46,205 nucleotides of DNA, from assembly GCA_008632985.1 (NCBI GenBank), contig QPGO01000017.1, positions 744,001 to 790,205 on the forward strand. Reading direction: 5' to 3'. Both the position numbers and the translations under genes were made by a program. Within the stretch, counting starts at the first letter, position 1, and each line of letters opens with the position of its first letter. Of this stretch, positions 1 to 46,205 are shown piece after piece. The notes under the pieces were generated by a model, which was given only the letters and a program-made list of their open reading frames with translations, did no database searches and was not told where the DNA came from. Source of the stretch: Psammoneis japonica (lineage: Eukaryota).

Positions 1-1323
1 ACCCCAGTCCGAGCGGGTCGCCGCGCGGTGCAAGGACTGGAGAGGTGTGTCGTCTAGTGTCGCTGTGATGTTGGCGCGAGCCATGGACGCATTGAGAGCG
101 CCAGCCCACGCAGAACGGAGAGACTTGGACTTCTGTAACAAACAGTCCAATAGTTCATGAGAAAAGCAAGGGACTTCGGCTGGGCTTGGATTAAATTTCA
201 TGTCCGTGTCAACCTTCTGGGTTTTGTTAACGTAAAACCCCGTGGCAATGGCAGTTACGTTGATGACTGGCTCACTGGGATAACCCGGTGTCCTGACTTC
301 AAAGTAAGCAATATCGCCCATGAGACGACGAGAGGTAGGAGGAGGGTGGAATCCACTGTATCGAATGGTACACTTGACTACCGACTTTTGTTCGGCCTCG
401 TTTAACTCTTCACAGATATCGCGCGTAGTCTTTTGCTCTGGAGGAGGAGCCTCCTTATCAGAGTTGTCCTCGTTGTCGCCCCCGTCAGTTTTCTTTCCTT
501 TCTTCTTTTTCTTTTTCGATTTCTTTTTCTTCACTTCTGTTGCACCTTCCGGGTTTGCTCCATCGTCCGCATCCCCCCAGAGCATCTGCTCCTCACCGCA
601 CGACAGGTAGAAAAAATCACGGAGGTTGGTGCCATCCACAGCAGCCGACTTTCCCAAAGGGAATTTTGGTAGCTTTTCTGCAGCTTCTTTTTTCGCTTTT
701 TCTGTATTATCGGGTTCCTTTTGCGGTTCTTCTTTAGGGTCTACTGAAGCCGCATCCTCCGCAAGAGAGACAACAGAGGGTGCGTTTCCGTCCAAGAGGG
801 ACCGCAAGCGAGCGACATGATCTCTCACTGTAGCGGCATCGTAACGTTCCAATACAACGCGGAAAGCCGCTCCATCTTGAAGTCCCTTTTCGATTAGAGG
901 ACTCAAGTCATCGAAGTCGTCCAGCACAATTTCCGCTTCGTTCGAGTTCTGGCCCAGGCCTTTCGCTGCCGCAGGTGCCGATACCACAGCTTCTGGTCCA
1001 GTAAACGGCGACACTACTTGACTGGGATCAGAGCCAACCTGAGCATCAGGGCTAGTACCTGGTGGAGCTTCGCCCTTGGCTTGCTCCAAGATAAACCGAA
1101 AATTCGTCAAGTGAGCATAGCCACGTACTTCACTGAGCGCAGCACGGAGCGAAGCCACAGGTTCCTCCGCGCGAAGCGGAGGGAGAGGAACAGCTCCCTC
1201 AGTGGTCCCACCGTAGCTCTGAAGCGGTGGGAGGATACTCAAATCCTTGAATAAGGCATTAGGTGTTTCAGGAGATTCTTCCTCGGTCGTGGCAGCCGGC
1301 GGTGACGCCTCTTTTTCGGCCAT
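1..1323 (-). CDS. CLU1: Clustered mitochondria protein (CLU1/CLUH/TIF31) homolog, 5' part; runs off the window
   Basis: Manual minus-strand translation from ATG 1323 (MAEKEASPP...). CLU_N-like segments YAHLTNFRF, LDDFDDL and VLERYDAATVRDHVARLRSLL, then the CLU motif SGFHPPPTSRRLMGDIAYFEV...AIATGFYVNKT. It is absent from the ORF track, consistent with the frame running off the window. Confidence 0.85.
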   Translation of the reverse strand, partial: MAEKEASPPAATTEEESPETPNALFKDLSILPPLQSYGGTTEGAVPLPPLRAEEPVASLRAALSEVRGYAHLTNFRFILEQAKGEAPPGTSPDAQVGSDPSQVVSPFTGPEAVVSAPAAAKGLGQNSNEAEIVLDDFDDLSPLIEKGLQDGAAFRVVLERYDAATVRDHVARLRSLLDGNAPSVVSLAEDAASVDPKEEPQKEPDNTEKAKKEAAEKLPKFPLGKSAAVDGTNLRDFFYLSCGEEQMLWGDADDGANPEGATEVKKKKSKKKKKKGKKTDGGDNEDNSDKEAPPPEQKTTRDICEELNEAEQKSVVKCTIRYSGFHPPPTSRRLMGDIAYFEVRTPGYPSEPVINVTAIATGFYVNKTQKVDTDMKFNPSPAEVPCFSHELLDCLLQKSKSLRSAWAGALNASMARANITATLDDTPLQSLHRAATRSDWG

Positions 1324-1730
1324 GGTGCGGTATGTTTTGTGTTTAGTCTGCAGGCTCAAATAATGCAAAAACTGCTACGTGAGAACGAGTACAGAAGGTA
1401 CAGGTACGCATGAAGCTTTGAGCGGTCAAGAGCTCGGTTCCGACACGGACGATGGTCAGTCGAGCCATTTAGTCGAATAGTTCAGTAGGAAATATCCGGG
1501 TTCGCGGGAACAAGCGTACCGGTAAGCGTGCGATGTGCACCTTGGATTTCTTCCCTCAATCCACAATGACCTCACCTCCATCCTGCGTCGTCGTCCGCTT
1601 ATGAACAACGGTAGAAATCGCGATCATCACTTCACATTGCACCCGCAATTCTCCACGCCTCCGACCCGTGTAGAACCAGCCTCCACTTCACAGACAGTCT
1701 GGTTCTCTGAATGGCCATAAGAAGTCAAGG

Positions 1731-2828
1731 ATGAACTTTGAGCGCTTCAAATCGCGAGTGACGGCAGCAGCAGACGTTGCCAAGCAATTCAAAGGGTTCG
1801 ACCAAATGGCAGCTCAAGATGATTACATTCACAGTCCTGATTTGAATGTGAGACAGAGTCGTCGAACATCTCCAGTAGAGATTCAGACTACTACCATAGG
1901 ACAGAGACGACCTAGCGTCGACCAGACAAGCAACACCTCAGCGACGCTGAACACCATCGACGGGCAGTCAGCCACTTCTCGCCAGGTAGAGGCAGCGGTG
2001 GATTCCTCCCGGGTGCCAAGTACCCCCCCATCTCATCAAGTGACAAAAATGCCGCTCTTGTCGGTAGTGTCCGACTTGGTCAGTGAGAAGTCTCAAGGAG
2101 AAAAATCGGATCAAGAAAGCGTTTCAAGATCAAGTCTAACGACCAGCAACCCTCTCCTGGAAGCGGAGTACAGTTCAGATGACGAGAGCTTCCATGATGC
2201 AGTAAAGGGCGACTTTGATCTACAGAAGAATCGACAGGGAGACAGTATGGCTCTTAATGAGAAAGGAAGATCTCACAGCAATATTGAAGATGGGCGAGAA
2301 AGGAGCCAATCCAATCCAAACCGTTTCATGGAGGACTTGGATCGCAGAATGTCCATGCCGCTAGACATAGAGATGGCCAATGTCAGTAGGACAGAGGAAA
2401 CAGCAAGCACTTGTATGATTGACGACAAACCGATTGCTGCTTCGTTTTCCGATGCAGAGAACAAATGGGATTGGATGAGAAACGTTGCGTCCATGCGCGT
2501 CAACAAAATGTTTGCCATGAAGGCCTCGACGCCTCCAACCCAGCCAAGCCAACAGGAACGCGAACCACTCACTGATACCGGCAAGCAGAATCAGCCTAGG
2601 GATCCTCATGATGACTACAAAATCACGGCATCCAGCTCGGTTTTGGCAGACGAGGACCACGCGCAACTACAACGAATACAAATGGCAACGCACGCTCATC
2701 CACTGACGATTATGCTCGAAATTGCCAAGCAAAATCCTCAGTTTGTCTTTATTGCTTTTACGGTTATCTTGGGTTCCGCGGTTTACTTTTATGCCCGCCG
2801 ACGAGGAAGCGAAGACGGGCTTTCATGA
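1731..2828 (+). CDS. Hypothetical tail-anchored membrane protein (365 aa)
   Basis: Long ATG ORF, S/T/Q-rich and disorder-like, with a single C-terminal hydrophobic helix (FVFIAFTVILGSAVYFYA) followed by RRR. Confidence 0.75.
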   Translation: MNFERFKSRVTAAADVAKQFKGFDQMAAQDDYIHSPDLNVRQSRRTSPVEIQTTTIGQRRPSVDQTSNTSATLNTIDGQSATSRQVEAAVDSSRVPSTPPSHQVTKMPLLSVVSDLVSEKSQGEKSDQESVSRSSLTTSNPLLEAEYSSDDESFHDAVKGDFDLQKNRQGDSMALNEKGRSHSNIEDGRERSQSNPNRFMEDLDRRMSMPLDIEMANVSRTEETASTCMIDDKPIAASFSDAENKWDWMRNVASMRVNKMFAMKASTPPTQPSQQEREPLTDTGKQNQPRDPHDDYKITASSSVLADEDHAQLQRIQMATHAHPLTIMLEIAKQNPQFVFIAFTVILGSAVYFYARRRGSEDGLS

Positions 2829-2895
2829 AAACAAAATGTCACTCGTCGTAATTGCACTGGTACGACCTCCAAGAAAATGTGCAACGTAGCTACTT

Positions 2896-5800
2896 CTACT
2901 CAGCGGCTACGGTATCATCCTTATTCCTATCACGGTCGTCTCGTTCCTTTTCTTCATCGTGAGTGTGTGTGTCGCCATTTGCAGTTTGGACTTCGATATC
3001 ATCGTCAAATTCATTCGCCACTTCGTCTGCGTCTGCTTCGAAGGGCAGAGGATCCTTTACTGGATACCGATCAATGCAAAACGTGGCTTCTCTGCAGAGA
3101 CGACGAATTTCGGGATGAATCCCATCAGAAACTCTCTTGGTCGTGTGCTCCCCGTCCATGCTCAGCGACGCACGCACAGGAGCGTACGGCAGATTCCCAA
3201 ATTGTCGAAGAGCGTCTAACACTCTATCTCAAGCAGCACCAACATAATGACATACTGTAAGAGACGCAATGATGACAGCATGCTCGTCAAGAAATCAACT
3301 TACCGACTCAGAATGCGAGCAAGGTCGCCAGGTGCAGCTCCCGACATTTCTAGAGCGTCGCTCCAACTACAACCAGAAGCCCAAGCGGTAACAACCTCGC
3401 ATGACGACAGCTCAAGCTCGCAACGTCGCGAAGCCTCATCGACACCAAGTTTCTTTTGCACTTCTTCAATACGCTCCAGTGATGAAAGTAGGCATTGAAC
3501 GGCCCGTTGCTGCTGTGATGGCCAGCGTTGAAATGACTCTATCCCCCCACTGTTGCTGCGAGATCCCTCGGTCACCAAGCATGACACGTAGCCAGCCATT
3601 TCACTAGGCGAAAGACTCTGCAAGAGAGACACAAGCGTTTCTGCCTCTAATTGTGGCTTGCAAGATAGGTTGTTCTCTGGATGGGATGCTGCAGCTGGAT
3701 TGTCGTCGTCGTCGTCGTCGTCGTCAAATATACTCAGGGCGACTTTTAATTCATCCAAGTCCGAAGACGCGCCTACGACATCCCAGGCACCTCCCAGAGC
3801 AACCAAGCACCAAAGAGAATTTTCAAACCCAAGCATCCCAACATTTACGCCTAGACACAAGCAGCAACAAAGATAAGCAACAGTAACGATGAAATAATAC
3901 CAGACAAAACGTCGTCGTACCTGCTTGTGTAACTTCAAACGAGGTCGATTCAAAAAACCATGGAGTCATCATGTCCTCAATATCAACTGGATCCTCTGTC
4001 GACAAACACCCGTACGCTACAAGAACCTTTGTTATGGCAAGCATATCATCCCACGTGTTAGCACAGTCGCCATTCGCGACATCGACGCTTTCGCGAACCG
4101 CCTCAGCGTTTTTCGACTTCCGTGCTCGGCGTTTCATAATGACTGCGGACTTAGCGAAGACCGAAAGCTCTTCTGGTGAGAGGGGGTCACTAGATGGCTT
4201 TTCTCGAGAGCGTGCGCTGTCTAAAGCGACGGAAAGGAGCCGTCCTTCACTACTACGAGGCTCACCCATGATCTCGTTCGCAGCGCCAGCAATCTCAGTG
4301 AATGGGTGTCGTAGAAGTGATTGCTCTGCCTTCACCACTCGCCTACGCTGAGCCTCGATTTCAGAGTTAATTCCTGCGGTGTCTTCATCGAAAAGATTGC
4401 CAAGAAAATCCATGTCTTCTTCACTGGCTACATTCATCATTGTCTCTTGCTCGCGTTCAAGGTAGCCTAAAGTACTTCTCTCGATATCCAAAATTCGAGC
4501 CGAACCAACATACGCCTTCGACACCTTCTTAAGTGCCTTCACATCACCAAGTAACAGTAGCCACTCCTGAACTCGCAGTTGATCAGATCGCATGCCCAAA
4601 ACATTGACCAGTTCTTCCATAAATCTTTCGTGAGAGGCACGGTCCAATGCTTCAACGACTGTACCGGCATCGCCTCTAGCCTCCACTGCTGAATTCGAAG
4701 GATGCTCTGCTTGCCGCTTCTCCCACATGGCAAACGACTTCTGCACAAGCTGTTGGGCAATTTCCAGTTTTCCTTCTCCTCGTGCAATCAGGTTTACGGC
4801 GAGAGAATAAGACGGACTGAACTGAGACACCACAGGCTTGATTTCACTTGTAAGGATCGATGTGGCTTCCTCCGGGCCTTCAAAGGGCGTCGCCAATATC
4901 GCACATGTACCATCGGAATCCATTCCTCGCCGGCCTGCTCTACCAGCCATTTGCATTAGATTAGCAGTCTCAAGCAAATTCATCGAACTTCCACCTCCTC
5001 GTTTTGCCAGCGAACAAATTACCGTGGTGCGTGCTGGCATGTTTATTCCAGCAGCAAGCGTTTCGGTGGCGAAGACTACCTTCATCAGTTGAGCTCTGTA
5101 GAGCGTCTCTACAAAGGCTTTGTGAGCAGCCAGCATACCAGCGTGGTGCGAGCCAACGCCAAAAAGAAACTGTTCGACGGTCATGTCATCGAAGGCAATC
5201 TCTTGATTTTCGTTGTTGAAAGCGCTGACGCGAGAGGCAACCTCCTTCACCTCATCGATCCCAAGAAGCCCTAAATCCGCATACGCAGCCCAATTCTCGG
5301 ACGACAAGCGAGAACTTATGCCCATTTCATCAGAAAACGAGTCTTCTGCCGACCAGTCCAACACCGACGACATTAAATCCTCACTGACATAATTGCCATC
5401 AGATCGAAATGAGCGCCCACTGCTGTCCTCAACGGTGTTTCTCTGGTTATAACGTTCCCGTCGCGATCGCCGTCTCCGCTTTTTTCTTTCGACTGAAGAC
5501 TCCCGAGGCGTGTGATTCTGCCTAGACGAATCTTCAGATGACGCTACTCTTTGACTTGGCTTTCCTTGACCCCTCATGAAATCGCAAACACTCTCAGCAG
5601 CCCGATCACATCCTGCACGCGAAAAAATGAAGAAAATAGCTGGTAACAAGCCCCTCCTTTCGAGACGCTTCAACACAATAGCAAGAGATGGCACGGATCT
5701 TCTCATTTCGACCTTCAAAAGTCTCTCCCGTTCTCGTCTCTCCTCCCTAGCACTCATTCCTCTCTGTCTGGGGGTTTTCCTCCAACCCAGTTCCTCATCG

Positions 5801-6927
5801 TCAGCACGCAAAGATGCCTTGATCTTTTGTCGTTCGATACTGCGATCGACTTTCCGTATTCTCTTGTTGATCGCCATCTTTAGAGCCGGATTAATCTGAA
5901 GCCCTTTTGGAAAGGGTGTTATAAGCTTTCCCTCCTTTCTACTACTTCTTCCATTAAACCCTCTCTTCTGTTCTTTATGTTTCTCTGCTTCGCCATCTCC
6001 ACGCCACCCTAGTAAGCCCTTGGGAGCACCGGGACCTGCGTCAGGCTCCCGAAACAAAGGATACAAGCCATCTTTTGATGCAAATAGATACCGTAAAGGC
6101 ACCGGTCGCTGACCTGGAAACTCCACAAGCACTGACCTTCTTCCCGTAACGCTTTCCATCCATTCCGCCAACCGACCTGCATTAGGTAAGGTAGCGGACA
6201 AGCCCACGATCTGTGTATGCGGTGGGGAAGTGATAACACTTTCCTCCCACACACCCCCTCTTCCTGGCTGTCCCATGTAATGAAATTCATCCAGCACTAC
6301 CACAGCGTTTGATTGTAGCTCGTCTCGGTTGAGCAATTTTCTCTCTTGAGAAGAGTGTTGGACATGTCTGCTGTCGCTGGAGCGCCATGCCATGTTCCGA
6401 TAGACCTCCGTCGTCATCACTGTAATGCGGGCTCCACGATTGATGGACATGTCGCCTGTACTTAATCCAACACTTTCTTTCCCAAAAATCGGTCTCAGCT
6501 CGGCGAACTTCTGGTTGGAGAGCGCCTTCAATGGCGTCGTATAAATGGCATTCGAGCCTGCATCGTAAGCAATACGTAGAGCCATCTCTCCTACTACTGT
6601 TTTTCCGGCTCCCGTCGGGGCACAAACGATGACGTTATTTCCGTTCCAAATCTCGCATCCGGCTTGAACCTGCCAATCATCAAGAGGAAAAGAGAAGAAA
6701 GGTTGCAAGCGCTGGCGTGCGTCTTCGATGGAGCACTCCTCTATCAGTGCTGGCGAGTCTTTCTGAGAGACCCCCACGGAAGTGACTCTTCTTGGTTCTG
6801 TACTCGCGTAAAAAGAAAAGCAGCCAACAGGGCTCAAGCTTCCCAGCAAACAGAAGAGACTAAAAAGTGCTGGTACAAAGTGCGGGGTGGCTTTCCATTC
6901 CCGGGGAGATTGTCTTGAACTGCACAT
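2896..6927 (-). CDS. Ski2-like DExH RNA helicase (ISE2/HelY-like), probably plastid-targeted; exons 6927-3921, 3850-3304, 3223-2896
   Basis: Motifs APTGAGKT, TPLKALSNQK, LDEFH, LSAT, HHAG, ATETLAAGINMPA and QMAGRAGRRG. C-terminal DSHCT-like GDLARILSRVLDALRQ spans an intron. GT-AG introns 3920-3851 and 3303-3224 join the three ORFs in frame. N-terminal hydrophobic signal ends VGC-F. Confidence 0.88.
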
Positions 6928-7244
6928 GACGTTCCAGTAAAACACCAAAATTTTTTTCGAGTTGCCTAGCAGCGTTACGAGAGTGATTTTCAATTTCTGG
7001 CCGTGCACATCACATCAGGACATCGTCAAATAATCGTCATCGCGATGTGCGATGTGCGATGGATGTTGCCATCAGCCATCGCAGAATTGACCACGAACAC
7101 TTTGTTGCGGACGGCCGCCGCACGTACAGACTAACCAGACAGCCAGCCAGACAGGCACGCAAGCACACACCTTTTGGTAGTCCATTTCCCAATTTTGGAT
7201 TTCCAGATGATTCTTCCAGATCGTAAAGGTACTGCAAGGCAGAG

Positions 7245-9179
7245 ATGAGATTACGTTACGGCGCTGTTGTTTCAACAATTGTAATCATTGTGAAATCGAC
7301 AACCGCAAGTAGTGTGTGCGAGATAGATGGATTTTGCGGTGGCGATGATTGTCAATTGTACTTGGCTCCTTCAACAATCGAGAACGCAGGCTTAGGTGTC
7401 TTCACAGCGACAGCTCTGGAAAAGGGTGATGTGATTGGATATGGTGACTTAGCGATCCCAATCATTGATTTTACTTGGCACGTCGGAAAAGGTCGCAGCT
7501 ACTTCTGGCATTTGCGGTCTTATGTAAGTACCATCGCCATCTATACTGCTTCTAGCAAGTCAGCGTCTCAAGCATTCGAAATTTGTTGCGACAGGTCTGG
7601 CAGGGGTGGTCATTGGTGGGTCTGTCCATCCTTTTGAAAGCAATGTGAGTGTCTTTAGTTTCACCTTGTCTCTCACTCACTTGTTTTCCGTTTGTACTGT
7701 GTTTTGAAGGGAATGCACGCGGAGTCAGAAGATGTTTCTACTGAAGCTGTTACCGCATTTCTGCCTGGCTTGGACGCAGCAATTAATTGCAATCCGGCGC
7801 TCATTAACACTGGAAAAGCTACTCCTGTGTATGACAGTGCTGGTGTGCATCGAAGTCGCTACCCAGGTGCGGGCGCTTTCACGCCATATCACAACGGCAC
7901 CAACACTGCACGCGAACCAATTCCCGCTGGCGGTGAGTTATTCAAGTACTACGGAGATGGCTGGTTTTCATCGCGTGAAGGAATGGAACATATTCCCTTT
8001 GAAACGGATTTTCTCCATGCCCAAGCAATTTTGAATAAGTTTGCCAGTATAAAGCTTTCGCAAGAGGGAATGGAAGCGCTGTGGGAGGTTGTTAAGTTGG
8101 ATCCTTGGATGTCGCGCCAGGGTTATGCGTTGCCTGTCACAGCAGTGGATGCTCTAAAGGGTGCTAGGCAAGGTATACGATCTTTACACCAGCCGTCTGC
8201 GACTCGATCGATTGACTTTTTGATAAAAGAGGGTAGGTGCATGGACAATATACGATCTGGCCCTTCCACAATCAAAGGAGCAGGCCGAGGCGCGTTTGCT
8301 ACTCGGTTTCAGCCCTCGGGGTCCATTATCACGGGATCGCCTCTTTTGCACATTCCGGATCGAGATATGCTATTAATGTATGGGGTGGAAAAGGGTGATG
8401 AAACTCGATTGAAGCGGAACGCGTCTGATATTATTGGCACACAGCTTTTGATCAACTACTGTTTTGGACACGAGGAGTCGTCGCTTCTTCTGTGTCCGTA
8501 TGGAAGTGGAGTGGGCTACATAAACCACCACGATGCCAAGGTTAATGTCAAAATCCAATTTCCCGACCCTCCAGTTTTGAGGCATAACACTGAATGGCTG
8601 GATTACGAGGTTAGCGACATGGAAGGGAATCTCAACGTAGGTGTGGCATTTGATTACGTAGCAACCCGCGATATCTTGCCCGGCGAGGAGCTGTTTCTTA
8701 ACTATGGCGAACGCTGGGAAAAGGCCTGGAAAATGCATGTTCAAAAATGGGCGCCACCCGATGAAGCTGTCCAATATGTTTCAGCTCGCGATTTCAATGA
8801 GCAAACACGTTTTTTACGCACCGTAGAGGAACTACAAAACAAACCGTATCCTGATAATGTGAGGCTTATGTGCCATCCACGAGTCCTTAGACATCTGGAT
8901 CGTATTGGTGATGACTGGACGGCAGAAGAAATGGGAGTATCCTGTGAGGTCATCGATCGTACCAAAAGGGGAAATGTCTTTGTTTATACCGTTAAAGTTG
9001 CGGGAAACCGAATTGGCAATGTTACACGGAATGCTTTACGTTTTTTCGACGTTCCTTATTCAACCGATATTCACCTGCATTCTGCATTTAGGCATGAAAT
9101 AATGATCCCTGATACTCTATTCCCCACAAAGTGGAAGAACCGCAAACAAGGAGTGGCACAACGAAGTCGGGACACATGA
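7245..9179 (+). CDS. Signal-peptide tandem SET-domain protein (diatom BacSET-like methyltransferase); exons 7245-7523, 7595-7615, 7710-9179
   Basis: SET motifs LAPSTIENAGLGVFT...GGELFKYYG and PSTIKGAGRGAFATR...YINH...ATRDILPGEELFLNYG. Hydrophobic N-terminus. Two GT-AG introns keep the frame. Confidence 0.8.
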
Positions 9180-9481
9180 AATTGCCCGTTTCATAGGTAT
9201 ACTTGCAGCAGATAACGGAGAACGGACTTCGGACTTTTGTTTCCGATTCTTTCCTTTACAGCGGTTTCACTGAAAAGTACAAGGTGGACAGTGCTTTGCG
9301 GGCTTCAAAAAGCGTCCTTTTACGATTGCAAAGAGATACCAGTAAAAAAAGATCTTCCGTCGCCTTCCTTCTAGGTAGGTTTGTTCACCGGAAAATATAT
9401 TTTGATTAGATCAAAATTCCTATTTTAATTAAATCGAGTTACGAAACACGTTCTGGTTTAGTGTCGACGTAGGTTTCGTCC

Positions 9482-10612
9482 TCAGAGAACCTCGCATTTC
9501 GGATAGTATCGATAGCATACAGAATCGGAATCGGCCTCAAGCGTCGCCGTAGTTTCATAGACGTTCTTCGCGAGGTTGTTTATACGTGATTCTGCTGAGA
9601 ACGATGGAACAAACTTTATGACTCGTGGGGACACAAAACCTTTTGTCGTCTCCTCGAGGATCTGAACTAAATCAGAAACACCTTCGTGATCGTCAGTCAT
9701 GGCTACTGAATCTACTGCAGACATAAGATACCCCAATTCGTTCGAACCTGTACAACCCAAACGCGGATGAAGCAAATTTTCCATCCAGAGTTTGGCTGCT
9801 GTTCGAGATTGAGGATGATTGAGGTTCCACATGAGAATTCCGCTCTCACTCCGTATCAAGTCTTCCAATGCATCGAAATCTACGTTCTGTGACACCGACC
9901 CGGCAACGGCTAACAGTTTGTTCTTGGGAAGCAAGGAAAGTAGGTCGAAATCTAAATCAGTGATGATAGAATCTGCCGGCAAGATCAAGACTGAGTCATA
10001 CGTGCGCTTCGTGGCATAGACTGACGAAGATCCTTTGGCTTCGTCGACGAAGCTCTGCTCCTGTCGCTTCAATAACGTGTCCAGCACAACCGCTTTGTTA
10101 ACACATTCTCTAGATGGACCCTGGCTGCCTGAGTATCGCAGATAATCAATACCCCATTGTTTAGAGTAGGCACGGTTTGGTCTGGATGTGATATCAGCCA
10201 TGTCACCCAAAGGACCGGGGCCTGTCATCTGAACTACCAACAAATTGCGAGTGCCCAAAGTTGCACGGGAGGTGCTCGTCTGTTTCGGGAAGTAGTGGTA
10301 GTGGTACCATTCCAATGCTGGTGCTTCATGGGAATCGAATGGGAGCGGGAACTTCGAGGTATGGTGAACGTTGAAAAAAATCGTAATGGCGCATAAACCG
10401 AGAGCAACAATAATTGACGTCAACAAGTGACGGCCCAAACCATGTTGATTGACCCGCTTTCTCTTATGACCTGTCAAGATCTGCAAAAATACCGCCCAAA
10501 GATTCTTTTCCGAATTATCACTACTTTTTGGAAACGTGGAACACGAATACTCGGAAAGTTTACTTTTTGCGGAGGGTTCACGCTGATGCCGTGATTGGTC
10601 GCAATCGTACAT
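9482..10612 (-). CDS. Type II membrane glycosyltransferase-like protein (GT34/MNN10-like, degenerate DxD)
   Basis: TM helix LLTSIIVALGLCAITIFF. Segments YSKQWGIDY, NKAVVL, YDSVLILPADSIITD and SGILMWNL resemble the GT34 pattern. First ATG is at 10612. Confidence 0.55.
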   Translation of the reverse strand: MYDCDQSRHQREPSAKSKLSEYSCSTFPKSSDNSEKNLWAVFLQILTGHKRKRVNQHGLGRHLLTSIIVALGLCAITIFFNVHHTSKFPLPFDSHEAPALEWYHYHYFPKQTSTSRATLGTRNLLVVQMTGPGPLGDMADITSRPNRAYSKQWGIDYLRYSGSQGPSRECVNKAVVLDTLLKRQEQSFVDEAKGSSSVYATKRTYDSVLILPADSIITDLDFDLLSLLPKNKLLAVAGSVSQNVDFDALEDLIRSESGILMWNLNHPQSRTAAKLWMENLLHPRLGCTGSNELGYLMSAVDSVAMTDDHEGVSDLVQILEETTKGFVSPRVIKFVPSFSAESRINNLAKNVYETTATLEADSDSVCYRYYPKCEVL

Positions 10613-10989
10613 TTTTACTTCCTCTGCAAAGGGAAAAAGGAAAGTGGCGCCCCGCAAATGAGTATAATGAAGAATACTTCGAAAAAAGATCGCTCAAAGA
10701 CCTCTTGAGAGTACGGTAGTACCGGTATCCGGGGACGTACTGTACTGTCCTGCTGAAAGTATCGACCCTCACTATCACTCCCAATCTCTGTGAAGAGTGC
10801 TTAGCATCGCGGCGTCAAGGTCTTGTTCGATGTTCGATGATGATGTTCTGATGTCGGCGCTGCGCTGATGCTTGATGCTTGATATGTTTTCCTATTCGTT
10901 CCATTATTCAATAGCATATCGCTTCGACTTCCTGTATTCGAAATATTTTATTTGCATTGAACAATAAGAGAACAGTCACTCGTCCTTAT

Positions 10990-11420
10990 CTCGAGTAGGA
11001 GGTAGTAGGTAGAGTAGGGCCTCTCTACTAGCAGCGCATGATATCTATGATAGATGCCGGCCGGATATGCTGCTATTGCTATGCTCTCTACTCTAGAGCT
11101 TAGCTATGCTAACTCTCTCTCTCTAGAGAGAGAGAGTCTAGCTCTAGCTACTTGTACTAGAGAGAGTACCGGTAGAGCTATGCTACTTCATATGCTGCGG
11201 TAGCTACTTCTAGCTAGTTACGACGTACCCACTCATAGAGCTTTGACTCTACTGTACCTTTATGCACTGCTATCTCTAAAGTACAGAGTAATTTACTGCA
11301 GCTTAATTAAGATCCTCTCTACTAGTCTAGAGTAGCTGTAGCCAGCTTTCTCTCTAGCTAGTAGAGAAACCCACTCTACTCTCTTGGAGAGAGCAAGAGA
11401 GTGTTGAAGCAGCCTCTAGT
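10990..11420. repeat. CTAG/TAG/CTA/AGAG-saturated low-complexity intergenic island
   Basis: Dense in ctctagag, tagctag, ctactag and ctctctctctagagagagagag; no ORF. Confidence 0.8.
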
Positions 11421-11518
11421 CTTTGGTTGAACATTATGACCCGAAATGCGACTCTAAACCATCCGCCCGGGAAACGAAATTTCTAGCAATCTTTTGGCAC
11501 CATCGGCTCTTCTCTCTT

Positions 11519-12741
11519 CTAAAGCTTGTTGGCGCTCTCTACGCGTTCATTGACATAGTTCAGAATAAAGGCCATTGTCTTCTCAGCGCTAGGGTCCGCC
11601 AACAAGTCGCTACTCGACCAAGGGGTGAAGTGGAAGTAAATATGGTGAGTGTTGGTGATTATCAAATTAACACCATTTCCCCTGGTTCAACTTACTGATA
11701 GGCACCAACTTGTCGAAGAAAGGCGCGGTCCTCTTGAGGAGTTGCTGCGTACTTGATCAAATATTCAGTTCCAGAAATCGGGACTGCCATGTCTTCCGTG
11801 CCGTGACAAACACAAAATGGCACGCGAAAGTCATGGATGATGCTCTTCACAGCTTCTAGAGCACTCAACAGGTTACTACCTGTCCCAAGTGAAAAAGGAT
11901 TTCCATTCCCTGCAATACCCATGGATTTTTGGCGTGGTTCACAGACAATGTCGCGGACCTCTTCGTCCTTCCAAATCCTATCCGAACTGACTGGGTTGGG
12001 CATGAAAGATGGAATCCATCTCGGGCGTAAAGGTTTGAGCATGTACCGAAGGACGAAAACAACCGGAGCAGGTGGAATGTCACCTTCGATCGCAGGTGCC
12101 GTAATGGCGATGCCTTGAAATCCCTTCGGGGCGTCCACAGCATCTTGCCATTTCCCGCCGACGTGAATGGCAAGATTTGCGCCATACGACTCGCCGGAAA
12201 GAAAAATTGGAGTCGCCTCGTCATGTTGAGACGCCACAAACCGACCAAACTTGTCCAAATCGTCGCGATTAACCTTCCAATCAGGCACGAAAAACCTAAA
12301 TCCCTCGGAGAACCCATGGCCCAACATATCCAAAGAATAAAGAGCATATCCTTCGTTAACAAAGCTTTCGGAAAGTAGGGCCATACCAACTTTTCTGGAG
12401 CTCTTGAGCTGAAAGCCAAACTATGGAAAATCATTCCAATTGCAGAATGGGTGGTCAGAGTCAGAAGTCAGAACAGCCAGCGTACTAGCCAAATTGCAAT
12501 TCATGAAACTTACGCCTGAATGAGACTGGATCCCGTGCTGATACACAACCAGACCCTTGGGCTTACCCGAAGGAAGAAATTTCCGATAATGCAATCGTGC
12601 TCCGGTTGTTGATTCGAAGTACCCATGTTGCATCGCGGCACCAAAGGGGGCATCCATCGCCTCAAGCTCCTCTTTCGACGGGAAGACATCTCTTGGAATG
12701 TCGATATCGACTGTTTCGTCCCATAGTTCGTACTTTACCAT
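11519..12741 (-). CDS. Alpha/beta hydrolase, Hydrolase_4 (monoacylglycerol lipase-like); exons 12741-12514, 12420-11696, 11609-11519
   Basis: YQHGI, DMLGHGFSEG, nucleophile GESYG, CHGTED and catalytic His in AY-H-DLL across an intron. Both introns are GT-AG and in frame. Confidence 0.88.
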
Positions 12742-13053
12742 CTCGTTCCTGCCGTTAGGGCTATGTTTGAAGGATGGAGGATGATTCTGAGTTCTTGACA
12801 CGCTTCTTTTGTTGCGTTGTTTTGTTTTGTGTGTTTGTTGGTTTGGCCCATCGCGCGATGATCGCGCTTTCTTCAGCAAACCCCTGATCAGGCTAACAAT
12901 TTTGGATACGCCGTGCAAGGGTGGATGTGATCAACTCGAAAATCACGCACTGTTTAAAGCTTACTTTAGAAGTAGCTAGAGAGTTGGCTGTTGGCTGTTG
13001 GTCTTGCTTCTTGGCTCTCAGCCCAATGCAAAGGAGTTCAGGGTTCAGGAACA

Positions 13054-14058
13054 ATGTCAAGCTTGAAATCTTCGGTGCAGGAAGCCATTCTTTCTTATGT
13101 TCAACAGAATATTGAGGAACATTCACCAACAGATGTGCTGCGGGTTGTAAGGGATGAAGCCACTCTCATGTACGAGCGACAACTTGTGTTTGATGCTCTG
13201 GATTCCGATCCGTTGGAGAGCCTGGGGGACTCGCAGCCTCAAGTAAACCGAATCAAGGTAAGGCGCTTTTCCGGTTCCTCCTATTACCATGCATTTCAAT
13301 AAGGCCGTACTTCTGTCATCAAGCATGTCCTTTCTATCATCGACTTGCAGAGAATTATGCAAATCGCGCATTGTTCGCGAGTTGTGACAGTCGACGGATA
13401 TAGCTCCATTGACGCCGTAGTGGAACTCCAACGTGACGAAGCAATGCACGACATGGTTCAGTCCTACGTGCAGCTTACCTTTCATTACGAAAGAAGAAAG
13501 GCTCGACCTGAAGACAGAGAGAGAGCAGAAGACGGTGGCCCCGTTTGCTCTTCAATGGGTACACACATTTGGTATTGGATCGAACTTTCACGTGATTTTG
13601 GAGAGAAATTCCGTTTGCTAACGATTGAAGTGTGGGCTGCAGGCGAAAGTCCGTCCAACGAAACAGCACTGTTATATTCTGAAGACGAAATGGAGGCAGA
13701 AAACGTCGGCGACGACAATGTCGGTAGTAATCAAAGTCGAACCGCCACCAGTTCGCAAGAGAGCGAAGAGATGGCTGATGAAAGTAGGGAAGAGGCAAAG
13801 GATTTGCCCCGGGATAAATACGCTGCTTTCGTGGACCCTGAAACTCTTTCCGATTTTTTGAAGTGGACCGGATTAGATAATTTGGACGTTGGAACGTGCA
13901 TTTTCCTTCTCATGACGTTTCCTTTCTATGAGCACGAGTGGGATCTGGTCGGATTTCTTTTTGATGCTGTGTTTGGTGATGATGAATCTGAACTTGGGGG
14001 AAACAGAGATGATGATATAATGTCGGAAGACGATGAAGGCGAGCAGAACAGTTTGTGA
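13054..14058 (+). CDS. Hypothetical acidic protein; exons 13054-13257, 13351-14058
   Basis: Two ORFs joined in frame by the intron gtaagg...ttgcag (13258-13350). Conserved-looking C-terminal FLLMTFPFYEHEWDL. Confidence 0.72.
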
Positions 14059-15348
14059 CCGGCAAAGAGACTAAACATGGATCCACTGCGCGGTGTGTCG
14101 ATAGTTCCTTCGTCCTATTCGATACAAGTCGTCTTTTGGCTCGAGCCTGTGAAAGAGCCTAGAAAGGGAGTTGGTATTCCAGGTACTTTCGCTCTAGGCC
14201 AAGGCAGGGTTTTTTTTTTCCAGCTCAGATTTCAGACTGCATCTCCCGGGTCCGGCCGAAGAGCGGATACGGGTCAGAGAAAAGTTGTCCACTACCAGCA
14301 ACGCAAAATCTTGAAAACGTCATTGCGTCTGCCGATAGTTGTACTTACTCTCAACTCTTTCCTTGGTGGAAAGTAGTAATCCAAAAGGATCGGCGGCTAT
14401 CCATTGAGCGCGCTATCGGGCCGATTTCTCCCTTAGAGAAACCCTTCATGACACAAAGCAGTCAATCTACAGTATCAGACCGCCGGTTATCACATCGAGG
14501 AAACGAGCACAATGTCTGTTGTTCCGGTGGAGAAACGCGTGGCAAGGGATTGGTAACCAAAGGACGAATCTATTCTCAAACTCATCTACGCATAAGATCT
14601 TGGTTTCATGACCGTATTGGGATACGCGCGCGCGATCACGCTTTCCATAGCATCTCAATGGTTGTGCCATCCTATTTGAGTGATGAACGCATGACCATCA
14701 TTCCCAGATTTCAATTCTATGTGGCTGGCAAAGCTGTTTGTCTCTAGGTCAAGCCGGAAATGTAATATGCCCTTGTCGAACCAACGGACTATCCGGGAAA
14801 AGTAACGGGAAAGCAAGGATGGACCACGAGATTGTCTAGAATGCTGTCATTGAAGGTGTGTTGTGGTCTCTGTGTTTGCGGCAACAATAGCAAGAATGGG
14901 CTGCGAGTGGTGGAACGAAAAGTTTGACCGTGCAATCCTAAGTATTGTTGTATGATGTGAAGAAGACAACGTTCGAACGTTTTTGAATCAACAAGTTTTT
15001 GATTTTTAGGGGAAGAATGACGCATATTCTAGAGGCAAATGCAGCCGGCATTACACGGCCGAAAATCTGCTTTCCTTCACAAACGCTCTCTCCGTTACCA
15101 TGTATCTGACTCTAGCTAGAGAATACTCGCTTTTTCCCGAATTAACACATGTGCAGTACAACATTACCTTGAGGTGCCCAGTGTAGGTACGACAAGGGTT
15201 CATTCTCAATAAAGGATACTGGCGGGAGTGAGGCATATCATACAAGCGCCGCCTCCAGAGGGCAGGTAGAGGAATAGTAGTACTGTAGAGGGGAAGGAGA
15301 GAGATGATCCGTCATGGCAGACATGCGACCACTTCTTCAGACGAGGAT

Positions 15349-15413
15349 TAAGTAAAAATGGCGGGAAACGGGAAGGTAAGACGGGTCCCTAAGTAAAAAT
15401 GGCGGGAAACGGG
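15349..15413 (+). promoter_or_regulatory. Duplicated 24-bp element containing an E2F-type site (GGCGGGAAA)
   Basis: TAAGTAAAAATGGCGGGAAACGGG occurs exactly at 15349-15372 and 15390-15413, about 290 bp upstream of ATG 15699. Confidence 0.5.
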
Positions 15414-15698
15414 TAGTATCATAAATGATACAAATCCACGACAATTGGAACGGACCAATAAGATTGCACCATGACGTTAAAAATTCCAAAAAAAATCGCT
15501 CGGCCACGACACCGCGGAAACCGATATCCGCCTCGCCTTGGAAGTTAGTCACACAACACAACGAGAACAAGTCATTAAACGGGTACAATCGATAAATCCA
15601 TCTCTGAGGCAGAGGCTTTTTAAGAAGCGCAGAAGCCGTCAAGGTCAAAGCAGTTCATTAACGTACTGTCCTTTCGTGTTGTTCGTCATCACAGAGAA

Positions 15699-16370
15699 AT
15701 GAAGAAGCATCAAAACGATATAACGACGGAGCTTTCGAAATGCACATCGCAAGCTGCTAGGAAAGAGACTGAAAATGATCCTTCTTTTGGTGCGAAGACC
15801 GATTTCATTCAATCCTTAGAAGAAGCAGAACCTCTTGGTGACTCGCAAGATTGGAGCAAAAAGAAGAAGCGGCCCTCGAGAGAAGCGAATGTTTCGATGC
15901 AAGAATATGACGAAAATTTGTTTCTTGATGCTGAGAAAGACTTCGAAGATACTTCGAGAAAACGATCAAAGCAAGATCAAAATCCAAGCTCTGAATCATG
16001 TCCAAGTGCTTGTATCTCCAGCATGAAAGGCTCATTGATCGATTTTGACTTCAATTACTCGCTTTCCTTACACGAAGTCGAGCAACGTATGGAAATCGAG
16101 AGTATGATGGGAAATCATTCTCGTCGACAATTGATCCTACCACATCATGCAGCTGATCTCCACCAAAAGACTGAGTGGGTGCTATATCCGCCAGCGCCTG
16201 ACGGTATTCCTCGTCAAGGCCACGAGGATTCTTTCGGTCCATGGATTGTCGAAGATGTCGAGGAAGAAGAAAATGAAGTACATGACATGGAAGACAGTCG
16301 TAACGGTTCATCGGCAGTTAAAACATGTGAAGAATCCTCGTCCGACGACACCACCATGAAAAGCTCTTAA
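15699..16370 (+). CDS. Hypothetical protein (223 aa), acidic, with NLS-like KKKKR
   Basis: ATG ORF convergent with COX10; no recognisable domain. Confidence 0.65.
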   Translation: MKKHQNDITTELSKCTSQAARKETENDPSFGAKTDFIQSLEEAEPLGDSQDWSKKKKRPSREANVSMQEYDENLFLDAEKDFEDTSRKRSKQDQNPSSESCPSACISSMKGSLIDFDFNYSLSLHEVEQRMEIESMMGNHSRRQLILPHHAADLHQKTEWVLYPPAPDGIPRQGHEDSFGPWIVEDVEEEENEVHDMEDSRNGSSAVKTCEESSSDDTTMKSS

Positions 16371-16537
16371 AAAGAAGATCGTGTATTGAGCATGCGTAAT
16401 TATGAATAGGGGCTATTAAGAATCGGGGAACACTTTAGTTTATGCGTTATTTGCTGACATCTTCAATCATACTGTATTCGTCATTCTCGGGCAAACAAGA
16501 GAAGTCTCAGATACGCTCTGTAGCTACTGTAGATTAC

Positions 16538-17836
16538 CTATGACTTCTGTTTATGCGTCTCTTCAAAAGATGTTGCCTTCTCTACTACCTCTGTCACCGC
16601 ATCCTTGCTGTCACTAGACTTCTCTTTGCCGAAGGCAACAGGGCACGCCTTGCTATGGTCGTCGTCCTTGAGGATCACTGCTTCGTGGACACACCATTGC
16701 TTGCCTTGATCACGTATGGCATGGATATACGAAGATATGTATTGTCGCCAACGGTCGTTGGCTTTGTCCTTTTCCTTGTCGTCCCAGGTTTTTGAATGCA
16801 ATAAGAATAGCATCAACAGGCTGGGAAGGTACCAGAGCGAGGTTAGAAAGACCTTGCGAGCATTAGCATTCGTCCGTTCGTCCTTGAATTTGTAGGCAAC
16901 GTGAAGAGCGTAAGTGTTCAAAACAAGACCTTCCATGGCGAACATACTGCTTGTCACATCTGCCGCAGTCGAGATGAAAGGGATGGCGGATAAATACCAC
17001 GTGTATCTTGTGACTAGTTTTGCCGTCCCGTCTCCATGTTCTTCCAAGACTGGAACCATTTGGAACCCACCCCGTTTGTAGTCAACTCGATGCATATAAC
17101 TAAGCGCAAAAAAGTGCGGCATCTGCCATAAGTAGAGCGTTCCACCCAACAAAAGCGCCTCGATATCCAGAATGCTTCCCCCGCTGGCTGTCCAGCCCAT
17201 TACGGGTGGAATAGCCCCCACAACGGCGCCCACCCACGTGTTGTAAATCGATCGCGGTTTCATATAGGTGTACAACCCAGAATAAAGGGCAATGTTGCCA
17301 ATTCCTAACAGTGTCGTCGTAGCGTCTGTCCCCAAGGCCAAAACGGCTGCTCCGCCGACACCCCATGTTGCAGCAGCTGCAGTGGCATGTTTCTTGGAAA
17401 GAGCTCCATTCACAAGTGGACGGTGACGGGTTCGCTTCATAAGAGCGTCTCGTTCCATTTCAAATATTTGATTCCAAGCTGATGCCGATGAGGAACACAG
17501 CGCTGTGCCCACGCACGCAGCCCCAAGGGTTGCAGTAGAAAAGGGTCCACCGCCGGCTACGAACCCTGCGGCTGTTGTGGCGACGACGAGGGAAGAGAGC
17601 CTAGCCTTGCTCAAATCCATATATGCTTTCATTGTAGAAGAATTCGCCCCTGAAAGCTTTGATGCTTTAGTTTCCTCCGTGGAATCCTCTCGGGGTGCTC
17701 GTGTCGACGCAAAGGTTCGAGAAGAAACCACAAGCGCACATGTGCTTCTTCGTGACACGACGTGCTGCTGCTTGGTACATAGTACTTCTAATCGGAGGAG
17801 ATTGACGTGACCACGAAATGCAATAAGCTGCGACAT
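16538..17836 (-). CDS. COX10: Protoheme IX farnesyltransferase (heme O synthase)
   Basis: LSKARLSSLVV, NQIFEMERDALMKRTRHRPL, LYTYMKPRSIYNTWVGAVVGAIPPVMGW, WQMPHFFAL and DYKRGGF. Arg/Ser-rich mitochondrial-type presequence. Confidence 0.95.
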   Translation of the reverse strand: MSQLIAFRGHVNLLRLEVLCTKQQHVVSRRSTCALVVSSRTFASTRAPREDSTEETKASKLSGANSSTMKAYMDLSKARLSSLVVATTAAGFVAGGGPFSTATLGAACVGTALCSSSASAWNQIFEMERDALMKRTRHRPLVNGALSKKHATAAAATWGVGGAAVLALGTDATTTLLGIGNIALYSGLYTYMKPRSIYNTWVGAVVGAIPPVMGWTASGGSILDIEALLLGGTLYLWQMPHFFALSYMHRVDYKRGGFQMVPVLEEHGDGTAKLVTRYTWYLSAIPFISTAADVTSSMFAMEGLVLNTYALHVAYKFKDERTNANARKVFLTSLWYLPSLLMLFLLHSKTWDDKEKDKANDRWRQYISSYIHAIRDQGKQWCVHEAVILKDDDHSKACPVAFGKEKSSDSKDAVTEVVEKATSFEETHKQKS

Positions 17837-17949
17837 ACTTCAATTGTAGGTGTACACAAAGAACAACAACAAGTCAGTAATATAGCCACTGAAAACCAGG
17901 AGCAGCCGCCATTGGACAGAGACAATACACTGAAAACTGAAACGTTAGG

Positions 17950-19010
17950 TGGCGCGGTGTGGGGGACAGACGCGCTGTCATGTCGACAGGCGGGTGGGCA
18001 CCCAAGAGGCAGGTGGGGCTGGGTAGGATGGGAAAAAAAAGGAAGTGGGGCAGGGTGGGGAGCGGTGAGGCAAGCATGTAATTTTGTAGAGTAGCGGGCG
18101 AGTTGGTCAGCAAGAGACTTGGCATGAAGTGGTGCAATGGTGCAGCGATGTGATGAGGAGAGAGAGGCAAGTTGGGTCAAAGAAAGGCGCGCTTTTCTGG
18201 GCGGCAGCAGAGGCAGGAAGGATGCCAGCAGGAAAGCAAAGTGTGCAGGCAAATGCTGCATGGGCAGATGGGTGTGAGAAGGAGGTCTTGGAGGTCCAAG
18301 GCAAAGTGGTCATGGCAGTTGACTCACATTGGGAGTCATGGTTGTGCTGAGCTGAACTTCTGTTTGGCAGTCTCTTGGTGTGACGCTGCCCCAGCAAAAG
18401 GGTCTGAGGTGCAGGGGCAGGCAAGCCAGGAGCTTGTGACCCAAAGGCAAAGCTGCAGCAGAAGTGGGGTTGAGTTGGGCGCCGACGTGAGCGAGGTGTT
18501 TGAGAAGCGCAAGTGCCAGGTGAGGTTGTTGGCAGAGGCCAGTGGTGGCGCGCCGCAGAACGCAGAAAGAAGAGTCTGAGCATGCATGTGCCAAAACAGG
18601 GGTCTAACAGTCTGAAAAATGAAGAAGAGGCCACCATCCCACATGCACGTGCCACGCTCACCCACAGCCATGCTCGTCCAGAAAACAAAACCCGGTCTGG
18701 CCGGTGCTTTGAACCACCCCACCCCCCATGGACGAGGAGGACTACACAGAAAAGAGAAGAGAGACACTGCTGCATGCGCTGTGGGGCCCTGTCCAGCACA
18801 GCACATGCTGAAGCACTGTTTCGCACGCTTGGGGTTGAAAATGGGACTGACTTGCATCAAGTGCTGCAGTCCAGCCACCGCCCGCGCCGCCTTTCATCAC
18901 ACGTGTTTTTTTTTGTTCCGGTTTCTACTGGTGGCAGACGCGAAACCCGCGCTTCGCGCTGGCAGCCAACCAGAGCCTCAGATGTCAGATGCTCGCCGCG
19001 CGCCCGCCAA
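17950..19010. mobile_element. Degenerate repeat/TE-like island with extreme TpA depletion
   Basis: Only 2 TpA counted in 18094-18925, with TG/CA enrichment and many overlapping stop-poor ORFs. It lies between the divergent COX10 and Deltex genes. No TE family is recognisable. Confidence 0.5.
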
Positions 19011-19414
19011 CGCAATAACACCCTTCTCTCTTCTCTTTCGATGATGACGTCTACTAGCAACAATCCCTACATGCATAATCGAAGATCAGATATCGCAACT
19101 CCATCACGGTGTCATCCGCGAATCAAATCCAAGCCGCGACTCCCAGTCGCGCTCATCGAAATGAAATTGGGTAGTACTCTGGTACATACTGTAGGGCCTA
19201 ATAATAGCTCTACTTTTAGAGGGAAATATTTATTAGACTGAAGCACGAATCGAAAGATAACCTGAAAACCCCGGTATTCAGAAACTCCACTTTCACTTTT
19301 TATGTACTTCATAACACAGATGCATCGACTACCGTGACAGCAGCTAGCTCTGTATCTAGAGGACACCTTCTCTGCAACTTCATTCCACTGCCGCACCACT
19401 GTGCACCTGCAGCA

Positions 19415-21250
19415 ATGGACGAGAGGGAAGTAGAAAGCAGATTACAAAGCGACGGACTTTGGCATCAGGGAAGGGAAGGTTTTGTGTCGGGCTCTGACTT
19501 CGCTGCATCCAAACGGTTAAGCGAGCAACTCCAACACCAGGAAGTCGTACAGGCAGCAACCGCAGCAGCAGATGGAGCGAAGATAGAAGAACAACACGAA
19601 GCATTTCCGGCAGCGTACCATGACAGAAAGCGACTCGAGGATGTCTCCAGAAGGACATCAGAAACAAGCGACGAACATCTTCAACAAAGGCACGATGCAA
19701 CACTGTCCACCATCGCATACCTACAGAAACGAGAAGAGGGCTCTGCAATGATGTCAACGTCCGATGGTCGGGCAACACTCTTTGTTCATAAAGTGAATGA
19801 AGTAGCGAAGCGAATCACGAGAGCCGATGATAACCTACAGGGCACTTTTGCACCACTGGGGCAAGACGATGCGGTATTTCTTGCCAAACGTATGATGGAC
19901 TGTCAGGAGACATTTCGTTTTCGGAACAAACCGACCCACATAACCATTGCGTATCACTACACACACCAATCGAGGCTGAAGAGCATTCGAGAGAACGGCC
20001 TCATGTCTGGACTAGAGCGTGAAACCAGAAGCATTCGCGTCGGTTCGCGCGCCGCTTTTGGACACGGTATTTATACAGCTGACAACCCGTTCGCCTTCCA
20101 GAGTTTCGGTGACACTGGCTTAGTAGTTGCAATTCTTAAGGGCAGCGAGGCACGCGTAACAGGCAGAGATGCGGCTCCCGGTAGCATTGACACGGTGGTG
20201 GGGAACAAGGACTATCCAAATAGGCTCGTAGAGCCACCAACAACTTTTCGTGACGAGATTGTCGTCAGAAACTCCTGTCAGTGCCTGCCTCTCATTAAAT
20301 TTTCAACAACATCCATATCGAGCACGAATCTTGAAAGTATCGAGAACAGGATCTTATGGCAACTGCATGTGGAGCTTCAGGACGCTCTGGATTCGTTCTT
20401 TAACGGTGGCATCAGAACAACGCCGAAGAGAGTGGTGCAGCCGGCGACCCGCACGATCACCGTAAAGCAGCGTCGGAAATTTTCGAATACGCGGAGTTAT
20501 CTTCGTTCGTCAGCTTCACTGACTAGAAGCGGAATGTATTCTCCTCTTGCCTTCCGTACTCCCTCGAGTCATATCTCGGTGCCCTTGCATTCAATAGAGG
20601 ACACCATTACGTACAGCGCACCGTCCACTATGGTAAGCCAGAGCCTGGACTCCTTCATCCAGCCATCTATGAGCCACAATACCGGTGCCGAGAAATGCTC
20701 TATCTGCCTGGAATTCCTCGCGCGTGGCTCAGTCGTTCGCGTTAAACGATGCGGACATCGCTTTCACGATAGATGTATCAGGGCTTGCATGGAACACGAG
20801 AATCGATGTCCCATCTGTCGTTCAAATGTCTTTGGCGAGCCGCGAGGAAAGGCCCCATCTGGTACCATGACAGCAATACTTATCTCAGCAAAATGCCCGG
20901 GCTTTGCGCCAGCTTCGTCTATTCAAATCACATACAAGCTTGAGGGCGGTACCCAGCTGGCCTATCATGCTAATCCAGGACAAACTTTCAAAGCAGTGAC
21001 TCGCACAGCATACTTGCCAGACAATACTCAAGGTCGAAAGCTCCTCAAAAGACTCAAGTACGCGTTTGCGAGAGGCATGTCGTTCTGCGTAGGTGACTCG
21101 TTGTCGACCGGCGCCACAAGTGTCATTACATGGTCATCGATTCCTCACAAAACGTCGTTGGTGGGCGGAGTTCATGGGTTTCCTGATCCACTTTACATTT
21201 TGAATTGCAATGATGAACTAGACGCTCTCGGTGTCCCTGCATCTTGCTGA
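19415..21250 (+). CDS. ART/PARP-like domain + RING-H2 + Deltex C-terminal (DTC) fusion E3 ligase
   Basis: ART-like AYHYT...SIRENGL...FGHGIYTA...DEIVV. RING CSICLE...CGHRFHDRCI...CPICR. DTC GKAPSGTM, RTAYLPDNTQGRKLLKRLKYAF, F-VG-SLSTG, ITWSSIPHKTS, HGFPDPLY and ELDALGV. Confidence 0.88.
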   Translation: MDEREVESRLQSDGLWHQGREGFVSGSDFAASKRLSEQLQHQEVVQAATAAADGAKIEEQHEAFPAAYHDRKRLEDVSRRTSETSDEHLQQRHDATLSTIAYLQKREEGSAMMSTSDGRATLFVHKVNEVAKRITRADDNLQGTFAPLGQDDAVFLAKRMMDCQETFRFRNKPTHITIAYHYTHQSRLKSIRENGLMSGLERETRSIRVGSRAAFGHGIYTADNPFAFQSFGDTGLVVAILKGSEARVTGRDAAPGSIDTVVGNKDYPNRLVEPPTTFRDEIVVRNSCQCLPLIKFSTTSISSTNLESIENRILWQLHVELQDALDSFFNGGIRTTPKRVVQPATRTITVKQRRKFSNTRSYLRSSASLTRSGMYSPLAFRTPSSHISVPLHSIEDTITYSAPSTMVSQSLDSFIQPSMSHNTGAEKCSICLEFLARGSVVRVKRCGHRFHDRCIRACMEHENRCPICRSNVFGEPRGKAPSGTMTAILISAKCPGFAPASSIQITYKLEGGTQLAYHANPGQTFKAVTRTAYLPDNTQGRKLLKRLKYAFARGMSFCVGDSLSTGATSVITWSSIPHKTSLVGGVHGFPDPLYILNCNDELDALGVPASC

Positions 21251-22536
21251 CTCAGAGTCTAACAAGAATAGTTGTAGAATGACTTCTATCGAATTGAAAG
21301 CTACCAAAGAGCGCCCGAGAAACCGCAATTACAAATCACGTCGATGAATCGATCACGGCTTGTAACTTTCGGGCCGATCGAGTGCGACTGGGCCATAATG
21401 AAACTATAACGAAACAACGTCAGCGTGAGTCGTTCATACACTTCAATTCTCAAAAAAGAATCGTCTGTTTTCCTCAATAAGGACCCGGCATGCCATGGTA
21501 GAAAACACGGTGGGCTGTGATTGATGAAATAGTTTCTTCTTCCAGAGTGGAAATGATTGAGCCAATACAAGAAGACCAACGAAAATTCTCTTGCGGGAGT
21601 TTCCGAGGTCAGAGTCTCAACACGAACGAGAAATCCCTTTCGGGACCGTCGCGATGAAATGTCATTCTGGGTGGGGCACACCGAAATACGCGAAAGAACG
21701 TACCGTTTTGTTCTGTCCAACGTGTTTCATAAACCTTGCTATTCTATACGGTATCAGCGTAATTGCCCTTTTGCGAATACAGAAAAGAAAGACAACGTGT
21801 GAGCTGAGGAAGCCTTCCTGAAATAGAAATGCAACAATGATCAGCTGTTGTTGACTGGTGACAATGTGTGCTAACTTAAAGGACCCAAGGATTACGAAAA
21901 CAAAAAGTTCTCGGGCCAGACAAGCGCGCGTTGTGAACAAAAGTGGGTTCCAAAAGGAATCAAGAAACAAAGTCCCAAGATCTCGCAAGCGTACAACCAC
22001 CTCATCACCTTCATTGCTTTACCAGAAGAATCGGCTTGAATCAAGGCAAGGTTGTTTTCCTTGATAAAATTTGACATGACTCTGGAAATACCGCGTAAAC
22101 GATAACGCAACTTATTTCCACGAGAGATTACCTTCCTTGTCAGCCACAAAGATTGCACCTTAACCCATACCTACGAGCATTAGAAAGGTGTCGGAAAAGC
22201 AATGCTTGAGAAAGAAGTTACTGCAAAAAGTTGACAACAATAGAAGCTGTATGCGCCATAAACCCCCACGCACTACAGTGAAGAGAACACGGGGACCATT
22301 AAAGGCGCTGGATCGTTCCAAGACAACACGTTCCACAGGCGGTGTCGCTTTGAATCAAGCCAATCCACGCTGGTACTAATGCCGCCAAAGAAGCTAGTTA
22401 CTTTACCAGAGGAAACAGAATTGCTTCGATTGATCGAGGACACGGAGGTAACCCTTTCTCAATGTATTTTGACACGGACTCTGGCAATGCAGTTACCTCA
22501 AGCCAAGCAAACAGCTGTACCTCTAGACTTACCATG

Positions 22537-22877
22537 TCACTTATCATCCTTCTTTGCAGCTGGAGCGCGTCGTCGTTTGGGCGGCGGTGGTTCAAGAAGT
22601 TGGGGCTTACAAACGAGAGAAGTAGACAATGCACAAGTCAGTGGCTACAACCAGTCGTATAAATTAATCTGAACAAAGGAGCGCTTACCTGAAATCCACT
22701 CAGGAGTGCCTCACGTGCCAGGATCTCGCTCTCGAGTCGAAGACTTGACTCCTCCTTTTCCAACTGCTTTAGATGGACCAACATTTCATTACATTCTGCT
22801 TTGATTGTCTCCAAGTCAGACGACGGAATCGCAGCTGGGGCGGGCGTCATTGCAGGTGTTTCCTCTGAAGTTGTCAT
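22537..22877 (-). CDS. Small coiled-coil protein (~85 aa) with C-terminal NLS-like PKRRR; exons 22877-22689, 22605-22537
   Basis: The intron gtaagc...gtaag joins MTTSEETP...LSGFQ to PQLLEPPPPKRRRAPAAKKDDK*. Confidence 0.65.
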
Positions 22878-23258
22878 GGTGTTCTGAAAACTCCAAACGG
22901 AGCGAGTGCGTTGTCGTTCGTTCGCAGCGAGTGGAATGCAAATGCCGAACTCCCTCCGACCTGGTATCCCTTCTACCGGTACATCGGTCTACACGAAAAA
23001 GGAATTTTGGAAAATGAATGAAAATGATTTTTTAGTGCGAGAGATGCCTCGCGCCTCGCGGCCCCGCGCCATTCGATCTTCCTGCTCGGCGAGAGAGATG
23101 TTGATGTTCTGCTTGGTTGCTTCAGATCAGACTGAATGGCGATAGTGCTGGCAACGCTGTCTGCAACACCGTCATCAGAAAATAGCCACGCATTCATACT
23201 TTACGTTCTGTTCTGTAGATCTCCCTTCGACCGAACCTCCAAGAAAAAATACAGAAAT

Positions 23259-25185
23259 ATGAAATCGCCTGCTTCTTCTCGGAGTTTTGCATACGCAGGT
23301 ACTCTCATCGGTGTGCTGTTGTGTCATGTCAATGTTGGCGACAGCTTTTTGGCGCCGCGTCCTCCAAGTCTTCCAATCCATCAAGTGTTCGAGCGAGGGG
23401 ATGAAGAAGCAGCACTGGCAGGCGACGGAAAGATCTCGTTTGAGGCGTTGGGATTATCCGATGAAGCGTTGAGAGCCGTCAAAGCCCAGCGTGGGTGGGA
23501 TCATCCTACACCCATTCAGAATCTGGCTATCAGACGCCTCCTGAGTTCCTCCAAGAAACCGCCGGACTCTATTTGGTGTGAAGCACCGTAAGTTCTGACA
23601 ACGTGGGCAACGCAGAATACGTTGTAGGATTCTTTATTCTTCATTCTCATCATGTGTTTGCTGAATAAGAACCGGATCTGGAAAAACCGCCGCTTATGCT
23701 CTGCCTCTCTTACAACTATTATCGCGACAAAAGGCTGATTCGAAATCTCAATTCTCAAGCAGGATTGCATCCTTGGTCTTGTGTCCTACTCGTGAATTGG
23801 CGGTTCAGATTGCGTCTGTCATCCAAAAGCTATCCTTGCACATGTCGTGCAAGGATGAGCAAGGGAAAAGGCGAGGATTTCGTATCCAAGTCATTCATGG
23901 CGGTGTGCAGTTAGAGCCGCAAATTGCTTCATTGGCGAAATGTATTGATGAAGAGAAGACTATTGATGTCTTGGTGGCCACTCCCGGTCGATTAGTGGAT
24001 GTCTTGACGCATTACCGCAGCATGGAAGAGGCGGAGACGGATGCCCTTGAACGGCGCATATTGGACGCCTTGGATGACAGTGGTCGGACGGATTCATCCC
24101 TTTCACTAGCCCAAATTCAAGATTTAGAGTTAGACCGTATTGACGATGATGGCCGTAGCAACCTTGCGGATTTACTCGTGGGTATTCAGTATTTAGTCCT
24201 TGATGAAGCAGATCGCATCCTTGGGCGACCGTTTGAAACGGAACTAGATGCCGTCCTGGATCTGCTGCCTCCTAGAAAGAAGATTACCACCTGGCTGTTC
24301 TCGGCGACGTTTCCGAAGCAAATCGAACCACGTGCTGATGTTGTGCTTAAGCGTCTCGCAGGATCAGTGGACAGGATTGAGCCACCAGTTCGACTCTCGT
24401 GTGGACAATCAGACCGGAAGAATGATAGAGATGAAAGGGTATCAGGGAGACTCGAGAAGCGACTAAAGCGCACTACTAAGTCATCGTATGTTCAAGTCGA
24501 TGGCCCGGCTTCGTCAATTCAGTTTAGGACGATTCGACTCGAGGAAAGACACAGGACGCAGGCACTCCGTCGCTTGCTGGAATCCAAGGGAGGAAATAGG
24601 TGGGATCGTGTGCTCGTATTCGTAGCAACACGGTATGCGTCACACCACGTGGCTCGTAAGCTCCGTCGTGTCGGTATTGCGGCAACAGAGTTGCATGGAA
24701 AGTTAAACCAGGATGATCGGATCCGACGTCTGAAGGACTTTGAGAGAGGTAAAGTCCGTGTCTTGTTGGCGACTGACGTAGCGAGTAGAGGATTGGATAT
24801 CATCGGACTTCCTGCTGTGGTGAACTATGACTTACCACGCTCTACTGTCGATTTTGTTCATCGAGTCGGACGGACAGGTCGAGCAGGGAGGCCGGGTACA
24901 GCCGTGACGTTTGTAACTCCTACGAGCGAGGCTCAGTTGGATTTGATTGAATCACGACACCTGCAGAACCCTGTTGAGAGAGAGCTACTACCTGGATTCG
25001 AGCCTGATGAGTACGCATGGAGTGTCCAAAGTGAAGCGTCCCGCGCCAGCGTTCCGGGAACATTTCACTCTAATAGAGGGCTCGCGCATGATCGCATGTA
25101 TGGAGGTATAAAGGGAAGACGGAAGAGCAAGAAGGACAGATTGAGAGAGAAAGCTGCTGCTGCTAGACAAGGGTCAAAGGAGTAG
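23259..25185 (+). CDS. DEAD-box RNA helicase (RhlE-like), probably plastid-targeted; exons 23259-23587, 23670-25185
   Basis: Q motif PTPIQ, APTGSGKT formed across intron 23588-23669, PTRELA, TPGRL, LDEAD, SAT, ATDVASRGLD and HRVGRTGRAG. Signal peptide ends GDS-F. Confidence 0.9.
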
Positions 25186-25257
25186 AGCAATACTTAATAG
25201 ATTATATTTTCCTTCTTGCCGTTGGGAAATTCTAATCCTAAGCATATACTGTATGAA

Positions 25258-26653
25258 CTACCTTGCCAACGAATCGCGAACTCCCTTTTTGCGAGCTACA
25301 AAGTGCACACACCGATATGAAGTGTTCATCATTGACCTATCATTGGCCGTGTAAGTTGCTTGTATTCCTAGATTTTCTTTCTCAATCACAAATCCAATAT
25401 TGATTATAATGGAACGGACATCTTCCCAACACAGATCCACACTGTCCAAATACCTGCGTAAACGAGTATAAGCAGCAGAAACATATTGTCAGCAGAAATG
25501 AGGAGCCAGTGAAGAAACGCCGCCGATGGCCCTCACCTTCGATCCATGTAGTGAAATCTCTTTTGGTAGTCTTCCCTTGAAAGATCATCTGGCCGCATTA
25601 ATGGACCCGACCAGTGGTAAAGCAATGGACCAAAACTGAACAAGCAACCTCCATCCCGAAGCATGTTGTAAATTATTTGTAGAAATTCCACAATATTCGG
25701 TGCAGCGTCGAGAAAAAAACAACACACGACTCCGTCCCATTTCCCGCGTTCTTCTGCCTTGTTGTAGATGGCGCAGAAGTCTCCTGCAGCCATGGAGAAC
25801 TCTCGAGTAGACTGGTTCGGTCCTTGCCCCAGAATTAAGTATGGGTCAGAGTCGGGAATTTGAACAGTCCTACGCATCGAGCGTGGCGTTAGTCCGTTGC
25901 TTCCATAAAAAAACGCAGAACATTCTTACGAACTCACCTTGTCGGGTCACTTGGTGATGTCACATTCTTAGTCTCCGCAAGCCATGGCGAAATCTCTAGA
26001 GCTCGGTTACCGTCGCAGACTCTCCCATTCAACATAAAGTCAGACGCTAGTAGCATGAAGAGCGAGAATTCGTTTCCTTGTACGCTGTATCCTCGGGCTG
26101 ACAGTTCCAAAGCGAGTCTTCCAACCCCGGCACCTGGAACGCAAAGTTTTGGAGGGAGAGAGATGACATTTGATGGTGGCAGTACCTTCTGGATGGATTC
26201 TAACAGTGGGTTGTAGGCAGCATCTCTTTCCGCCTGGCCATCGGTTGACCAATCTCGTGCCAAACTCTCTAGAACTGAGGATACTTTGGAAAAATGTTCG
26301 TCGCTCGAAAATTTCTGGAAACCAAGGGGACCTATCTCTTGTGAATGTGGTACACCAGCATGCCGCAATATAAGATCTAAACAGAACTGGTTGCGAACGT
26401 ACGCTTCTCTAAAACGTGATTCCCGGTCTTTTGCTTCGAGAGTGCCCGGTCGAAGAGCAAGCGGTAAGACACTCTTTTGAGAATCAGGAAGGGCGTTCAA
26501 TCGATGCTGCTGGTTTTTCAACTGCGATTGCGAGAATGCTGCATACTGACGGAATGCGCGGCAAACGTCGTCAAAGTGAGTCTGCTCCTCCTCATTTTGA
26601 TGAAGGGAGACTTGATGCGACAAAGGGAGGTCAGTGTTGTCGTGCTGATTCAT
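25258..26653 (-). CDS. CARNMT1: Carnosine N-methyltransferase-like (N2227 family); exons 26653-25938, 25869-25537, 25453-25258
   Basis: LARDWS, VPGAGVGRLALEL, QGNEFSLFML, CFFLDAAPNIVEF and GPLLYHW. Two in-frame GT-AG introns. Confidence 0.88.
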
Positions 26654-27371
26654 TTCGGAAAACCCAGTTCTAACCCAAACCGCTGTCACAGCCTTTTCGA
26701 CTCTCATACAGAGAACAGTTGCAAGACATTGAAAATGGATACGACGACTAAGGCATCGACATGCATTTGTGGACTGGCGGCGGCGGTGCGGCGGGTCGCG
26801 TCATTGAATGTCATTATGTTGGCCGCGCCGCCGCAGTTTTTTCGTCGTACGTCTGTTTTCTGTCTTCGGTCTGCAAGTCGTCCGCAAGCTCTGCGCGAAA
26901 AGAAAATGGACGGCCTTCTTCTTGACGATCCAACAGAACATTTTCTTGACGATCCTGCTGATGACGCTCCCTTCGACCATTGTCTTGCCAATCCTGCTGA
27001 TGATGCTTCTGCTGATTCTTCCAACAATTATCGCCGGACCCCTCCAAGTTTCTCCACCACCCTGATGACCTCGTCCCACCTTCTCTCTGCTGTGGTGCAT
27101 TCCCGCACCCCACCCTTCGACTCTGCTCAGACTCTGCCGCCTTCTCTCTCCATTTCGGCAGCCACTTTGATGACTCCTGCTGCCCCTCGTGTCTCACGCA
27201 CCTCTTCTCTTAAAATCTTTACTTGGCAAAAGATGCATCGTGCTCCCTGTGCCGGCCGGGCCACAGCCACAGCACAACTCAGCACAAACACTGGAAGACA
27301 TCAACCCTGAGCTCAACATGTGGCTCACACAAACAACCCCCCCCCCAATGCTGATGACCACTGTTTTGCTG

Positions 27372-27536
27372 TGTTGACCGGGTGCAGAAGCTGAAAAGTG
27401 AGCACAAGACCCACAACTCAACCCGAGTTGCAAGTGCAAACATGCCACATCATTCACAATGGTCAGCACCTCTTGCATTGCAACATTGTCTGTCTGTCCT
27501 GCAAAAACTGCCTCTGGCCCCAATGTTCTTCTAACA
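27372..27536 (-). repeat. 3' LTR (~165 bp)
   Basis: TGTTGACCGGGTGCAGAAG...AAAAGTGAGCACAAGAC...CCCCAATGTTCTTCTAACA aligns with 29063-29234. Confidence 0.85.
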
Positions 27537-29062
27537 CACTCCTTCACACAAGCCATCATCACCTGATTGGCCTCATGTGCATCATGCACAGGAGGATGAA
27601 CCATGCTGCCCAACGCCACACTTTGACTGCTCTGTTGATTCCCACAGCCCCCACCCCACATCATCCAACTCTGCCAATGAATGATCACTGTCAGGACAAT
27701 CCTTTTTCACATGTCCAACCTTGTTGCATTTCCAGCATTTTGTCTGTTTCTTCTCATTCTGTGCAAAACTTGCACCCTCAGGCTTCTTGTTGGCCCCACA
27801 TGTGTCCAATGGCATGTCTCCAATGCCTCCGCCTCATCCAAACTGAGGCGATTGTCAACTCCCCGTGTGGGTGGCCAGTGCAGGTCTGTCAAGATGTGCC
27901 AACATTTTTTAGTGCCTTTCATTGGCATTGCTGCCAACAACTTGTTTCTGTCTTTGTTCCGGGCATCATCAGCACCCTTGCTGAACCCACCTTCTTTTTT
28001 GGCAATTTTTTCTGGGATGTGCCATGGGGAATTTCCACCACCTCAACAATGCTCATGAGCTGACTGCAGTGGTGATCTTGAAGTGTGCCTCTCTGTCATC
28101 TTGACAAATGAGTGCCAACTGCTTCCAAGCCTCAACTGCCTGGACATGCAAGCATGTCTTCTCATTTGCACAAAACAAGGTTGACTTGAGAATGTCCAAC
28201 AGTGCTGCCATGTCCCTCTCCTTTGCAACTCTTGTGAACTCCATCACTCTTTCAATCTTGTGATGAGTGGCCTTCATGCATTGCACCACAACAATGTCAA
28301 ATGCCCTCGCCTTTTGTGTCTTGTAGATCATGCTCTGTTTTGCACAGTGACTGCATTGCTTGCCCCAGATTGCCCTGTGCTTGCTTCTCCAATGTGGTTT
28401 CTCCTGCTGATGGATCATGCTCTGGCTTCTTTGGTGTGCTCTCTTGTGCCTCAGAGATGCCAGCATCTGCATCTCCAGCCCAAACATTCTTCCAACATGG
28501 TGGCCTGCTTGTCAATCTTCCTCGTGGTTTCCATGTGACCATCTGCCTGTCACCTCGACTCTGCAATGGCATCACACACACACTCCTCCTTTGAATGTTT
28601 TGTGCTTCTGCGCTCAACTGTGTCCTTGCCCATGTTTTCCCAAACCAAATGTTGGAGCATCATGGCTTGCCAGCCATTGTGTGCTTGGCCTTGCCAACAA
28701 ATGCAACCCCACTGCACCCTTTTTCAGCAGACCCTTGACAGCTTCTTCACCAACAGCAAGGCCATCCAGAGATTGTTTCTTTGCTCTCATCCAGCTGGCT
28801 TGTTTGCCACAATTCATTGACACACCAAGACACACCTTTGGATTTCCAATGACTTCCCAGCCAACATTCTTGGATGCCTGATGTCCTTCCAGCCTTCACC
28901 TTTGAACAAAACTGCTCCTTTGAGTGTCATGCCATGACTTTTTGTGGCTTCTGTGTTGGAGCTTCATGGCTTGTCGACTGGCATGCGTTTGGTCTCACCA
29001 ACCCCAAACTCACCGCATGGCTTGCAAAAACACATTCCTGATGCCATCAACTGCTGTTGCCA

Positions 29063-29234
29063 TGTCAACCAGATGCAGAAGCCAAAAAGTGAGCACAAGA
29101 CTCACAACTCAACCTGCAAGTTGTGAACACAACAAACATGCCATGTCACTCACAATCATCGGTGCATCTTGCACTGGCTGCAACATGTCTGTCTGTCCTG
29201 CACAAAAATCACCTCTGACCCCAATGTTCCAACA
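29063..29234 (-). repeat. 5' LTR (~172 bp)
   Basis: TGTCAACCAGATGCAGAAG...AAAAGTGAGCACAAGAC...CCCCAATGTTCCAACA aligns with 27372-27536. Confidence 0.85.
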
Positions 29235-29722
29235 CATTGTTTGTTGTGCGCCGACTTCTCCTGCATTGCACAGTCCAAAAAAAAGTTGGTCGTGGCAGCA
29301 CACCAGAGTTTTTGTGGCTGGCAGGCAACAAGTTTTAGCCAGATGGAGCTGTGTTTTTTTTCGTTGGTTGATGAGAAGAGCTTAATTTGCTCAATGATTG
29401 TTTCTCTTTTCGATTGTTCTTTGTTTGCGTGTCATTCGATCAGAGAGCAGTGCAGTCACCAACATTTGTGCTTGAACGCCTCGAACAGCAAAGGAGGAGG
29501 CGCAACGAGAATTGAGAATAAAGTTTAGGTCAACCACTCCCGTCTTGGGAGGTCTGAGTTCAATCCCAACACGCAACGGTGGAGTTGCGCATCTCGCGCG
29601 ACCGACGGTGCGAGGAAGCGCGATCGACTATTCGCCCCTCTCTTGATGATGGTCGCAAAAAAGTAGAGTAAGACATAAACAACGATTCATTGTCGCGTAT
29701 ACCAACAGCGGCATCGATAGGG

Positions 29723-32128
29723 ATGGATAGCGATAGGGAGTCCCACGGTCAGGAAGAAGAAGGATCAGAGCGTGTCGGAAATGCATCTGACTCCTCTCAG
29801 ACGCAGACTCGTCCTGCGATTCTTTCCGCTCTCGGCAGAGCCGCAACAACCGCAGTTATGCAGGAAGGCGCAGACGTGACTGAGTTCCTGCGGGATACGC
29901 GTGACAAATCGGACTTATCAACCGACTCTATCTTCCACCAGAGTTGGAGTGTCGGCGATGGCGACTTTCTTTCAGACGGAGGGCTCGGACCCGTGCTACG
30001 ACGTGGGATGATTTCGTCAAACCAGTCCATGAGCCTACGAAACATGTCGCAACTCGCACAAGACGATCCTTCTATGATTCATGATGCTGCGCGTATTGCG
30101 AATTGGCGAACTGTATTAGAACTATGCCGTAGTCACCCGCAATACGCAGGTCATGCTGGACAGGATGGATGGACTGCGCTTCATCACGCCTGTAATCGAA
30201 GATGCCCCCATGCAGACGTCGCTGAGGCGCTTATTCGAGCTTATCCCGATGCGCTACTGAGCGTGGAGTCACAGGGAGAAAGGACTCCGTTGCATCTTGC
30301 CTGTCGATTTAAGGCTCCAAAGGATGTAGTACGGCACTTGATACATCTAGTGCCAGAGAAAGGCAAAGCAGCCGTGTCAAAACGTGACCGAAAGGGTCGT
30401 ACTCCGCTTTACTATGCTGTCCGGTATGACGCTCCTCAGGGTGTTATGGAGATGCTTCTCGAGACAGACCCAAGTATTGGTTTGGATGAAGATCGCAATT
30501 CCGATAGTCCACTTTCGGTAGTGTGGGACTCATGGGTGGAAAAGATTGACGGGCGAAGGGCTCTACATCCCTTTTTGAATCCAGATGAAGCAAGCGTTCC
30601 TGTTGAGGACAGACCTCGTTTCCTGCGAGAGAAGCTGGCAAAAAACGCAAAGCTGTCCAAACGATGGGAGACTGTCAATTTGCTCCTCCGGACAGCATTT
30701 CGTTTTCCTAACAACGCGGACTCTTCTTGCGCTGACTTAACCGACGCAGGAGACGATTCAGCAACGAAGCGCCAGTGGCGAGTGCTTCATGCAGCGGCTG
30801 CTATTAAATGCCACGTAACTCTCTTTTTGATGTGTCAGGCGCTTTACCCTGAACAGGCATCTGATTTAGATAACAATGACTTGTTCGGTTCGCCAGACTC
30901 AAGCGCTTGCCAGACAGCTTTGCATCTAGCGTCGTCTTCAGCGGCAAACGGGGAGACGGGGCGGAAAGTGCTCACTACCTTGCTTTCACTCTATCCTGAG
31001 GCTGTGCAGCTTGCTGATAGCATTGATGAGAGCTTACCTCTCCATCGTATAGTTGAAAATGATCGCAAGATGCACTGGGTAGAAGATGGCGTCAGGGATG
31101 TGTACACGGCATATCCTACTGCCGTTAGGACAGCCGACAAATTGGGTCGTCTTCCTCTTCATCGAGCTGTTACGTTGCCATACCATGACGAGTCTGTGAG
31201 AACTCTGCCGGTGGAAGTGGGATCCGTCATCTGCAACTTACTCGAAGCTTATCCCGAGGCAGCTTCTCGTGTTGACAACTTCGGGCGGTTGCCCTTGCAC
31301 TTAATTGCGGAGCACGGCGAAGAATGGGATGAACAAGTCGAAGCTGTATTGGATGCTCATCCTGCCAGTGTTCGTGTGAGGGCTGGTCAAGACCTCCACA
31401 ATCGTCTTCCTATCCACATGGCGGCTGCCAGTCCTGATGCGCGAGGGTCTCTGATTGAGCGGCTTGTGGAGCTCCATCCCCAGGGTGTCAACCAGACGGA
31501 TCGACTGGGCAAGCTTCCGCTTCATCTGGCGTGTGAATCTGGTAAAATGTGGGATCAGGGTGTCAGTGCCATTTACGAGGCTGGCATTAACGCGATTCGA
31601 CAGCCTGAAGGCAACAACCGCAGGTGGCTTGCACTGCACATGGCTGCTGCCAGTCCGAATGCCGGCGCGGACCTCATTGATAGGCTGGTTGAATTATATC
31701 CCCGTGCTTCAGATGAATCAGATGCGGACGGGCGCTATCCTCTGCATTTGGCATGCGCTGTCGGAAAGAGCTGGGACAGTGGGCTTCAATCCATCTTGGC
31801 AGCCAATCCCGATGCGATTCTGTCTGGCGACCAGTCGGGGATGCTACCTTTTCATGTAGCTGCCATTTGCCATTGTTCCCGCCCTTCGGACACCAGTGGC
31901 CATTGGGAAAATGATGCTGTGTTGGTACACGGCATCTCATCTCTTGACACTGAAGACGTGAACGAAGACACTGCACCTGTGGAAGTAACTGCCGCCGAGA
32001 ATGCTGTTGCCTCCACACCAGATGAGCAGCAAGGTGAATCGTCAGAAGCCATTGTCGCCAAGGTTGATTTACTCTTTCACCTTTTGAGGGCCGAACCCAG
32101 TGTTCTCGGCACCGCTGCATCTGATTAG
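29723..32128 (+). CDS. Ankyrin-like repeat protein (~800 aa)
   Basis: Repeated GWTALHHAC, RTPLHLAC, GRTPLYYA, GRLPLH, GKLPLHLAC and GRYPLHLAC, each followed by L..YPEA-type helices. Confidence 0.88.
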   Translation: MDSDRESHGQEEEGSERVGNASDSSQTQTRPAILSALGRAATTAVMQEGADVTEFLRDTRDKSDLSTDSIFHQSWSVGDGDFLSDGGLGPVLRRGMISSNQSMSLRNMSQLAQDDPSMIHDAARIANWRTVLELCRSHPQYAGHAGQDGWTALHHACNRRCPHADVAEALIRAYPDALLSVESQGERTPLHLACRFKAPKDVVRHLIHLVPEKGKAAVSKRDRKGRTPLYYAVRYDAPQGVMEMLLETDPSIGLDEDRNSDSPLSVVWDSWVEKIDGRRALHPFLNPDEASVPVEDRPRFLREKLAKNAKLSKRWETVNLLLRTAFRFPNNADSSCADLTDAGDDSATKRQWRVLHAAAAIKCHVTLFLMCQALYPEQASDLDNNDLFGSPDSSACQTALHLASSSAANGETGRKVLTTLLSLYPEAVQLADSIDESLPLHRIVENDRKMHWVEDGVRDVYTAYPTAVRTADKLGRLPLHRAVTLPYHDESVRTLPVEVGSVICNLLEAYPEAASRVDNFGRLPLHLIAEHGEEWDEQVEAVLDAHPASVRVRAGQDLHNRLPIHMAAASPDARGSLIERLVELHPQGVNQTDRLGKLPLHLACESGKMWDQGVSAIYEAGINAIRQPEGNNRRWLALHMAAASPNAGADLIDRLVELYPRASDESDADGRYPLHLACAVGKSWDSGLQSILAANPDAILSGDQSGMLPFHVAAICHCSRPSDTSGHWENDAVLVHGISSLDTEDVNEDTAPVEVTAAENAVASTPDEQQGESSEAIVAKVDLLFHLLRAEPSVLGTAASD

Positions 32129-32271
32129 TCTATCCATTTTATCTCGGACCCTGCCATCATGGCGTTGATGCTTGACGTTAGAGAAAAGGCTGAATGCTTT
32201 GTGTTTGCTCATGTTGTTTTATTGTAATAATAGTAGTACCGATCTCTTTTCCAATTGCGTCCGTGAATCTG

Positions 32272-32311
32272 ATTCCAAGCATCAACAATGTATTCCAAGC
32301 ATCAACAATGT
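32272..32311 (+). repeat. Perfect 20-bp tandem duplication
   Basis: ATTCCAAGCATCAACAATGT x2. Confidence 0.9.
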
Positions 32312-32394
32312 ATAATAGACAACAGGAGTTTTGCTAGAACTGCAACTCCCGCTCTTTTGAACTAAAGACATTGCGGTAAGGCTTAGCAGCAGGT

Positions 32395-32535
32395 GAGAGA
32401 GAGCTAACTACCGCGAACTGTAGCTCTACTGCTTGTCGTACAAGAGTATCATAGCCCTCTCTCTCTCTAGAGCAGCTACTACTCTAGCTCTAGAGTAGAG
32501 GTTGAGAGTACATGTACCGTAGAGTAGTCTCAGCC
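32395..32535. repeat. Second CTAG/TAG-rich intergenic island
   Basis: ctctctctctagagcagctactactctagctctagagtagag; same vocabulary as 10990-11420. Confidence 0.7.
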
Positions 32536-32942
32536 AGTGCGGTAGGGTCGATCCCGGTGATCCTTGACCGTTTTGTGACGTTATCGGAAATCGATAGTCC
32601 AAGTCGTGGGGCTGCGAATTGAGCAAAACGTGGCAAAATTCGGAAAAATATTCAAAAAACGCGGAAAAGCAATTGGCGGGGTGTTGCGTTGCATTCAGCA
32701 TCTACAACCCACAACAACCCACACCTCGCAAAACGACACAGTTGAGTGTTGGTGTCCGCTATCCCGCATTCGTCAACGATCTCTGGTCAAGCGGGACTTT
32801 AGCTCGTGTAGCTACAACTTGAAAAGATCGTCTGCGGCTCTGTTGTCAAGCAACACAACGTACTGTCTGTGCAGCCGAAGTTCTTCTGTCTTCTGTCAGT
32901 CTTACATACCGCTGCACCTCCGTAGGTGTCTCAGATTTTACA

Positions 32943-33989
32943 ATGACTGATTCTCCGTCTGAGATGGTGAATCTGTTGGATTTGGCGGCGGCGGCGTTGG
33001 CGTCGTCGGTGATGGCTTCCATAACCATCCGTGACATGTCAGGCTGGGACGGTTCTGAAGCTAATAACAACGCTCGGTTGAAGCTAGATGGAACCGTTGT
33101 GACGGACGCAGACACAAAGGCGCAATCCATTATAATCAAATCGGTCTTGCAAGTTGCGCCCTCCGTCCGCATTGTCGGTGAAGAAAGTCCGCAAGAGGTT
33201 GAGCAGCACGATGGAGCCGAAAAAACTGCGAATGAAGAAGAATCGCAAAAAAGTTATTTCAAGTTTGCCAAGGACGAAATTGAAAATTGGCACGAATCTG
33301 TGTCGTCCAGAGATGGGCATATAGTGGACTCGTCGCGGGTCAGCGTCTTGGTTGATCCGCTCGATGGAACGCAAAGCTACGCAACTGGTGACTACAGAGC
33401 CGTGTCTGTCTTGATTGCGATTATCCTGGACAATACTCCCTATTTCGGGCTTATCTGCAAACCGTTTGGACTCGAAAACTATCCTACTGTTATGGACAGT
33501 GGTTGCGTCGTGTTCTACGGTGGACATTTGCTCAAGGGCGTATATGTAGCTGGTGGAGACAAGCCGCTTACTCGACCGAGTTTGAATAACTGCCTTCCGA
33601 GGGCCATCATCTCCTTGAAGAAAAAGTCACAAGGACTGGTGCAGGATTTTGTTGATCATTTGATTGAGCTCCAAGTCGTGGACCCGGAGGTCATTCATGC
33701 AAGTGGTGCAGGCGAAAAGTCTCTCCGGCTCGTGCTGGCTACTGAAAAGGAGGGAATTTGGTTTTTGCCTAAAACGGGCACGTCGCGATGGGATGTGGCT
33801 GCCTCGGATGCTTTACTTCGAGCAATGGGGGGAAGATTGACGGACAAGTATGGCAGAGAAATGGACTACTCTGTGACAAGAACGCAGGCTGAGAACATCC
33901 ATGGTGTAATTGCCTCCAACGATGGTGCGCTGCATGCCAAGTGCATTCAAATTTTCTCTGATGGCGACTGGGAACAGCACGCGAAATAG
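32943..33989 (+). CDS. Inositol monophosphatase family, 3'(2'),5'-bisphosphate nucleotidase (BPNT1-like)
   Basis: VTDADTKAQ, IVGEE, VDPLDGT, SGAGEK and WDVAASDALLRAMGGRLTD. Confidence 0.88.
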   Translation: MTDSPSEMVNLLDLAAAALASSVMASITIRDMSGWDGSEANNNARLKLDGTVVTDADTKAQSIIIKSVLQVAPSVRIVGEESPQEVEQHDGAEKTANEEESQKSYFKFAKDEIENWHESVSSRDGHIVDSSRVSVLVDPLDGTQSYATGDYRAVSVLIAIILDNTPYFGLICKPFGLENYPTVMDSGCVVFYGGHLLKGVYVAGGDKPLTRPSLNNCLPRAIISLKKKSQGLVQDFVDHLIELQVVDPEVIHASGAGEKSLRLVLATEKEGIWFLPKTGTSRWDVAASDALLRAMGGRLTDKYGREMDYSVTRTQAENIHGVIASNDGALHAKCIQIFSDGDWEQHAK

Positions 33990-34323
33990 CTTGACTCTCT
34001 AGCACGACATTATGTATGCTACATTGAATATTGAATAGACGAATCGAAAACTTCTTTTCTGATCGATTTCATGCGACATTTTTTGTTTAGCTTCCAAGTC
34101 TCTGAAACTTGGTAAGAAGTACTGTAGTTATGTAGTCTCTACCGTACCCGGTACCGGTATGATAAGTTCTCCAGACAAGGGCGTCGATGGAAAAAGGCGA
34201 GCTCAGACCTCGCTGGCTCGAGCTCGGAGGCTGGTACTTTTTGAAAGCGACCTCGCGCATACAGTACATGCCGACTTCGTCGATCTCAACGCATCTTTCT
34301 TTGACGAGAGTTTGAAGTTGACA

Positions 34324-35461
34324 ATGACGGCCGCTGTTGCCGGCGTGGCCCTCCGCGGGTCGCTTTTCAGACTCCATGCTACTCGGATGCAAACCTTTCC
34401 AATTCATCTTGCAAGATCTTTTGCAACCAAGGAACTGGTCTTATCGCACCCTTCAGAAGTTGACACCTCCCCTCCTTTCAACCGTGGCCGAATCGTTTGT
34501 ATCACGTCCGGCAAAGGCGGTGTCGGCAAGACAACATCAGCAGCTTCCTTCGCCCTCGGTCTGGCACAGAAAGGAAAGAAGACATGTGTTGTCGACTTTG
34601 ATATTGGACTGAGAAATCTTGATATTCATCTTGGTATGGAGAGGCGAGTTATCTTTGATTTTGTCAACGTTCTGCTTGAGGAGTGTACGCTCAATCAGGC
34701 CTTGCTCAAAGACAAACGGGAATCCAACCTTTACATGCTTGCCGCCAGTCAAACTAGAGATAAGGATAGTCTTACTGTAGAAGGTGTGGAGCGCGTCTTG
34801 GCAGATTTATCTAAAGACTTTGACTATGTTGTGCTTGACAGTCCGGCAGGGATCGAGAGTGGGGCTCGACACGCAATGTACTTTGCAGATGACGCCATCA
34901 TTGTTACTAACCCAGAGCTGAGTTCTTGTCGAGATGCAGATAAAATGATTGGCTTTGTATGGTCCAAGTCACGACGGGCGGAAATGGGCGACGAGGTCAA
35001 ACCTGTCACACAAACTCTTCTCATTACACGCTACGACCCCGCAAGAGTAAGTACAGCAAGTTTGCGTTCTCACTGGCTTTTATCTGCTGCCACATTCTCA
35101 GTACATATCTTTTCACGTTGATAGGCTGAGGCTGAGGAATCTTTAAGAATTGCTGACATCGAAGAGCTACTCGGGTTGGATGTCGTCGGCGTCATTCCAG
35201 GTACGGTTGGTCATCATGCGTACCATTTCTCTCTTAAATGCGATGTTTTCTGACTTTTCTGCAATGTTTGTCTCTTTCTTTACAGAGTCCAAGGATGTAT
35301 TACCCTGCACGAACCTTGGTAAGCCAGTGATTACACTTGGAGAACAAAACCCTGCTGCTGGAGCGTATGCCGACATGGTTGACCGATTCTTGGGTGAAGA
35401 CAAGGCTCTTCGATTCACTACACCCGAACCCGTTTCTTTCTTCTCGAAACTATTTGGCTAA
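34324..35461 (+). CDS. minD: Septum site-determining ATPase MinD, proteobacterial type, probably mitochondrial; exons 34324-35046, 35125-35200, 35286-35461
   Basis: Deviant Walker A SGKGGVGKTT, DFDIGLRNLD, ASQTRDKD, DSPAGIESG and NPELSSCRDAD. C-terminal membrane-targeting helix SFFSKLFG. Arg-rich, acid-free N-terminus (MTAAVAGVALRGSLFRLHATR...RSFA). Two GT-AG introns. Confidence 0.92.
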
Positions 35462-35679
35462 ATTGTACAGTCTGAGTTCTCGTTGAATATATCTATTTTG
35501 TCTAGTAGCCCGATACAAATTCCCAATAGAGCATTGCTGTCCATTACATGTTTTAGAACAGCAGTTCAAAAATAGAAAAGTACTCCTACACGTGCCTTTC
35601 TGCCGAGATCTCGGGCAGCGATCTTGTCGAGCTCCGTGTTCTCGTAGATAAAGTCGTTGCCACCCCACCAATGCGTCTT

Positions 35680-37412
35680 TCAGGCAACAATTTGCTCAAG
35701 CTCCACGTTCTTGTGGATAGAGGCATTGCCACCCATATTACCGCAATCTTTGCAAGAGCAGCGATCACTGTCACAAGCAAGATTGTATCGGAAGCAGTCG
35801 CAATACTTCTTCAAGCACCTGTATTCATTCAGACGGAGATGAGAACAAACAGATTTGTTAGAATAATGCATCGCAAACGATCAGGTCGGACGTTGTTGCA
35901 TTCAGAATTGTCTCACCGATTGTTCTTACAGGCACACCCAGTGCCAATTTTCTTGACCTTCTTCTCGAAGGCATCTGGACGTTTTTCCAGGCATCTGCGA
36001 ATAGCAATGTCACGTTTCCCACCCAACGCACTTTCCTCTTCCGTGTTGAGACAAGACACACAGGAGCACGAAATGGAGCAAACGCTTCCACTTTGGAAGC
36101 AGTCACAGTAGAGTTTGAGGCATCTTGACTTGACGCATCGACAAACCATGTCCCCGGGAGTGGCTTCAGAAGCTCTTTCCTTTTCCGACACAAAAGCGTT
36201 GGGGTTACGGCTCAACGTGGAGCGGATTGCATGGGTCAAGATTCCGTCAGATCCGCTCTCCGCTACCGTGTTGTGGCAGTTGGCGCAAGCGCAAACGTCG
36301 GTGCAATGGCGGCGGGCCTTGAAGCAATCACAGTAAAGTTTGATACAATGTGACTTCGAGCAGCTGCAACCCGCAGCTCCGTTATCCTTGAGAGGACCAA
36401 CCTCGAGAGTTGCCGAGCAAAGGAGGTCCAACATTCCCGTGTCGTTCTTGTCGCGTGCCATCGGGAGGGACCTCTGCTTCTTCCGGGCGCTAAAACTGGA
36501 TGCTCCAGCCTTAGTAGGAGAACTCAAGTCTTGAGGGGGAGCAGAGCGCTTTTCGCGTTCCACACGAGTGAAAGCACTTGCCTTCTCTTGGCTCTCGACT
36601 TCTGAGCAGTCATTGGACTGCGGTTTCTTGACCTGCTCGTTGTTGGTTGGTTGAGTAACCGCGCTCGCTGGTGTAGCTTGCTGTTCTTTCTTTACAAGAG
36701 TTTCTTTGGCTTCCATACTCGGTGGCCGATGATCGACAAAGCTGTTTCGACGGTACTCAGTTCTTGGTTTAAACGCCACCTGTCCCAAGGGAGCGTCTCC
36801 GAGAACCGAGTTTGCAATTCGGTTCCTCATGTCGCGTTCTAGAATTCCCATCTCGCGAACATTTTGATCCCGCTGAGCACGTCCAAGAAGGTGCTGACTT
36901 GTACGAGCAGTTACAGGAGCAGTAGCGACTGGGTAGCCAGCACGCATTTGCGGAAGTGGATGTCCACGCCCAGGCGGTGGATAGACGGACTTCGTATTCA
37001 ACCACGCCTCGTATTGTAGATCAGAGGCCCGTCGAGAGAGCAGTTGAAGCGATGGGTCTTCTGGGTTTCCGTGTCGGAGGGAAGTCGGGGCCACGATAGC
37101 CATCGCGTGCGGCGCTGTAGGGACGGCGGTATGTCGATTCGCCGCGTTGGAGTTGGAGGGCTCAGCGATGTCACGAGTAGCGTGAGCGTCTTCGCGTTCG
37201 TCTCTCACGTCACGGTCTAGATCACTCGATCGGTTAGGAAGCATAATGCCCCCTACAGGCGGCGACTTAGAGATTGCATGGACGGCTCGAGCGGTAGGAG
37301 CGGTAGGAGCCATCGGTCGCTTCGTTGGATCGTGGCGAAGGTGCTCATAGTATGGATGGCCGGCATTGGCACGACGTCCGTCCCCTACAATCGGATAACG
37401 ATACGATGACAT
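35680..37412 (-). CDS. CRC/CXC (tesmin/TSO1/LIN54-like) DNA-binding protein with three CRC domains; exons 37412-35917, 35818-35680
   Basis: CSCSKSHCIKLYCDCF, RNPNAF linker, CRCVKSRCLKLYCDCF, KRPDAF linker and CACKNNR/CLKKYCDCF across intron 35916-35819. Confidence 0.9.
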
Positions 37413-37479
37413 TGCGGAATATGAACGTCCTGGTTTGGATTGACACTGATACAGCAAAAACCAACGGGGGGTCAAAGAA

Positions 37480-38065
37480 CTTTTGAAAGAACGGCGACGC
37501 CTTCCTCCTCTTTTTGTCTCCGTGTTTGTTTTGTGCTCCGTCGGAGATGAACGTTGTGTGGAAAACGAAACGTTTCAGTCAGTTTATCCAATAATCAACC
37601 TGGTTAATGTATGATATTTTTTATGTTAAAGATTGAATATTAACATTAAAACGAAACAAATTTCAATTTCAAAATGAGCGTAGGAAAGTACCAGCCAGCT
37701 ACGAATTCCAAAAATGGCGAGACCGAAAATTCTTGCTCCATCGAGAATGTAGATAATATAGATTAGGACTAGAGGAAACGATTAAAGAATTTATCCCTTG
37801 TCAATGAATATCATAGAGGAAGTTGGAAACGTGTCATGCACTTAATAAAATCACTTCGAAGCGCGGGCCTGTAAGTCGCTGGCCGATCGAAATTTCAAAA
37901 TTCCATACACAAAAACGATAGTGAATCAACGAGGTCAGATCAATTTTGAAAAAAGCTCTTTAATTGAATCTATTCAGCATTGATAAATATATTAAACCGG
38001 TATCCTGCCGTTTTTGTGGAGCTAAAAATTCAAAACGCGCGTTTGAAATTTTGGATTTGGCGCGA
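37480..38065. promoter_or_regulatory. AT-rich upstream region with a cluster of CHR-like (TTYGAA/TTCAAA) and E2F/CDE-like sites
   Basis: CHR-like hexamers at 37482, 37668, 37855, 37894, 37945, 38029 and 38042. Near-palindrome AAAATTCAAAACGCGCGTTTGAAATTTT at 38025-38052 and TTGGCGCG at 38057. Confidence 0.45.
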
Positions 38066-38148
38066 CCTACATAACAGTAGGAATACATCCAGAGGGGCGG
38101 TAGGTATGGAAGAAAGCACCAGGAGGATACGGAGCTCTAACATCATGC

Positions 38149-38366
38149 AACTGGGATCGGGAGTAACGCTTCACATAGATGACAGCGTGCGCCGGAATAC
38201 AACACTTTATGAATCCAGATGATAGTCCAGCTCCTACCCAATTGAATGGATCAGGCAGTCAAGCTTGTTCGAAGTCCATAACAGTCTCGCGATGATAGAT
38301 CGAGTGCGTGACCACGTCTCGTCTTCTCAGACAATGCAATAGATAGAGACGGAGATTTGCTTGCAG
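38149..38366 (+). repeat. Left copy of a ~215-bp direct repeat (homologous to 43622-44117)
   Basis: ACTGGGAT...CACATAGATGACAGCGTGC...GAATCCAGATGATAGTC...CCTACCCAATTGAAT...GAAGTCCATAACAGTCTC...GTCTTCTCAGACAA is shared with the right-hand array. Confidence 0.9.
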
Positions 38367-41300
38367 CCATTACGAGCGAAGACTTGACAGGTAAGAGGGA
38401 CAAACCCAAAACTGGGGATCCTTGCCAACAATGCTTTTGCCTCAGATTGCGAGGACAGGCTACCTTCTACCTCTTTTATTTGTGCTTCAAATGATTGAAA
38501 CCAATCGACCGGTAAGTATTGCACTAGACACGTCTCCTCTTGCTTCCATTATCTTGGACTCCTCTAAACGAAGATGCAGAGTCGTCTCAATCCGCATCAA
38601 CAAATCTTGCTCTGTGTTACGCGCGGGCGCCAATACGCTGTGCAGTCTTTGCAGAGCTGAATTAGCCAATTCCAGATCCCGAGCCGCGACGATTTGCAGA
38701 ATCGCCATAATTGGCAAGCTAGAGAGGAAACTGGATCGACTTCTGGGATCTAACGTTAAGGAAAAAATCTGTTTCGCATCCGTGCGGTCTCTTAGGGACG
38801 ACGCCTTCAGTTTCTAAGTCAAGAACAACGCGTTCGCCATCATGATGGTTGGTGCTTAACCCCCAAATCAAAACTAAGTCTAGAGGCGTCGATCGGCCGG
38901 AAGCACAGTCGTCCAGATCGTTCAAGACTTGAAGCCTCAGAACGAAGCTCGCTACACCTGTCAACACCGATTCTGGGGTAACAGTGCCTTCAACACTTTG
39001 TACAAGACAGCAACGAGCCCTCATCATGCGTATGCAAGAACTCATATCTTCTTGTATGAGTATCACGAACACTGCAGTCATAGACTCCGACAATCCACCA
39101 CACCCTAAATCATCGGAAAGCAACACTTCAAGTTCTTTCGGCACTGACGACAAGGCATTAAGAGAACGGATCGTGATGAAGCTGCAGACGTATTATCCGC
39201 AGTTGGAAAGAAGTTTCGCCCCCCTGCAAACGGTGAAAACTTAGCTCGAACCACGTGTCACGTAGTTTGAGGCGATCTGCACTTGACAGTTATCGAAGTA
39301 CGCCAGATCTGAACTTGACAGTTATCGAAGCACTCCAGTTGCTTCACCTTCTACTACCACTTCTACGTAAGTCCTCATAATGTTCTTCAACCCGAGCGAG
39401 ATCATCCAAACAAGCAACGAGTTGGGCAGGTGCACCACATCTCTTCGTGGCTTATTTAGCATCAACTCTTCGAAGGTGGTCAAGAGCCGAAGAGACTAGA
39501 CCACAAGGCTGTGCCGGGGAATTCTGACTATCCAACAACTGCAGAGCCGCCTTTTGAATTTCCACCGCTCTAGCGGCATCGTAATCTTGAAGCTCACGAT
39601 GGAGTGTCTGACAGAATTCAAGGGCTTCCGTTAGGTTTACTTCGGCTTCACTCTGCCCACGGTGCAGCGATCCACAACCAATTATTTCATTGGAGATACG
39701 CTGGAGAGCCCCGGTGGAGCCTCAGAAAGTGTTATCGGCGTATAGCTCGACGTAAGTTAGCGCCATAGCATATCGTTTGGTACTTATGCAGTTCTTTGCA
39801 ACTTCCAGACCGTCTATATCGAGAAAAGACCAAAAGGGACGCCGGCCCATCTAGGCACAGGCTCTATGCCGTCGTTGTAGGCCAGACTGTCTGGTAGAGG
39901 GGATTTCGTCAACGATCGGCGAGACGACTTGATCTGATTCCGATGCAACCTGCTGGAATGGGCCCGTGGATTCTTCTTATGACGCTTCGATAAGAGGAAC
40001 TGCTGTTGTGATGCGATTCGTACATATCCAATGTATGCAATGCCAAGGCGACGGATTTAGCGTAGAAGTTTAACCCATCACTATGCGCAGCGTCTCGCGA
40101 TTCAATGCGTTTCGCGAAACAGCTAGCTATAGAAAGCCTTTGGTAGTCGTTTTCCGCACGGTGATTGACAACCTTGCTGTGCAGGCCATGCTCTTGGTCT
40201 TTAGCACCACTGAGCTAGTCAAAGATTATCGCAGGAAATATGGCCGCAGCAAACTCGGGCTCGATAGAGCTCATTTTCAAACAGCAATGAAAAAATCCCT
40301 TGGACTTATTCTTTCTCGTATAAAAACAGTTGATGAGCGAGCAGACGAGTTTTCGGATTCAGTCTTCATAGGGAATAGATTCTTCGTCTTCGAGATTCGA
40401 GACTTCATAAGCTCTCTTCGAAACACCACGGCAATGCATCGTGATCGACGGATTCTAATGGCGAGAAACTAGAAGCCACAGACTCTAGAGAAACAAAAAA
40501 CTCGTCACTTCGAGTAGCTTTCGCGGCACGAAACGGTCGCAATCACGGCTTGCATTCGTCACTCTGTTATTGTCTCCACCATAGAGATCCAAGATGAGGT
40601 TGAAGAAGAGCTTTGATTGTTTCAACAGCAGCGAGCGGACTTCCTATCCTGGGAGACTTCTGGGACCTGCAGTGATTTGATGTACTCAAAAATGAGTTCG
40701 AGAACTTCAAAAGTTCCTATGATGCTGTTCGTTGTTTCTTTTTTGACTTTGTTCCCGTATTCAAAGATTGGCGACCGCGTTTAATCGAAGTAGCCACCAT
40801 CATTTATCGAATCCAAAATAGGCGAGAACGACATATCTTTGTCTCTGATGAGGACCAGCCCGAGACTTCGCCGCCTTCTTTCGATAGAATACGCATATGC
40901 TTCGGTACACTCCATTACAAAGCTCCTCTGAGATTCCTCGTGGACAAGAAGAAGTGTGCTAACCAGGCTGAACAAGCTCTGCACTACTTCTTTGTTCGTT
41001 GTCTTGTTTGAATTCGAGCGAAGGTCGTCGTGAAAAAATGTTTCATCTTTGACGAGCCCCGTCCCTTCAATGCCGGATCCTCGAGAAGACATGTCCAAAA
41101 TCACACTAAGAGCGACGCCTACTTCAGAGTCTTCAGCGCCGTCTCGAACCCGCACTGCTACCAAATCAAATGGCACCTCAAATACAAGTAAAAATTTCGT
41201 TTTCTGTACTGGTAGCACGGCTTCAAAAATCCACGCGCTCAAAAACAGAATGCATTCCGTTACAGTAACACCAAGATTTTCGAAGATAGCACCAGTGTAT

Positions 41301-42880
41301 AGTCTTTCTCCTTTGCCTCTTTTGAAAGTTTTATCATCGCATTCACACATGAATGAGAGGAGAACCCACAGACACCAACACTATGCTCGTGCTCCCACAA
41401 AGTTGAAGGATTCGACGCAAGGCGACGTACGCCTTTCTCCGTTTTTGTATATTATAAGAACTAACTCCGGACAATGAAGTCTCAACCTACCTTGGCAACA
41501 ACCATCGACGCCGTCGCCTTCTCCGAACTGTCTGGCTCATCAGAATGTGCTGAGGGCGAGAAATACCCAGGTAGTTCTAGGAAGATGGCTCTTATAAGCA
41601 GCACGCTAACCCCATCGTCATCAGGTTCGATGTTAAGCATATCACAAACTTCGCGAAGATACTCCTAGCCCCTCTCACATATCCAATTATCGGAGACCGC
41701 CAACGAAGTCTCCTGTGAGGAACTTGAAGCGAAAAGAAGGATCAGAGGGACAATGAGATGAACATTCCGCATCGTGTACTCGACAGCCGATGCCGCTCTG
41801 AGTTGATTTGTATACAGCCCATCACTACTCTCGTCCTGATCGGCGAGCCGAAAGCTACTCACAGTAAGGCCTGTATCCATCTGAAGTAGTTGCCTCAGCA
41901 AGCAAGGAGAATTCATAAGAAGAGACACTGATGCAAGTTAGGCTTTCTTTCCGAGCCAAGCGTTAACCATCCGCTCGCATTCATCCTGGAACATATCTTC
42001 TGCGCTCCGAAAGCCGCGAAGGACGGCAGTCATTTCACAGGATCGAAAGCAGATAGCCTCAAGATCAGGTCTTACAGCCGACAGCATAACAAAATCAAAC
42101 AAAATCTCACGACAAATTTCAAGAGCGGAGGTGCATCCTGTGATGAAACCCCTACAAATGAGCGAACTGGCTTCGAAGGAGAGGAGCGCGTCGTCCGACG
42201 CATGATTGTTCTCGATAGATGTAAGCTTTCCTTGGGAACCGAGTCTTTGTCTTCATACCAACGTCTGAAAGCCGACAAAATCTTGCTATGGTTCCTGCTT
42301 CTAGTTAGGGGAGGCAACACCATGAATACACTATCGGCGATCCTTCTTGGTCTCCAAGGACACGCAGAACAGCTCCGACCGCAAAGCACGCATGGACATA
42401 TCACAGAGGGCAAAAATCACAAATTGAGTTGAGAACACGTGAACGTGGTCGAACTCTCGATGAAAGTTCTCTCGGCCTGAACGAAAAGCTCTCGTTGCGG
42501 CATACAACCTTTCAGCACGGATGTCAGGACGTGACTTGAGCGATCGACGCTCTGACTTGCTGTTTTCTGCTTTTAGCGTTTCTGTAATGTACCGGCAATC
42601 GTTCCAACTGAGGGCGTTAGTATTCGATTCTTCGATGCCCACAATCTGGCAACACTTCACGAATCCAAACCGATGCTACGTTATTGCAGGACCAGAAGCT
42701 GTGCGCATTGAGTTAATCATGTCACAGCACAATGGAACGATGGGTTCTTTGTCGTCATTGTAGCAATTGTGCGAGACTGCCTCGTCTCTGCAGATGAGGT
42801 CAAGGCACAAAATGCCTTATGCTGGATCCGTCTCCTGTATTGAAATTCCACTGTCTGTATGGCTTTCTATCAAACGCAGC
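38367..42880 (-). pseudogene. ATM: Disrupted ATM/TEL1 (PIKK) fragment, HEAT/FAT region, no kinase domain
   Basis: Broken minus-strand frames give LDIDGLEVAKNCISTKRYAMALTYVELYADN (~39730-39830; compare ATM LDLNYLEVAK...TALLYAEIYAD), LGLKNIMRTYVE, LRLEESKIMEARGD and RIPSFGFVPLTCQVFAR (compare IPSYKFLPLMYQLAAR). Many stops and frameshifts. The right boundary is approximate. Confidence 0.75.
39274..39338 (+). repeat. 32-bp tandem duplication inside the ATM pseudogene
   Basis: GATCTGCACTTGACAGTTATCGAAGTACGCCA / GATCTGAACTTGACAGTTATCGAAGCACTCCA. Confidence 0.85.
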
Positions 42881-42892
42881 CATAGCATTGTC

Positions 42893-43313
42893 TCAGCTAC
42901 CAAATGACAAATCTTGGGGTAGAAATCTAACAAAGGAAGAGCAGATTCGTGTGAGAAAATCATCTCGCCCCATCGGATTTGTTTCTTGATGAGAACGCAC
43001 CCATTTTTGTTTTAGGTGATGCATAAGATCGAATTTAGGGCGTTCAACTGTCATGACTTTAATCATATAGTTCTGGAGCAGAAAACCACTCATAAATCAT
43101 AAAGTAAGACTCGGCACCTTCTACATCCAGAGATAGATAACCAATCCTTGATGGTACATAGTACCGGTCGAAAATATCAGTCAAGGTCACGGTGTATCGT
43201 GGCTCCATGATCTTGTCCTTAACACCTTGATTCCGATTGTCAAAGTCACGTCCGATAAATCCGTCGTACAATCCAGCATCCGAATACGAAATGGCATTCC
43301 AAAGGCATTGCAA
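42893..43313 (-). pseudogene. FkbM-family (Methyltransf_21) methyltransferase fragment, frameshifted
   Basis: TVTLTDIFDRYYVPSRIGYLSLDVEGAESY, then in another frame YMIKVMTVERPK; N-terminus missing. Confidence 0.7.
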
Positions 43314-43621
43314 CTCCTCCGACCAACCTGAGGATAAATATTCTTGCTGCTCGCTGAAAGACTTGGAAACGTTCTATCGATCTCCGCAAGAAAAACTTGG
43401 GCCGGCAGACCTTAGAGTTATTTCACTCGTCTGATCATTGTTGGTTCGTTCGTTCCATCTTTACCACAAAGACAATATACCGGCATTACATTCATTGGGT
43501 CTGTTGATTCTTTTAAATGGTTCAACATAGTCCAAAATCAAACACAATCGAGGCGTTCGCTGCTTCTTGTAGTTTCTAAAATAGTGCATAGAGTTCTTTG
43601 ATTAAACCTTTCCTCAATTCG

Positions 43622-44117
43622 AACTGGGATGGGGAGTAATGCCTCACATAGATGACAGCGTGCAGCCGGAATACAACCCTTTGTGAATCCAGATGATAGT
43701 CTAGCACCTACCCAATTGAATAAATTAGGCAGTCGAAGCTTGGGCGAAGTCCATAACAGTCTCTCGATGATGGATCGAGTGCGCGACCACGTTTCGTCTT
43801 CTCAGACAACGCAATAGGTAGACGGAGGTCAGATGATAGTCTAGCACCTACCCAATTGAATGAATTAGGCGGTCGAAGCGTGGGCAAAGTCCATAACAGT
43901 CTCTCGATGATGGGTCGAGTACGTGACCACGTTTCGTCTTCTCAGGCAACGCAATAGGTAGACGGAGGTCAGATGATAGTCTAGCACCTACCCAATTGAA
44001 TGAATTAGGCAGTCGAAGCTTGGGCGAAGTCCATAACAGTCTCTCGATGATGGATCGAGTGCGTGACCACGTTTCGTCTTCTCAGACAACGCAATAGGTA
44101 GACGGAGATATGCTACA
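43622..44117 (+). repeat. Right direct-repeat copy expanded into a 3 x 140-bp tandem array
   Basis: AGATGATAGTCTAGCACCTACCCAATTGAA starts at 43691, 43831 and 43971; the units are near-identical. Confidence 0.95.
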
Positions 44118-44160
44118 GATCGAATCTTTCAAGTTTTGATATGGTACACTACCTGCAGGT

Positions 44161-46020
44161 TTAGTCATCCCAATCACCGCCGCCTATTGCCGGACGTTCT
44201 GGTATGCTATCGTCAGAATCAGATTGCAGCTCCTCATCATCGTCGCTGTGTTTCCCGTCGTTTTCTATTGACAGAATCTCTTCCTCGTTTTCACCCGTTT
44301 CCTTGTCGTCTTGGTCGACTGCTTTCCCATCCTCTTCTCCAACACCATCAAGATCTTGAGAAACACTTTTGATTCCATCCACGGTTGCAGTTTGCGCTGG
44401 TTCCTCGTCCTTTTTCAACTCTGGAGGGGCCACATAGTGAGGCAACCTACCTCGTTGAAAGTCATGAATGAGCATAATTGCCGCACTTCGAACACAGGGT
44501 TCTCCGCCCTTGAGCAGGCGACCTGACTTGAGTGCAATCAGTTCCATTAGTTCGGTGCTGTTCTTCCACGTCTCATCTCCCTCCTTGGGAAGGCCATACT
44601 GAGCTGCAATGTGCTCGCGTCTCACGTGTTCCTGAATTGCATCGATGAAGTCTTCTGGGTTTTCCAATCGTTCGGCTCGAACCACCCCCTTGAGGACGGA
44701 ATCAATTTCCGTATCTCCTGCTGTATCCACAACGACTCCGGGGCAATCAATTAACGATATCCTCTTGAAAAGTGTAATGTACTGCCAGATTTTTGTTTCT
44801 CCGGGAATGGGTGCAACCTTACAACTCTTTTTAGAGATAAGCGTGTTGATAACGGAAGACTTGCCAACATTTGGATATCCAATGACGCCAACACTGATTT
44901 GCTTCTTGTCTTGGTGAAGCTTTCCGAACTGCCGGAGCAAAGAAATGAGTGCTCCTTTACCGAACGCATGAGTCATACTTGCGTGGAAAGCCACGGTAGG
45001 TCTTGACTTGGACAATTCACCAATCCATCGCTTTGCTACCCAGTTGGGTACAAGGTCAATTTTGTTGAGCACGAATACAAGATGCTTATGCGAGGCATTC
45101 TTGGCAATGTGCCGTTCAATCATGGTGCATCGTGTGCCAGGCACATTTCGCGCGTCGATAATGTGCAGAACAACATCCGAGCAGTCCACCACTTTGAAGA
45201 ACTCGCCCCAGATCCGTTTGGATTGTCCCTTGAGGAACAAGTCGTCCTTCTTTTCTGCACGCCAATCGACACCCTCACCATTTTTGCTTTCGAGATTTGA
45301 GTCTCGGCCCCACGGAACTATACCCTCGCGAGTATTGATGCTTTCGTATGTTTCTGAACTCTTCTGAGCCGCCGCCAATAGTGCACCGTACCCACTGGCA
45401 TCGTTGTCAGGAGCGCGTTGCACCGCCTTTGCTTCTCCACCAACAGCAGTAGTTTCGTTGCTGCTCTCCTCCTCTTGATTGCGTCCCACCAGATACTGAT
45501 CAAGCTTGACTCGTTTCCGCTGGCTCTTGCTTCCAAAGACTCGTTCAAATGGTTCATTTGCCAATAAACCAGCTTTTCTGTTTTGTTTGGCCATTTCCGC
45601 TGCGTCCTGTAAGAGCCCCATGGGAAGTTTCTTTCTCCTGAGAACAACGGAATACGGGTCCGCCACTTTTTCAGACATTTCCTGTCTGAAGCGGTCGAGT
45701 TCTGTCGCTCCCACCACCCGTGTGTTTCCAAACCACCGCCTATCGGGTTCGATACGGCCCGTCGATGACGTAATCTTGGTGTCTCCTGCTCGATCGGACA
45801 TCATAAACTGCCCACCAACAACGGTACCCTCCTTGTTTCGAACAGCCTTGCCATTGTTGTACATCTTGAGCCGTTTTATCGTTTCTGAACTTCTCATGTT
45901 GAGATCCCCGCGCTTGGGTGCAGTGCGATTGGGCTTCGACGACGCCCTCGACTTGGGCAACATGTTCGTCTTGCCCTTGTTGGGCATTTGCTTCGTGTAC
46001 TTCCATCCTGTCTTGGGCAT
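44161..46020 (-). CDS. NOG2: Nucleolar GTP-binding protein 2 (NOG2/GNL2), 60S biogenesis GTPase
   Basis: NGP1NT RIEPDRRWFGNTRV, KGQSKRIWGEFFKVVDCSDV, G4 NKID, G1 GYPNVGKS, G2 PGETK and G3 DCPG (circularly permuted GTPase). Confidence 0.96.
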   Translation of the reverse strand: MPKTGWKYTKQMPNKGKTNMLPKSRASSKPNRTAPKRGDLNMRSSETIKRLKMYNNGKAVRNKEGTVVGGQFMMSDRAGDTKITSSTGRIEPDRRWFGNTRVVGATELDRFRQEMSEKVADPYSVVLRRKKLPMGLLQDAAEMAKQNRKAGLLANEPFERVFGSKSQRKRVKLDQYLVGRNQEEESSNETTAVGGEAKAVQRAPDNDASGYGALLAAAQKSSETYESINTREGIVPWGRDSNLESKNGEGVDWRAEKKDDLFLKGQSKRIWGEFFKVVDCSDVVLHIIDARNVPGTRCTMIERHIAKNASHKHLVFVLNKIDLVPNWVAKRWIGELSKSRPTVAFHASMTHAFGKGALISLLRQFGKLHQDKKQISVGVIGYPNVGKSSVINTLISKKSCKVAPIPGETKIWQYITLFKRISLIDCPGVVVDTAGDTEIDSVLKGVVRAERLENPEDFIDAIQEHVRREHIAAQYGLPKEGDETWKNSTELMELIALKSGRLLKGGEPCVRSAAIMLIHDFQRGRLPHYVAPPELKKDEEPAQTATVDGIKSVSQDLDGVGEEDGKAVDQDDKETGENEEEILSIENDGKHSDDDEELQSDSDDSIPERPAIGGGDWDD

Positions 46021-46098
46021 GGTGCCGATCTGTTACGACGAGACTCTAGACTCTAGAGAGTTTATGGTGTTGCTGTGTCGTAGAGCAATGATGTGTGT

Positions 46099-46140
46099 TG
46101 TGTTCAGGGTGTGTTCAGGGTGTGTTCAGGGTGTGTTCAG
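46099..46140 (+). repeat. 11-bp minisatellite (TGTGTTCAGGG) x ~3.8 upstream of NOG2
   Basis: Units at 46099, 46110 and 46121, plus a partial unit at 46132. Confidence 0.9.
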
Positions 46141-46205
46141 TGTTCATGTCAGGCCAGGAGCGAGAAGATAGTGGCGTTCAAGCAAGATGCCGCCAATGTT
46201 AGTCT

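Follow-up and report, generated by a model that had tools for sequence, protein, structure and literature searches.

Fungal RIP and the APOBECs hypermutate invading DNA by deaminating cytosine; for the equivalent process at adenine there is a single report, a preprint of 2026 concerning one alga. In mutation-accumulation lines of that alga, Bigelowiella natans, integrated foreign DNA undergoes TpA>TpG/CpA hypermutation (Mettrop et al., bioRxiv 10.64898/2026.01.13.699255). As the preprint describes it, 210 of 211 new mutations in one integrated viral region and 20 of 20 in a second were of the A>G/T>C type, every one of these at a TpA step; reverse transcriptase and DDE domains were over-represented among TpA-poor coding sequences, and an ADAT2-like adenine deaminase was proposed for the alga. 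The locus analyzed here carries a signature that matches this hypermutation at TpA in foreign DNA, for which that one unrelated organism is the sole example reported to date. The likeness to the account given there lies in the changes themselves (restricted to TpA>TpG and TpA>CpA, present on both strands and local to foreign or mobile DNA) and in the long-term footprint of depleted TpA and gained CpA and TpG. The locus differs in four respects from what the preprint reports: it is saturated (TpA observed/expected, o/e, of 0.02 compared with a Rho of 0.45 in their NCLDV region); its target is a gag-only LTR retroelement rather than a viral region; CpG loss accompanies the TpA loss, whereas the term 'CpG' does not occur in the preprint's main text; and it is known from its footprint in the sequence, whereas in B. 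natans de novo events were observed. The hosts probably differ as well: the present one is intron-poor with 48.7% GC, whereas 7.8 introns per gene, exons of 159 bp and a GC content of 45% are given for B. natans (PMC12730881). Our literature search for the same signature elsewhere found only the B. natans preprint; in Maumus et al. 2009 (PMC2806351), the word 'dinucleotide' does not appear and there is nothing on transitions in transposons.

Fungal RIP resembles the present case in its dense transitions confined to repeats, on both strands, with leakage into the flanks and wrecked transposon genes. Its direction is the reverse, however. RIP turns CpA/TpG into TpA, so that TpA is gained and CpA/TpG depleted, whereas at this locus TpA is erased and CpA/TpG enriched, and the mutated base is adenine rather than cytosine.

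The locus lies in a window of 46,205 bp, by which we mean the whole stretch of DNA that was analyzed, and its features are collected in Table 1. The original prediction had counted about three TpA in about 2.1 kb by hand, alongside low CpG and very high TG/CA, and the dinucleotide count over 27222-29335 (2114 bp) gives the same picture: three TpA (o/e 0.02; at 27532, 27910 and 28324), 21 CpG (o/e 0.17), 247 TG (o/e 2.17) and 259 CA (o/e 1.80), compared with a whole-window TA o/e of 0.57 and CG o/e of 0.96. With the rest of the window as baseline, 2111 bp should contain 82.4 TpA and 124.6 CpG, giving Poisson P(≤3) = 1.6e-31 and P(≤21) = 1.8e-30, respectively. The longest run free of TpA anywhere in the window, 1012 bp, is inside the tract, and the edges are sharp, with the closest outside TpA at 27220 and 29336 for a tract bounded by 27222 and 29332. 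The outer limits of the TpA loss and of the CpG loss agree within about 40 bp. Adenines outside TpA are spared, since ApA (o/e 1.31) and ApT (o/e 0.89) are ordinary and like the remainder of the window. Both strands are struck equally, as is evident from the balance of TG and CA (247 vs 259) and, in the coding remnant described below, of Tyr>Cys and Tyr>His replacements (five vs four).

Table 1 Features of the TpA-erased locus and of a second TpA-erased tract in the window.
Feature	Position	Strand	Basis or content
Second, unrelated TpA-erased tract	18093..19015	.	3 TpA (o/e 0.07); o/e of CpG 0.58, TG 1.64, CA 1.59
TpA-/CpG-erased tract	27222..29332	.	3 TpA, 21 CpG; TG+CA 24.0% of dinucleotides
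Left flank beyond LTR homology	27222..27288	.	0 TpA, 3 CpG
Candidate target-site duplication CACTG	27289..27293	.	LTR edge; weak
3' LTR	27294..27536	-	Alignment to 5' LTR
Purine-rich stretch, possible polypurine tract	27537..27549	-	Directly upstream of 3' LTR; suggested by sequence reading
Gag remnant	27684..28633	-	ATG at 28633; tblastn of relative P0002, hmmsearch with 18-relative profile, translations
CCHC zinc knuckle of gag	27693..27740	-	Pfam PF00098, E 6.3e-06
5' LTR	28993..29234	-	Core alignment of 27299-27535 with 28996-29240; ends read from sequence
Candidate target-site duplication CATTG	29235..29239	.	LTR edge, partner of CACTG; weak
Right flank beyond LTR homology	29240..29332	.	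0 TpA, 3 CpG

The tract is a dead LTR retroelement that carries gag alone; it lies on the minus strand, and its LTRs measure about 243 bp. The core alignment of the two LTRs comprises 231 aligned bases, of which 169 are identical, 53 differ by transitions and nine by transversions; in purine/pyrimidine terms the pair is the same at 222 of 231, and its similarity (z = 39.7) was reached by none of 500 shuffles. Leader and gag fill the internal 1456 bp, and no pol was found between the LTRs. A target-site duplication TGCTG/CATTG had been proposed, the left side of which proved wrong, as LTR homology begins about 55 bp to the left of TGCTG; the candidate pair at the LTR edges, CACTG/CATTG, matches at four of five bases, and so does an alternative at the composition edges, CTTTA/TTTTA. 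Longer LTRs extending to the composition edges were considered and rejected, as the outer segments align no better than shuffled sequence (27222-27288 against 28900-28995, z 0.6, reached by 123 of 500 shuffles; a second outer-segment comparison beyond the LTR homology, z 0.1, reached by 191 of 500).

Gag survives as five collinear pieces in three frames, separated by at least four frame changes, and 27585-28994 read in a single frame contains nine TGA and one TAA; the broken gene has no sign of selection. Its similarity to other gag proteins is clear (116 HMMER hits, best E 1.4e-37), and the zinc knuckle (PF00098) was also found at residues 419-434 of the read-through gag P0001 (E 6.4e-05). 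Apart from zf-CCHC, no Pfam gag family was found in the copy at E values up to 10, and the Copia gag family of Pfam is absent from the copy and from all 18 relatives, zf-CCHC alone being found. A structural comparison was made with the predicted model of one relative, P0002 (pLDDT 76.7). Its best full-length match was the Drosophila Copia capsid (8vvw_A; Z 10.4, 177 aligned, rmsd 13.2), followed by PEG10, PNMA2, Arc and Ty1 CA-CTD (Z 7.5-9.0), with Foldseek E-values all above 0.1. The remnant is that of a retroelement gag with a capsid fold and a CCHC knuckle; its likeness in fold to the capsid of Copia is no more than suggestive. The assignment to Copia in the original prediction was not confirmed: the element has neither pol nor the Copia gag Pfam family, and the capsid-fold likeness is what connects it to that superfamily. 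Searches with P0001 against proteins of near length, and with its residues 128-313 against shorter proteins, gave no matches; among viral contigs, nine loci match over the knuckle or a C-terminal stretch and none is a full-length relative. Terminal-repeat retrotransposons with a GAG domain (TR-GAG), described in plants, are likewise short, with LTRs, a gag ORF and no pol; the present gag family differs in having no Pfam gag model and zf-CCHC only.

The proposal of mutational loss turns on whether intact copies are equally TpA-poor, and the intact relatives available for comparison are not. A search with a five-sequence alignment returned four metagenome loci, two of which (L001 and L002) cover gag almost fully; these relatives are about 40% identical to the copy and come from environmental assemblies of genomes other than the host, and within that scope as an unmutated baseline, all four have a TpA o/e of 0.47-0.75 and a CpG o/e of 0.63-0.83. 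Because the replacement of TAY codons by CAY or TGY turns Tyr into His or Cys, we examined the 15 columns in which 60% or more of the 18 intact relatives have Tyr. In the copy, one of these is still Tyr, four are His (CAY), five Cys (TGY), one Arg (CGC), three Phe and one Ser, whereas the other conserved columns are retained at 76 of 131 (Fisher P = 1.5e-4). The claim that the remnant is nearly free of Tyr is borne out by one Tyr in 311 residues (0.32%), compared with 4.99% (3.19-6.25%) in the 18 relatives, and the remnant has 4.5% Cys and 6.75% His compared with 1.57% and 1.67% in the relatives. The particular example offered for this replacement, LFCANEKTCLHVQAV, is half right: its second Cys (TGC at 28154) stands where 83% of relatives have Tyr, whereas its first stands in an Asp column and is not derived from Tyr. 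Lys columns are retained at 11 of 19, in line with the sparing of adenines outside TpA, and three Lys>Arg replacements reveal some background A>G. CpG decay is seen directly at two of five Arg columns, of which one is now Cys (TGT) and the other Gln (CAG). Taken together with the LTR flips described below, the Tyr columns and the ordinary TpA of the relatives show that TpA was lost by mutation rather than being scarce originally.

The same relatives show where the TpA went. All YpR steps combined make up 25.1% of the dinucleotides of the element, 24.4-24.6% of relatives L001-L003 and 23.6% of the rest of the window, whereas TG+CA account for 24.0% of the element compared with 15.1-16.5% of the relatives. 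The resulting surplus is about 158-189 steps, and CpG loss alone could give about 63-91; the excess is thus about twice what CpG could yield, so that CpG decay explains only about half of it. CpG decay, presumably of 5-methylcytosine, is nevertheless part of the picture, since its footprint of CpG depletion with TpG/CpA gain is present, together with the Arg replacements and, at position 28094, a TG where sister copies read CG; the removal of TpA is beyond its reach. It is scarcely credible that the tract arose through nothing more than CpG decay in an element already poor in TpA: this would account for the CpG loss and the TG/CA flips, but it is at odds with the conversion of 14 of 15 conserved Tyr columns, the TpA content of the relatives, the size of the TG+CA surplus and the TA that sister copies hold at 27742.

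The two LTRs provide a record of timing. As had been noted from the outset, they differ as TG versus CA: of the 56 YpR steps that they share, 15 show such double flips, four differ at a single site and 37 are identical. Transitions outside YpR are frequent too (19 of 119 sites), and about 1.4 double flips would be expected if that rate acted independently at the two positions. TG/CA flips alone can also be produced by CpG decay. LTRs are identical at insertion, and part of the change is therefore post-insertion. The element is old, and its divergence does not distinguish a burst from slow processes.

Sister copies extend this comparison. The family is highly repeated, with 820 contigs at least 80% alike and a summed depth of up to about 6800 compared with about 60 in the single-copy flanks. 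Among the 28 multi-contig rows in the best 40 of 502 variable places, YpR steps are represented by 27742 (TG here, TA in 26 sister-copy contigs), 28094 (TG here, CG in 17) and 28133/28134 (CA here; 34 and 32 sister contigs read T and G) only. Thirteen of the rows listed have T in the window and a majority C outside CpG, and other transitions have thus also accumulated. The direction originally proposed, A:T>G:C at TpA, is supported by the Tyr>His/Cys replacements, the relatives, the LTR flips and the sister TA at 27742.

These data bear on the idea that the signature was inherited, that is, that a source copy was hypermutated once or slowly and then amplified in trans, with no process acting at this site now. 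The high copy number of the family, the agreement of the two LTRs at most YpR steps and the composition of other copies, which are likewise TpA-poor (a hand count gave three TpA in some 430 letters from their loose ends and joints), all fit such a history. We consider it unlikely, as it does not explain the double flips between LTRs that were identical at insertion, the TA and CG retained by sister copies at 27742 and 28094, or the gag broken with no sign of selection, nor a TpA-free zone that runs 67 and 93 bp past the LTR homology into sequence that on the right side is single-copy.

That last zone also concerns editing before integration, in which RNA (ADAR-like) or minus-strand cDNA (APOBEC-like) would be edited and then integrated. 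Clustered transitions in retroelement copies are common to such hyperediting and to this locus, ADARs prefer a 5' U, edited retroelements are known from animals, and confinement to the element would follow. Editing of RNA or single-stranded cDNA, however, marks one strand and is common to both LTRs, whereas the changes here are strand-symmetric, the LTRs differ from each other and the TpA-free zone enters the flanks; the second tract described below has no retroelement features, and to our knowledge ADARs are confined to animals. We regard this route as very unlikely. Even less probable is a technical origin, in which modified bases (5-methylcytosine at CpG, a modified A at TpA) led to base-calling errors that were assembled randomly as TG or CA. 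Palindromic modified sites read differently on each strand could yield such random calls, but the word-based contigs of run X1, which is possibly the window's own source data, so that its agreement is not independent, have no other letters over 27498-28125, 28220-28496, 28470-28744 and 28716-29113. The depth of these contigs (59-74) equals that of the unique flanks, which fits accurate reads, and the frameshifts and transversions mark genuine decay.

The erasure is restricted to the element and its short flanks. In the 160 bp outside the LTR homology there are no TpA compared with 6.2 expected (P = 0.002) and, over the same 160 bp, 37 TG+CA compared with 22.1 expected (P = 0.002); CpG numbers six compared with about 9.5, with no clear loss. 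Depth on the right is single-copy (57.8) from 29264 onward. On these 160 bp, TpA erasure appears to spill 70-100 bp into unique sequence. The window holds a second TpA-erased tract at 18093-19015 that blastn found to have no similarity to the element. No Pfam family was found in its six ORFs, its repeats are only short and at chance level, and no retroelement features were seen in it.

These two regions weigh against a single dual-activity, ADAT2-like deaminase acting on C at CpG and on A at TpA with no role for 5-methylcytosine. An enzyme of this kind exists, as amphioxus ADAT2 is reported to deaminate both C (preferring TCG) and A in DNA (PMC10354150), and in the element both losses end within about 40 bp of each other. 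In the second tract, however, TpA is nearly gone while the CpG o/e is still 0.58, and the flanks are TpA-depleted with no clear CpG depletion. No TCG deficit is seen among the surviving CpGs of the tract, which have a 5' T in 12 of 42 strand contexts compared with a background of 31%, and the adenine context reported for the amphioxus enzyme is GAA rather than TA (PMC10354150). We consider a single enzyme of this sort improbable.

Our preferred reading, which we think probable, is in-place, DNA-level TpA>TpG/CpA hypermutation combined with CpG decay of a retroelement copy. Of the interpretation first put forward, the conversion of TpA to TpG and CpA through transitions in both strands of a repeated mobile element, with CpG decaying as well, is supported; the adenine deamination or modification, the tie to silencing and the role in defense that it also named are inferred. 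The element, a short LTR retroelement with gag alone that belongs to a multi-copy family, would have inserted between two host genes and then undergone near-saturating transitions at two self-complementary pyrimidine-purine dinucleotides, CpG and TpA. CpG would have become TpG/CpA, presumably by deamination of 5-methylcytosine in a methylated transposon, the expected cause. TpA would have become TpG/CpA by A>G at T-preceded adenines, equally on both strands, through TpA-specific adenine-to-hypoxanthine deamination of DNA or an equivalent lesion read as G. This process seems to be directed at silenced or foreign DNA, leaking 70-100 bp into the unique flanks, and may be of the same kind as the TpA hypermutation of B. 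natans. The most plausible agent would be a TadA/ADAT2-like deaminase; in the natural tRNA substrate of these enzymes, A34 follows the invariant U33, a 'UA' context. A broader proposal is that lineages other than the chlorarachniophytes have a RIP-like mutator whose chemistry runs the opposite way, a repeat- or chromatin-directed TpA adenine deamination that can saturate on transposons, operates alongside CpG methylation decay yet apart from it and leaks about 100 bp into the flanks; we put its chances at slightly under even.

If this is correct, the process would be neither peculiar to one species nor limited to inserts of giant viruses. The locus would provide a saturated example, on a retrotransposon family in an apparently unrelated, intron-poor eukaryote, of a process able to kill transposons outright, and a natural setting in which to seek an enzyme that deaminates DNA adenine strictly at TpA. 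The footprints at CpG and at TpA, which come apart when the element is compared with its flanks and with the second tract, would suggest two layers of targeting. The footprint itself, with TpA near zero and TpG/CpA doubled, would be searchable in any genome, and TpA erasure may prove to be a widespread footprint of genome defense in protists that can be scored from sequence alone.

The depletion in the tract is genuine and lies well past chance. As the original prediction had it from a hand count, only three TpA steps (27532, 27910 and 28324; observed/expected ratio, o/e, 0.02) occur in 2114 bp. CpG is likewise low (21; 0.17) and TpG (247; 2.17) and CpA (259; 1.80) very high, as had been claimed, and ApA (1.31) and ApT (0.89) are ordinary. 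With the rest of the window as reference, 2111 bp are expected to hold 82.4 TpA and 124.6 CpG, giving P(<=3 TpA) = 1.6e-31 and P(<=21 CpG) = 1.8e-30; the o/e values over the entire window are 0.57 and 0.96, respectively. The closest TpA beyond the tract lie at 27220 and 29336, and CpG density drops past 27257 and recovers from 29362 onward.

Features of the window discussed in the text
Feature	Position	Strand or setting	Basis or description
TpA- and CpG-depleted tract	27222-29335		dinucleotide counts
Gag-only LTR element	27294-29234 (~1.94 kb)		LTRs and internal region
Direct repeats (LTRs)	27299-27535 and 28996-29240		pairwise alignment
gag remnant	28633 (ATG) to 27684, between the repeats	minus	collinear with gag relative P0002 in five pieces, three frames
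49-nt direct repeat inside element	28650-28698 and 28954-29002	leader/5' LTR border region	71% identity
C/T-rich segment	26849-27210 (362 bp)	upstream of the tract; within a 268-aa ORF without Pfam family	contains 39-nt direct repeat 26923-27000
Second TpA-erased tract	18093-19015 (923 bp)	intergenic, UbiA/COX10-like gene to Deltex-RING gene	dinucleotide counts
CTAG/TAGC-rich patch	11000-11400	intergenic, low complexity	reverse bias, RIP-like in direction on paper: 58 TpA in 500 bp (o/e 1.54), CpG 0.48, CpA 0.53, TpG 0.83
Tandem repeat	43690-44107	directly upstream of nucleolar GTPase gene	140-bp unit, 3.0 copies, 94% matches

The two direct repeats align over 231 bases (169 identical, 53 transitions, 9 transversions) with z = 39.7, a value reached by 0 of 500 shuffles. 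Read in a single frame, 27585-28994 carries nine TGA and one TAA; a read-through translation of gag with stops as X, searched against 1.84 billion representatives, gave 116 protein matches at E <= 1e-3, led by P0002 (E 1.4e-37, 43% identity). In the window copy, as in 17 of the 18 relatives, a CCHC zinc knuckle is the sole Pfam family. Since the 1456-bp internal region between the LTRs is too small for pol, the element is a gag-only LTR retroelement. The LTRs and gag remnant of the predicted "Copia remnant" thus stand, while the Copia label is only hinted at by fold ranking. For a model of P0002 built from an 18-sequence alignment (mean pLDDT 76.7), Foldseek returned no match at E <= 0.001, with retroelement and retroviral capsids topping its list, and VIA-align placed the Drosophila Copia capsid 8vvw_A first (Z 10.4, 177 aligned, rmsd 13.2), followed by the capsid C-terminal domains of PEG10, PNMA2, Arc and Ty1 (Z 7.5-9.0). 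The target-site duplication proposed earlier, TGCTG/CATTG, was not confirmed; candidate pairs lie at the edges of the LTRs (CACTG/CATTG) and of the biased composition (CTTTA/TTTTA), both with 4 of 5 bases matching. The intact relatives (proteins P0002 and P0118-P0127; metagenome loci L001-L004) sit on short contigs of 1.1-4.6 kb, most of 1.2-1.7 kb, which hold a gag ORF of ~340 aa, without a Pfam gag model, and little else. They may belong to a gag-only lineage from aquatic protists that has yet to be described.

Three lines of evidence, namely Tyr columns, the DNA of relatives and the bookkeeping of pyrimidine-purine (YpR) steps, indicate that TpA was lost from the element. When 18 intact relatives are aligned, 15 columns carry Tyr in at least 60% of sequences; there the window copy has Tyr once, His (CAY) four times, Cys (TGY) five times, Arg (CGC) once, Phe three times and Ser once, whereas 76 of 131 conserved non-Tyr columns are retained (Fisher P = 1.5e-4). 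The predicted near-absence of Tyr from gag, with Cys and His in its place, is borne out by overall content (Tyr 0.32% vs 4.99% in relatives, Cys 4.5% vs 1.57%, His 6.75% vs 1.67%). Nor are the gag relatives equally TpA-poor: L001-L004, of which L001 and L002 cover gag nearly end to end, have TpA o/e of 0.47-0.75 and CpG o/e of 0.63-0.83. Taken together, YpR steps account for 25.1% of the element's dinucleotides, as against 24.4-24.6% for L001-L003 and 23.6% for the remainder of the window; the TG+CA share is 24.0% vs 15.1-16.5% in L001-L003, an excess of ~158-189 steps that is about twice the amount available from CpG loss alone. Direct CpG decay is seen at two of five Arg columns, one now reading Cys (TGT) and the other Gln (CAG). 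As the sole process, CpG decay is contradicted by the TpA ratios of the relatives and by the Tyr-column replacements.

Both strands are equally affected, as judged from the replacements Tyr>Cys (coding-strand A>G, five) and Tyr>His (T>C, four) and from the balance of TG and CA (247 vs 259). Adenines outside TpA are spared, with a slight A>G background of three Lys>Arg changes. The LTRs of one element are identical when inserted. Among the 56 YpR steps common to both, 21 are CA/CA, 16 TG/TG, 15 TG vs CA, the difference originally claimed, and four CA vs CG. Under independent transitions at the non-YpR rate (19/119 sites), ~1.4 double and ~15 single differences would be expected at these steps, against 15 and 4 observed, as would follow from independent resolution of ancestral CpG or TpA steps in each LTR after insertion. 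Such resolution is backed up by sister copies in one public run that contains the locus and may be the window's own source: TA in 26 contigs at 27742 and CG in 17 at 28094, where the window has TG, and T and G in 34 and 32 contigs at 28133/28134, where it has CA. In this run the family is strongly multi-copy, with 820 contigs at least 80% alike (59 at >=99%, 94 at 95-99%, 258 at 90-95%, 409 below 90%) and summed depth up to ~6800 over the element vs ~60 in the flanks. The picture is not a clean one, however: transitions of every kind dominate copy variation overall (77 A>G, 112 T>C, 98 C>T and 73 G>A, with 11-26 of each transversion), and among 40 listed of 502 variable places, 28 involve multiple contigs, and at 13 of these 28 the window has T against a majority C outside CpG. 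The letters of other copies are also TpA-poor (~3 TpA in 430, hand count), so part of the signature may have been inherited from an already mutated source copy. A base-calling artefact is unlikely: over four pieces of the element, word-based contigs at flank-like depth show 0 differences from it, although the run may be the source data.

The TpA-free zone exceeds the LTR-defined element by 67 bp on the left and 93 bp on the right. As LTR sequence these outer segments were ruled out (z 0.6, reached by 123/500 shuffles, and z 0.1, 191/500), and the right one is single-copy by depth (57.8) from 29264 onward. Pooled, they hold 0 TpA vs 6.2 expected (P = 0.002), 37 TG+CA vs 22.1 (P = 0.002) and 6 CpG vs ~9.5. 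This looks like spill of the TpA process into unique sequence and speaks for a process that works on the chromosome in situ; nesting of the element within an older, already mutated fragment is a possible alternative. Editing of RNA or cDNA prior to integration is contradicted by strand symmetry, by the differences between LTRs and by the spill into flanks. The C/T-rich segment upstream has 1 TpA vs ~14 expected, normal CpG (20), no raised TG/CA and a depth of 2-4 times single copy; its TpA dearth could reflect composition or a weaker reach of the TpA process.

The second tract, G-rich in its first half and C-rich in its second, has 3 TpA vs 36 expected (o/e 0.07, P = 1.9e-12), TG 1.64, CA 1.59 and CpG o/e 0.58; it shows no similarity to the LTR element, and its six ORFs contain no Pfam family. 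It loses TpA without equal CpG loss, and the two losses are therefore separable. On balance, we lean towards two processes on the integrated element, 5-methylcytosine deamination at CpG and TpA-specific adenine conversion. The former would follow the established behaviour of methylated transposons; the latter would turn adenine at TpA, on either DNA strand, into a base read as G, most likely by deamination to hypoxanthine through a candidate TadA/ADAT2-like enzyme. A34, the tRNA target of TadA/ADAT2 enzymes, as far as known always has U33 before it. Targeting by repeat, chromatin or small RNA and a role in defence are further steps that we infer. A rival account assigns both signatures to a single dual C/A deaminase. 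BjADAT2 is described as a cytosine deaminase with TCG context (PMC10354150); among surviving element CpGs, TCG is not short (12/42 strand contexts vs 31% background), which argues against a BjADAT2-like TCG-specific enzyme as the cause of CpG loss.

Fungal RIP runs in the reverse direction, creating TpA where the element here has it erased. The core of the predicted TpA>TG/CA mutation system holds, but it has a precedent: our full-text literature search across diatoms and other protists found the signature only in a 2026 preprint, which reports it from Bigelowiella natans (bioRxiv 10.64898/2026.01.13.699255). According to that preprint, new mutations in mutation-accumulation lines are A>G/T>C, all at TpA, in an integrated giant-virus region (210/211) and a virophage region (20/20), TpA-poor CDS are enriched in reverse transcriptase and DDE domains, and the proposed agent is an ADAT2 homologue; CpG, LTRs and retrotransposons go unmentioned in its main text. 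Whereas the B. natans genome is described with an intron density of 7.8 per gene, exons of 159 bp and a GC content of 45% (PMC12730881), the window has 48.7% GC and 15 uninterrupted ORFs of at least 250 aa, including complete single-exon genes that encode a DEAD/DEAH helicase (1034 aa), a nucleolar GTPase (619 aa) and a UbiA/COX10-type prenyltransferase (432 aa); an origin of the window in B. natans is very unlikely. TpA hypermutation here probably represents a second lineage besides B. natans, and the element is best regarded as a saturated new instance of this recently described type of hypermutation, borne by a retrotransposon family and coupled with CpG decay.
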